Source: Rebecca billardiae RCC1528
Lineage: Eukaryota > Protista > Haptophyta
Assembly: GCA_965240325.2 (NCBI GenBank)
Contig: OZ251235.1
Location: forward strand, 124,001-188,000
Reading direction: 5' to 3'
Length of the DNA: 64,000 nucleotides
Shown: piece by piece, positions 1-64,000 of the stretch
Numbering within the stretch: position 1 is the first letter of the stretch
Layout of the letters: every line of letters starts with the position of its first letter
Notes under the pieces: generated by a model
Databases searched by the model: none
The model's input: only the letters and a program-made list of their open reading frames with translations
What the model was told of the DNA's origin: nothing
Position numbers and translations under genes: made by a program

Positions 1-120
1 ACTTCTTGCCGCGCGCGCACTCAAGTTCAGGTCTTCAGGACGACTGGGCTGCGCGGTGGGCTCGCCCTGCTCCCGGCTGGCCCGGTGGCGCCCTGACGAG
101 GCACTGTCTTCGTCACCATC

Positions 121-3100
121 ATGAAGCGAGCGCGCAACACGGGAGAGGAGGAGGACAGCGCCGGCGCGGTGCGCGCGCGGGCACGCGGCGCGCCACCCGC
201 GGTCAACGCTCGATGCGCCCGCGCGCACGTGGGCTCGGCTCGTCGCACTCACACGGCACGCCCTGCGCGCGTGCGCGCCATGCATCCCTGCAGGGCCGCG
301 GCAAGAAGTCTGCCCGCGCGGAGAGCAAGCCCGCGGCAGACGAGGCGCCCAAGGGGCCGACGACCACGCGTGGCGCCGCCAAGTCGGGTGGCGAGCGCCC
401 CGCCGGCCGCCAGCTGCGCGTGAAGCTGACGGGAGCTCCGCCGATGCTTCGCGAGGGCGCGGGTGCCATCTCAAGTGATGAGCCGTCGGCCGAGGCGCCC
501 GCTGCGGGGATCGCGGCGAGCGCGCCCGCCGGGCATTTCGCGCCGCGCACGCAGGTCATCCTCACCAACGGCCGCATCTCGTACGAGGCGGAGGTGCGCG
601 CACGCTGCGCGGCAGCAGTGCGCGCGTGGAGGCGCGCCCGCACTCGCGCGCTGACACTCGCGCGATGCCGCGGCTGCGCGCGCGCGTGGGCGATCGCGCG
701 CGCAGATCGTGCGCTACGCGGAGCGCCCCGCACCGCCCGCCGCGCCCGCGAAGAAGGGCCCCGCGGGCTCGCGGGCCGCCGCGCAGCAGCCGGCGCCGCC
801 GCGCGCCGCCCCAGGCCCGCGCTGGGGCTACTACGTGACCTACCTGCGCTGGCCCAAGCGGCCGGAGGAGTGGGTGCCTGAGAGCGTGGTGCAGGCGTGG
901 ACGGAGGCGGCGGGGAAGGTGCGAGCTGCGCCCCCTCCCGCGCGCGCGCGAGCGCCGCCGCCACGGCTCCGCTCCACCCGACCGCGCTCACGCACCGCGC
1001 GCGCGCACGCCGCTGATGCGCTGTGCGCCGCCCGCCGTGTGCGCGCGCCTCGATGCCTGCCCCGACCCCTCCTGCTCCGCCGCTGCCGCCGTCTCGTGCG
1101 GCGCGGCGCGACACCAGGCGGCTTCGATCCGACCGCCGCGCAAGGAGCAGTGGGATACCGCCGACGCCGCGGGCGCCTCCGCCGCCGACGAGGTGGGCAG
1201 CGCGGAGGAGGGCGGTGGCCAGGGGGCAGCGGCCAGCGGCGGCGCTGCGGAGGACGCGGCCGCTGCCGGCGGCGCGGCCGGCGGCGCGGCCGCGGCGGCG
1301 GGCGGCGCGGCCGCGGGTGGCAGCCGGATGACGGAGCGGCAGCAGCTCGCGCTGCTGCTCAAGGAGTCCGACGACTCGCGTGGCAAGGTGCGCGGTCGGG
1401 CGTCCGCAGCCGCCGCGGGCTCGTCCGCCGCCGACGCGGACGCGGACGCAGAGGCGGGCGGCGGCGGGCGCGGCGGCAGGGCTGCTGCCAAGGGCGGCGG
1501 CGCCGCCGCGGGCGCAGGCGCGGGCAGCAGCGTGCGCGCGGAGGAGGAGGAGGCGAAGGTGCTCAGCGGGATGCCGCGCGGCGCGGCGCGCTCCGAGCGC
1601 CGCGTCGCCGCGCGCGAGTCCGCGCAGCAGCAGCACATGGCGGACAAGGAGGAGGCGATGACCGCGCTCGGCGCGCTCGCTGCCGGAGCCTTCCAGCAGG
1701 CGCACGCGGCGGAGGCGGAGGAGGGCGGAGCCGCCGACGACGGCGAGGACAGAGGCGAGGAGGGGATGGACGACGACGGCGCGGACGACGACTACGACGA
1801 CGACGGCGACGGCGTGGGCGGCGATGTCGGCATGGGCGAGGAGGAGGCCGAGGAGGAGCTCGAGGGCGAAGAGGTGCGTGCGCACACGCGCTCTGTCGGC
1901 TGCGCGTGCTGAGCCCTCCGTGTCGCCCCTGCGCCATGAGTTGGTGTGCACGGCACCGCCTCTGCGCCGGCTGTGCGCGGCAGCGCGCCGCCGCGCGCTG
2001 CGGCCTGGCCGCGCCGCGCCGTCGGCTGTGCGCGGCGCGCGTGTGCCTGCCGAGGGCCTGGCGGCCCCGCGTGCCGCGCCGCCGCGCGCTGCCTGCGCCG
2101 GCACCACGCGGCTGGGGGCCCGCGGCCCCCGGCCGTGTCGCCGCGCGCTTGCGCGTGGCCGCCGCCTGCACCGCCGGCCGCCTCGCGCAAGCGCGGGTCC
2201 GCCGCGCACCGCTCACTCACTCGGCCGCCCGCGCCTGCACGCCGCGCCGCGCCTCTCGCTGTTCGCAGGACGAGGTCGACGAGGAGGTGGAGGCGGAGGG
2301 CGGCGAGGAGGAGGAGGAGGAGGGCGGCGAGGAGGAGGAGGAGGGCGACGGCGAGGAGGAGGACGACGACGACGACGACGAGGACGAGGAGGGCGACGAC
2401 GAAGACGCGGCCGGCGCCAAGCCCACCGACGCGGACGCGGAGCCGATCGACATGGAGGCGGACGACGACGACATCGAGGAGCGGGGCAAGGCCCGCGCGG
2501 CGAGGCGCCGAGGGCGGCCGGGCGCGGGCCCGCTCTCGCCCGCGATCAAGATCGCATCGCTCGACCCGTCGGACGCGCTCGCGGCCGCGCAGCCCTCCGG
2601 CGCGCGCACGCCCTCCGCGCCGCGCGTGTCGGGCAAGCGGCGTAAGGGAGTGCCCAGCCGCGCGCTCGCCGCGCAGACGGTGCCGCAGGCGCTGGACATG
2701 TGGGAGAAGGCCCTGTGCGCGCCACGCGCGCGCGCCAAGTGCGCGCCCGCAGCGAGCGCGATGAGCCGTGCGCGCCCGAGCCCTCACCGCGCGCACGCCC
2801 CCGCGCCGTGCCGCTCGCGCCGCGCCACCGCCCGTCGGCGCGCAGCAACGACGAGCTGCGCTTCGTGACCAAGCTGAGCGACCCTTCCAAGTACCGGCTG
2901 CTGCTCAAGCCGGCGATCGACCAGGACCGGCCGGACCTCAAGCCGAACGCGGGGCGCTTCTCGAGCGCGCCGCCGCCGCCGGTCGCGCTCGGCCAGCTGC
3001 AGACGGCGCTCACAAAAGCCGACGCGCCGGCGGGCGCGCCGCCGGACGCGCGGCCGACGCGGCGCAAGCAGCGGGCACCGATGCGCGCGCCGCTGCAGCT

Positions 3101-3128
3101 GCCGGCCCTCGCGGCGCCGAGTGTGTGA
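121..3128 (+). CDS. Chromo-barrel (Tudor-knot) domain protein with long acidic/low-complexity regions; 6 exons (121-168, 294-593, 706-918, 1118-1873, 2269-2714, 2846-3128)
   Basis: Five GT..AG introns join the ORF-track fragments in frame. The spliced product reads QVILTNGRISYEAEIVRY...YYVTYLRWPKRPEEWVPE, matching the MRG/Esa1 chromo-barrel pattern YEAK(I)...YYVHYxGWxxRxDEWV. D/E tracts lie at 1730-1870 and 2269-2480. Confidence 0.7.
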
Positions 3129-3506
3129 CGCGCGTCGCGCCGCCGCTAGGCGTTGCTTGCCCGGTGCCGAGCGGGTGGCTCACTCGCGCCTGTGAGTGTG
3201 GGGCCTCGTGTGCGCCGCCAGCGTGAGCGTCGACGAATCGTAGCTAGTAGTGCTGGTCGCGGCCAGTCGCCGCGCCCGCTGCGGCGAGTCTGCTCACTCT
3301 ATGCACGCCCGATGATGCCGTGACGTGACTACTGACCAGAGCCTGCCGGATGATATTGCTGACGATGACGATGCTGATGTAGTCGTCTTCACATCAGTCA
3401 CTAGTGAATCAGTGCGTATAGTTATTCGTCATCGGTCATGTCGTCGCTAACAGTAACTACTGACGAGTCTCCGCCTCCGCCGGCCTATGGGCCAGCCCAA
3501 CACCCG

Positions 3507-6500
3507 TCAGGGTGCCACACCCTTGAACGGCGCGCCGCCGGTGCCGGGCGCGCCACCGCCGCCGCCGCCACCGCCACTCGCGGCCGCGCCGCCGCCGAGC
3601 TTTGCGCGCGAGGGCTGAGTGCCAAACACACGGGCGGAGGCGGCGCGCATGCTGTCCATGCGCCTGGGCGGCGAGGACGGCCGCGCCGCGCCGCTCTCCT
3701 CGTCGCCGCCGTTCGGCGCCACCGGCTTGGCGGGCGTCGCGCCCGTCTTGGCCGCCGACTTTGGCGGCGATTCGGGCGGCGACGCCGGCGCCATCTTAGT
3801 GATGGCGACCGCGCTGAGCCCGTCGGCGCGCGACGCGTCTCGCTGCCGCACCATGTTGCGGACGAGGCGCATGCGCACGCCGGCCGAGCGCTTGCGCAGC
3901 CGCGCGCGCCGCTGCGACTCGAGCAGCGACTCGCGCAGCGCGTGCGCGAGCTCGAGCGTCGACGCGTGCATGTGCACGCCCGGCCGCAGCACCGACGGGT
4001 ACGTCTCGAAGAGCACGCGCGCGAGCCCGTCCGCGCCCCACTTGGCCGGGACGAAGGAGCGGCGGACGTGCTCCCACGGCGCGTAGAGCGGGTCGTTGGT
4101 GTCGTGCAGCAGCACGGGCAGCACCGGCAGCCTGGGCGGCAGCCCGTCCGCCACCGACGACGCCGCGTCCGTGCCGTCGTCCAGCTCCTCGGAGTCGGGC
4201 TCATCACGGATGCCCGCGACGGCGCACGCATTGGCGAGCGTGCGCGAGAGCTGCGGCGAGCGCGGCCAGAGGATGAGCACGGGGCCGTCCGCGTGCGCGC
4301 GCTGCGGCTCGGAGCCGCCGCCGCCGCCGAAGAGCCCGCGGCCACTCGGCGCCTCCGGCCGCTTACCCGCCTTACCCGCCTTACCCAGCTCGTACGGCGC
4401 GCACGCGCGCACGGGCTTGGTCAGCAGCGCGGCGATGTGGGCGAGCGGCCTGGGCTCGGCGTTGGCAAGCTGCTCCTCGTCGCGCTCCTGCGGCGCGCGG
4501 GGCGCGCGCGGAGAAGGATAGTGAGTGCGCGTCGGCGCGCAACGCGCGCGCGTGGGCCGCCATGCCCACGCGCGGCGGCATGGCGGCCCGCCCCGCGTCC
4601 GGTCCGCACGACGCGTCCGCCTCGTTTGGTGCGCGGGTGTGTGCCTTCGGCTCGAAGCGACGCGCCACCCCGCGGCGGCCTCGGCGCACCGCGCCCCCCC
4701 GCTCGAGCGCGGCGCGGCGGGTGCGTCCGGCGCGGCTTCACACCTCGTAAAACTCGCAGCGCACGGCGCGCACGGCGGAGGTGAGCAGCTGCGGCACCTG
4801 CGCGGGCGGCACGACGGTGGCCTCGGCGCGCCGCGCGGACGAGTTGCCGCCGGCGATGCTCGAGCGGCGCGCGACGCTCGGGCGGTGCTGGCCGGCGAGG
4901 CCCGGCTGTGCAGGCTGCTGTGCGCCGCCGCCGCCGCCGCCGCCCTTTTCGGCGCCGCCCGGCTTGTCGGCGCCGCCGCCCTGCCGCCCGCCCCCACCGC
5001 CGGCCGCGTGGTGCGCGTGGCGCGCGCCGCCCATCAGCAGCGCCGAGAGCGTCTTCATGTCGCGCTCCTGATACGCCGCCTTGATGCGCCCGAGCCGCCG
5101 CTGGTCGGTTACCACGACGCCGTAACCGAACGCGTCTGCGCGCAGCAGCAGCAGCGAGTTGCCGCCGGCGGGCGGCGGCACCGAGCGCCCGGGCTGCGGC
5201 ACGGCGGAGCCCGGCGCGGCGAACGGCGCTAGCAGCGGGTCCTCCTCGGGCGGGAAGCTCGCGGAAAGTTCGTTGGTGAGCGGCACGAGGTGGCCGAGCT
5301 CGGGCGGTGCGTCGAGCGCCGAGCCGGCGCCGCGGCCGCGCAGCCGGTTGGCGTAGGTGCTGAGCACGCTCGCGGCGCGCGCGAGCCAAGGCGCGCGCCG
5401 CCAGAGCGGCGCGAGGCGCGCGTACCGCGTCGAGACGGCGTGCACCGGGATCGACGCCGCCGCGTCCTCGCGCAGCAGCGCGTGCTCGAGCACGGCGCGC
5501 AGCGGCGCCGCCTCGGCCTCCTCCTTGTCCGCCTTGAGCCCGATCTGCAGCGTGCGCGCCTCGCCCTCGATCTCGCCGAGGTGCGGCTTGAGCCCGCCCG
5601 CGCGCCGCAGCAGCTGCGCAGCGCGCAGGTGCTCCGCGATCGCGAGCGCGGAGGCGGAGAGGTACGCACCCTCGTCCTCCGGCCGCCCGCCCTGCGCGTG
5701 CCACGGGATCATCTCCGCGTCCGGCACCGCGTCCAGCAGCGCCGCCGCCGCCGCCGAGCCCGACTCGGCGCACTGCGCGCGCAGCTGCTCGATGGAGACG
5801 CCACCACGCGACGGCTTGGCGACGTACACTACCACCACCTTCTTGTCCGGCGCGAGCTGCGCCGCCTGCAGCTGCGCGAGCGCGCCGCCGTCGGCGGTGA
5901 AGTAGCCGTCGGAGACGAGCACGATCACCGCGCGCGCCTGGTCCATCCGCTCGCGCCACTTCTTACCGGACTGGCCGATCACGAGGTCCGGGACGAGCGC
6001 GCTCACGCGCTCGCGCAGCTCGTTGGCCGGCTGCTGCCCCGAGTGCCACGCGTACGAGAGGAAGGCGTGGCACCCGCCGGCGACCTGCTCGTCGAGCCGC
6101 GTCGCGCGCATCCGCGTCTTGTCCAGCCGGTCGCGCAGCACGGGCAACTGCCGCTCCTGGTACGCGCGCCACGGCAGCAGCAGCACGGCGGTGAGCAGCA
6201 CGAGCACGAAGATACCGGTCAGATACGCACCCAGAATGGACTCGTAGAGGGAGAGCCGCAGCCCGCCCTCGAACAGCGCCTTGGCCGACCACGCGTCGAA
6301 GCCGGCGCGGAGCGAGAGGTTGTCCGCGCCCTCCGAGCCTGCGGTCAGGTGCACCGCAAGCGCGCCCACCAGCATCAGCTGCATCGCGAGCTGCGCGACG
6401 AGGACGAGGTCGTTGTCGAGCGCGGACTGCAGCGGCCGGATGCGCGCAAGCACCGCGACAAAGACGGACTGCACGAAGATCGCCGTGAGCAGCTGCGCGA

Positions 6501-9500
6501 CGGACGCGTACGACGACGCGTCCGCGCCGCCGCCCGAGTTGGGCGCGGCGCCGAGCACAGCCACGCGCACCAGGATCACGCCGCCGACCAGCACGAGCTT
6601 GCGCAATGTCTCCACCGCCTCCCACCAGACGGTGTGCGGCGCGAGCCCGACGCGGATGAAGGAGAGCGGCGACTGCCCCGCCACCCACTCCGAGTCGTCC
6701 TTGCGCAGCACGCGGTAGAAGGCGTACGGCAGCGCGACCGAGTAGACAAACATCGCGATGTACGCAAACGGCAGGTACGCCTCGTGCTCCGGAGAGTCGA
6801 AGTCGACCGAGTAGTCGGACTTAAGCACGCGCTTCGGCCGGCTCGCCTCGATGTCGACAGACTCCGTGTTGACTGCCGAGAAGAGCGACGCGGTCGCGGA
6901 GGGCAGGATGAGGTACGCGCTCATCAGGAACGGGCGGAGCACCGAGCCCACAAAGTCGCGCCGCTTGTCGAACAGCTTGGAGTGGTGCCGCGCGCGGTGG
7001 TAGAGCTCGAAGAGGAGCCACACGCCGCCGAAGACGGAGAGCACGCCGAGGGGCGCGAGCGCGATCCCGACCATTCCGGTGTGGTACCCCACGCCGATGC
7101 AGTTGAAGCCGTTGAGGTACAGGTTGTCGAAGGCGAGCCAGCGGAAGCCGCCGAGCGTCTCGCGGAACGCGACCGGCAGCGTGACGCCGTACACGCGCTC
7201 GAGCAGCAGCGTGAGCTGCACGAACGCGAGCGTGGTGCGCGCGGCCACCTTGAACGAGACGACGACCGCGGGCGTGACCGCGCCCGCCAGCGCCACCTTG
7301 AGCTGCGTGAGCAGCTTGCGCGAGGGCTTGGGCTTCACGCCCGGCTTGTGTCCCTTCAGCCAGCGCGCCAGCGCCGCCGCCTTCTCGTCCATCCGCCCGT
7401 GGAAGCTCGCGATGATCAGCACGACGCACACGAGCGAGAAGCCGATCATCAGCCCGAACACGAGCTCCGCGCGGCGCGTCGCCGCCGGGCAGCGCGCGCA
7501 ACGGTCGTCCGTGCCCATGAAGAAGCTGCGCGCGCGCGGCCGCGCAGAGACAGGCAGACACCCAACGGCACGCGCGCAGAAGCGGGGCAGAGCGAGGGGC
7601 GGCGGCGCGTGCGCGCGCGCCGGCCGCTCAGGCTCGCGAGTGGCGCGCGGGCGGCGGCACGCACCGCACGCCCGCCGGCTGGCGCGCGCGCGCGCACCCC
7701 GGATCGCACACTTCGCAGTATGGCCCGCCGTGGTGCTCGGCGCACAGGTCGCCGCTCTTGGCGCCCTTCGAGCCCGGGCACGCGCGCTCGCCGCGGCCGC
7801 ACTCGCGCAGGTCTGCCGTGTCCTTGGAGTTGCGCCAGAAGCCGGGCTTCACCTCGAGCGTGGCGAGCGTCGAGCCCACCCTCGCGCACGAGACGGACGC
7901 GTTGCACGCGAAGCAGATTCGGTTCGACTCGTTGTACTTGCGCTCGTAGTACCCCTGCTGGCACACGCAGCCCGTCCGTGCACTGCTGGCACACGTCGTT
8001 GTCGTCCGCGTCGTCCGCCGTGCGGAACGTGCCGATCGGGCACGGCTCGCTGCGCGCGCAGGCCGCCGGGCGCCGGGCGGGGCGGCGCGCGGCGCGCGGC
8101 GCAGAGCGTGAGGGCGAGCGCGCCTGCCCGGAGACGCGCGGCGCGGCCGTTACGCGCGACGGTTACGCACCACGGCGTGTTGCCCGTGCGGCCGAGCCCG
8201 GCGGGGCACGAGCCTCTGTACGTGAAGAGGCCGCTGGCGAAGGCGTCCTGCGCGCCCGTCTGGTTCTTGACGATCCGGATCGACGGCACGTCGGCGAAGT
8301 CGGCGGTGGGCTTGGGCGGCGCGACGCACCACGCAAACTGCGGCGAGATGATGCCGGGCTCGGCGCACGCCGCCTGCGCGCCTGTCACCTCGTCGACCAG
8401 AAAGATCTGCATCTGGTCGCACGGCACGTCGCACGCGTCGCCAAAGTTGGCGCCCTGCAGGAAGAGCGGGCCCGGGTCGTTGGGGTTGAACTCCTGCGCG
8501 TTCAGGATGAGGTTGACGACGGCGGAGGGCGGCGGCGGCGAGGGCGGCGGCGGCGAGGGCGGCGGCGAGGGCGGCGGCGAGGGCGGCGGCAGTGGCGGCG
8601 GCGGCGAGGGCGGCGGCGAGGGCGGCGGCGAGGGCGGAGGGCTCGGCGGCGGCGACGGCGGCGGCGGGCTGGGCGGCGGGCTCGGCGGCGGCGACGGCGG
8701 CGGCGGGCTGGGCGGCGGGCTGGGCGGCGGCGACGGCGGCGGCGAGGGCGGCGGCGTAGGCGGCGGCGGCGGGCTGGGCGGCGGGCTGGGCGGCGGGCTG
8801 GGCGGCGGGCTCGGCGGCGGTGACGGCGGCGGGCTCGGCGGCGGCGAGGGCGGCGGCGGGCTGGGCGGCGGGCTGGGCGGCGGGCTGGGCGGCGGCGAGG
8901 GCGGCGGGCTGGGCGGCGGCGAGGGCGGCGGGCTGGGCGGCGGGCTGGGCGGCGGCGAGGGCGGCGGCGGGCTCGGCGGAGGGCTGGGCGGCGGCGAGGG
9001 AGGCGGGCTCGGCGGCGGCGACGGCGGGCTGGGCGGCGGGAACGGCAGGCCGCGCGGCGGCGGCGGCGGCAGCGGCGGTGGGCTGGGCGGCGGGCTGGGC
9101 GGCGGGCTGGGCGGCGGGCTGGGCGGCGGCGGCGGCGGGCTCGGCGGCGGGCTCGGCGGCACATTGAGCAGCGCCACCTTCTGTACCGTCGCGCCCACCG
9201 CCTGCTGCAGCGCCGCGCCGTCCGTCTGCGCCACCGTCGCCACGACGTTCACCGGGTTGGGTTCGTCTGCCGGCTGGAAGATCTCCACGTCCACAACGGT
9301 CGAGCCTCCAAAGACGGCGATGATCCGGATGCGCCGCTCGTCGAAGTCGCAGCCGCACTCGGCAGAGAGCTGCGCGTCGATGAAGGCGATCAGCGCCGCC
9401 TCCTGTGTCGCGTTCCACGTGGCCACGTCCACGTTGAACTCGTAGGAGACGATCGTCACCTCGCCCGGAGGCGGCGGCGAAGGCGGCGGGTGCGGCGGCG

Positions 9501-11854
9501 GGCTGGGCGGCGGGCTGGGCGGCGGGCTCGGCGGCGGCGAGGGAGGCGGCGGTGGCGGCGGGCTCGGCGGTGGCGAGGGAGGCGGTGGGCTGGGCGGCGG
9601 GCTGGGCGGCGGGCTGGGCGGCGGCAGCGGCGGCGAGGCCGGGAGCGGCGACGGCGGAGGGCTTGGCGGCGGTCGCGGCGGCATCTGCGGGAGCGGCGAC
9701 GGCGGAGGGCTCGGCGGCGGTCGCGGCGGCAGCTGCGGGAGCGGTGACGGCGGAGGGCTCGGCGGCGGCCGCGGCGGCAGCTGCGGGAGCGGTGACGGCG
9801 GAGGGCTCGGCGGCGGCTGCGGTGGCAGCTGCGGGAGCGGCGAGGGCGGCGGCGAGGGCGGCGGCCGCGGCGGCTGGGCAGGGAGCGGCGAGGGCGGCGG
9901 CGAGGGTGGCGGGAGCGGCGGCAGCTGCGGGGGCGGCGACGGCTGAGGGCTCGGCGGCGGGAGCGGCGGTGGGCTCGGTGGCACGCTTGGTGGCGCCGAT
10001 GGCGGTGGGCTTGGTGGCGGGCTCGGTGGTGGTGACGGCGGAGGCGACGGTGGCGGGCTCGGCGGTGGTGGGCCCGGCGGCGGCAATGGCGGCGGCGATG
10101 GTGGAGGGCTCGGCGGTGGTGACGGCGGCGGTGGGCTCGGCGGCGGTGAAGGAGGCGGGCTCGGCGGTGGGCTCGGTGGTAGGCTCGGCGGCGGCGGGCT
10201 CGGCGGTGGGCTCGGTGGCACGCTCGGTGGTGGTGACGGCGGTGGGCTTGGTGGCGGGCTCGGAATGGGTGACGGCGGAGGCGACGGTGGCGGGCCCGGC
10301 GGTGGTGGGCCCGGCGGCGGCGATGGCGGCGGCGATGGTGGAGGGCTCGGCGGTGGTGACGGCGGCGGTGGGCTCGGCGGCAGTGATGGAGGCGGGCTCG
10401 GCGGCGGGCTCGGCGGCGGAGAGCTTGGCGGCGGAGGGCTCGGCGGCGGGATCGGTGGGCTCGGGGGCGGTGGGCTCGCGGCCGGGACGCGTGCACCAAG
10501 CTTGAGCATGTACACAGTCGTGTCGCCCGGTGCGCCCACCGCCGCATCCGCTTGCCCATCGCCGTCAAGATCGCCGAGCAGCGCCGCGCCGGTGCCGAAG
10601 ACGTCGTCCGCCGAGAGCGGCGAGCCGAAGCCGTCCGTCCCGTTGGTGATCAGCTCAGACTGGCGTACAGTGCCGTCCCTGCGGAGGTAGAGCACCAACG
10701 CCGCGCCCTTGTTCCCGTCGTAGTCAGGAGCTCCCACGAGCGCATCGGTGATGCCGTCGCCGTCAACGTCCTGCCCGGCGGAGACGGACCTCCCGAAGAC
10801 CATGCCAAACTGGTCGAGCCCTTCCACAGCGCCCCCCACCGACGCAGTCGACGACACCTTTTGCGCACGCTTGATCGAGCCGTCGGTGCGCAGAAAGAGT
10901 GTGTACACGGCGCCGGTGAAGAGGAAATCATCGCTGTCGAAAGGCGCTCCGACCATCACGTCGGTCACGCCGTCGCCGTCGAGATCGCCGTGCGAGGCGC
11001 AGGACCTGCCGAACCAAGGAGACAATCCTCCGTCAGTCAACGTCACGTTGTGCTTCACCTCCGACCTGACGGTGCCGTCGCTGTTGAGGAAGAGCACGAA
11101 GACGCTGTCGATCCCATACGCACCCACGAGCGCATCGGGCACGCCGTCGCCGTCAAGGTCGCCGAGGCGTGCAACGCACGAGCCGAAAGAATCATCATCT
11201 TGCAAGGCGTAGCTCAGCCCGCCCTCTGTCTCCGAGATCTTGGTCGACGCCTTGAGGGTGGCGTCGGCGTGCAGGAAGAGCACGTACGCTGCACCGCGGA
11301 AAAAGCCGCCACCGAACTCAAAAGTGTCGCCGACCATGATGTCGTCCACGCCGTCACCGTCAACGTCGCCGAGCACATCCATGCCGTCGCCCGGAACGCG
11401 GCTGCCGGCGATGACGAGCTTCGTGTTGCGCTTGACGGTGCCGTTGGCGTTGAGCAGCAGCGCATACAGCTCGCCCTCGAGTGCTCACGAGCAGATCGGG
11501 CACGCCGTCGGCGTCGAAGTCGCCCAGCGGCGCGAGACTGTACCCAAACGTGCCCGGTGAGCTCGGAGGGCTGACGTAGCCGACATCGTCGGGCGAGATG
11601 CGTGAGAGTGACGCCACCGTCTTGGGCGGAGACGGCGGCGGGCTCGGCGGCAGCGCACTCGGCGGCGGACTCGGTGGCGGGAGCGGCCCCGCGGTCGGCG
11701 GCCCCGCGGTCGGCGGCCCCGCGGCCGGCGGCCCTTGGCCCTGCGCTCCGATGACTACGGCGGCGATGACCGTGAGCACGGCGAGCGCCTGCCGGCCGCG
11801 GCTGGACGGCAGGCGATGCACTAGTCTACCGCGGACAATGTGTTCTCGGCGCAT
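3507..11854 (-). CDS. Giant receptor-like membrane protein: signal peptide, FG-GAP propeller, Pro-rich stalks, SEA-like, IPT/TIG, Cys-rich, ~9 TM, TIR-like; exons 11854-8171, 8049-7698, 7525-4744, 4487-3507; two 1-nt frameshifts (~11482, ~7970)
   Basis: Three GT..AG introns (8050-8170, 7526-7697, 4488-4743) are phase-consistent. Motifs in order: ALAVLTVIAAVVIGAQG, six FG...GDxDxDG repeats, SPPP arrays, GGSTVVDVEI, GANFG...CVAPP...FTY, CPIGTF/CQQGYY/KPGFWR/GPYCEVC, LKSDYS/WWEAVETLRK, HAFLSYAW. Confidence 0.75.
8520..10470 (-). repeat. Coding extensin/pherophorin-like SPPP tandem arrays, interrupted by a globular domain at ~9160-9460
   Basis: GGC-rich 12-15-nt units. A 48-nt unit (SPPPSPLPQLPPRPPP) repeats about 5 times at ~9640-9930. 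Segment ~9970-10150 recurs 237 nt away at ~10207-10385. Confidence 0.9.
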
Positions 11855-12514
11855 CAGCTCAAGGCCCTCGTCGGCAGCACCGGGCCGCGTGCACTGAGTC
11901 GCCCCGAGCCGTCGTCGGTCGGGAGCCGACGCACCACGACTCGCTCGATGAGTTCACGACGGGCGACCCTAGTGTGAGGGTGTCTCCCCCGACCCTCCCC
12001 CCCCGCGCGCAACACGTCCCGAAAAGCAAGCAGAGGTATGGTACCCAGTTGCGAGCGCTGGCTATCTACACTAGAGAGGAAGGTGCTTATGATACAAGCG
12101 TCCGCACTGGCGCGTAATCATCGATGTACCCGCGTGAAATAGAGGGAGCCCGTTTCATCAATGGGAACGGTTCGATTTGGCGAATTGGCGTCAACCCAAG
12201 CTCACGAAAGGAAACGCAAGAGATTTGGGCGGCTTCACGCCGTTGCGTGGCATCTGTGAACGCAGCCATACTCATCCGATCAGACTCATCGTGCGCACGC
12301 ACGACAGAGCGCGGCACGATACACGATCGTGCCGCGCGGCACGCACGATCGTGCCGAGTATTCCGTATACAGAATACTCGCAGGCGGCACGCCACTGCTC
12401 GTTAGTGATTTGCCACGGCGCCGGCGCCCTGCCGCCTGCGTGCGCACACTGCATAGTGCATGCACAGGAGTCCGTGCGTGAAGCTGCGCCGACGGGCTCG
12501 CGGGCGCGGTCATC

Positions 12515-13124
12515 TCATTGCGACGGCCCCAGCTGCGCGAGCTGCCCGAGGAACTCCGTCCCTGTGAGCAGCTCGGTGCACACGTACACCACGCTCTTCT
12601 GCCCACCGCTCTGCTGCGCAAAGTCCTGCAGATTCTGGTACTCCAGGTAGCTGCCGCCGCCGACCGTGACGACAATCGCCTCGCGGAAGGCGCCGCGCCG
12701 CGCCGCGCCGCCGTCCGCGCCCGGCCCGTCGCTCATCAGCTTGGGATCCAGGGTGAGGAAGCCTGCGTGGGGGCAGGGGGGCGAGGGCGCCGCGTCACGC
12801 GCCGCGCGCGCCCAGCCTCAGCCCCGCCTGCTGCGCGCGTCGCGCTCCCAGCCGCGCGGCTCGTTGAAGGGGCGCGGCGCGGCGCGGCGCGGCGCGGCAC
12901 CCACCGTCTGTCTCTGGCGCCTGGCGCTGATCCATGATGGCGGAGACGATTTTGGTGGTGGGCGTCTCGCGGCGCGCGGGCAGCAGCTGCTTGACGTTGG
13001 CCGCGAGCGTGGAGGTGAGGCTGCGCGCCGAGCCGCCCACGCCCACCTGCCGGCGCCACGGCCACGCGCCGGGCGCGCAGCGCAGGCGCGCGGGCGCGGC
13101 CTCGCGCGTGAGCCCACGGGCCGA

Positions 13125-13168
<44 letters not shown>

Positions 13169-14733
13169 GGCAGCGCGCGAGGCGGCGGCGCGCGGTGTGC
13201 GGGCGCGCGGTGGTCGGGCGCGCGCACCTTGTCCGCGAGGTTGAAGACGGAGCTCATCATCCCGCTCCCGCTCCCCTTCACCCCGTCCACGCGCGTGGTG
13301 GACACCTTGGTCCGGAAGGCGGCCATCGTCTTGAGGAAGGCGAGCGCGCGCGTGTCCACGCCCTGCGAGCGCAGCGCGTCGCTCAGCCGGCCGAGCTCGG
13401 CGTCGGGGGGCGAGCAGTGGAGGTAGTAGAGGCAGAGCAGGCGCAGCCGGTCCTCCGCCGAGCCCTGCTCCGCGCCCGTGAGCAGCCCCTCCACCGTCGC
13501 CTTGTCCGGCGCGGCCAGCGTGCGCGCCAGCACCGCCTCCTCCGCGCCCACAAACGAGTCGAGCGCGCCCGTGCGGATGCGGTGCAGCAGCGCGGTCGCG
13601 ATGTTGGTGTGCATGTCGATCTTGCGCTTGCGCTCCTGCAGCTCGGGCAGCGCGGACATCGCGGTCTGCAGCTGCCGCGTCGACTGGTTCAGCGTCGCGT
13701 CGATGTCCGACCCCCCGCCCGCGCCCCCCTTGGCGCCGCTCGAGTTGATCGCCTCCACCTCCGCGCGGTACGCCTGAAGTGCGCCGTCGACCGCCTCGGC
13801 GACGGCGGGGAAGGGCGCGCCGGCCTGCGCGTGCCAGAAGGCGTCGGCGCTCTCGAGGCTGTACGTGTGCGTCTGCCGCGCCGCGCCCTCCTCCGCCTCG
13901 TCCTGGCACGTCAGCCGGTTCAGCCGCATGCCGAGCAGCTCGTGGCACAGCGCGCGGTACGACCACGGGTGCTGCACCATCACCCCCATGTCGACCGAGC
14001 GCTCGAGCACGATCAGCACGGGGCGCTGGTACGCGGCGGAGGAGCCCGCGTCGCCGAGGAAGGGCGCGCCCGACTTGAGGTGCTCGCGCAGCCTGCGCAC
14101 GAGCAGCTCCGCCGCCATCTGCGCCGCGCCGCCGCGCGGGCAGCGCACGATCGGCAGCACGCCCACCGTCGCGACCACCGAGAAGAGAGACGTCACGATC
14201 TGCTCGAGCAGACCCTCGATCGCCGTGTCGGACGCCTTGGGGTCGTTGAGCCGGACGAAGGAGGACTTCATGTTCAGGTCGACCAGGTCCTGCTCGAGCG
14301 AGATGAAGCCGAGGTACTGGTCCACCACCTGCGACACCTGCGAGACCGCCTCTGCGCGCAGCGTGAGGTCAGCCAGCTCCTCGAGCAGCGGCCGCGGCAC
14401 CGGCGCGGCAAAGTTGATGTGGTACGTGTCGTACAGCCGGCGCGAGCAGTCCTCGCCGATCAGCCGCACGTTCTCCGCCGTGGGCATCACGAAGTAGATC
14501 GCCGGCACGTCCGGCACCGCGTCGCGCTCGCTCTCGATCAGCAGGTGCAGCGTGATGCCGCGCTGACGGAGGTCGCCCACGCGCAGGAGGGGCGAGATGA
14601 TGTCCTGGCACGCGCGGTCGTAGACGAGGATCTTCCACGGGTCCTGCCAGTTGGCCGACGGGTCGGCGCTCTGCCGGTTCAGGTCGAGCATCCGGCTGAG
14701 CGCCTCCGTCTGCCGCGCGCGCAGGTTCACCAT
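12515..14733 (-). CDS. SLY1: Sec1/Munc18 family ER-Golgi protein Sly1/SCFD1; exons 14733-13228, 13046-12905, 12762-12515
   Basis: WKILVYDRACQDIISPLLRVGDLRQRGITLHL, VPDVPAIYFVMPT, RPVLIVLERSVDM..HPWSY, LPELQERKRKIDMHTNIATALL, FLTLDPK, VGGGSYLEYQNL. Both introns are phase-consistent. Confidence 0.93.
13128..13166. repeat. (GGC)13 microsatellite in SLY1 intron 1
   Basis: Uninterrupted GGC run read directly from the sequence. Confidence 0.9.
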
Positions 14734-14937
14734 CGTGATGCAACACACGGCGTGATGATGGCGGCGCGCCACTGCGCCAGCCCTGCACACTGCGCAGCGC
14801 TGGCTCCGCCGCAGTCCACAGCGCCGCACGCCTGTCCGGGGAGCCAGCCAAGCGGGCGGTCGTGCGGCGCCGGCACGCGGATCGGCGCCGAGCGCTCCGA
14901 GGCTGCCTGCGCATCGCAGCGGACGGCGGCACGCGCG

Positions 14938-16059
14938 ATGGCGGGCGATCGCGCGTGGTGGGACGAGAGCATCGAGCCGATCCGGCGGGCGCTCGCCGCC
15001 GGCGAGCTCGTGGACGAGGACGCGATCAGCGCGTTTGGCCGCGCCGTGCGCGACGCGGCGAGCGCGCGCGGCGGCGAGCCGCTCGCCGAGCTGCACGCCG
15101 CGCTCGCGGCGGAGGGCGCGGCGGAGGTGCTCGACACGCTCTCGTGGGAGCTCTTCGCCCAGTCCGCCGCGCTGCTCGCCGCCGACGACGTCGGCACGCG
15201 CGGCGGCGCGCGCGAGCTGATCGGTCTGGTGAGCGCGTCGTGCAGCGCGCGCGAGGTGTACACGATGTGCATGGAGCAGCTGGCGCGCGCGGCGGACGCG
15301 CACGGCGCGAGCTGTCTGCTCGGCGCGCTCGCGAGCACGCTCGACCGCCTGCACGCCACGCGCTCCTGGCCGCGCTTCGTCCAGTCCGCCGCGTGCTCGC
15401 TGCTCGAGCTGCTTGCGCGCTGGCCGCTGCACTGGTTTGCCGTGTGGGCGGATGCGAGCGGGGGCGGCGGCGGCGCGGATGGCGGCGGCGGCGCGGCGGA
15501 GGGGCAGGCGCAGCCCACGGCTCTGCAGCGCGCGCTCCGCGCCCTCGCCGCCGCGCCCGCCGAGCCGAGCGCCGCGGCGCCCTGCGGCGCGCCCGCCGCC
15601 GAGCGCGCAGGCGGCGTCGCGGACGGCGCGGAGGGCGTCGAGCGAGTGTGTCGCGTGGCGTGGCACTCGCAGCTGCTCCTCGCGCTGTACGGCTGCGCGC
15701 TCGTGCGCACGGCGGGCGCGCACGCGAGCGCCGGCGCGCGCGCCCGCGCGAGCGCCGTCGTCGCGCGCGAGGGCGGCGGCGCCACCGGCTCGCCCGCGAC
15801 CGCGGCGCTCGTATCCGCGCTCGCGGCCGAGCTGAGCGCGCACGCGGGCGGCGCGCTCGCGCTCGTCGAGAGCGCTCAGCTGTCGGAGGCGGAGCTGAGC
15901 GCGCGGCTGCAGGGGGCCGGGCTGGGCGGCGAGGCGGCCGAGCGCGCGCCGAACGGCTCGGCGCGCGCCTTTGCGCTCACGCCGCGCGCCGCGGGGCACG
16001 CGCTGCGCTGGGCGCACCTGCTGCCGCCGGGCGACGGGCCGGGCGGCGGCCAGCGCCAA

Positions 16060-16095
<36 letters not shown>

Positions 16096-17562
16096 ATCGG
16101 CGGCGGCGGTCGCGTGGGCGGCGGCGGCGTGGGCGGCGGCCCCGCCAGCCACGGCCGCGCGCGCGCGCCCCACCTCCTCTCCGACGAGCTCGCGAGCGCG
16201 CTCCTCGCCGACGCGCGCAGCGCCGAGCGCGCGCTCGCGTGCGCGGCCGCGCTCACCGCCGGCGCGGCCGCCCAGCAGCCGCAGGAGCTGGTTGTGGCGG
16301 TGGAGCTCATCCACGCCATCTTCGCCGGCGTGGGCGGCGGCGGGCGGCGCGGCGGCTCGGAGGCGCCGGCGTGGCTGCGCGCGAGCGCCTCCCCGCCCGT
16401 CCTCCTCGCCGAGCGCACCCTCGAGCGCGTGATGGAGGGTTGCGCGGACGCGGCCGTGCGCACACGCGCCTTCCTAGCGCACGGCGCGCTGCTGGACGCG
16501 CTCGAGCCGGGCGCGCGCGCCGAGCGCGTGCGCGCGCGGCTGCGCTGCCCGGTGGACGACGCGGCGGCGCCGTGCCCCGGCGTGGCCGCGCTGCTCGCCA
16601 CGCGCCTCACCGAGGAGCTGCAGCGCGCCGCCAACGCCTCGCCGCGCGAGAGCGCCGACTCGAGCGCGGCCGAGGCGGCGCGGCGGGCGGATGGCGCCCC
16701 CGCGCCGCCGCCGCCGCCGCCGTCTTCGGCCGCCCACCCCGCGCCCTTCACGCTGACGTCCGCGCTCGAGGTGCTGCCGCTGCTGCTCGACCCGGCGCAC
16801 GACGCGCTCGAGCAGTACGACCGCGCGATGGGCGGGCTCAGCCTCGCGCGCTTCGTCCTGCTCCGGCTGCAGGCCATCCTCGCCGCCTCCGCCGCCGCCG
16901 GCGGCGCGGCCGGCGGCGCGGCCGGCGGCGCGGCCGGCGGCGCGGCCGGCGGCGCGGCCGAGCCATCAGACGCGGCAGCGGTGCCCTCAGAGCGCTCAGG
17001 GCCCGCGCTGGCCGGCGCCGCGGACGCGTCCGCGCTGCGCGCGGCGGCGGGTGCGGAGGCGGCGGCGCTCGTCCCGCTCGTCGAGCGCCTGCTCGCGGAG
17101 CGCCTGCTCCCGCTCGACGCGCGGCTGCGCGCTCGCATGGACGAGCTTTGGGCAGTGGCGAGCGGCCGCGTGCCGCCCACCGCGGGCGCGGGCGGTCCGG
17201 ACGAGGACGGGCCGAACGCGGGCGCGGCCGCGTCGGTCGCGAGCGCGCGCGCGTGCTTCACGCGCTTCCAGCTGCAGCTGAGCGTGCTGGAGCGCGTGCT
17301 GGAGCTCGCACGGCTGGTCACGCGCACGGGCACACGCGCCGCCGGCGCGTCGGCGGCAGGCGGCGGCGCGAGCGGCGGTGCGGCGAGCACAGCAGATGCC
17401 GACGCGGGCATGGCCTGCCCGCCCGCGGCAACGTCGGCCGTTGGCGTCGCGCCCGGCAGCGCCGCCGTCGCAGCGGCGGCCGCCTCCCAGGGCCCGTCGT
17501 CCGCAGTGGCGGCGCAAGCCAGTGCTGCGGCGCAGGCGCGTCCTGCAGAAGCGACACAGTGA
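14938..17562 (+). CDS. Glomulin/ALF4 (Ybp-family)-like helical protein
   Basis: VLDTLSWEL..., SCSAREVYTMCMEQL, VRTRAFLAHGALLDALEPGAR, DALEQYDRAMGGLSLARFVLLR resemble GLMN/ALF4 conserved blocks (e.g. DLLQNSDRIMASLNLLRY). ATG at 14938. Confidence 0.6.
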
Positions 17563-17639
17563 GTGAGTGATGATCGATGAGGGCGTGGCATCGCGACGCT
17601 CCGTTCCGGCTAGGATTTGAGATTATTCCGTCATCCACG

Positions 17640-19643
17640 ATGGCGGCGGGTCGTGCGCGCCCGATCGCATGTCTGCTCCTGGCGTGCGCCCTGCGCGCGC
17701 CGGCGGCGCCCGCGGTCGACGAGCGTGTCGAGGCGAGCGCGGCTCCAGCGCGCTCCGATGCAATCGCCACGCCGCCGCGTGGCGTGTGGAACCCGCACCC
17801 GCCCGCCAACGCGCCGACAGACGAGGCGCTGACGGCGTACGAACGATCCCGGTGGGTGCGCCGCCACCGCGCGCTCTGGCGCGAGCACTGCGCGTGCGGG
17901 GAGGTCGACGCGGCGGAGGCGAAGCGTCTGCACGCACACCTGCCAGGCGTGCTCGTCTTCGACCTGCGCGACGTGCCCCGCCTCGGCCTGGGCAACACGC
18001 TCGAGAAGTACGTGCTGCTGCTACGCATGGGCGTTGCGCTCGGCCGGGCGCCCTTCCTGTGGATCTCGGACTGCGCGGTGCGCAAGGGCGCCGAGTGCCA
18101 CTTCGACCCGGCGGACTACTTCGTCACGGCAGCGGGCTCGCCGTGGGGCTGGTCCGCCGCCGAGCGCACGCGCGTGCGGCGCGCGCTCGCGGGGCGCGGC
18201 GTCGCGTCGCGCGAGCAGCAGCACGAGGTGTGCCAGGGTGCGGCGCGGGATCAGGACGCGGCCAAGGCGGCGGCCGCGTCGGATCTGCCGCTGGCGGCGA
18301 ACATGTCGCACCCGAGCGTCCTCGAGCTCGAGTGCCCGCCGCAGGGCGTCGACGCCGCCACCGACGCGAAGCGCGCGGGCTGCCTGAACAAGCGCTGCTC
18401 ACGCGCGACCGCTGCGTGGCTGCGCTCGCACTCGCTGCGGCCGCGCGCCGGGGCCGAGAAGGAGGAGGAGGAGGAGGAGGAGGAGGAGGAGAGGCAGGCG
18501 GCGGTGCCGTGGCTGTTGCTGAGGGTGCGCTCGTGGGAGCACGCGCAGCTTCTCGCGCGCACGACCGACCTCCTCCTCTCGCCGCGCAAGCACCGCCGCG
18601 CCGGCAGCTGCGCCAAAGCCGATGCCCACTGCATCACCAACAGCTGGCTGTGGCCGCGCGCGCACGTGCGGCGCGCGATCGCGCCCACGCTCGCACCGCT
18701 CGAGCGCTTCGACGCGCTCGTGAGCGTGCACGTGCGCACGCGGTTCGTCGACTTCGTGGGCGAGCAGCAAGTGCGCGCGCGACGGCCCAACCTCGCCGCC
18801 GCTCGCCTCGCCCACGCCGAGCGCCCCGCCAACGAGCGTGGTGGCTGGGACGCCGTGCTCGCCGGCCGGACTGAGGGCTGGACGGCCCCGGACTTTGCGG
18901 ACGCGTTCGAGGGCATGCTCGCCGAGTGCCCGGAGCTACCCGCGCGCACCCGGCCGCGGCAGCCGTGCGCGCGGCGGAAGGCGCTGCCGCGCGTGCGCAC
19001 CTCGCGCTTAGAGCAGCTGCTGGACGCGCCGAGCGCGTGCGGCGACAACGCGTCCGCGCTCGAAGTTCAGCCCGTGCGCACGCACGCGTTTGGGCCGCTC
19101 GCGCGAACGCTCACGTGCGCCGCGCATCTGGCGCATGCGCTCGCGCGCGGCGTGGCGCCGGCGGCGCTCGCGCCGAAGCGGCGTCATCGGCACGCCAGCC
19201 TGCCAGGCCCCGCGAACGGCTCGCACTCGCGTTGGGGTCTCTTCATCCTCTCCGACGCGCCGCTCGTCCCCGCCTTTGTCGACAGCGCGCCGGCACTGTC
19301 CGGCCACGTCGTGCACACGAGCGGCGCGTTTGCGCACAACTCGTTCGAGCTGGTGTGCGACGGCATCGACGCGCTCGGCGCGTGGGTCGGCTGCCGCAAC
19401 GGCGGTGACCCGCGTGGCGGCTGGACGCGCGTGATAGCCGACCTCGTCGTCGCCTCCTTTGCGGACGCGCTGATCGGTCTGCCGGGCTCCTCCTTCCAGA
19501 ATGTGATCATGTCGCGCTCGCTCACTGTGGCGCACCGGCTGCAATTCTCGTTCACGACCGAGGCGTGGGCGGCGAAGCACTTCCTCGAGGGCGTGGTGCG
19601 CGTGCTGCAGGGGCCGCTCCTGCCACGCCAGGCGAATGCCTAA
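17640..19643 (+). CDS. Secretory-pathway fucosyltransferase-like glycosyltransferase (GT11/GT23/GT37-type motifs)
   Basis: Hydrophobic N-terminus, GLGN, motif I VSVHVRT, motif II LFILSD, motif III DLVVASFADALIGLPGSSF. Confidence 0.6.
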   Translation: MAAGRARPIACLLLACALRAPAAPAVDERVEASAAPARSDAIATPPRGVWNPHPPANAPTDEALTAYERSRWVRRHRALWREHCACGEVDAAEAKRLHAHLPGVLVFDLRDVPRLGLGNTLEKYVLLLRMGVALGRAPFLWISDCAVRKGAECHFDPADYFVTAAGSPWGWSAAERTRVRRALAGRGVASREQQHEVCQGAARDQDAAKAAAASDLPLAANMSHPSVLELECPPQGVDAATDAKRAGCLNKRCSRATAAWLRSHSLRPRAGAEKEEEEEEEEEERQAAVPWLLLRVRSWEHAQLLARTTDLLLSPRKHRRAGSCAKADAHCITNSWLWPRAHVRRAIAPTLAPLERFDALVSVHVRTRFVDFVGEQQVRARRPNLAAARLAHAERPANERGGWDAVLAGRTEGWTAPDFADAFEGMLAECPELPARTRPRQPCARRKALPRVRTSRLEQLLDAPSACGDNASALEVQPVRTHAFGPLARTLTCAAHLAHALARGVAPAALAPKRRHRHASLPGPANGSHSRWGLFILSDAPLVPAFVDSAPALSGHVVHTSGAFAHNSFELVCDGIDALGAWVGCRNGGDPRGGWTRVIADLVVASFADALIGLPGSSFQNVIMSRSLTVAHRLQFSFTTEAWAAKHFLEGVVRVLQGPLLPRQANA

Positions 19644-20143
19644 GGTCCGCCGTCGTCCGTGACCGATGGTCATGCACGCGCCCATCCCGACGAGGTGACG
19701 ACTCAGGCTCAGCAGTAGTAGTGCTGTCACATTCAGTCTGCTGATGCTGCGCGCTGCGGCTGCCAGCATTGTTATTGATGCGTACGTCATTGACGAGCGC
19801 TAGTAGTACTATACTGCTGCTGCTGTAGCTGCGCTGCGGCTGAGCCTGATGATACTTGGCAACTTGAACTTGCCGCTCCCGCTGACGCCGCTGCTGATGT
19901 CAGTGCCAATACTGTGATGAATATAGCAGTGATCCGATGTGCGTGCTGGAACTAACCGCCGACGGAGACCGACGGCGTCACGGCGACGGTCGCGCCTACT
20001 TTCACTCTCTCTACTGCGCTGCTGCTGACGTACTGGTGTGCTGCTGAATAAGTGCTGCGCGCATGTGCTGAGACTGAGCAGTGATGATGAGCCGTCGTCT
20101 CCCAGGTCACAACTCACATGCCGCCCCGGCGGAGCTTCCATCG

Positions 20144-22339
20144 TCAGCGCATCACCTGAGTGGGGATTGGGGCGCGCCTGCTGCCACTGCCCCCCGGCGG
20201 TGCTCCGCCACGCAGGCTTGCGGCCGCGGCAGCCTGCCCCGGCATAGCAGCCGCGCGAGGCTGCGGGGGCAAATGGAGTTGGGGCGGCGGCTCGGCGCGG
20301 GGCGCGGCGATCCATGCCGTGTGCGACGGCGCGAGGACGAGAGCGATCACAAAGACGACAAACTCGCTGTTCGGGCGCACGCCGAGTGACGCAAGCGTCT
20401 CATGGCGCTGCAGCAGCCTGCAGACGCTTGCCCCTGCGCTGGACCCGTGCGGCGCCCCGCCCACGCCCGCGCCGCCGCCACCCTCCGCGCCTGCGAGTCC
20501 CACCAACGGGACGCGGCCCTCGAGCTCAAAGAGCTCAGGCCAGTCCGGGTGCGGCGGCTGTGCGCGTGCGCGCTCGGCGATTCGCGTCTCGATCGAAGCG
20601 ATGGGCTCGTCGAGGGGCACGTCCGCTAGGAGCAGCATGCTCTCGCTGTGCGTGTGGATCGCCCGAATGCGCGCGAACCTGGCGGGCGGCTGGCGTCGGC
20701 GCGTGGCGTCGGCAGCTCGCATCGTGACGGGCGAGCGACCACGGCCGCCGGCGTCACTGTCGCTGCACGAGCTGGAGCCGCCGCCCAGCCCGTCCTCCTC
20801 GTCCCCACCCCTGTGCGCGCGGCCGCCGGACGCCCTGGCCCTGCGCACCGCCCGGGCCTCTCCGGGGGCGGACCGTCGCAGCTGGAAGTGCGAGGGCTCC
20901 GCAAACGGCGAGCGCGCCGCGCCGAGCGCAGCGGCGAGGCACGACGCTGCCGAGGGCCAGGTGTGCGCGCCATCGCCCGCTGAGATGCGCCGCGCGCCGC
21001 AGCCGCTGAGGCCGCACCAGCCGCCTGCGTCCGACGGCGCCGCCCCCGCGCTGTCGCGCGTCGCACCGAGGCTTGCGCATCGAGGCCGCGCGTGCCCTCT
21101 GCTCACGCTCGCGCTCGTGGCTGTCTCCTCGTCCGCGCCGCGCGCGCGCTGTCGGCCAAAGCGCCCGGCGGGCGAGCCCGCGCTCGCGTGGCCAACCGTG
21201 TACTGAGAATACGAGTACGCGTCGGTCTCGCCGTCCAGCTCGTCGCTGCTGCTCTCGGCGTCCTCGGGCTCAGCCGTGCCGGCGCCGCTCGACGTGTAGC
21301 TCGGCGCGTACTCGTCGGTTTCGTCCAGCCGAGACTCGCTGCCCTCGCAGCCGCCATGCCGGCCCTCACTGCCGCCGCCGGGCCGCGCGCCGCAGGAGTC
21401 GCTCTCGCCGCGCTCGGCCCGCGCGGCGTGGGGTTCGCTCGCGCCGTGCCGCGCACGGTCACGCCAGTGCTGCTGCGGTGGCGATGCACGGCCGCTCGGC
21501 GCCGCGCCGCGAGGCAGCGCAGCGGCGCCGCGTGCGTGCACCGGCAGCTCTTGACGGCCGTCCTTGGTGGACGCCGCCATGCCCGCAGCGCCCGATCCAG
21601 CGGCGCAGCCGCCGGGGCCACGGCGCAGCCGCGCCAGCTCGGCCCCACCGTCCTTGGCGTACCGCGCCCATGGGCCTTCATAGTCCATGGTGCACGTGCG
21701 CCCACCGTTCGCCGCCGTGCCGGTGCCCGCGGAGCCCTCAGCTCCGTCGCGTTGGCCTGCGCTGCCTGGGCCGCCGGTCACGGCAGCGGTCAGCGCGTCG
21801 CCCTGTGCGTCGGGCGTGCCGGCCGCACTGTGCGAGGAGCGCACGCCGGATGGCGGCTTTTCCAGCCGCGCGGCGCGCGCACTCGGCTCGGCCGAGTCCG
21901 GCGCTTGCGTCGACGGCGTGTGTTGCCGCTGCGCATGACGCAGCCGCCTGCCGAGTGCGCGGAGCTCCTTGTCCTGCGCACACAGGCGGCGTGTGAAGGG
22001 GTCAGCCGACCGGCGAGGCGCGGGACGAACGGGCGCGGGCGTGCACTGTGGCAGGCACGCAACCCCGCCTGCGGCACACACCTTCTCCCTCACGGAGTAC
22101 AAGAGCCATGCAGTCAGCGCAAACGTGATGATTGTCGCGAGCAGGTCCGGCACGGTGAGCGCGGCGAAAAAGAGCCAGCCGTAGCTCAAGGCAGTGACGA
22201 GTAGCACGCCGAGCTGGATCGTGCTCGACGCCTTTGCCTCATGCTGTGCTCGCCTCGGTCGTGACGCCACGCCGCCCACGTGCGACAGCCTGCGCCACCG
22301 CTTGCGTCGACCGCGGCTTGATGCACTGGCAGCCGCCAT
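20144..22339 (-). CDS. Hypothetical protein: two N-terminal TM helices, disordered middle, possible C-terminal ubiquitin-like fold; probable in-frame intron 21974-22081
   Basis: Long ORF with TM segments LGVLLVTALSYGWLFFAAL and LLATIITFALTAWLLY. Splice sites GAG AAG|GTGTGT...GCAG|GAC. C-terminal VPLDEPIASIETRI...LLQRHETLASLGV. Confidence 0.55.
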   Translation of the reverse strand: MAAASASSRGRRKRWRRLSHVGGVASRPRRAQHEAKASSTIQLGVLLVTALSYGWLFFAALTVPDLLATIITFALTAWLLYSVREKVCAAGGVACLPQCTPAPVRPAPRRSADPFTRRLCAQDKELRALGRRLRHAQRQHTPSTQAPDSAEPSARAARLEKPPSGVRSSHSAAGTPDAQGDALTAAVTGGPGSAGQRDGAEGSAGTGTAANGGRTCTMDYEGPWARYAKDGGAELARLRRGPGGCAAGSGAAGMAASTKDGRQELPVHARGAAALPRGAAPSGRASPPQQHWRDRARHGASEPHAARAERGESDSCGARPGGGSEGRHGGCEGSESRLDETDEYAPSYTSSGAGTAEPEDAESSSDELDGETDAYSYSQYTVGHASAGSPAGRFGRQRARGADEETATSASVSRGHARPRCASLGATRDSAGAAPSDAGGWCGLSGCGARRISAGDGAHTWPSAASCLAAALGAARSPFAEPSHFQLRRSAPGEARAVRRARASGGRAHRGGDEEDGLGGGSSSCSDSDAGGRGRSPVTMRAADATRRRQPPARFARIRAIHTHSESMLLLADVPLDEPIASIETRIAERARAQPPHPDWPELFELEGRVPLVGLAGAEGGGGAGVGGAPHGSSAGASVCRLLQRHETLASLGVRPNSEFVVFVIALVLAPSHTAWIAAPRAEPPPQLHLPPQPRAAAMPGQAAAAASLRGGAPPGGSGSRRAPIPTQVMR

Positions 22340-22470
22340 GAGAATCGTCTCGACGCGACGACGCTCGCCGGCGTTTGCCTGTTCGTTTTGGACGTTTTCG
22401 ATTGCTCAAGCGGTTCCGTACTTCCGTTTGCGGTTTGCCTGTTTGCTCCGCTTTCTCTCGTCGAAAAAGC

Positions 22471-23631
22471 ATGGCGGCGGCGATGATGGTGGTGGCTCCC
22501 GCGCCTGAGCCGCCCGAGAGCACGCTTGAACGCGACCTGCTGGATGCAGAGCGATTGGAGGCGCTCAAACGATGCGACACGCGCAGGGTGTCGTACAACC
22601 CGCACTCGTTTGCCTTGGTCGCCAACCTGCGCGGCCGGAACACCGGCATGCTCGCGTGGCCGCTTGCAGGGCTCGCGTGCTGGTATGTCGCGATGGTCGC
22701 GGTGTTGACCGTGTCTCCAGACCGCGAGGTGTTGGCGGTCTGGTTCGACCCGATCGAGAGTCTCGTCATCCCGCTCCTGGGCGACGTCGTCGCATTCCTC
22801 CTCGTCTTCCGCATCGGCCGCGCCGCCGTGCGGTTCTGGGATGCCCGCGCGGCCGCGGGCGACATCATCCTCAATGCGCGGACGCTCTCGGCCGAGGCTC
22901 TCATGCTTCGGCCGGCGGACGATGCCGCGCGAGCCGACCTGGCGCGTTGGATGTGCGCCATGCCAGTCGCCATCAAGAACCACCTGCGCGCGCTGGCCGA
23001 TGCCGGCCCCGCGGGATGCTTGCCCTTGGGGGCCAAGCCTGTGCAGCCCTTCAGCTCGCCCAAACCGCCATTCAGCAGAGCGACGCGGCTGATGGAGCTT
23101 GTACCCGCACTGTCTGCGATGGAAGCTGCGGCGGTGCTGGACGCGCGCAACCCGCCGCTCCTCGTCGCCGTGCGCGTGCGCGAGGCCGCCGCGCGCGTCC
23201 TTGCCCAGGCGCGCCCCGAGCACGTGCAGCCGCTCGCGTACCGTGGCCTCGCGGACGCGCTCGACAGGATCGCCAAGGCGGCGGGGACGATGGAGCGGAT
23301 CGCGAACACGCCGCTGCCGTTCGTGTACGTCGCGCATCTGCGCACATTCCTGCTGCTCTTCCTCGCCGTGGCGCCACTGCCGGTCTTTTTAGCTTCCGGC
23401 TGGGCCGCGCTCGCGCCTGCGCTGCTCGCCGCGTGGGCCATGCTGGGCATCGAAGCGGCGGCCGTCGAGTGCGAGGCGCCGTTTCTAAGGAGGGCCAACC
23501 ACCTCGGGCTCGGAGCCCTCAGCATCACCGTCGCACGCGACATTGCGCAGGTGCTCCGCGACACGAGCGCCGCGCAGCGAACGCCGCTGGTCGTGCCCAC
23601 CGTGTCGCAGGCGGTCCCAGCAGCACTGTGA
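22471..23631 (+). CDS. Bestrophin-like (YneE/VCCN-type) anion channel
   Basis: FLLVFRIGRAAVRFWDAR, MERIANTPLPFVYVAHLRTFLLLF, LGIEAAAVECEAPF...NHL. Confidence 0.85.
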   Translation: MAAAMMVVAPAPEPPESTLERDLLDAERLEALKRCDTRRVSYNPHSFALVANLRGRNTGMLAWPLAGLACWYVAMVAVLTVSPDREVLAVWFDPIESLVIPLLGDVVAFLLVFRIGRAAVRFWDARAAAGDIILNARTLSAEALMLRPADDAARADLARWMCAMPVAIKNHLRALADAGPAGCLPLGAKPVQPFSSPKPPFSRATRLMELVPALSAMEAAAVLDARNPPLLVAVRVREAAARVLAQARPEHVQPLAYRGLADALDRIAKAAGTMERIANTPLPFVYVAHLRTFLLLFLAVAPLPVFLASGWAALAPALLAAWAMLGIEAAAVECEAPFLRRANHLGLGALSITVARDIAQVLRDTSAAQRTPLVVPTVSQAVPAAL

Positions 23632-24438
23632 GGCCCGTCATTCTCACTAATCTCAGACGACGGGGCATCCAGTTCCGTTGATTCATTATTCACCGCGCAT
23701 ATCGTCATCAAACTATCATCAGTGACTATACGCCGCGCCTGAGCATATCGTCTTTGAATGGGTATCAGTGGTTGAGGAAGTCGTCGCCCTGGCCGCTGAG
23801 GATGCCTGCGCTGCCCAACCGGGCACGTCTGGCGCGCCAGCGCCGCGCGCGGCTCTACGCCAGCGACGGCGGCACGGCGGCAATACTGCCACTCGTCCCA
23901 GCCGATGCTGACGCGCATACTGCCACTCGCAGACTCGTTGCCTGACTTGCCTCGGTGCCTCCAGCCCTCCACATTCCACAAAGTTCTTTTGAGAATTCTG
24001 AACTCTTACGGCCGTTGGAGGTGGGTTTTGATTGGTGACCTTAACTTTTTCGGCGGGTACCATAACCAACGGTACGAGTGACGGCCTTAAGTGGTCAGAT
24101 TCGACTCACACGATTTCGATTCGTCATTGATGATGATGGGTTGACGGACGACGACGACGACGACGCCCTATTAATCGAAGGCCGGCCCGGAGGTGATTTG
24201 GAACCCTTTTAGAGAGCAGTTGTTTACGTATCCCTATGATAGTCAGAGTAGTGAATAACTACTACTAGAGTTTTTAAACAATAGAGGAAGCGGCGGACGC
24301 CGGACTAATTCTCGTCAACGCGGTTTCACCGAAACATCACCGAACTGCCTTCCGACACACCGCCTGTGAGCGTGGTCCTCGCCCACGGCCCACACGCAAC
24401 CCAAACGCCGCGGCCCGAACGCAGCCTGAGCGAGCTCG

Positions 24439-25695
24439 ATGGGTCAGCATGAGAGAGATGCGCGTGCCACCAAGCCTCCGCGGGCGTCATGGACGCTCGA
24501 GCTGCACAGCAAGTTCGAGTCGGCCGTCCAGAGCCTCGGCGGCATTGGCCACGCCATGCCAGTCGCAATCATGGAGGAGATGGGCGTGCCTGGATTGACG
24601 AGGGAGCAGGTCAAGAGCCACCTTCAAAGGTACAAGAACAGCTTGCGGACAGCCTCATCAAGCGCGCCCAGTGCGACTGACGCCTCCTCGGGCCAGGATG
24701 GCGAAGTGTGGTGGCCGACGCAACACTACTCCGTCTGCAGCCTCGCCGCCAACGGCACGTGGTCCGAGCAGCAGGCGCACGTTCAGATGCCCGGACTCGA
24801 GGGTGGCGGGCGTATGCCTGGCCCGTATACGCCGCCATTCGCCGCCCGGATGCCCCCCGGCCCGCTAGGGACCAGAACTCGAATGGATGGCGTTGCGGCA
24901 ACAGCCGCCGATCAGCAGAGTGGTGGGAATCCTCCTCAGCCGCGTGTCCCTTTGTGGGAGCCATCGCATGAGAGCCACCCCGTCCACCCGCCCGGGTACA
25001 CGTATGCCTCGATACAGCAGCCTCCACCACGCACGCCGCAGATGCACGCCTGCGGACAGGTGCTCCCGCAGCAGCACGGGGCATTGGTGAGGCACGGCAC
25101 GTGGCTGCAGCCGCAGCAAGCTGAGCCATCTTCTTCTTACTGCGGCCACCACATGTCCAACGGCGGGATGATGATGACGGCAGTGGGGCCACACGGCGCG
25201 ATCGCAAACGCGGTGCCGCCCGTCAGAGCCCTGTCCGGCGCCGCTGTCCCAATACCCAGCCCGACCGCGCGCATGCATCAGCCCGCAGGCCATGAATCTT
25301 CACGCGGCTGGCACGCACAGCCCGGAGGTGGAGGAGCAGGCGGCAGCGGAGACGAAGCCCCCGTGTGCGCACGCACTGCCCGCCGCTTCGAGCGGCAGCT
25401 GCTTCCAGCACCAGCCTCGTGGAGTAACGGGGGCTCGATTGCAGCCGGGCACAGCGAAGACCTCGACGACGAGCGGAGCTGGTGTGAGCTCCGCCGCATC
25501 CACCACGAGCTTACTAATTCGCTTGACCAGCAGCTGGAGAGGGCACGGCACCATCCACGAGTGCGAGCAAAAGCTCTCCGGAGAGCGCGAAGGGAAGCGC
25601 TCAGCCTGCGGAGAGGCGCGTGGGCTCTGCTCAAGACATGTCAGGACTTGGAGCTGGAGATGATCTGCAAGGAGATGGACCCTGCCGCCGGCTGA
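24439..25695 (+). CDS. GARP/Myb (SHAQKYF class) transcription factor, possibly PHR1/PSR1-like
   Basis: KPPRASWTLELHSKFESAVQSLGG...IMEEMGVPGLTREQVKSHLQRYK. C-terminal coiled coil ELRRIHHELTNSLDQQLE. Confidence 0.85.
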   Translation: MGQHERDARATKPPRASWTLELHSKFESAVQSLGGIGHAMPVAIMEEMGVPGLTREQVKSHLQRYKNSLRTASSSAPSATDASSGQDGEVWWPTQHYSVCSLAANGTWSEQQAHVQMPGLEGGGRMPGPYTPPFAARMPPGPLGTRTRMDGVAATAADQQSGGNPPQPRVPLWEPSHESHPVHPPGYTYASIQQPPPRTPQMHACGQVLPQQHGALVRHGTWLQPQQAEPSSSYCGHHMSNGGMMMTAVGPHGAIANAVPPVRALSGAAVPIPSPTARMHQPAGHESSRGWHAQPGGGGAGGSGDEAPVCARTARRFERQLLPAPASWSNGGSIAAGHSEDLDDERSWCELRRIHHELTNSLDQQLERARHHPRVRAKALRRARREALSLRRGAWALLKTCQDLELEMICKEMDPAAG

Positions 25696-26110
25696 GTAAG
25701 TCTCACACGCGCCGGCACGGCGGCCTCAGCCGCGCCCGTGGCCCGGCGGCCTGCGCGGCTGCGGCGCGGCAGCCGATCACGCGGAAATTCTGTGATGACG
25801 GATCAGCAGCTCATTCAGACTCAGGTCTCAGCATATCATATCGTCGTCAGAATGACGCGATGCGCGCAACCGTCGGACTGTGACGACGACTCGGCGGCGC
25901 GGCATATATAGTTAATAATAATACATCCGCGATATTAAAGCTGATTTAATCATTTAATTGGGCACTCGGCACGCCGAGCCGGCCACCGCGTGCAGTGGCC
26001 AGTGCGCAGGGAAGAGGGGTCGTCACTCGTCTCGTCGCGGCAGTCAGTCTCAGAGTCTGACTCTGTCGCGCGGATCCGCCTACTTCGGACAGCAGTCACA
26101 GGCGAGTAGC

Positions 26111-27250
26111 TCATGAGTCTAACGGCGGGCTTGCTGCTGTGATACCCTCGATGGAGGCCTTCTCAGTGGCGTCCGCCCTCTGCGTGCGCTTGCGCTGCGC
26201 TTCGATCGTCGCAACGAGCGCGAGACCCAGGTAGGCGGCGTTAATGATGTTGGACCAGTTGGTCAGATAGACCAGCATGTGTCCCTCTGGAGTATCCTCA
26301 ACAATCCAGATGAGGATGGCCAGCTGGAAGGCAAAGAGGACGGCGCGCACAGCGACGAATGAGCGAGGGGCGAGGAGCGGGCTCGAGCTGAATCGGTCCA
26401 CCCATTCGCCCCTCCCACCATCGATGGCGAGCGCCCCACGAGTGAGCTCGGCGCGCAGCCCCGCGCAGCCCGGCTTCTGAGCCGAGGGGAACAGCGCGGC
26501 TGCGGACACGCCCTGCCACCGCTTGAGCAAGGTCACGAGAAAGCTTGTCACCACGTGCGCCAGGGACGCGAGAATGATGCAAGCGACGACGAAGACGCCC
26601 GCGGACGCGGGCTCGTGCCACGAGTATACGTCGTAGATGTAGCCGCACCGGTCTGCAAACCTCGTCTCGCCCAGCTCCGTGCAGCCCGGCTGCCCGCCCT
26701 CAGGGCAATCGCACGGAATCTGCAGCCCGGTCGCGTGGAAGATGAGGCTCCAGCAGATGTACGTGAGCGCGTACAGGATGAGATAGACCACCTGCGGATT
26801 CGGGAGCGGAGACGACCGGCGCACCGTGGATCGCGCGGTCAGGCCCACCCGCGGTCGGTCGAGCGCTGGCCCACGGCCGGGGGCGCGCGCACAAGCCGCG
26901 CGCACATGTGCGAGAAGGAATGGCTGGGAGTTCAAGATCAGGTCGACGATGGTGAGCACCCAGTGGATGCCATGCCGGAACGGCTCGATTGGAGCGAGCC
27001 CATGCGCCGGGTTGTACAGCAACCACTGCGTGCGGCAACGGCGGGCATCAGCGGGGAGGGTGCGACCAAACAGTCATTTGGCGGTTGCGCGAGGGGCGAT
27101 GGCGAGGGCGACAGCCACGCGGCGCGCGCGCTGGCGCACCCAGTAGATGAGCCAGACCACAAATCCAGGCGACAGAGCGAGCGGGTACAGCAGCGTCGCC
27201 AGCCATGCGGCCGGCGAGGCGCGCGGGAACAGCGCGGGGTCCTCCGCCAT
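26111..27250 (-). CDS. Rolling stone / FAR-17a/AIG1-like multi-pass membrane protein with permuted motif order; exons 27250-27140, 27025-26906, 26791-26111
   Basis: WLIYW-WLLY, HGIHWVLTIVDLILNSQPFLLAH, YICWSLIFHATG, YIYDVYSW, then FVAVRAVLF and LVYLTNW. Two GT..AG introns keep the frame. Confidence 0.7.
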
Positions 27251-27378
27251 GGCCAGGCTTGGCGGTTGGCGGGCGTCCGCCGCCGGCGACTCGGCGGCGC
27301 GACCCGTCTTGAGTCTTGACGTGGCGGATCCACCCGGCATGCGCACTTATTTTCGTGAGCCTCCTCAGCGCGCGCACG

Positions 27379-28350
27379 ATGGCGGCCGCCGATGCTGACG
27401 ACGGTGAGTGGTGCCTCTTGGAGGTGCGCGCTCGCTCCGTGCGCGCCGACGGCGAGCCGTGGATGGTTCCTCCCGCGTCGACACCCGGCCCCACTCGCAC
27501 CGTCCGCGCTTCGCCCACCGGCCGCTCCCAGACGCTTCTCTGGTCCGAGTACACAGGCGGGGCGTACCTGCTGGGTCGGCACCACGCACGGCTGTCGGCG
27601 TCAGCGCACGCGCTGGGGCTCGCATGCCCGAGTCTCGACGAGCTCCGCGCGCGGATCGATGACACAGTGCACGCCATTGACGGTGCCCGCGCGCCCCAGC
27701 GCGTGCGTGTGCTCCTGAGCAAGCATGACTCGGGTGGCGAGAGCGCGCAGACATACTCTCTCGCCATCCAGTGCACGGCGCTGGCCTCTGAGCCGCACGC
27801 GCGATTCCCGCTCGTCGACAAGTCGGCGGCACCCCTGCCGGTCGTTCTAGACCCCGTCGGCGTGTCCTCCTCCCTCCCCGAGCTGCGGCACAAGAGCACG
27901 CGCAGGCGAGTCTACGACGAGGCGCGCGCCCGCGCGGGCTGCACACGGCCGGGCGGCGCCTTTGATGCCCTGCTGGCCAACGAGAGGGGGGAGCTGACTG
28001 AGGCGTGCATCGCAAACCTCGCGATCGCAGACGCGACCGCGAAGCCGTGGCGGACGCCGCCGCTTGCGTGTGGCCTACTCTCCGGCGTCATGCGCGCAGA
28101 GCTGCTCGCGCAGGGCGTGCTGGTCGAGGGCGTGTGCACCGCCGCCGAGCTCCGCTCCATCGTCGCGAGCCAACGAGCGCCTCGCCGCGTACTGGACGAT
28201 GGCGCACATGGCGCGAGTGTCGGGCATGCGGCACGCCAGTATCCGCGCGTGTACTGCTTCAACTCGGTCCGCGGCGTCTATGAAGTGTCCGTAGCCTTGC
28301 CTGGAGACGAATCCCTCAGGCTGAGCCTTGCAGATGCTGACGATCAATGA
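27379..28350 (+). CDS. Class IV PLP-dependent enzyme, probably 4-amino-4-deoxychorismate lyase (PabC/Abz2-like)
   Basis: LLGRHHARL, HKSTRRRVYDEAR (PLP Lys), DALLANERGELTEACIANL, WRTPPLACGLLSGVMRAELL, CFNSVRG. Confidence 0.8.
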   Translation: MAAADADDGEWCLLEVRARSVRADGEPWMVPPASTPGPTRTVRASPTGRSQTLLWSEYTGGAYLLGRHHARLSASAHALGLACPSLDELRARIDDTVHAIDGARAPQRVRVLLSKHDSGGESAQTYSLAIQCTALASEPHARFPLVDKSAAPLPVVLDPVGVSSSLPELRHKSTRRRVYDEARARAGCTRPGGAFDALLANERGELTEACIANLAIADATAKPWRTPPLACGLLSGVMRAELLAQGVLVEGVCTAAELRSIVASQRAPRRVLDDGAHGASVGHAARQYPRVYCFNSVRGVYEVSVALPGDESLRLSLADADDQ

Positions 28351-28605
28351 CCGACACTCCGGCGGCCAATACTACAAGCACAAGTTCAAAGTGACAAGGC
28401 ACGACCAAAGGGCCGTAGCACGACGACAGTGACTCACCCGGCTGAACTCCCGGTCGACCAGGCCCGGCCCTTGCGGTTGGGTCGACCGGGGGATCCAGAG
28501 CGGGCGGGGCGGGGCGGCCCGGACTGGTCGCGAAGCCACAACTCACAAGGGCCGTGACTCACAACCCCGACGCCCAGGACGACCGCAAACGGAAGCTCGG
28601 CGACG

Positions 28606-30861
28606 ATGACCGCGGCGTCGACGCCGGCGGCGCCGGGCACAGCGCTCACCGATGCCCAGAGAGAGCGCATGGCGCGCGCGCGAGCAGATGCCATCGCTCG
28701 CAAGGAGGCCCGCGCTGCCTCGCGCTCCGGCAGCGTGGCACCCCCGGCCGTCACGACGGTCGCGCCTCTGCCGGCCGTGGCGCCGCCGCTGCCGGCGCGC
28801 GCGCAGGAGCCCACCGCGACGATCGCCGCGTGGCTGCACGTCGACGACGCGAGTGCGGCGCCCCGCGAAGCGCTCGACGCGATCATTACCGCCTCGCCCT
28901 CGTGCGCGCTCGCGCGCGCGCGCCAAGACGCCGCGGCTCGCGATCAGCCGGGCGGCTCGAACAGCCCGCACCTTCCATCCGCGCGCGCCGAGCCGATTCT
29001 CGTGCTGACGATCGAGCACGTGGGCGAGGGTACGCCCGCCCCAATCGCGCGCGAGCTCGAGCGCATGGGCTGCGCGCGCGCAGACGCGCTCGCGGACAGC
29101 GTGCCCTTCCGCGCGCGCGCCACGCCGAGCGGCGCGCGCGTGCGGGGCTGGTGCCTTCCCCTCGAGGGCCATGACGCCATTGTGCGCGTCCTCGGCGCGT
29201 ACGCGCCGTCGGCGAGCCGGCCGCCGCGCGAAGGGGTCGTCGTGTACGGCCGCGCAGGCCACGCGGGCGCAAGCTCGGTGCAGCCGCTGCCTCCATGGCT
29301 GCTGCGCCTTTTTGCCCTGCCCGCGCAGCGGCCGAGCGCCGTGGCACCGCGCGGTGCGGGCAGTGGCGGAGCGGGCGAGGAGGGCGTGGATGCGGGATGG
29401 GCGGCGTTCCTCGCCTCCCCCGCCGGCCGATGCATCCCCGCCGCCCTCGCCGCCACGCTGCACGCGCACCAGCGCGCCGCCGTCGTCGAGATCGTGCTGG
29501 CACGCCAGGGCAGGTGCGCGTGTGACTGCGGCGACATCAGCGCCCCGCGCCGGCCTGCGCGGTCGCCTCACCTCCGCGTCCCCGCCGCGCGCCGCCCACT
29601 GAGCAGGAGCCTGCTGGCTGATGAGATGGGGCTGGGCAAGACACTCACGGCACTGGCAGTCGCGTGCGCGTACGGCGGCGCGCGCGGTCGAGAGGGCGCG
29701 GCGGAGGCGGCGGGCGCGGCTGCCGAGCGTGCGCCGCCTGCCCTCGAGCCGAGTGCGCGCCCTGCTGCTCCCGCGCTGCCCGTCGCACCCCCGGGCGGCG
29801 CGGGCGGCGGCGCGGCGCCACGAGCCGCCGCGCCGCGCGCCGCATCCGGCGCGGCCGAGCTCCCTCCCTGGTGCGGCAGCGGCGAGTGGCCACTGCTCGT
29901 GATCTGCCCGGCGGGCATGCGCGAGGCGTGGGCGCAGGCGCTCGAGCGCTGGGTGCCGCTCCTCGGCCCGACAGACATCCAGGCGCCCACCAGCACCTCC
30001 TCGGTGCTCAGGCCGGTGGCAGCGACCGTGCTCTCGCAGACGCTGCTGCCGCGGCTCGGCGCGCGCGTCGAGGCGTGCTACGCGGCGGCGGGCGCGCCCT
30101 TTGGCGTGGCGATCGTGGACGAGGTGCACCGCCTGTGCAACGAGTCGCTCACGCAGATGTGCATCGCGCGGCGGCTCACGCGCCGCGCGGCGCGGCTGCT
30201 GCTGCTGAGCGGCACGCCGATCGGCGACAGCCTGACGGAGGCGTGGCACCTGCTCGAGTGGCTGCGGGCGCACGACGTGTGCGCGGCGCTCGGCCTGAGC
30301 GCCGCGCTCTGGGCCGAGCGGTACACGCCCCTCGTGCCGAGCGCCGCGCCGGGCGGCGGCGGTGGCGGGCGCGGCGGGCGCGGCGGTGGCGCGCGCGGCG
30401 GGCGCGGCGTGCGCGCCGACCGCACCGCGGCCAATGCGTCGGAGCTGCACTTTGTGCTCACGCGGACGTGCATGGTGCGCAGGCTGAAGGGCGAGCTGCC
30501 CGGGGGCGCGCTGCCGCCCAAGCGCTCTGAGCGCGTGCGGCTGCGCGTGTGCAAGCGCGCCGAGCTCGCGGTGAGCGGGCGCGGCGCCCCAAGCAGCGTG
30601 CACGCGCTCGTGCAGCGCTGCCGCGCGGACGAGGAGGACGCGTGCGCCGACGACGCGGGCAGCGGCGCGCTCAGCGGGCTGAGCGAGTCGCAGCAGCACG
30701 CCCTCACGCTCTTCGCCGAGCTGCGCGCGGCGGAGGCGTGCGGCGCCGCCGAGCGCTCGATGCGGATGAACAGGCTGTGGATGGCGACGGGCGAGGCGAA
30801 GGTGGGCGCCGCCATCTGCTACCTCGCGCGCCGAGGCCTGCTGCGCGACGCGGCCGCCACA

Positions 30862-30896
<35 letters not shown>

Positions 30897-33585
30897 GCCG
30901 TCCGCCGCGGGCGCGGGCGCGGGCGCAGACGGCCGCGCGGCGGCGGAGGGAGACGACGGCGCGCTCGAGCGCCGCACCCTCCTCTTCGTGCGCCACCTGA
31001 GCGTGCTGCGCGCGCTGTGCACCGGGCTGCACACGCTGGGCGTGCCGCACGCAGCCATCCACGGCGCCATGCCCAGCGCCGAGCGGCTGGCGCTGTGCCG
31101 CACCTTCAACGGCGAGCTCAGCGCTGAGCCGCACTTGGCCGGCGCAGCCGCCGCCGCGGCCGGCGGCGTCGGCGGCGCCAAGGGTGGGCGCGGCGGCGAG
31201 GCGGGCGCGCGCGACGCGCGGCGCCCGGCGGTGATGCTGGCGACGATGGAGGCGTGCTCGGAGGGCCTCACGCTCACCGGCGCGACAGACGTGGTGTTCG
31301 CTGAGCTGCACTGGTGCGGCCAGCTGCTCAGGCAGGCGGAGGCGCGCGCGCACCGGCATGGACAGACGCGCGAGGTCTGCGTGCACTACCTGTGCTGGGA
31401 GGGCTCGCTCGACGAGTGGCTGTGGGGGACTGCCGTGCGCTCGCTCGGCACCAGCACGCGCGCGACGGACGGCGGCGCCCGCGCGGCAGAGGCGGCGCTG
31501 GCCGGCCCCGCGCTGCCTCGCGCCCGACCGCCGCGCACGCCGGGCCGCGCGCAGCCGGGCGCGGGGGCTGGCGCTGCCGAGGCGGACGCCGAGCCCGCGT
31601 GCGCGCGCGCGGCCGACTGCGGCGCCGACGCGGCCGCACGCGCCTCCGACGTGCCTCTTGCCTGCAGCACAGGGGCCGCGGCGGCGCCGGCCGCGGCGGC
31701 GCCGGTGACTTCCGACGCGGACGCGCCCGCAGCGCTCACGACCGCCTCAGCGGATGCGCCCGCGCAAATCGGCACGGAGCCAACGGCGGCACCGGCGGGC
31801 ACCGCCGCCACGGCGCTCTCCGCCGACTTCGCAGCGGCAGCCGGCACAGGGGCGGCCTCGGTGGCCGCCGTCGCGCCGTCGACGGCAGCCGACGCGCCCG
31901 CGCTCGCCGCCACGCCCGCGCACGGCGACGCGTCACTCCTGGACAGCTCCGCCATTTGCTCGGCGTCGTGCCTGCGGTTCGTCGTGTCGCGACTGTCTGG
32001 GCGCGCTCACCTGTGCGACCGCGCCGGCAGGCCGCTCGGCGCGAGCTTCTGTCCGCTCGAGGCGGCGGTGGCGCACGGCGCGACCGCAGCTGCGGTGGCG
32101 CAGGCGCTCGCGCCAGGCGCGGCAGACGCGCACGACGCGAGCAGCGCGCCCGCGCGCGGCGAGGCGGACGACGCCACCGTCGTCGCCGCCGCCGCCACCG
32201 CCGCCGCGCGTGGCGCGATGGCGGCCGCCTCGGATGCGTGCTGGCCCGCGCCCATCCTGCACGCACCGCCGCCGCTCCGGCACGCGTGCGCGCAGTTTGC
32301 GAGTGCGTGGACGTCCCTCGAGCCTCGGCTGCGGTACGAGTGCTCTCACTCGCTGCTGTGGCTGCCGCTGCCCGAGGCGGTGGACAGCATCCGCGCGGAG
32401 CGTACGGCGCACGTGGAGGCTGTGCCCGGGGGCGGGGCGAGCCGCACGCTTGAGCGCGGCGCGCTGCCGCTGAGGCCGCGGCCGCCGCCCGTCGGAGCGG
32501 CGGGGGAGGAGGGCGCGCTGGCTGAGGGCGCGCGCGGCGCAGAGCGCGCGCGGGAGGACGCCGAGCGCGGACGGATTGGGGACGAGTCGGCACCCGCGCC
32601 GGCTGCGCGCGCGCCGGCTGCTGCCCCAAGCCTCGCTGACTCCGACAGCGGCGCGCCCGCCCCGGGCCTAACGCGCGTGCAGCTGCGCTGGGGGATGCAC
32701 ACCCTGGCCGTCTGGCAGGACGCGCCGCTGGCGCCGCTCGCGGCAGCGGCCGCGCGGCTGCCCACGGGCAAGCTGGCCGCGGCGTGCGGCGGCGGCCTGC
32801 TCGCGCGCCAGTCGAAGCGCGCGAGCGGACAGCTCGTGCCCAGCGAGGTGGCCGCCAACGCGCGCCGCGCCGTGGACGTGGCGGTGGCGCTGGGCGCGGG
32901 CGTGCGCGTGCGGCACTGCCACTTCTGCGCGTGCGCCTTCGCGCCCGGCGTGCAGCTCGAGCCCTCGTCCGCCTTCTGCTCGGAGCGGTGCGCGCAGGAG
33001 TGGCACGTGCGCGTGCTGTGCAACCAGACGCGCCGCATCTGCTTCGAGCGCGACCGCGGCGTGTGCGCGCGCTGCGGTGCGGACATGCACGCGGCCTACC
33101 TCGCGATCCGACTGCTGAGCCCAGAGCAGCGCCGCGCGGAGCTCGTGCGCCGCTGCCCGGGGTTCGCCACCTCCGGCTGGCTGCGCCACGCGATGTTTGC
33201 GCCGCACGAGGGGCGGCTGTGGCACGCAGACCACGTCGTGCCCGTCAAGGACGGTGGCGGTGGGACGGGCGCGGACAACCTGCAGACGCTGTGCGTGCCG
33301 TGCCATCGGGGCAAGACGGCCAACGACGGGACAGCGGCCAGGCCGGCCGGGCGCCCCGGTGCGACGATGCAGCCCTGCGCGACCGGCTCGGCCGCGCCCC
33401 CCATGCCGAAACGCCCCAAGCTCGTGCTCGCCAAGCCGCAGCAGCCGCCGTGCGTGGCGACGACGGCTACGGTCATCGTCGTCGCAACTCCGATTCTCAT
33501 GACGACGATGACATCATTGATGACGAGATCGTGCACAACTGTGACGACAACGACGACGACGACGACAACGACGAACTACGAATGA
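28606..33585 (+). CDS. ZRANB3: ZRANB3-like SNF2 annealing helicase with C-terminal HNH endonuclease; in-frame intron 29514-29606
   Basis: LLADEMGLGKT, WPLLVICPA, IVDEVH, LLLLSGTP, GLTLTGATDVVFAELHW, QAEARAHRHGQ, FVVSRLSGRAHL, ERDRGVCARC, WHADHVVPVKDGGG...NLQTLCVPCHRGKT. Confidence 0.85.
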
Positions 33586-34616
33586 TGCTGAAGATGCACC
33601 ATCATCGCAGCGCAGCTGCATGCTGATATGATGTGAACCTGCCGCGCCGCCGGCGCGCCGCTGGGCGCTGGCACGGCGCTGATACAGTGCACTCCTGAAG
33701 CAGCGCGCGCTGGCCCAGCGCGCGCGCTGCCGATATATGATCTGAATAATATCTAATGACGATGACGACTGTGGACGCGTCAATATATGCTGTACATACA
33801 TGTATATCATCATCTGCTGACACTGCGCACCGATCAACGACTGTCGACTACCGAGTTATACGTACTATATACTACGACGCGAGTAGTTACTACGACGGCT
33901 GGCGGCGGATATTCCGGCGCGGATGGAATATATACGTAACAGTACGGTAGTCGGCGCAGTCCATCATCGTCCGCGTCGCGCGGCCGCCGGCGGCGCTGGC
34001 AGAGACAGAGGACTCTGTCCGTCAGAGTACAGGCAATCGCGCGGGCAATAATAAGGACGAGCTGTCACGTTAAGAAACTGGCGCGGATCTGGCCTAGAAA
34101 CTGAGCGACTAGCGATTGGCTGGTTCGCTATACGCATAGTCACACAAAGAAACGCCGGGACTACTAGCTACTGTCGTCGCGGCTGACGTGGTCCACCGAG
34201 GCGCAGTGCCCGTGGGACGCGGCGCCCACGGCCCGACTTCTCGAGTACAGCAGGCCAAGTCCCGACTTCTCTGACTGACTCCTGGCCAGGGCACCGCGGC
34301 ATCCATGCAACATCATGCCAGATTTATTGCTCCAAAATGGCCCGAATTTTTTATCGGCCTCGCCGGCCGGGCCTAAATGACTCAGCGGGGGACTTTGCCC
34401 CCTGCCGGCCCACCGTGCCTGCGCGGCGGGCGGACCTAGCTTAGAAGAAACCATGATGAGACTCCGTAGGCGCTCAGGCTATACCGACCGGCTAAAAAAC
34501 CGAGCAGACTAGCTGTCTGAGTCTAGCAGTGAGATCTCTAGCTTCGTGTTACCTGCGATTGCGCCTTGCCGCCTGCTGTAGTCCCGCACGGACGATCTCA
34601 ATTATAAGAGCAGTAT

Positions 34617-34663
34617 AGAGAGAGAGAGAGAGAGAGAGCAGAGATAGTAGCAGCGTATGAGTA

Positions 34664-34733
<70 letters not shown>
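34617..34733. repeat. (AG)11 and (AT)~33 microsatellites
   Basis: AG run at 34617-34638 and AT run at 34667-34733. Confidence 0.95.
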
Positions 34734-34734
<1 letters not shown>

Positions 34735-34997
34735 TGCTAAGTCGCGTACTGCTGCGTGCTCCTAATAAATATCCTAATAATATATATAAATAATCTATAA
34801 TAATAATATAAGATCCGAGTCGTCGCGAGTCTCATCAGACATCACGGACTCTCAGCGCAGAGTCCACATGCCCGCCGATTACGATCGGTCACGGTCCGCC
34901 GCTGCTCGTCTCTGCTGGCTCTGTATCATATAATACTCGTCACTGATGAAACGTGATACGACGCAGAACACATCCGACGATCATGTATATCGTAATC

Positions 34998-37379
34998 TCA
35001 GCGCTGCCGCCTGGATGAGGCGGCAGGGGGCGGCGTCCACTCGTTGTAGATGGCCGCAGCTGACACGCCTTCTTCCGGCGGCATGGCGTGCAGCTTGAGC
35101 TGCGCGAGCCGATTGCCGACGCCTCGAAAGCGCATGGCGATGGTCGTCGTCGCCCGAGGCCGGAGCACGCCCGCATGGCACGCCTCCGTGCCCACGGCCG
35201 TGCCATTCAGGTAGAGCGCAAACGCTTGGATGCTCGGCTGGTAGCTCAGCAGCCAGTGCGCCCACGCGTGCGCGCGCATGGCGGGCGCCTGGAATATCGG
35301 CATCACTCGCTGATTCCGCCAGCGCACACGGATCTGGCCGGGAGACAGCTCGATCAGCAGCCTTTGCCCGGTGCTGCTCGCCATGGCGAACTCCTGCGTG
35401 CCGCCCGGCGCGAGCGCCGACCACGCGCTCAGGGCCCAAGCCAACGGCAGCTCGTCCACAGAGGCGCTCAACTGGACCGGCGCCGAGGCTGCGCCCAGCT
35501 CCAGGAAGCCCTGGCTGAAGTCGAGCGGCTGCTTCGTCGTGTTCAGCCGCAGGTCCGGCCCCGAGGCGGCGCGCACATCCGAGACGAGCGGCCAGTGCGC
35601 CACGAGCGAGAGCGATGGTGCCTCGCTCGTCTGTGGCGCTGCGCCCTCGGCGTAGGCGCGCGGGCTTAGGACGGGCCCAGCGAGCGCCTTGCCGGTCGCG
35701 TTCAGATGTTCGAACACGCGGATCTTGTGCCCCTCGTAGATGACCACGCGGTGCGTCTGCCGCCAGCTCAGGATCGGGTCGTCGAGGGCGGGCGGCGTGT
35801 ACCCTTCCGGCCACTGCGGCTTCTGGCAGCAGCCAATGGACGGCAGGTCGTAGTCGTTGGCGCTCACCAGCACGCGCAGGATGGAGTGCATCCACACGAG
35901 CGGGCGCGCGACGGCGGGGCTTTCGGGCGAGTACTGCCCGAAGAGGACATAGCTCATCTGCTTCGCGCGCGTGAGGTTGAACGGCCGGCAGCTCGAGTAG
36001 AAGCGGTAGAAGCGGTTGCCCAGCTCAGCCGTGCCGTTGATGATGTCCGCTTGGACCACGTCCCGGTCCCACGTGCAGATGGTCACGCCGTCGATCGCCT
36101 TGGCGCGCGAGAGGAGCTTGGCGAGGAGGTCGTCGCCGAGGTCGCCGCGCTGTGCCACGTGGTACGCCGGCATCCCCGGCTCGAGCAGCCCGAGCTGCTC
36201 GGCGGTCACGCCGTTGAACATCGTGACCCGCCGCGTCCACTGCGCGTGATTGTGCCACCAGCTGCAGCGCGGGCGCGCGGCGTGCGGGCACGGGCACAGC
36301 GGGTCAGATGGGGCGTGTGGAATCAGAGCGGCGGGCACCGCGCGCGCCCGGAGACGCCAAAAGCTGCCGCGCGGCGCAGATCGCATGCGCACGCATGGGC
36401 GCAGGCGCGCAGGCGCGCGCGCGCACGTCCACACGACACGTCCGTCCATCGGCGAGTATGACGCAGCGGACCAGAGGTGGCTCGGGCGGTCGCCGGGGAC
36501 ATGGAAGGTGTTCGCGTGGCCCTTCGCCTCGCCATCGGCGTGCGTGATGTGCCCGCTCGTGAAGAGCGTCAACGGCTTGGGCGCGGCCGCCTCGTTGCGC
36601 TCGTAGCGCAGCGCCACCGTGAACCAGTGCTCGAGCGGCGCCGAGCCGGCCGGCCGCACGTCGTTCACCTCCGACCAGCCGGTGAGCGGCGTGCGCATGC
36701 GCATGGCGTATCCCTTGGGGAAGAGGCGGACGTGGCACCCGACGCCGCCCTCGTCGAGCGGGCAGTCCGAGTCGCCGTGCGCGATCAGCTCGTGCATGTA
36801 CTTGGTCGTGCCGTTCTGCACGAGGTGCCAGTGGTGCTGGTGGATCGGAGGGAAGTCGAGCAGCCGGGACGCGTTGTCCGTCGAGCCGACGAAGGCGGCG
36901 GTGACGTACATGCGCTCGGGCAGCGAGGGATGGCCCATGGTGAAGGTCGTCTGCGTCCAGTCGTTGCCGCCCGTCGTCACGACCGGGCCCACACGCGAAA
37001 AGAACCACTCGCCGCCGTGCAGGCACCATGTCTGCTCGAGCCGGGGCGAGCTGATCGGACGGTAGTCGAATTTGCCGAGCAGGTCGTGTATCGGCCCCAC
37101 GGTCCAGGACGTGTCGTGCTTGGGCAGGCCCATCGTCTCCGCGGACCACTCGCACCCGCGCAGCAGCGACTCGAGCATCTCGCGGTTCATGCGGTTGCCC
37201 TCGGCACCCGGGAGCATGTGCTCGCACCATGCGCGATACTCGGGGTCCGCGTGCTTGGCGCACGTATCCGGCGTCTCGACCCATCCCTCACCCTCATCGA
37301 CGACGCGCGGCAGCCGCGGCCCACTCGCGGCCCAAGCGAGGAGGGCAGCGCCCAGCACGAGTGCAGGGTGCAGCACCAT
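34998..37379 (-). CDS. Secreted His-rich protein, putative copper monooxygenase (PHM-like fold) with C-terminal LamG/ConA-like domain; in-frame intron 36262-36426
   Basis: Signal MVLHPALVLGAALLAWAASG; PPIHQHHWHL, HGDSDC, WWHNH, WMH. C-terminal WALSAW...WAHWLLSY...ALYLNG...QLKLH...AIYN. Confidence 0.55.
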   Translation of the reverse strand: MVLHPALVLGAALLAWAASGPRLPRVVDEGEGWVETPDTCAKHADPEYRAWCEHMLPGAEGNRMNREMLESLLRGCEWSAETMGLPKHDTSWTVGPIHDLLGKFDYRPISSPRLEQTWCLHGGEWFFSRVGPVVTTGGNDWTQTTFTMGHPSLPERMYVTAAFVGSTDNASRLLDFPPIHQHHWHLVQNGTTKYMHELIAHGDSDCPLDEGGVGCHVRLFPKGYAMRMRTPLTGWSEVNDVRPAGSAPLEHWFTVALRYERNEAAAPKPLTLFTSGHITHADGEAKGHANTFHVPGDRPSHLWSAASYSPMDGRVVWTCARAPARLRPCVRMRSAPRGSFWRLRARAVPAALIPHAPSDPLCPCPHAARPRCSWWHNHAQWTRRVTMFNGVTAEQLGLLEPGMPAYHVAQRGDLGDDLLAKLLSRAKAIDGVTICTWDRDVVQADIINGTAELGNRFYRFYSSCRPFNLTRAKQMSYVLFGQYSPESPAVARPLVWMHSILRVLVSANDYDLPSIGCCQKPQWPEGYTPPALDDPILSWRQTHRVVIYEGHKIRVFEHLNATGKALAGPVLSPRAYAEGAAPQTSEAPSLSLVAHWPLVSDVRAASGPDLRLNTTKQPLDFSQGFLELGAASAPVQLSASVDELPLAWALSAWSALAPGGTQEFAMASSTGQRLLIELSPGQIRVRWRNQRVMPIFQAPAMRAHAWAHWLLSYQPSIQAFALYLNGTAVGTEACHAGVLRPRATTTIAMRFRGVGNRLAQLKLHAMPPEEGVSAAAIYNEWTPPPAASSRRQR

Positions 37380-39100
37380 CTGGGGCTGTACGCCGCACGG
37401 GCACCCCTCCCGCTCGGGGCACGATGGCTGCCGGCAGTTGAGGCAAGCCTTGCCGCAAGGCTCGGTGGTTCGTGAATGGCGACCCGCTACGTGCCAGACT
37501 GCCAGTGCGGCACGACGCACAAGGGCCGAGGTATGGGAGGCATGAGAGTGCGGGCACGGCAGGGCGCGGGGGTTTGGTGGTCGTAGATGACTCTTCTTCA
37601 GGCCTTGGCATCGCTGGGCGACTCGTATCCACCTCTCTCCAGCTCCTCTTGTCCCTGCTTCCGCATGGCCAGTGATCGACGTGCACGCCGACCGTGCACG
37701 GGCAAAGGCAAGTGCATAACGCCGGGGGAGGTCGGAGTTGTGGGTGGTGGATGCTTGCGCATCTTTCATGGAACGCCGTCAGCGCTCGCAGCTCGCCTTC
37801 AGCTTCGCTCGCCGCTCCAGGGCCAGCGTCTCCGCTCCCGTGGTAGTATGCCAGGCATGACGGTGATTGCTTTTTGAATTGGGATTTTCTGCAGCTTCTG
37901 TCGTGTATGGCTCTGGAGCTCTTCTTGGGGGTGTCTGCAAGGATCGGATGGGCTCGAGAGCTCGCGCACGCGCTGGTCAGCAGCCTCCCTCTGAAGGCTA
38001 CGTGCACTGCTCACTTTCACCCATCCAGGAGCGCAGGGTAAGAAACCGAGCAGGGAGCCGTGCGGGCAGGCGGACGATCAAAGATCACAGCAGCGGTCGC
38101 TTGCACATGCCAAGCGACACTGTGGAGGTAGATTGCAGGCGCCAATGTGCATAGATACCTCCTGCACGTGCATGCCACACAACCCGTAACGCCACACGCG
38201 CCGTCGTGCCCGTGGGCGTGGTGTCCGGGTGGGCGCTCCCTCGTTGTGCGAGAGATGGCCCACGCTGGGAGCGATGTGCAAGCCATCTCGCGGATCGCGC
38301 GGCAAGGCTTTTGAGCCGGACTGGCGCCCCGAGGGGGGCTATACGATTTGGGCGTCGGTGGGGGAAGAGACGCAAACTGACACAGTCACAGCTCAGCGCC
38401 CTGTGGATGTGGTCCGCCACCTCCTGCGAGTCGCCGGACCGCCTCGGACTCGGAGCGGGTGGCCGCTGGCCCGATGATTCGTGCGGCCGGGTGGCATCCT
38501 GTCCGGCCCTGATCACGATTCAGTTCACACTGCGCCACTGCCAGCGCTGACGCTTGCCGCGAGACGATGTGAGGACATTGTCAGACTGGGCACCAGTCCG
38601 AGTCAGTGACACCGTTCCACAGGAGTCGCGGGTAAGTTTCCACATCTACCCGTACGACGAGTCGACGTACCGGCGGAGGCACGAGGCGACACTATCTCGG
38701 CCAGTCCGGAGCCCCAACCCCCGTGGGTTTGGGGCTGCCCCGGACCCATCATCCGTCATGTGACACCGTCCGCCTCGCCCCTTCGTTCGGGGCGGTCCTA
38801 GCAGCCCCGCCCGTGGTCGCTTCCGGTCGGGACCTATCGCCCACACGCGCGGTAGGGAGCACCCACTACGCTTCTTCTTCAGTCTAACAGACATGAGTCA
38901 TGACGCTGTCGCTGACGAGGACTGACGATGGCCTCGTCCCATTCTAAACGGTTGAGTGTACCCCCATACAGTGATTATGAAGTATGACTACGGTCGGAAC
39001 GCTGAATACATATATGCCATCCTCCGGCCCATCTCGCGCGCCCGGCAACACAGCGCGAGCGAATGGACCCATCGCTGCTGCGTATGCTGCCACCGCGCGA

Positions 39101-39742
39101 CTAGCCTGCACGCTCGCCGCCCAGCGCCCGGTCCTCCACGATGACATCACCCCACTGGTTGGTGCGCACGCCGCTGCCGCCGGCCGGACCGCGGTTCAGC
39201 GCATCACCGCGAGTGGCGGCGGGCGCGTCGAGGCCAAAGTCGCCTGGTGTGCGAGCAAAGTCTGGTGCGGCCGAGTCGAAGCTCGGCTCCCGAAGCGCTT
39301 CGCCCGATTCGGCGGCCTGAGCCTTTGGCGCGTGCTGCGCGGGTGGACCCAAGCCGCCGGTCGAGTGCCGCACCCACGAGTCGCGCACGCTCTGACCAAA
39401 AGGCGTCTGTAAGCGCTGGCAATCGTTGACGAGCTGCGGACACGTTGATGGCAGCGCCGACGCACCACCAATGAAGAAGCCTGCCACGGTCAACACGTGC
39501 GAGGTCCACGACAGGGGCCCGCGCGGCTTGGCGAGGCGAGCGCCAGCGTAGCTCACCAGAGAAGTGACAACACCCCACGTCGCCATCTGCACGCAAGCGA
39601 CTGAGCGCCAGCGCGAGAAGCACGCGAAGTCCTCGGGCGTCAGATCGGCCCGCCGCTTCTCGGCGAACTCCATCATGTCGCGCGCCACGTCGGCGTGCAC
39701 CTGGCTCATGAGCGGCGGACGACGCGGCGGCGCATCCTCCAT
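39101..39742 (-). CDS. Two-TM protein, possibly OCIA-domain-like (upstream in-frame ATG at 39853)
   Basis: Two hydrophobic helices, LQTPFGQSVR, and C-terminal VRTNQWGD resembling the OCIAD1 KVNKYGD tail. Confidence 0.45.
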   Translation of the reverse strand: MEDAPPRRPPLMSQVHADVARDMMEFAEKRRADLTPEDFACFSRWRSVACVQMATWGVVTSLVSYAGARLAKPRGPLSWTSHVLTVAGFFIGGASALPSTCPQLVNDCQRLQTPFGQSVRDSWVRHSTGGLGPPAQHAPKAQAAESGEALREPSFDSAAPDFARTPGDFGLDAPAATRGDALNRGPAGGSGVRTNQWGDVIVEDRALGGERAG

Positions 39743-39851
39743 CGTCGGCGCTTCACCCTTCAGCTCTCGGAGTTCAGAGTCTGGCTTGCCGGACTTGTCA
39801 GCCCCGCTCCGGCCCAGCCACCGGCCCGGGCCGGCCGTTGTGGAGACCAGC

Positions 39852-40411
39852 ATGTCGGATCTCGCGCTGGCGTCGAATGGTGCTACGGTGCCGCTGGGTG
39901 CGCGCCAAGAGGGCGCATGCGCACGGCTGCTACCGCGTTAAGCTCGCACCGACCGTCTATACTACATAATCGCCCGCCCACGGAGCCCTCACCCCGCGCT
40001 GTGCCGCCCTTCTCTGCCGACCGCGCCCCTCGCCGCGCAGCCACTTCGTGGGACCCACAGCACCCGCAGGAGCGCATCATTGATGGCAAGGAGAGCACGT
40101 TCTGGTCGACGACGGGCATGTTCCCGCAGGAGGTGGTGATTACACTCGGCGCGCGTGCGCACATCTCGCGCATCAACACCGTCACCAACGGCGTGAGGCG
40201 AATCTCGGTCGAGGTGAGCAAGGGCGAGCAGCCAGTCGACTTTGACAAGCTGGTCCCTGAGACGGACATCAGCAACCAGGGCGGCCAGCCGCACTCGGAG
40301 CTGTTCACCGTGACGCAGACAGAGGCAAGGCACGTGAAGGTCGTCATCCACGCCGGCTGGGACCACTTTGTGGCGCTGCACAGCGTAGAGGTGCTCGGGC
40401 AGCCGGTCTGA
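39852..40411 (+). CDS. IFT25: Intraflagellar transport protein 25 (HSPB11); exons 39852-39897, 40041-40411
   Basis: Spliced product MSDLALASNGATVPLATSWDPQHPQERIIDGKESTFWSTTGMFPQEVVI...GWDHFVALHSV. Confidence 0.92.
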
Positions 40412-41563
40412 TGCACGCTGGAGCGCGCAGGCACTACCCGCACCTGGGCCCCGTGGGCCCCGCTGCTCACAGGGCGAGCGCACATGGCGTCAGCCATTGG
40501 GGCACGAGGCTGATGGAGGTGGTTCTGCTTGCTCGCCCAGGCCTAGCCCCACGACCGCGGGCGCTGTGTCGGCTGCGCTCGGCCACTGCCAAGTGTGGCC
40601 TGTGCGGCGGCCTTGCCGCCTGCCGCGGAGGGCTGGACATGCGTCATTGCGTGCGCCGGCACGGGCACATCGGACATCGTGTCGGTGTGGACTGGAATCG
40701 TCGAGGCTTCGTCTTACGACGTCAAAGTCTGAGCGGCTGCCTGTCACCAGTCGTGCTGGCGCGGCGGCGCCCCCCGGCCCCCCAGGCCCGGCGCGTGGTC
40801 CGCGACTCCGAGGACTCATCACTCAGTCATGGCGAGTGAGTGACCGTGACGCCTGATGAGTCGACACCTGACGGCTGACTAGTGACTGTGACTCAGTCTC
40901 CGACGGTCAAGCTGGAGTAATGACTGACTGTGACTCAGACTGGTCCGACTCCGAGTGGTCGTCAGCACCCTGTGACTTCAGATGTGAGTAAGTCAGTACT
41001 TCCGTGCGTACTGAGTCCGTGATACTGATATAGTGATATAGTGATGAACGCCCGTGACGGGATTCTGACTTTCTCGTTTCTGTCTGTACTCACTACTGCG
41101 AATTAAGTCGCCATCAACTATAATGCTCGTGTAAGACTCAGTCAGACTACAGGGCACGACTCGGCGCTGCCAGTGAACGGGCTTGGCAGTGTCAAGAGTA
41201 CTTCTACGAAGTCTTCTTCAGTTACTAGTTAGTAGTACGGTCAGTCATACCATGAGCCGTCGGACGGCCGCACACTGATGCACTCATCATCAGGCCACCG
41301 CCTACAGAGTACAGCGCTGTCGCCGTCGGTCAGTCCGAGTGGCGAGTCCGAGACCGAGTCGTCGGAGTGTGTCAGGCACTACGGAGCCCGTGACGGGCCG
41401 TGTGACATCAGGTGCCCGAGCAGGCCGTTTCGTCATTCACTCTTCCGAGCCTATCTATAGCTATATCCCGCTACTGTCGTCCGCGCACATATAGCTATAC
41501 TGCCGCTGGTCATGTCGTACTAGCTTGTCGTACTTAGCTTTTTTAAATAAGCTTATTACTCGG

Positions 41564-42940
41564 CTAGCATGCGTCGGAGCCGAGCCCGACGCCCAACCCG
41601 ACAGCGAGTGCGACGACGACGAGTACGACGGGAACTGCGATCATGCCGCCGCCGCCGCCGCCGCCGCCCCCACCCCCTCCCCCACCGCCGCCACCGCCGC
41701 CACCGGAGCTGTCACCAGCGGTGCAGTTCTCGCAGCGCGCCGCGCCGACCGGGTACGTTGCCATCTGCGTGATGCCACACAAGTTGTGGCCCCTCAACAG
41801 CCGGATGTATCCTCCCTCGCCCCAGCTCTCCCCCCAGCTGTTCTTCACCGTCCAGTACGGCGTGCCGCCATCGGTGCCGTACCCGACGAGGTACACCGCG
41901 TGATCGAGCGCCGTGCCGCAGCGCGAGTCGTCGAAGATGCCCGACTTGTACATCATGAACTGGTGCGAGTCCGCCTCGACAGCGACCGAGATCGGCCGGC
42001 CGGCGAGCGCGTCCATCAGCGCCGCCTCGTCGTGCGGCTTCACCGACACGTATCCACTGATCGTCGCGATGGGCGTGCACGCGGTCTGGCAAGCAGGCCG
42101 CGCGCCAAACTTGCTCGCGTACGGGTAATCCTTGCGCGCGCAGATGCCGTGCTCGCGCACCCAGCCAAACGCGTTGGCTGGGAGGCCGCCGTTGCAGCCC
42201 ATGTCGCCCATCGCCTTGCCGTAGTCGCAGCTGACGAGCTGCTGCTCGGCCATGGGCTCGAGGTCGCCCGTCGCGAGGAAGTACGCCCCCGTGATCGACT
42301 CGGCCGCGGAGAACGCCCAGCACGAGCCGCACTGGCCCTGGTCGAGCACAGGCCCGATGGCACCACGCTCTCGCCAGTCGACTGCGGCTGGTGCGCCCAG
42401 CATGCCCGACGGCCGGTGCAGCCCCTTTGGGCGCTCGAATGGGAGGACGCGCCCATCCACGGGGGTGCCCAGCAGCGTGGCGCGCTGCTCGTCCGACATA
42501 TCCGATAGCGCGTTGTGACCGACCTCGTACCGCCCTTGGTCGAGCTCGTTGCCGCTGCCTCCCTCGACGGCGCCGAGCCGAGAGCGCGCGCGGACGAGCT
42601 CGCGCTGCTGGTCGCGCAGGAAGAGCTCCGTCCGCATCCACGCCTCGAATGCGGCGGTACGTTCGTCTGCTGACGCGTACGACCGGCCGCGGGCCTCTGC
42701 CCACGTCGCGAAGTCGGACGCCATCGTCTGCAGCTCCTCGTCGCTCACGCCAAGCCGCCATTGCGCATCCTCGAGCTGTGTGTGCGCGCGCGTGCTGAGC
42801 AAGTGGCCCGGGCGCGTGCGCTCGTGCGGATGGGCGTGTACGACTGGCGCGCGGACGTACGGCGCGGCAGCAAGCAGCAGGAGGGCGGCCAAGCCGCCCC
42901 TCCTTCGCGTGGACGTCTCGTGCGCGGGCGCGGAGGCCAT
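41564..42940 (-). CDS. Papain-family (C1A) cathepsin L-like cysteine protease with I29 prodomain and C-terminal Gly linker plus hydrophobic tail
   Basis: Signal LAALLLLAAAP, VDWRERG, DQGQCGSCWAFS, GCNGG, LDHAVYLVGYG, YWTVKNSWGESWGEGGY. Confidence 0.95.
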   Translation of the reverse strand: MASAPAHETSTRRRGGLAALLLLAAAPYVRAPVVHAHPHERTRPGHLLSTRAHTQLEDAQWRLGVSDEELQTMASDFATWAEARGRSYASADERTAAFEAWMRTELFLRDQQRELVRARSRLGAVEGGSGNELDQGRYEVGHNALSDMSDEQRATLLGTPVDGRVLPFERPKGLHRPSGMLGAPAAVDWRERGAIGPVLDQGQCGSCWAFSAAESITGAYFLATGDLEPMAEQQLVSCDYGKAMGDMGCNGGLPANAFGWVREHGICARKDYPYASKFGARPACQTACTPIATISGYVSVKPHDEAALMDALAGRPISVAVEADSHQFMMYKSGIFDDSRCGTALDHAVYLVGYGTDGGTPYWTVKNSWGESWGEGGYIRLLRGHNLCGITQMATYPVGAARCENCTAGDSSGGGGGGGGGGGGGGGGGGGGMIAVPVVLVVVALAVGLGVGLGSDAC

Positions 42941-43535
42941 GGATGCCTCAGCACGCGCCAAACGCTGCACGCGAAATGCGAGCGGCGGATCCAAAAGGCA
43001 ACAAAAGTCGGCACGGCGATTTGATTCCGGACTCAACGACCGTGCCGTCGTCTGGCGTAGTTTGAAGTTGGCTGCTGACTTCGCACGCCGCCACGCTGGC
43101 GCGGGACCCAACCATGCACCGGCGGCTCCGGGCGCGCAGCGCGGTGCGCTGAGTGTCACTCTGATTGATTGAGCGTCTGGTGACCGAAACGGCGGCGGCT
43201 TATACTGTGCACCGCCCCCACGTTACTGCAGATTCAATAGTTCCGAGTCGCTTCGGGAATCTCCTGGGTCCGAGTCAAAGTGCTTACCGGCGCCCACCCC
43301 GCCCGCCGCGGGCGCCGGCCGCGCCGGGGTGTGACTGTGGCCGTGGGTCGAGCGCGTGTGATGCCGGGCGTCGACTGCTGCCAGCACCGCCACCGGCTGC
43401 TGGACAACAGCAGCCGGCCGGCTGCTGACCGAGCTGGCTGCGCACAGCGCACCGTGCATGCAGACTGGCCGCTGCGTCACAGTTGGCGCGGCGGCCCAGA
43501 TGGCCATAGCACGAGTGCTGGCTGGCGCTCACTAG

Positions 43536-45728
43536 TCACTTCGCCTTGTGCGCCGCCCGGCCGAGCTCGGCCGGATGGGCGAAGTCGATGCGGCGCTTCT
43601 TGGCCGCCGGGAAGCAGCCCGGCAGCGTGCTCGGGTGGGCCTCCGCCGCGCGCCGCGAGCCGCCCGACCCCGGCGAGGCCGCGGTGGCCTGCTCCTTGTG
43701 CGCGGCCGAGTTGTGCACGCCAGCGAGCGCGAGGCGGGGCGAGGCGCGCGCTGCGGCCGCGCCCGGCGCCCGCTGCTCCGAGCGCACGGCAGGGGGCGGG
43801 GAGCGGGCAGGGGAGGCGTGCCGCGCCCGGCGCGGCTCGGACGCCTCGCCCGCCTCGCCCTCGGCCCGCCGCTGCTGCCGCGGCGTGGGCGAGCTCGGTG
43901 ACAGGCGCGTCTGCACCGGCAGCCGCGAGCGCTGCAGCTGCAGCAGCGCCGCGGGGCCCCTCGAGGGCGCGGCGCCGCGCCGCTCCTTCTCGGCCGAGCG
44001 CGGAGAGCTCGAGCTGATCCGCATGGTGCGCGGGGTGGGCGAGGCGGGCGGGGACGCGGCGCGGCTGGCGGGGGCCCTGCCCAGCGCCCGCGCCGCTTCA
44101 GCCGTCGGCGCCGCGCCGCCGCGCCCAGCGCTGCGCGGGGAGGCGGCCGCGGCATTGCAATGCGCCAGCGGCTGCTTGCTGCTGCGCGCGGCGCGCGCCG
44201 ACGCGGTGCGCGCGGGAGAGGCGGCGTGCGCGTTGGGTGGCGCGGCGGTGACGAGGCAGGCCTCGGCCTCGCCCGCCGCGTCGCTGCCTGCGGCGCCGCG
44301 TGCTGCAGCCTCGGGCGCCTCGCCCAGGCGGACAGCCGCCACCGCCGCCGCCGCGGATGCGACTTGCGCGGCCGGCTGCGCCGCCTCCGGCGTGCGCGCC
44401 GCGTCGCGCGCCGCGCATGCAGCCTTGGCCGCCGCCGCGCGCGACTTGGCGTGGATGCGCGGCGGCGAGAGGGGAGCGCGCGGCGCAGACTCCCGCCGAG
44501 CCTCGCGCCCGGCCGAGGCCGCGTACGCCTTCCGCTCGGCGACCAGCGCCTCGTCGTCGTCAAGCAGCCGCACGCCGCCGCCGCGCGCCGGCCTGAACGC
44601 CGGCCGTCCGAGCGGCTGCGCGTGCGGGTTCCACCAGCCCGGCACGGCGAGCGGCCAGCCGAGCGCGGGCGCGGCGGCGGGGGCGAAGGCGTCGGGCGGC
44701 GCGCGGACGGGCGTGCGCACGGGCCTGTGCGCGCCCGACGCGTACTCCCGCCGGTACGCGCGGCCGTAGTCCACGGTCAGCTCGTCGTCCTCGGCGTAGG
44801 CGGCGCGCGTGGTCATGTACAGCACCATGCGCTCCGCGCGCCGCCAGCCCGCGGCCGAGGGGTCGCGCGCGTCGTGCGGCACGACGGCGGCGCGCCACGC
44901 GGCGTCGGCGCCCTTGGGCTGCTTGAGCCCACGCCGGCTCAGCTCGGGGCACCCGTCGGCGAGCAGCTCCACCGCGCGGTGCACCAGCCGCACGCTCGGC
45001 TTGCGCCCAGCGCCGGGCTCGTTGATCATGCCGATCAGGTTGACGCCGTCGCCGAGCGCGGGGTGCGCGTTGACGATGACGTGGCCCTCGGTGGCGGAGC
45101 GGTCGATCGAGGCGAGGTGCGTCGCCAGGTGCCGGTCCACGTGGTGCCCGCGCTGGTGCGCCGCGAGCAGCTCGAACAGGTGCGCGTGCCGCCCCGAGGC
45201 GCCGAGGCCGAGCAGCTCGCGCGCGTCCGCCTCGAGCAAGTACGACGCGGCGCGCGCGCCGGCGTCGGCGCGGCTGGGCTCGGGGTCGCAGATCTGGAGG
45301 AGGCGCTCGGTCGGCGCGAGCGCCACCTCGCCCTTGCGCAGCACGCCGTCCGCGCGCGCGGGGACCGCGCAGATGCCGTTGCGCACGTGCATGGGCGCGC
45401 CCGTGTTCGCCTGCAGCTCCGCGACCGTCACGGTGGAGAAGTCGCCGTGGAGGACGGAGACGAGGCAGCGGTGCAGGTGCTTGTCCTCCACCACCGTCTC
45501 GTACCCGAAGTACGGCATGAGCACCGGCTCGCGCACGCGCTCCCACGGCACGGCGCGCCCCGCGCGCGGGTAGACGCCGAGGCCGTGCATGTGGCTCTCG
45601 CGCACGTCGAGCTCGTCCCAGCTCCACGTGAGGGTGGCGTCGTCACGCCGCGGCAGGAGGAGCTGGTACACCGTGCGATCGCTCGCCCGCGCCGACGGGT
45701 CCCAGTTGGCCACGTACACTGCCGGCAT
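43536..45728 (-). CDS. Divergent, split SET-domain protein with long disordered C-terminus and NLS
   Basis: LDVRESHMHGLGVY, PYFG, LIGMINEP, DELTVDYG; C-terminal PAAKKRR. Confidence 0.6.
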   Translation of the reverse strand: MPAVYVANWDPSARASDRTVYQLLLPRRDDATLTWSWDELDVRESHMHGLGVYPRAGRAVPWERVREPVLMPYFGYETVVEDKHLHRCLVSVLHGDFSTVTVAELQANTGAPMHVRNGICAVPARADGVLRKGEVALAPTERLLQICDPEPSRADAGARAASYLLEADARELLGLGASGRHAHLFELLAAHQRGHHVDRHLATHLASIDRSATEGHVIVNAHPALGDGVNLIGMINEPGAGRKPSVRLVHRAVELLADGCPELSRRGLKQPKGADAAWRAAVVPHDARDPSAAGWRRAERMVLYMTTRAAYAEDDELTVDYGRAYRREYASGAHRPVRTPVRAPPDAFAPAAAPALGWPLAVPGWWNPHAQPLGRPAFRPARGGGVRLLDDDEALVAERKAYAASAGREARRESAPRAPLSPPRIHAKSRAAAAKAACAARDAARTPEAAQPAAQVASAAAAVAAVRLGEAPEAAARGAAGSDAAGEAEACLVTAAPPNAHAASPARTASARAARSSKQPLAHCNAAAASPRSAGRGGAAPTAEAARALGRAPASRAASPPASPTPRTMRISSSSPRSAEKERRGAAPSRGPAALLQLQRSRLPVQTRLSPSSPTPRQQRRAEGEAGEASEPRRARHASPARSPPPAVRSEQRAPGAAAARASPRLALAGVHNSAAHKEQATAASPGSGGSRRAAEAHPSTLPGCFPAAKKRRIDFAHPAELGRAAHKAK

Positions 45729-46024
45729 GATGCTTCGCCCGCCGCCACTGCGTGCGCGCCCTTCTCGTGGCCGCCTTGCGCTCGGCCGCTCGCGCCCTGC
45801 GCGCGCGCGCGAACGAAGAATGGAGATGCTGTTTCCGCACGCACCGGACAGCTTTTCCAACCGGCCGCGTCGCGCCCGCGCTCGCTCGCCTGCCCATCGC
45901 GACACCGGTCTCCCCCGGCAAGTTGCCTGACGAATGCCGTGCACAGCCGGATGGCGCTTCGTCAGTCAAGTCGGCCGTGGCGCTGCAGTGTCTGTGGCCG
46001 ACGTCACCGTCGCCCGTCCGTCCG

Positions 46025-47749
46025 ATGCTCACCGCGCTGCGGCCCCTGGCCGCGAGGAGCGCGCCGCGCTGGGCGCTGCTCGCGCGCGCGGCCTCGACCC
46101 GGTCGTCCACGCTCGAGCGCATCGCGAAGCTCGAGGCAGCTGCGCGCGCGGGCGGCGGCGAGACGCGCGTCGCCGCGCAGCACGAGCGCGGTAAGCTGAC
46201 AGCGCGCGAGCGCATCGAGCTGCTCCTCGACCCGGGCTCGTTCCGCGAGATGGACATGATCAAGGCGCACCGCTGCGTCGACTTTGACATGGCCGGGAAG
46301 CAGTTCCCCGGCGACGGCGTCGTCACAGGCTACGGCACGGTCGACGGACGCACGGTGTTTGTCTTCTCGCAGGACTTCACCGTCTTCGGCGGCTCGCTCT
46401 CGGAGACGCACGCGGAGAAGATCTGCAAGGTGATGGACAAGGCGATGATGGTCGGCGCGCCCGTCGTCGGGCTCAACGACTCGGGCGGCGCGCGCATCCA
46501 GGAGGGCATCGACTCGCTCGGCGGGTACGCGGACGTGTTCCAGCGCAACGTGCTGGCGAGCGGCGTGGTGCCGCAGATCTCCGCCGTGATGGGGCCGTGC
46601 GCGGGCGGCGCGGTGTACTCGCCCGCGCTGACCGACCTGACGTTCATGGTGCACCGCTCGTCGTACATGTTCGTCACCGGCCCCGACGTCGTGCAGACCG
46701 TCACCAACGAGACGGTCACCGCCGAGCAGCTCGGCGGCGCGCACACGCACACGAGCGTGTCGGGCTGCGCGCACAACGCGTACGACAACGACCTCGAGGC
46801 GCTGCAGGCGGTGCGGCGCGCGCTGTCGTACCTGCCGCAGTCGAACCGCGAGCCGCCGCCGCGCGTGCCCACCGCGGACAGCCCCACGCGCCGCGTCGAG
46901 CCGCTCAACACCATGGTGCCCGACGACCCCAACGTGCCGTACGACATGCGGCGCGTGGTCGAGGTGCTCGCGGACGCGGGCTCGGCGTTTGAGCTCACGC
47001 CCGCGTGGGCGCCCAACATCCTCACGTACTTCGTGCGGATGGACGGCCGCTCGGTCGGCGTGGTGGCGAACCAGCCGAACGCGCTCGCCGGCTGCCTCGA
47101 CATCAACTCGTCGATCAAGGCCGCGCGCTTCGTCCGCATGTGCGACGCGTTCCGGCTGCCGCTCGTCACGCTCGTGGACGTGCCGGGCTTCTTGCCCGGC
47201 ACCGCGCAGGAGTCGGGCGGGATCATCCGCAACGGCGCCAAGCTGCTGTTCGCGTTCGCGGAGGCGACGGTGCCCAAGGTGACGGTGATCACGCGGAAGG
47301 TGCGCGCCGCGCGCGCGCGCCACGCGCCCTCGCACCGTCGCCCGCCTCCCGCGCCTCGCGCGCTCGGCCATCCGCCGCCGCCGACGGCGCGCGCGCCGCC
47401 CGCGCGCGCAATCCGGCCGCAGGCGTACGGCGGCGCATACGACGTGATGTCGTCCAAGCACCTGCGAGGCGACTCGAACTACGCGTGGCCCTCGGCCGAG
47501 ATCGCGGTGATGGGCGCGCAGGGCGCGTGCGAGATCCTCTTCCGCGGGCGCAGCCCCGCCGAGCTCAAGGTCGAGGTTGAGAACTACCAGGCGACCTTCT
47601 CCAACCCGATCAAGGCGGCGCAGCGCGGCTTTGTCGACGCGATCATCGAGCCCGCCGAGACGCGGCGACTGATCTGCGAGGACCTGGAGACGCTGGAGGG
47701 GAAGCGGCTGGAGAATCCGGCGAAGCGGCACGCCAACATGCCGCTCTAG
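46025..47749 (+). CDS. PCCB: Propionyl-CoA carboxylase beta chain, mitochondrial; in-frame intron 47300-47422
   Basis: Arg/Ala-rich transit peptide, [53 protein letters not shown]|[25 protein letters not shown]. Confidence 0.96.
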
Positions 47750-48340
47750 CACAGCCGCACGGCCCAGCTCGACCCAGCCTGGAAGTGGCGGCGATGGCTG
47801 CGGCGGCTCGGACCGCGGCAGGTCCCAAGTCGGCGCGGCCGCGCGGCAGGGGGCCCGGCGCGGTCACGGTGTCCGGGCGTGCGCCGGGCGCCGGGCGGCG
47901 GACCGCTGATGAGGTAGTGCAGCCTGTCATTGTTCAAGCGGCGGCTGTTTTCGCATCGTTAGTTCACTTTTCGTGCACCGCCGCCTTCACGTCTACGTCC
48001 AATCATGATGTTAGCCTCGCGACATTAGCGCGGGCGTCATCTCCGTCTTGCATGGGCACCGGCCGCGGCCGCCATCCTGGACGTGTTCCAACGGCAAGCG
48101 TCATCCGTTTCGTCCACGGCATGCACTCTTGAAATCTCAGAATTCGAGATCAGAAGACAGTGCCTGGCAACGTCGCTCGTCAACCCGTCGGACAAGGGCC
48201 CTTGCCCGTGACGTCAAAAGAACGCGACTGTCCGGTGCGCGCAGCGGCCGTCAAGTCGTCAACGCGCGCACAGCGGCCACGGCGCCAGTACCCGCGCCGC
48301 TTCGCCTTACCCACCGCCGCCGCCGTTTCCGCACGTGGAG

Positions 48341-50077
48341 ATGTGCGGCATCTTCGCGCTGTTCGATGCGTCCCTGACGAAGGCGGAGCTGCAGGCGCTC
48401 ACCGAGAAGCTCACGGCGCTCCTCAAGCACCGCGGCCCCGACGAGGTCGGCTGCCACGTCGGCGCGGGCTTCGGGCTCGGCCACGCTCGGCTGTCGATCA
48501 TGGACCCGAGCCACGGGCACCAGCCGCTGCTCCACTCGCCGACGGGCAACGCGCTCGTCCACAACGGCGAGATCTACAACCACGAGCAGCTCCGCAAGCG
48601 CGCCGTCGACGAGGCCGCGCAGCTCGGCGAGCCCGCGCCTGAGTTCCACACGCACTCGGACTCGGAGTCGGTCCTGCCGCTGTTCGCGCGGCACGGGCCG
48701 GAGGTGGCATCGATGCTCGACGGGATGTTCGCCGTGGTGCTCGCGCAGCCCGACGGCACGATCTTCGCCGCCCGCGACCCGTGCGGCATCAAGCCCCTCT
48801 ACCGCGGCTGGTCGGCGTCCGGGCGCGTGCTGTTTGCGTCCGAGCTCAAGTGCCTGGTCGGCCAGTGCGAGTCGGCGGAGGAGTTCCCGGCGGGGCACTA
48901 CTGGACGCGCGCGACGGGGTACGTGCGGTACTTCTCGCCCTCGTGGCTCTCCCCCGCCCTCGACTCGCCCTCCGCCGACGCGGTCGTCGCCTCGGACTCG
49001 ACGCTCTCGCTGCCGAGCGGCGGTCCGGAGCGGCTGCGCTCGCTGCTCTCCGCCGCGGTCAAGAAGCGCCTCATGTCCGACGTGGGGTTCGGGCTGCTGC
49101 TCTCGGGCGGGCTGGACTCGGCGGTGGTGTGCAAGCTGATGTCCGAGCTCGTCGACATGAGCACGATCAAGTCCTTCACCGTCGGCATGGCCAACTCGCC
49201 CGACATCATGGCCGCGCGCGAGATCGCCAAGCAGTTTGGCACCGACCACCGCGAGTACATCTTCACCGCGGAGGAGGCGTTCGCCGCGCTGCCGACGGTG
49301 GTGTACCACCTCGAGACGTACGAGCCCGAGCTGATCCGCTCGTCGATCCCGAACTACTTCCTCGCCAAGCTCGCCGGCTCGCACACCAAGGTCGTCCTCA
49401 CCGGCGAGGGCGCCGACGAGCTGTTCGCCGGGTACCTCTACTTCCGCGACTGCCCGAGCCGCGAGGCGATGCAGAGCGAGACGCTGCGCATCTGGGACGC
49501 GCTGCACAACGTCAACCTGCAGCGCTCCGACCGCATGTCGATGGCGCACTCGCTCGAGGCGCGCGTGCCCTTCCTCGACGTCGAGGTGATGCAGGAGGCC
49601 TTCGGCCACATCGACCCGTCGCACAAGATGCACTCGGACGAGCGGATCGAGAAGCACGTCGTGCGCGCGCTCTTTGAGGGCGAGCTGCCGCACGAGGTGC
49701 TGTGGCGCACCAAGGCGATGCAGTGCGAGGGCGTGGGCACGGACTGGGTGTCGATCCTGCAGGGCATGTGCGCGCAGGCCGTCTCCGACGACGAGTTCGC
49801 CGCCGCCGCCGAGCGCTACCCCATCAACCCGCCCCACTCCAAGGAGGAGTACTACTACCGCGCCCTCTTCGAGAAGAACTTTCACGGAATGGACCAGTTC
49901 ATCCACACGTGGCCGGGCGGCTGCCGCGCGGGCGGCGCGCCGTGGAAGAGCGCGGCGTACACGCGCGCCGGGCTGGCGGACACGACGCAGCTCAAGCACG
50001 GGCTGATGGAGGGCGTCGAGATCGTCACCGAGGCGGGCACGGGCAAGAAGATCGCCACGCCGCAGATGCAGGCATGA
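48341..50077 (+). CDS. ASNS: Asparagine synthetase (glutamine-hydrolysing)
   Basis: N-terminal MCGIF, HRGPD, RLSIMD, HNGEIYN, RDPCGIKPLY, LLSGGLDS, VLTGEGADELFAGY, LEARVPFLD. Confidence 0.96.
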   Translation: MCGIFALFDASLTKAELQALTEKLTALLKHRGPDEVGCHVGAGFGLGHARLSIMDPSHGHQPLLHSPTGNALVHNGEIYNHEQLRKRAVDEAAQLGEPAPEFHTHSDSESVLPLFARHGPEVASMLDGMFAVVLAQPDGTIFAARDPCGIKPLYRGWSASGRVLFASELKCLVGQCESAEEFPAGHYWTRATGYVRYFSPSWLSPALDSPSADAVVASDSTLSLPSGGPERLRSLLSAAVKKRLMSDVGFGLLLSGGLDSAVVCKLMSELVDMSTIKSFTVGMANSPDIMAAREIAKQFGTDHREYIFTAEEAFAALPTVVYHLETYEPELIRSSIPNYFLAKLAGSHTKVVLTGEGADELFAGYLYFRDCPSREAMQSETLRIWDALHNVNLQRSDRMSMAHSLEARVPFLDVEVMQEAFGHIDPSHKMHSDERIEKHVVRALFEGELPHEVLWRTKAMQCEGVGTDWVSILQGMCAQAVSDDEFAAAAERYPINPPHSKEEYYYRALFEKNFHGMDQFIHTWPGGCRAGGAPWKSAAYTRAGLADTTQLKHGLMEGVEIVTEAGTGKKIATPQMQA

Positions 50078-51200
50078 GCGCCTCCTCGCACGGAGCCGTG
50101 ACGAGCGCGCGCGCCCAGGCTCACGCCCAGCCGGGTTGCGCGCGCGCCGCCCAGTCGCACATGGCCGGCGACTTGGCACGGCGTCGTCGCGTCGCCGCGT
50201 CGTCGGTGACGCGGGCGCGCACCGCGCACCGCTTGGCGCACGCACCCGGCATTCCACTCTGCATCCCCTACCAGCTGCGCTCCCGATTCGCACGCGCACG
50301 AGCAGCCCCAAGCGCGCCCGGCCCGCCCCTGCCGCGCCCCCTGTACACACCACGGCCGCCCCCCGGCGGTGGACAGGGTGCGGCCAGAGGCGCAGCGCGC
50401 GCTGGCGTTGTTCGCTCGATGGCGCAAGCCCCTTTGCACCTTACGCTCTCTGCTCGCTCAAGGCCAAGCACAACGCGCTGAGCGGGCTCGGATGCCACGC
50501 CCTTCTCGCCACCACACTCTGCCGCTGCCCAATCAATCAGCTACTAGTACCCCCCACTGCCGGCTGGGTCCACCGATCGCCGGCGGGCTTGCACAACATC
50601 ACGCGCATTTTGCCGTCCCGGGCTGACCAGCAATCCACTGCACCAGGAGTTGCCGTCGGCCCTGTACTTCACACTTCTCGCGCCTCTCACGCCGTCCGAT
50701 CTCGGCCGCTGGCGCGCTCGCTTCCTTGGCCATCCGCGTCTCGCCCCCTCGCTCGTCTTAGTCAGCTTAGTTGCCCGGCTGAGCAGCCGGGCGGGCTGGT
50801 GAGCGTTATACGAGCGGGCCGCCGGGCCGTGAGCGGGCTGTGGACGTTGAGCGTCTGATACGACTGCCTCCGCGCCTGCCTCGCGGCGTGACACCGATAC
50901 ACATCGGTCGTCTGCGCCACTTGTTCTCGCACTGCTATCGAATCAAAGTCGTCATCTGTGTGTCGTCCGATTCCACACCCGCACGGCCGCGCGGCGGCAC
51001 CGCTACTAATTGTACATTGACGGTCCGGATGAGCGTAACAAGGGGCTGGTCGCAATGCGCACGGCCGCCGCCGCTGCGGCAAGGGTGACCACCCTTGGCT
51101 GCGGAGCCATCCGGGGGCTCCGGGCCCGAAATCTGCGCGCTGAGGAATCCCCGATGCAACGGACCGGGCGAGGACGAAAGGGCACGAGACGAGCGCGCTC

Positions 51201-52238
51201 ATGCAGCTGGCCGCGATCGCGCTGCCGCTGGCGGCGGGGGCATGCGCCGGCCCATGGCTGAGCGCGCAACGCGCCCCATTGCTCGTCGCGGCGCCCAGCT
51301 CGCTCGCCCGGGCCGGCGCGCTGCGCATGGTCACGCGGCAGGAGGCGGAGGCGATGGGTCGGACTGAGCTGCTCGAGACGTTGAGCTCGACGACCGAGAC
51401 GCGCGACTGGAGCGAGCTGGACTGGCTGCGCGTGTACAGAAGCGCGGCGCAGCGGCAGTTCCTCCCCGGCTTCAACAGCGTGAGCGGCCTCCGCCCGACC
51501 GACGTCTCCGTGCCGGAGCTCGAGCAGCGCACGCAGATGCCCATCGAGGCGCTCACACCCTCCGGCTCGAACGCGCAGTGGTACCTCGTCGGCGCGGCGT
51601 TCTTCGCACTGGAGCTGTGCGCCGCGCGGCTGCTCGGGCTGGAGAGCACGCTCGTCCGCGCGCTGCCCGTCGCCGCCATCGCCTTCTGCGTCGACCAGCT
51701 GGTGCTCGGCTCGCGCCTCACACTGCTGATAGTCACCGCGCTTCGGCCCGAGTACGCGGACAAGCTTGCGCGGCACGAGGCGGGGCACTTCTTGCTGGCG
51801 TACCTGTGCGGGCTGCCCGTCACGGCGTACTTCCTCGCGGGGCGCGCGCTCACCATCGGCCAGGCGGGCACGGTCTTCCTCGACCTCGACCTCGCCGAGC
51901 AGCTGCAGCGCGGAGAGATCAAGCAGTCGACGCTCGCGCGGTACACGACCATCCTGATGGGCGGGATCGCGGGCGAGGCGCTGACGTACCGCCGGGCGGA
52001 GGGCGGGTGGGCGGATGAGCAGCAGCTGGTCTCGCTGCTCGGCTCGCTCCGCCCGCCGTGGGGCCCGCAGCGAGTCCTCAACCTCGCGCGCTGGTCCGCG
52101 GTGCAGGCGATCGAGCTGCTGCGCGAGCACTCGGCTGTGCACGATGAGCTCGCGCTCGCCATGCGCCGCGGCGCGTCGCTCGGCGAGTGCCTCGACCTCG
52201 TCGGCCGAGGCATCGAAGGCGCGGCCAAGCAAGAATAA
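51201..52238 (+). CDS. Plastid-targeted M41/FtsH-like zinc protease-domain membrane protein (VIR3-like)
   Basis: Signal peptide plus transit-like region ending ALRM; TM segments; HEAGHFLLAYLCGLPV, GQAGTVF, MGGIAGEAL. Confidence 0.75.
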   Translation: MQLAAIALPLAAGACAGPWLSAQRAPLLVAAPSSLARAGALRMVTRQEAEAMGRTELLETLSSTTETRDWSELDWLRVYRSAAQRQFLPGFNSVSGLRPTDVSVPELEQRTQMPIEALTPSGSNAQWYLVGAAFFALELCAARLLGLESTLVRALPVAAIAFCVDQLVLGSRLTLLIVTALRPEYADKLARHEAGHFLLAYLCGLPVTAYFLAGRALTIGQAGTVFLDLDLAEQLQRGEIKQSTLARYTTILMGGIAGEALTYRRAEGGWADEQQLVSLLGSLRPPWGPQRVLNLARWSAVQAIELLREHSAVHDELALAMRRGASLGECLDLVGRGIEGAAKQE

Positions 52239-52892
52239 GGACCGCGCCGGCTCCTAGTCAGGCTGACAGGCTCGATGCACGCCAATACTGAAACAAGAGT
52301 CAAGAACTGAAGATTAAGAAGTCTGCATCATAAGCCTCATGGAGCTCAATCTCATTCTCCCGATTCTCCGGAGTCACCCCACAGATGCCAGGCTACGACG
52401 TTCATTCTGAGTCTGTCACTAGCAGTAGCTAGTGTCAGACGGATGTCGGATCGGCGCAGCAGAATAAGCAATCATCGTAGGCGTCAAGCGTCGGCCGCCA
52501 GCAGAGTCTGCGCATCCGATATACTCTGTCAGACAGCGCATCCGAGCCTGACAGTGACGCGGTGGTTGGTGGGCAGCGCCGGGCCGCCCGATACGAAGCC
52601 ACTGATTAGCAAAGCGCGCCAAAGTGACGAGCTCAGCGGTATAAGTAGGGGATAGGCTCCGGCTTATTCGGTCCACCCACCCCCCACCCCCCCAGTCCCG
52701 GGTCAACTGGAGCGTTACATCTTGACACTGCAATCGGCGGGATCGCCGCCTCTGATGATCTACGATAGCTCCCAGACCACCCCAGGCGCGGTAGACCTGC
52801 CTTGTCCTTGGACGCCGACATTACGGCCCGTAGTCTTAGTAGAATTAGTAGTAGATGGATCTAATCCGAGCCACACCTCCAATCACCAATGA

Positions 52893-53066
52893 CCAATAGG
52901 TTCAGACTCTATTTTCTATAACTAAATACCCAGCCCGGGTACCGTTTTCGAATATGTATAACTATACGTAGGTCGGCCCGGAACGCAGACGCTGGCCCGG
53001 ACTGTCGGCTGAAATCTGAGTAAGGGGCGGGTAATTACATAGTAAAATAGAGTCTGAACCTATTGG
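52893..53066. repeat. Inverted repeat with 23-bp perfect arms (52893-52915 / 53044-53066), possible MITE relic
   Basis: CCAATAGGTTCAGACTCTATTTT and its exact reverse complement. Imperfect pairing extends out to ~52864/53079. Confidence 0.75.
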
Positions 53067-53520
53067 GAGGTGGTCGGATGCGACATTTCTCGTTGAAGTC
53101 ATCAATCGGGGGTCGGAAGGGACTCTGCTGCATGGTCCGCTTGGTTGACTTCAGCTCGGGCCGCTCCGGGGGCCAATAAGACGTAATAACCCGGCGGGAG
53201 CTGGGCCTGGGACGGTGGGGACTGCCGACTGGGGGCGCCGGTGGACCCGCGCCACCGGGAGCCCGGACTCGGAGCCGATAACTATTATCATAGGCTTCTG
53301 ATCCGCCCGCTAGTCCGTGCAGTAGTCGAGTAGCAGTCGTAGTAGGCAGTGACTAAACTCGTATTCTGCGGTGACACCGTCTGAGTAGCTTCCGAGGTGC
53401 AGTAGACCTGAGCTCACAGTCACTCCGAGGGCCAAGTTGGCAGAAGCGATGCCAACGCCGTAGCCTTGGCCATTCCTTGTTGCGCGTGGCTTGGTGCGAG
53501 CCCAGACGACAGCCGCCCTC

Positions 53521-54060
53521 TCATGCCGCGGATGTGCGCGTCTCGCCCGCGGGCGCCGAGATCTGCAGTTTGGCCGCGAGCTCCTCAGGCAGCTCTGGCG
53601 GCGGCTCAGGCCCGTGGATGAACTTGCGTCGCCTCTCCGTCCGCGCCTCCGCGGCACGATGCTGCTCGAAGCGGTTGCGCTCGTGCACGACCAGCTTCAG
53701 CCGCGCGATCGATCTCGCTACCGCGCGCAGCCGCTCGGGGTGCGGCATCGTCGTCTTCATCACGCTGTGGTGGCGGCGCGCGGTGAGCAGCATGTTCCGC
53801 TCCTTCATCAGCACGACCCACAGCTTCTCCAGGTCGGCGGAGCTCTTCTTGCGCAGCTCGGCCGCGTTCCACGCGCGCCCGGGCGGCGGGAGGTCGTCAT
53901 CTGCGTCGTACGGGTCCTTGAACTCGGCGAGCGGATCGGCTGGGGTCGAGAGCCACCGTGCTGGGCGTGGGCCCGTGGCACTAAGTCGCGCAGCCGCCCG
54001 AATCACCCAGGGCGACTGGCGCGTGGGCCCACAGCTCGTGCGCGAGAGCCGCGAGAGCAT
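53521..54060 (-). CDS. MRPL47: Mitochondrial ribosomal protein uL29m (L47)
   Basis: Transit peptide MLSRLSRT...; [33 protein letters not shown]...[20 protein letters not shown]. Confidence 0.9.
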
Positions 54061-54314
54061 GCCGATGCCCACTGCTGAGAGCCGCGCGTGCTCCTCCGCT
54101 GCCACGCCTCGCCCCCCTGACGTCGCAGGCGCCGGCCACGCGCACGCGCCGCGCGGAGCCTCCTGCTCGTAGCGTGCCGAGCGACCACGAACGTGTGGCC
54201 GCTTCGCTGGCTTGGCGCGCGGTAGATCCGGACAGCACCGGACCCGGACTCTTGCCTCGTGGCTTTAGCGAGCGCTCCCATCGCTGGTCTCGCGACGACA
54301 CCCCGCCCGCAGCG

Positions 54315-54719
54315 ATGACGGTCAAGCCGCTTGAGAAGAGGAAGAAGGTGGTGAAGCGGCCGAACAAGGTCAAGCGCCACCAGTCCGACCAGTTCATGCG
54401 CGTGAAGGAGAGCTGGCGCAAGCCCCGTGGTATCGACTCGCGCGTGCGCCGGAAGTTTAAGGGCAACATCCGCATGCCCACGATCGGCTCGGGCACGGAC
54501 AAGAAGGTCCGCCACCAGATGCCGAACGGCTTCTATCGCTTCGTGGTCAACAACATGAAGGATCTCGAGCTCCTCATGATGCAGAACCGCAAGTATGCGG
54601 CGGAGATCGCACACAACGTCTCCTCGCGGAAACGCGAGGAGCTCGTGAAGCGCGCAGCGCAGCTCAACATCAAGGTGACCAACGGCGCCGCGAAGATGCG
54701 CGAGAACGAGAACGAGTAG
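54315..54719 (+). CDS. RPL32: 60S ribosomal protein eL32
   Basis: [14 protein letters not shown]...[18 protein letters not shown]...MPTIG...[24 protein letters not shown]. Confidence 0.97.
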
Positions 54720-55312
54720 GCGCGCAGCCCGTGGGCGGGCTCTCTGCACGGCGCGCGCGTGGCGGGCGCCCGTGCCGCCGCGCAGACGACTCGCCGCGCA
54801 GGGTTTTGGAGGCGCTGCACGGCGCGCAGTCGGGTGGGGCAGCGGCAGTGACCTTCAGCTGACTGGGCACGTGCGCTGTGTCGTGTACGACGGCGCGACG
54901 ACGCTCCGTGCGCCTGCTGGGCTGTGCGAAGGCCGGCTTGCAGCTTGGTCGGGGAGCCCTGACTCAGGCTGTCGCGCTCAGCGCCGGCCGCGGGTCAGCG
55001 ACAGCAGCTGCTGGCCGGAGCCCGGACTCACGCGACCCGAATATGTGGTGACTGCGTCAGTCATCAGTGGCGGGCGCACCACCGTCGAACGTGCAGCATC
55101 TCGCTGGCGGCACACAGCGCCAGAGTGCCGGACTCGTGGACTGATACCGGTAGCCTGCGGGCAGTGCTGGACGCCAGGTGCGCTCAACTGCTCCTCAGGC
55201 GTCAGTCATCAATAGATATCGTCTAGAGACTCTGCCATACCATACGTACCGACTTGGACACTTGGTCGATCATTAATTAACTGAGATCTCACAGGGCGCG
55301 CTACTAAACGCG

Positions 55313-58278
55313 ATGATCATGATGATGGCGGCGACCCCGCCCCTACACCACCTGAACCATGCGGTTGGCGTGGTGGTGGCGGTGCTCGTGGTCATCAGCT
55401 GCGTCGCAGTGCGGTGGTGGCAGACGCGTCGCCGTGACGTGCCGGCCGGCGCGCTGGACCTGTGCGGGGGCCGCTGCTGCTGCGCGCTCGAGGGTTGGCT
55501 GGACTCGGTCGAGCCCAGCATGGTCGCCGTGGCCGCAGCCGAGGACGGCCACAGACGAGCGCTCGTCGCCTCGAGCACGAGCGCGGTGCGCACACTGGAG
55601 AGCGCCATGCGTGCATGCGATCAGCACGACCTGCGTGCGGCCATCAACCTTCTCGACTCGCCCGCCTCCGCGGCGAGCAGCGCGCTCGCACTCGCGCTTG
55701 TGGCGCTCAACGGTGCGCGCGCGCACGCGTGTGTGCTCGGTGCGCACACCGCGCGCCCGCTGGCGCGCACCGCTGATGATGGCGCTTGACGTGTACGCCC
55801 CTCGCCCATGCCGCCCGCCCCGCGCCTCCAGCCGAGCACGCGCTCGCGCTGGTCGAGGCGAAGGCCGTGCCTGCGTTGTGCGCGCTCGCCCTCCACGCGC
55901 CCTCTGCGCCCGAGGGCGAGGCGGCGGCGGCGGCGGCGGAGGCGGCGGAGGCGTGTCGCGTGCACGCGGCGTGCGCCTTGTCCGTGCTCGCGCTCCGCTG
56001 CGCACGCGCGGCGCGGCAGCCCGACCGTCGCACAGCGCGCGGGCCGAGCTCGCTCGTGCCGGCGCTGTCGCTACTAGTCGCGCGCGGCGCCGCGGCGGCG
56101 GCGAGCGCAGCGGAGCGCGAGGCTGCGCGTGCGGCCTGCTGCGGCCTGGCGCTGGCGCTGGCGCCGACGGCTGCCGAGCGGGCGCGATGGGCGCGGCGGG
56201 CGGGCGCGCCGCTCGAGCCTCCCGACGAGCCGCGCGCGCGCGAGTGCACACGGCTCGCGCGGATGTGCGGCGCGGGAGCCCTGCTGCGCTTCGTCCGGCA
56301 TGGCTGCTGCCTCCGGCGCGGGGAGCGGGGCGCGGCTGCGGAGCCGGCGGCGCCGCCGGGCGGCCGCGCGTCGGCCGCGCCGACACCGGCCCCGGCCGCC
56401 GCGCCGGCGAGCTCGGCGCCGAACAGCGCGCGCGCGAGCTCCGCCCTGGGCGCGTGTGCCGAGGCGGGCGGGGTGCTGCTGCTGGTAGCGGTGCTGCAGG
56501 GCTGCGCGGACGGTCCGGAGCGCTCGGCGCTGCTGGCGGCGGGGGCCATCGGCGTGCTGGCCGAGGCGGCCGCGAGCGCGTCGACGGCGGCGGCGCGGTG
56601 CGCGGCGCTCTGCGCGCTCGCCGACGAGCGCCGCCGCGCGCTTCGCCACGCGGGCCGCGAGCACGCGCCGCGTTGGCGCGCGCGCGCGCGCCCCGCGCGC
56701 CGCCCCGCGCCCGCTGACAGCGCGTGGCGCGCGCGGCAGCTGCTCACTCTGCTGCGCGAGCGGCTGGGCGGCGCCGCGGCCGCGCGCTCGGCCGCCGGCA
56801 CCGCCTTCATCCGACGGCTCAACGCCGAGCTCGCCGCGGCGTGCAGCGCGCCCTCCGCGCTGCCCGACCTCCTGTCGTACTACGAGGCGCGGCCGGAGCT
56901 CGCGCGCTACACGGCCGAGGCGGAGGCGGCGCGCATGCGCTACGTCGTGCTCGGGCAGTGCGCGGCGGGGGCGGGCGGGGGCGAGGAGGCGGGGGCGGCG
57001 GGGCGCCGCCCGGCCGGCCGCGTGCGCGCGGAGGGCACCCAGGCGGTGCGCGCGCACTACGCCGAGCGGCACGCGACGCGCTCGTCGCCGCCGATGCTCT
57101 GGCGCCTGGCGAATCAGAGCGTGCTTGCTGACTCGCTCGGCACGGTGGGGCGCTGCCTGGCGCGCGGAGTGCCGCCCGAGCTGGGCGTGCCCGCGCTGCG
57201 GTGCGTGGACGCGCGGTTCGTGCTCGACGAGCGCGAGGGCAGCCTGGGCGTGCGCGCGCAGCTCGAGGCCTTCTGCCCGAGCCCGCTCGCGCGTGACGGG
57301 CTGCTCGTCCTCGGCGGGTGCGCGCTGCACATGCAAGTGCTGCTGTGCGCGCGCGCGCCGCGGCTGCGCGCGTGGGCCGGCCCGCTGCCGGCCGGGCAGG
57401 CGCCGCCGCCTCCGTCCGACGCCGCGCTGCACGCGCTCGCGGAGGCGCTCGTGGCGGACGGCCAGTGGGCGGGGCTGCAGCCCGTCTGCCCGGGCTTCGA
57501 GCCAGGCGGCGCGTCGGAGGCTGAGCGGACGCGGCGGCCTGAGGGCGCGCAGCCGGCGCCGCCGGCCGGTGCCGCGCCTGGCGCTGCCGCCGCGGCGGAC
57601 GATGCCGCCATCCCCGCGCCGCACGCAATGGGCGGGCACGCCCGCGCGCAGCCCAGAGTCCGCCGGGCTGCGTCGTGGGCGGCCGCGCTGGGCGCGCCCG
57701 CACGGTGCGCAGAGGCGGCGTGCTCGGCGGCTGGCGCAGCGCCGCCGCCCGTGGGCGCACTCGCGCGCCTGGCCGCGCACGCCTCCACAGCGGCGGGCGC
57801 GCGGCTGCTGTGCACCTGGAGTGCTGCGCAGCTGGCGGCAGCCGAGGCCGACGCGCTCGCCCTGGCGTCTCTTGAGCTCGAGCTCGGCGTGTGCGCCCTG
57901 GCGCACGCGCGGCTGCCCAGCCTCGGGGCGGCCGCCGTCATCGCCGCCGACCCCATGGGCGGGGGTGCTCGAGCTGGCAGCCCGCTCAACGCACGCAAGC
58001 GTGGCACGCCACCGGCGCTGCGCGAGCTCGTGAAATGCGGCCGCGACGCCCTCGAGCGCGCGCAGTCCGAGCTTGCGCTTGAGCTGCTGGCAGCGGAGGC
58101 GACCGCCGCCGCCGTGGAGGCCGCAGTGGCGAAGAGGAGGGATGCCGCTGAGGGGTGCGCTTCGACGAGTATGGGCGGTGCTGACGGGGGCAGCGGTCAG
58201 CAGCCGACGGTCTGGCGAGTCGGGCCGACGAACCGCCAGGGCCGCCGGGCCCAGCCGCGGGGTGGCAAATCTGAGTAG
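55313..58278 (+). CDS. Hypothetical protein with N-terminal TM anchor and Ala-rich helical (ARM-like) region; intron 55713-55831
   Basis: A phase-1 GT..AG intron joins ORFs 55313-55789 and 55786-58278. TM AVGVVVAVLVVISCVAV; ARM-like AEAGGVLLLVAVL / LAAGAIGVL. No family recognised. Confidence 0.5.
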
Positions 58279-58493
58279 TACTACTCGTCGTGATGGGAGT
58301 ATAGATGATGAATGAGTAGATCAGTCGTATATTTGTGCGCTGCGGTACGACGTGTATATATATATAGAGAGAGAGAGAGTCGCACGTCGCGTCGCGCATA
58401 CGACTACGCTACGCATGCGTGCTACTCACTATGACACTAAGTCTAACTCACGTCGCGCATACGACCACGCCCTCCTGCGCGCCGCGCGCTCTG

Positions 58494-61278
58494 TCAGCGT
58501 CGGCGACCGATCCGGCAGTAGCGGTTGTAGCCGGACGCGTACGCGAGGAGCACGGGCATCAGGATGAGGCCGTGTGCCATCCCAAACACCACCGTCATGC
58601 TGAGCATCTTGAAGAAGGTGCGGAAGGCGACGGAGGAGGAGAAGGCGATCACGAGCACGCCGAGGAACGTGGTGAAGCCGCCCTTCAGCACCGACGTGCC
58701 CATCGTGCCCAGCGCCTCGATGGCGCACTCGCGCGGGTCGACGTGCTCGTCGTCGCCCTCCTCGGCCGCCTCGCGCGCGCGCCGCGCGTACACGTCGGCA
58801 AACGTGTGCGCGATGTGCACGCAGTAGTCGACGGAGAGGCCGATCGCCATCACGAGCAGCACGAAGGAGACGGTGGCGAGCGAGATGTCCAGCGGCACCA
58901 TCATCCCGAGCAGGTCGAGGTCGATCAGCGCGACGCAGAAGGTGATCCAGAACGCGATGATCGGCGGCGTGAAGAGCAGCGTGAGCAGGAAGACCGCGAC
59001 CAGCGCAAACCCCATGTTGGTCAGCGTCAGCTCCCAGATCTTGCCGTCGAGCTCGGCGAAGAGAAAGTCGTTCGCGTTGGCAAACACGTGGGCCACCCCC
59101 TCGGCGCGCAGGGTGTCCTCGAGCTCCTGCCGCCGGCGGAGCGACTCGATGGTCACGCCGGTGCCCTTGCTGTAGATGCCGACATACCGTGTCGGGTTTG
59201 GCTGCTTGCAGATCTTGCCGCCCGGCGGCGTGCACGCCATGTACTCCTGCCACTCTGTGTGCGCGTCGTTGCGCAGGAAGGCGTCGAGCTCGTACGTGTA
59301 CGTGAAGTCGTCGGCGTGCCAGTCGTGGCCCTTCTTGGCGAGGTAGCCCTCGTACGCGCCCATCCACGACGGCTCGATGTAGATGACCCACGACAGCCGC
59401 TGCGCGGCCTTGAGCGCGCGGTGCACCGAGAAGCGCACGCCCGCGTCGTTCAGGTCGGCGTCGGAGACGACGATGTCCATCGTGTTGTGCCGGCCGCCAA
59501 AGTCGTTGATCTCGGAGCGCAGCGCGGCCTGCACGTAGCTGTCGTCCGGCAGCACGTCTGAGTCAGGCTGGCCCAGCCGGATCGACGGGAGCGCAGCGGC
59601 CGCCAGCCCCGAGATGAGCGTGAACAGCAGCACGACGCCCACCGCCACCGCCGGCCTCATCAGCACGGTCGCGTAGTAGTCGCGGATCAGCCGCTGCGTG
59701 GTGGTGAGCTGCGCGGCGGCGGCTTGGCTCTTCTCGCGCTGCGCGACGGGGGGCAGCGTGATCTCGACCGTCTTGGCGCCGCCAGCCTTGCCGCTTTTCG
59801 ACGCGCCCGAGCCTACGCCCGCCTCGCCGCCCGCCGCGCCGCCCGATGCGCCGCGCTGCGCGCAGCTCGCCTCGGCGCACGGCAGCCAGCTGATGCGACG
59901 CGCCTGCAGCCGCCGCTCGTCGAGCACGACGAGCGCGAGGAAGAAGGAGAAGAGGACGAAGAACGCGCTGAAGAAGGCGAACGCGGCGTAGGTGCAGAAC
60001 ATGGTGACGGACGGCAGGTCGGTCGTCGTGCCCACGCCAAACGCGCACACCGCCGTCGCCGACGTGATCAGGATCGCCGGCCCCGAGTGGCGCAGCGAGC
60101 GGCCGAGCCGCTCCTCGACGGTCCCCGCCACCTCCTGGTTGAGGTAGTCCACGATGATGATCACAGAGTCCACCTGCGTGCCCAGCAGGATGAGCGGCAC
60201 GAGCGCGACGATCGAGACAAACTTGGTGCCCGAGAGCGCGGCGAGTCCAAACCCCGCAAAGAGCGCGAAGAGCACGTTCAGCACGGCGAAGAGGCCGAGC
60301 AGCACGCGCGAGCGGTGCAGCGACTTGAGAGGGCCGAGGGTGAGCGCGAGGTAGATCGTGATCACGATGATGCCCAGCCCGAACAGCGGCGCGTCGTCGG
60401 TGGTGAGCCGCTGCACCTCCTCGTCAAACGAGCGGTCGGAGAAGTGCGTGATCGTGAGGATCGAGCTGTCCACCTTGCGCGCGATCCGCTCGTTCCACGC
60501 CGCCTCGAACGCGTACGGGATGCCCGAGCTGGAGCGCGTGTAATAGGTGAGGACCACCGCCTTGCCGCCGCGCACCTTGCCGTTCTTGATCTCGGCCTTC
60601 CCGGTGAACGCCTCGACGGTTGCAAACTGGTGCCACGCGGTCAAGTCGTCGAGGATGTTGTCCTTGCGGTCCTTGAGCTTGTCGCGGTCGTAGTCCCACA
60701 GGCTGAGGAAGTTGCTCGACTGGCACTCGGTGGCCCTCGGCGCCTTCTTGCACACCTCGTTCCACCGGTGCTCCTTGCCGTCGATGAAGACCTTGCAGTG
60801 CTCGGTCGTCCAGAGGTGCGCCTTCATCAGCTGGTCGAGCACCTCGTACTCGAAGATGGAGCGGTCGGGGTCGGTCGCGCGCGCGTACAGGAGCAAATTC
60901 GCGCCCGGCTCGCCAAAGGTCTCCTCCACGGCGCGGTAGTTGATGTAGCCCGGCGAGGTGGTCGGGATCCAGCTGCGGGCGAGCGGGCCGCCGAGCGCAC
61001 GGGTGCGCGCCGATGCGCGCGTGAGTGGCGCGCTCGTGGCGCGTCCGCGCGCGTCGAATGCGCGGTGTACTCGCAGATCGCGCCGCGTGGCGCGCGCACA
61101 GGTAGGTGGACCGCGTCTCCTGCTCCATCGTCAGCATGCCAAAGGAGCATCCCGCGAGGACGAGGAGGGAGACGGCGATGACCTTCAACGGGTTGCGCGC
61201 AACCAGCGCGCCCCATTTCTCGAACCCCCCCTGGAGAGGGGCATCGATGAGCCGGTGGCGCAGCTCGTCAAGCCCCAT
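58494..61278 (-). CDS. Patched/NPC1-family (RND) sterol-sensing domain protein; exons 61278-61100, 60972-58494
   Basis: TM1 followed by YLWIP; SSD with LLGTQVDS, HSGPAILITSAT, TTDLPSVTMFC; second half with LPDDSY, AIGLSVDYCVHI, VLKGGFTTFLG, HGLILMPVLL. Confidence 0.92.
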
Positions 61279-61375
61279 GACCCCGTCGCGACGCCTCGTG
61301 CTTTGGCGGGTCACAACCGGGGGTTGGTGGGCACAATCATGACGAATCATCCTCTATGATTTGATGACACAGGTA

Positions 61376-62431
61376 GAGGCCGCTCGAGCGACTTCGTGTC
61401 AGGCGAGGCAGATCGCGCCAGTGCGAGGCGAGGCAGACGCTCGCCTGCCTCGCCCAGCAGGCGAGGCAGCTAAGCTAGTAAAGCCGCGGCCGAACTTTAC
61501 GAAAGCCAAATGTCTGCCGGTGCGCCGCCCGTCTTTTGCGCACGGTGACAAGGGCGCGCGAGGGCGCTTCCTCACGATCCCGAAGAGCGCTGCGCGCGGC
61601 GTCGCGTTGGCGGCGGCAGCGGCGCTGGGGTGTATCTTGCCCATTCTGCGTGGCGGTGCACGCTCATGACGCCTCGGCCGCCGCCACGCCATGCGCGACC
61701 GGGCGTGTCGCCTTCTTGACGGGCAGTGCACACGCCCTTGCAAGCGCACAGCCGTGAAGAGCCGAGAGCGTCCGTCGCGCGCACGCCGCCCACGCGGGAT
61801 GAGGTTTCAGGACTATTCGTATGACACTGAGCGATCGCGCTCTGGCATGTGCGAGCCGTGATGACCATGGGTAGCAACTACGATGACCACTGCTCACCTG
61901 CATTTCAGCCGATGACATCCTCTCGTTCAGCGATCTTGACTGCTCTGAACGCATGGCGAACTCGGCGGAGCGCATGGGGAAGGTGGCTTCGTTGATAACA
62001 CAAAGCATCCCGCGTGGGCGGCGTGCGCGCGACGGACGCTCTCGGCTCTTCACGGCTGTGCGCTTGCAAGGGCGTGTGCACTGCCCGTCAAGAAGGCGAC
62101 ACGCCCGGTCGCGCATGGCGTGGCGGCGGCCGAGGCGTCATGAGCGTGCACCGCCACGCAGAATGGGCAAGATACACCCCAGCGCCGCTGCCGCCGCCAA
62201 CGCGACGCCGCGCGCAGCGCTCTTCGGGATCGTGAGGAAGCGCCCTCGCGCGCCCTTGTCACCGTGCGCAAAAGACGGGCGGCGCACCGGCAGACATTTG
62301 GCTTTCGTAAAGTTCGGCCGCGGCTTTACTAGCTTAGCTGCCTCGCCTGCTGGGCGAGGCAGGCGAGCGTCTGCCTCGCCTCGCACTGGCGCGATCTGCC
62401 TCGCCTGACACGAAGTCGCTCGAGCGGCCTC
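61376..62431. mobile_element. Non-autonomous foldback/MULE-like DNA transposon: 426-bp inverted arms (61376-61801 / 62006-62431), 204-bp spacer, target-site duplication
   Basis: The arms are reverse complements, giving mirrored ORF translations in the track. AGGTA flanks both ends (61371-61375, 62432-62436), extendable to CAGGTAG if the termini are placed 1 nt inward. Confidence 0.88.
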
Positions 62432-62599
62432 AGGTAGGAAAGACATGGACGAACATTCGACAATGATTCATCGAACAATTCGAACCTATGATACAATACG
62501 GCTGACGACCGGCGACGACCGTGCTTGCCTGCTTGGTCGCTTTGAAGGTAAAATACTCGTTTGGTGCTTTGTCGCGTATTATACTGTCGCCTGCCTGAG

Positions 62600-63379
62600 C
62601 TGTGTGCGTCTCTTATTCTTAGTAAACTGTACATAAAACTGTGCCCTGGCGGGCGGGGGGGTCGGCGGGCCGTGCCAGTGCTGTCGCAATGTATCCTTTG
62701 CGGGTTCGCGTCTTTCCACATTTGCTCGTGGCCGTGGGTGACTGATCATTGACAGTCGAGTGCAAGGACCAGTGACACGTGAAGTTGGCTCCCCGACGTG
62801 ATGTTAGATGTACACACGTTTCACGGTCTGTACTCTTAGAGTATTGTATGCGCATCAGCGAGGCCCACACCCACGAGGGAATGTGCAGCACGCGGGGCGG
62901 GGCGGGTAGCCCGTTGCTCCGCGCGAGCGCGGGTACGCGCTGTATGTGCCGCATCTCGACCGCGATGGCGTAATCGAGCGCCTCGCCGCCGACGAAGCCG
63001 CCAGAGTAGATCATGTGCATGTCCTCCTGCCGCCAGCCGAGAGCGGTCGTCGCGAGGATGCTTGTCGATGTCGGCTCCAGGCATGATGGGCTCGGCGCAG
63101 GTCGCGTTGACGTCGTACACGGCCACCACGCTGAGCACGAGCGCGTTGACGTTCACGCGGTCGTCGCTCTTCGCATCTTCGACAGGTCTGGCGCTCGCGT
63201 GCTCGGCGGCACGAGGAGCTGTTGGTTGTGCGCGCGCGCGCGCACAGCGACAGCGTGTGCCACTCGCAATCGAGAGTGGGCAAGCGCTGCTCACGCGAGC
63301 ACACGAATCGCAGCGCATCCGTCACCGGCGTGACGACTTCCGCCTCGTCCCGCAGCGCCTGCGCCATGGACGAGGCCAT
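62600..63379 (-). pseudogene. Degenerate coding remnant, possibly Ulp1/SENP (C48) protease-like; apparent intron 63188-63245
   Basis: ATG at 63379 and a GT..AG intron, then frame-shifted fragments QEDMHMIYSGGFVGGEALDY, RVLHIPSWVWASL, CHWSL, IHCDS. No catalytic QxNxxDCG found. Confidence 0.35.
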
Positions 63380-64000
63380 GGCGCGGCGATGTTGCATGCT
63401 CGACGTTTCATCTCTCTGCGGATGGCATCACGGGCTTGTCTGTGTCGCGCTGCGGCGAGGGTCGCCAACTCGCGATGACACGGTTGCTGCCACGGCGACA
63501 GACCCGGGAGGTGCGTCCGCTGCGCGTCGTACGCCGTTGGCGCTGCGCTTCCGTCGCATTGGTCACCGTCGACGCCATGCAGGCCGGACGTGGGCTTCGG
63601 CCGAGGGACCGGACCGCGAGCAATGACTGAGTCCGGTGCGCGGATTCCGGCGATCGAGTTCAGAAGGCCGCACCAAATCTTGCGTCGCGTGCGATGGCGC
63701 TTCCCGCCCGCGAGACGCCTCGTGATGAGGGCTTTCTCGCACCGAGCCCGACGCGCGACGGTGGATCGCGCGAGGCGGTCATCGTGCGCAGCGCATGATG
63801 CTATGGCCGGTGCGAGCTTTCGACGTGCACGTCGGGCGAGGATCGCCCCAGGTCGCACGATCGTGTCGACGCGCCGAGCGTACCGCTCCAAACGCGTCGA
63901 TTTAGCCCCCGTTCGACCTGCACGCGAGACGACGAGGGCAGCAATCGCGAATCGGGCGAAAACACGTCTCGGGAGTCCTCGTGCGATGTCCGCGCCGGCG

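Follow-up and report, generated by a model that had tools for sequence, protein, structure and literature searches.

The minus strand of the window (the whole 64,000-nucleotide stretch of Rebecca billardiae RCC1528 DNA analysed here) carries, reading from 11854 down to 3507, a receptor gene with a predicted product of ~2,600 residues. All of the features described below lie on this strand. An earlier note on this DNA proposed an order of domains that we confirm: an FG-GAP head, Ser-Pro rods, a Cys-rich juxtamembrane domain, a nine-helix membrane module and a TIR domain. The gene opens with an ATG and 39 N-terminal residues (11738-11854) with a hydrophobic core, read by eye from the translation as a putative signal peptide, and a short Pro-rich linker follows in the translation (residues 40-79; 11618-11737). 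There are no internal stop codons in the predicted exons. The GC content here is 70-83%, and ORFs of 1177 aa occur on the opposite strand too; hence, long open frames are weak evidence of coding.

The head (10480-11563) has six FG-GAP repeats, and a D-x-D-x-D-G calcium-loop motif occurs in every one of them (11521-11504, 11367-11350, 11160-11143, 10986-10969, 10770-10753 and 10572-10555). One repeat is found in the first ORF (11363-11854; Pfam E 7.1e-05, 23 bits) and five in the 1177-aa ORF (E 7.8e-22, 77.2 bits), with both ORFs scoring above the Pfam FG-GAP (PF01839) cut-off of 22.1 bits. These matches, together with the six motifs, bear out the six blades with calcium-binding loops that had been read from the sequence. 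FG-GAP repeats with such loops are shared with the propeller of integrin alpha chains, but integrins have seven repeats where six were detected here, and the window protein has a different anchor, lacks thigh and calf domains and has no known beta-chain partner. An integrin alpha chain was rejected as an identity for the whole protein, as the propeller is followed by Ser-Pro rods, Cys-rich repeats and nine helices instead of thigh/calf domains and a single membrane helix.

Two Ser-Pro rods follow the head, as judged from the composition of the translation. Rod 1 (9466-10479) has 338 aa, of which 70% are Pro and 18% Ser, and would be about 105 nm long if it forms a polyproline-II helix, while rod 2 (8527-9156; 210 aa, 76% Pro) would measure about 65 nm. 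Between the rods lies a globular insert of 103 aa (9157-9465), previously described as SEA-like. This insert had no matches in Pfam or the PDB, SEA included; in the Atlas, its best match was an unnamed haptophyte cluster (0.93), with SEA in seventh place (0.84). A G-S-T-V-V stretch within the insert recalls the SEA cleavage motif. The region after rod 2 (8171-8526) may be an IPT/TIG-like domain, as suggested by Atlas features (score 0.92, with TIG clusters providing 27 of 30 matches) and by a match to residues 7-69 of relative P0009 (E 7e-6); Pfam and the PDB gave no match.

The conserved Cys-rich juxtamembrane domain (7698-7972) was detected with phmmer and overlaps Pfam DUF7630 in relatives, this domain being found in P0009 and P0084. 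Matches to its exon (7700-7969) were found in 54 relatives, with a best E of 1.9e-25, in the same position, directly before TM1. The next segment (6145-7525) holds the final CxxC motif and the membrane module of nine helices (TM1 at 7408-7464, TM9 at 6175-6243), supported by a family profile and an AF2 model. This model consists of nine long helices (pLDDT 82.9), and both the LxxDxS and the WWE...RK motifs are present, in agreement with the module of ~9 helices first proposed. The membrane part keeps 17 of 27 conserved family columns and no longer has the conserved Cys pair (positions 218 and 240) of one outer loop. The window module had no Pfam match at E up to 10, PF06011 included, and no solved structure matched it above noise. 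Weak matches to PF06011 (TRP, fungal Flc/Pkd2-type) occur in 4 of 37 cassette members, the best at E 6e-5 and all below the cut-off. Among the neighbours by shape in the Atlas are Ephrin_rec_like/TRP and DUF7630/LRR clusters, and DUF7630-bearing proteins are known in Cnidaria and giant viruses.

A degenerate TIR-fold domain occupies 5617-6075 (residues 482-634 of a 926-aa ORF). Its best match in the VIA comparison is the SARM1 TIR (Z 14.7, rmsd 1.9 A over 124 aa, 20% identity); TIR-1 of C. elegans also reaches Z 14.7, and TIR or SEFIR domains account for 19 of the best 20 matches. Foldseek returned TIR matches at a probability of 1.00, the TLR1 TIR being among the fold matches, AF2 folds the domain with a pLDDT above 80, and a TIR-only family profile matches it with an E of 1.6e-16. 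The score with Pfam TIR_2 (PF13676) is 17.5-18.4 bits, below the gathering cut-off of 28, whereas relatives reach 28-36 bits. The loops of the membrane module contain 30 Lys and Arg residues inside and 14 outside, which places the TIR domain on the predicted cytoplasmic side. As the TIR fold claimed at ~5640-6075 is present, the order of domains is as described and the prediction puts the TIR in the cytoplasm, the anatomy of a stalked sensor stands.

Whether this TIR domain could act as an enzyme is a separate matter. One Glu is invariant in the family and falls at the alignment position of the catalytic Glu in TIR-1 and in plant TIRs; the family's VFLDVDDL ... NC..RE motif lines up with VFIDVDKL ... 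HKEL in TIR-1, and most family members retain the catalytic Glu. The window copy has Ala548 at this position, at the start of helix alpha-C, and the helix is without any acidic residue. The neighbouring S/N/C/R residues have also been lost and there is a six-residue gap at the BB-loop LDVDDL motif (FLDVDDL in the family). This copy agrees with the family at only 14 of 37 conserved TIR columns, and the TIR-to-membrane identity ratio of 1.14 is the lowest of the 36 sequences compared (1.33-1.80 for the others). Judging by the loss of the catalytic Glu, of the S/N/C/R residues and of the LDVDDL motif, the window TIR is almost certainly unable to cleave NAD+. The same losses make direct TIR signalling, as envisaged in the earlier note, doubtful for this copy. 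The region after the TIR domain (4744-5616) has no recognisable domain, with no match in Pfam or, with phmmer, among the fetched relatives. The putative last exon (3507-4487; 326 aa plus a stop codon) has no Pfam domain and no in-frame ATG just upstream; its ORF looks coding, and it differs from the contigs of a second DNA data set (run X1) mostly by conservative replacements.

The gene model had been assembled by splicing three introns and bridging two one-base frame breaks. From splice sites and phase, we read three putative GT-AG introns with consistent phases: intron 1 (8050-8170; 121 nt, TG/GTGCGT ... GCGCAG/C), intron 2 (7526-7697; 172 nt, GG/GTGCGC ... GCGCAG/C, phase 2) and intron 3 (4488-4743; 256 nt, GAG/GTGTGA ... 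CGCAG/G). Intron 3 holds an in-frame stop at 4738-4740, and the gene may end at 4738 instead of splicing this intron. The first frame break is a one-base shift somewhere in 11470-11484, at a G-run in FG-GAP blade 1 (11474-11476), and any intron of realistic length that put the frame right here would delete strands of the blade. The second, also at a G-run (7971-7973), lies where relatives have 13-20 extra residues. It is probably not an assembly error, as the same break is present, ungapped, in an X1 contig that differs from the window at 4 bases. An alternative putative intron 1 (7983-8170; 188 nt) would use the same strong donor, keep the frame and remove the second break cleanly. The fragment at 7974-8049 (25 aa, CPxGTF ... 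CxxC) matches Ephrin_rec_like (Pfam PF07699, E 0.021) and relatives P0004 and P0103 (E about 6e-4), and could be either an exon or a former exon that is now intronic. The GT-AG introns, their phases and both breaks are as first described, whereas the single intact protein is not upheld as stated: at least one break is real in the DNA, and the gene may fail to yield such a product. The losses at 7971-7973 and of the Cys pair at 218 and 240 are compatible equally with decay and with neofunctionalisation.

The layout, for which the earlier note knew of no characterised receptor, is not unique but a variation on a Cys-rich/nine-helix/TIR cassette with interchangeable heads. HMMER recovered 500 relatives of the membrane and TIR part (E<=0.001), with many phmmer alignments covering query residues 90-610, and a profile built without the query matches the window ORF with an E of 1.8e-90 over profile positions 17-589. 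TIR_2 is matched by 33 of the 37 cassette members. Alongside Ephrin_rec_like and TIR_2, the relatives carry LRR, Beta_helix, GH19 (chitinase-like), ANF_receptor, fn3, MAM, lectin or FG-GAP heads; in one of them, P0087, FG-GAP_3 (E 6.8e-56) occurs together with the membrane module and with a TIR of the family type (E 6.5e-30). Most of the Atlas shape neighbours are from Haptophyta. The 90%-identity clusters of relatives include Emiliania huxleyi XP_005768852.1 and Prymnesium parvum KAL1498974.1, which have the same membrane and TIR cassette as the window protein.

Some members of this group have been met before. Membrane TIR genes of Gephyrocapsa/Emiliania huxleyi are induced early in virus infection (2025; PMC12489294), and the TIR of their products is intracellular, preceded by either an extracellular region or several membrane helices. 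That study did not describe the shared Cys-rich/nine-helix cassette as a family. These haptophyte proteins retain the catalytic Glu, whereas the window protein has Ala, and neither an FG-GAP head nor Ser-Pro rods have been reported for them. SARM1 differs in that it resides in the cytosol, has ARM and SAM domains and keeps its Glu active, while the window TIR sits with its Ala on a nine-helix receptor. Toll-like receptors are built on the same logic, with a head outside the cell for recognition, an anchor in the membrane and a TIR in the cytoplasm; however, they are single-pass proteins with LRR heads, the window protein is nine-pass with Cys-rich repeats and an FG-GAP head, and there is no sequence relation outside the TIR.

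Our favoured explanation, held as probable but with considerable room for doubt, is that the window gene belongs to a family of modular surface receptors, large but uncharacterised, in haptophytes and other marine protists. The family plan comprises an extracellular head that varies, Cys-rich repeats of the Ephrin_rec_like and DUF7630 types, the nine-helix module and a cytoplasmic SARM1-like TIR. The identities of the domains, the membership of the family, the TIR fold, the lost motifs and the topology are shown here, while signalling, pairing and expression are inferred. By analogy with SARM1, plant TIRs and bacterial Thoeris, binding of a ligand by the head may be relayed through the membrane module and gather TIR domains together, which could then start NAD+ cleavage or production of a signal nucleotide. 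The window copy, if expressed, would hold a six-repeat, calcium-binding FG-GAP propeller roughly 170 nm off the membrane on its two rods. As its TIR is almost certainly unable to cleave NAD+, this copy may be a non-enzymatic partner or scaffold that signals only by pairing with active paralogs, or it may be decaying; a non-enzymatic or decaying member of the family is the reading that we lean towards, again short of confidence. For an intact product of 2,600 residues, splicing would have to use the acceptor at 7983, and the frame near 11475 would have to be rescued in some way that we cannot explain.

It is also possible, though we regard this as unlikely, that the gene is a unitary pseudogene, a former FG-GAP/nine-helix/TIR receptor with two one-base frame breaks, a deletion in a Cys-rich repeat and a drifting TIR. 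The breaks at 11474-11476 and 7971-7973 favour such a loss, the second being shared with X1 and coinciding exactly with the 13-20 residues missing relative to relatives, as do the disappearance of the catalytic Glu, LDVDDL, the conserved Cys pair and other invariant residues and a TIR conservation that is lowest among the 36 sequences; long ORFs offer little defence at this GC content. Comparison of the window with the X1 contigs, however, finds 6 of 8 changed codons to be synonymous (a count of 8 codons only, from low-depth contigs), including 3 of 4 in the Cys-rich exon (7698-7972) just past the shared break, and this bias points to selection after the break arose. Splicing to the 7983 acceptor bypasses that break, the predicted exons are free of stops, and AF2 gives a pLDDT above 80 for both the membrane module and the TIR.

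The reading of the earlier note, an intact and active receptor that turns ligand binding by its propeller directly into enzymatic or adaptor TIR signalling, is improbable. The confirmed domain order and TIR fold, the predicted cytoplasmic TIR, the Glu retained in family members and the early induction of related haptophyte genes in virus infection (PMC12489294) are all consistent with it, but this copy has neither the catalytic Glu nor the BB-loop motif, and at least one of its frame breaks is real. Signalling of the adaptor type may still occur, but no partner is known. Least probable of all is a split into two genes, one for an FG-GAP/Ser-Pro protein that is secreted or bound to the wall and stops near 8170, the other for the membrane and TIR part, from the ATG at 7518: although the 926-aa ORF opens with this ATG and the parts are separated by two introns and by the break at 7971-7973, the Cys-rich domain lies upstream of the ATG and in relatives always directly precedes the membrane module in one protein, splicing of intron 2 would connect this domain, in phase, with the last CxxC motif, codon change in its exon is biased to synonymous, and heads and cassette share one chain in relatives.

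The receptor on the minus strand of the window (11854 down to 3507) is a variant of a partly known type, and most of its value lies in the family that it reveals. The anatomy assigned to it in the earlier note is real, and the receptor pieces sum, as had been claimed, to about 2,600 residues. On translation, the frame starting with the ATG at 11854 yields a hydrophobic N-terminus, then a short proline-rich linker and the first FG-GAP repeat. A one-base frame break falls inside 11470-11484, at a G-run (11474-11476), after which a frame of 1,211 codons remains open down to 7852. The coding part of this frame is closed by a putative intron 1 donor, TG/GTGCGT (first intron base at 8170), with a putative acceptor at 8050, and is followed by a 25-residue Ephrin_rec_like fragment (7974-8049), a second one-base frame break in a G-run (7971-7973) and a Cys-rich exon of 91 residues (7698-7972). 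A putative intron of 172 nt (7526-7697) joins this exon in phase to the 926-codon frame that holds the membrane module and the TIR domain. The stop of the 926-codon frame (4738-4740) lies directly after a possible donor, GAG/GTGTGA, and a coding-like putative last exon of 326 codons would extend from an acceptor at 4488 to 3507. In all three putative introns the donor is GTG, and the acceptor is GC-rich and ends in CAG. G+C around the locus is 65-83%, a range in which either strand will show long open frames, so that these are in themselves no evidence of coding. Antisense to the receptor gene there are very long ORFs (5290-8823 and 9552-10505, plus strand; up to 1177 aa); these are not genes but Arg/Gly/Ala-rich frames that mirror GC-rich coding DNA. 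Exons were searched one by one; an NCBIfam scan gave no match, the region after the TIR and the putative last exon had no Pfam match and no counterpart in relatives, and no paralogs of the receptor were found within the window.

The extracellular part carries one FG-GAP repeat in the first ORF (Pfam E 7.1e-05) and five in the large ORF (E 7.8e-22), each with a D-x-D-x-D-G loop. Two Ser-Pro rods of 338 and 210 residues (70-76% proline, about 20% serine) would span roughly 105 and 65 nm as polyproline-II helices. The SEA-like domain that had been placed between the rods holds up as a globular insert of 103 residues; its identity as SEA stays a guess, with no Pfam or PDB match and with an unnamed haptophyte cluster as its nearest Atlas neighbour, SEA coming only seventh (0.84). 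The insert (9157-9465, minus strand) holds the string F-G-G-S-T-V-V-D-V, reminiscent of G/SVVV, the self-cleavage motif of SEA domains. TIG clusters account for 27 of the 30 Atlas neighbours (0.92) of the 120 residues upstream of intron 1, a piece that had no Pfam or PDB match and that matches the N-terminus of one relative, P0009.

With residues 1-650 of the 926-aa frame as query, full HMMER across 1.84 billion representatives returned 500 matches at E<=0.001 and 30 at E<=1e-10, nearly all from marine metagenomes and metatranscriptomes. Many of these align continuously across query residues 90-610 and so take in both the membrane module and the TIR; the best is only 48% identical to the window protein. 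In contrast, a word-indexed protein search with the 926-aa ORF and with alignment A1 as queries gave no match, and blanks of this kind for GC-rich, low-complexity-flanked proteins of this genome do not amount to absence. Two relative clusters contain named proteins, XP_005768852.1 of Emiliania huxleyi ('TIR domain-containing protein') and KAL1498974.1 of Prymnesium parvum. The nearest Atlas shape clusters are mostly from Haptophyta and carry Ephrin_rec_like and TIR_2, while cnidarian DUF7630/LRR proteins and giant-virus Ephrin_rec_like/TRP proteins lie farther away. In full-length relatives the constant cassette, by Pfam, is Ephrin_rec_like, the membrane module and TIR_2; the heads above it vary (LRR, right-handed beta-helix, GH19 chitinase-like, ANF receptor, fn3, MAM, C-type lectin, TNFR repeats and FG-GAP), and in some members PDZ or C2 domains follow at the C-terminus. 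One relative, P0087, has seven FG-GAP_3 repeats, a Cys-rich region, the membrane module and a family-type TIR, so the combination of an FG-GAP head with a TIR exists outside the window copy; two others, P0122 and P0167, have an FG-GAP head and the same membrane module but lack a TIR. The view that this layout has no known counterpart must therefore be given up, as the receptor type is a family and not a singleton. Membership of the window copy is supported by its Cys-rich exon, which matches 54 relatives and always directly ahead of the first membrane helix, and by a family profile built without the query, which finds the window frame at E 1.8e-90 and its TIR part alone at E 1.6e-16. A literature search found no paper mentioning DUF7630 and none describing a shared cassette with swapped heads. 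In many relatives the TIR is followed by another conserved domain (e.g., residues about 1360-1460 of P0087; alignments A4 and A5), with the consensus LLYL...T...G....LA..V..A....L.HE.D..R..C.F..FF..TP; it received no Pfam name in our scans, and the window protein is without it.

An AlphaFold2 model of 650 residues, made from a 37-sequence alignment, had a mean pLDDT of 81.5 and a pTM of 0.79. The TIR-like domain proposed from the sequence has the TIR fold: in a structure search against representatives, residues 482-634 (window 5617-6075) superimpose on the SARM1 TIR with Z 14.7 (rmsd 1.9 A over 124 residues, 20% identity), equalled by Caenorhabditis elegans TIR-1 (Z 14.7) and followed by plant, oyster, IL-1R-family, MyD88 and bacterial TIRs, and Foldseek gave RUN1, L6, SNC1 and TLR1 at a probability of 1.00. 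The model contains nine long helices. With the Cys-rich domain set outside the cell, the loops hold 30 Lys+Arg predicted inside versus 14 outside, and the TIR is thus predicted to be cytoplasmic, as had been suggested. Folded alone, the membrane module has a pLDDT of 82.9 and matches no solved structure above helical-bundle noise; assignments as a channel, a transporter or a GPCR were rejected, the best match being a designed helical bundle (Z 8.8) and the best Foldseek E value 0.04. Among named families only PF06011 (TRP) connects with the module, through weak matches in 4 of 37 relatives.

The TIR of the window copy is inactive-looking, judged by its residues. The family consensus reads HLFLSH.W..GQDQ ... 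PG..VFLDVDDL ... FLS.GYF.S.NC.RE, and the family profile aligns in the PDB with TIR-1 and plant TIRs such that the invariant family Glu lines up with their catalytic Glu; a PDB sequence search with the window TIR alone returned only noise, and the profile was needed for the alignment. In the window TIR the invariant His is Tyr and Asp is Gln, LDVDDL is replaced by a six-residue gap, and the family Ser, Asn, Cys, Arg and Glu are Ala, Gly, Gly, Leu and Ala, respectively. The window protein keeps 14 of 37 conserved columns in the TIR versus 17 of 27 in the membrane part. In a comparison of 36 sequences no other has so low a mean TIR identity as the window protein (0.25), and its ratio of TIR to membrane identity, at 1.14, lies below the 1.33-1.80 of the others. 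Its closest full-length relatives, P0002, P0003 and P0004, retain the TIR motifs, indicating that motif loss is specific to the window lineage. The membrane module is affected too, having lost a conserved Cys pair from one of its outer loops.

The gene itself may be broken. Contigs from another sequencing run, X1, are short, of low depth and 94-100% identical to the window, and they include intron sequence, so that this run behaves as DNA. One of them spans 7764-8036 with four substitutions and no gap, which places the second frame break in a second, non-identical data set; at least one frame break (7971-7973) is, hence, true in the DNA and probably not an assembly error. Exactly at this point the relatives have 13-20 extra residues, which suggests an old deletion. 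A candidate rescue uses the same GTGCGT donor with an acceptor at 7983; the resulting intron, 188 nt long, brings the reading frame back into register and leaves intact the conserved C-x-C-x-x-G-Y-Y with which the juxtamembrane domain begins. For the first break, whose site lies outside the X1 contigs, rescue by an intron was rejected, as the frame-restoring GT/GC-AG pairs either delete conserved blade strands or span only 13-19 nt. Across the Cys-rich exon and first membrane helices the window and X1 differ in eight codons, six of them synonymously; small as this sample is, it speaks for selection having continued once the shared break was in place. Of six changes in the putative last exon, two are synonymous and the others conservative. 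The X1 contig over that exon (3775-4019, minus strand) is about 94% identical, with 14 differences in 245 bases, and is more diverged than those over the membrane module and the Cys-rich exon.

Haptophytes drive ocean blooms that giant viruses end, and to our knowledge next to nothing has been learned about their immune receptors. In Gephyrocapsa huxleyi, a 2025 study reported differential expression of 15 TIR genes; those upregulated at an early stage of viral infection encode an extracellular region or several membrane helices, then an intracellular TIR with a conserved Glu (PMC12489294). A 2026 preprint found diverse eukaryotic TIRs to be enzymatically active and pointed out a clade that takes in haptophyte TIRs with a conserved Glu (10.64898/2026.04.20.719644). 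The locus indicates a large family whose many types of binding head sit on one Cys-rich/nine-helix/SARM1-like TIR cassette, a plausible pathogen-sensing repertoire whose members can now be picked out and tested. One joint reading would make this family the haptophyte or protist counterpart of Toll-like receptors, with recognition heads likewise wired to a TIR but through the nine-helix module: a germline repertoire of pattern-recognition heads would act via that module on an enzymatic TIR of the SARM1 type. The window copy would then be a catalytically dead sensor or decoy subunit, presenting its tall FG-GAP head past the scale or cell covering and signaling only through pairing with active paralogs, in the manner in which RRS1 pairs with RPS4, and its frame break would be bypassed through the shifted splice acceptor. 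We consider it unlikely that this reading holds in all its parts. The window copy is less striking than first thought, because its layout has relatives, its enzyme site is gone and its gene may not be intact. As an apparently natural dead-TIR variant with a very tall stalked head, it is useful for comparing whether the family needs NADase activity or uses its TIRs as scaffolds.

Other ORFs lie elsewhere in the window. A 1,659-aa ORF (28606-33582, plus strand) combines SNF2-related, Helicase_C and C-terminal HNH endonuclease domains in an arrangement resembling that of the annealing helicase ZRANB3. A Myb DNA-binding ORF (24439-25692, plus strand) and a 923-aa ORF with a Laminin_G_3/concanavalin-like domain (35001-37769, minus strand) are unrelated to the receptor.
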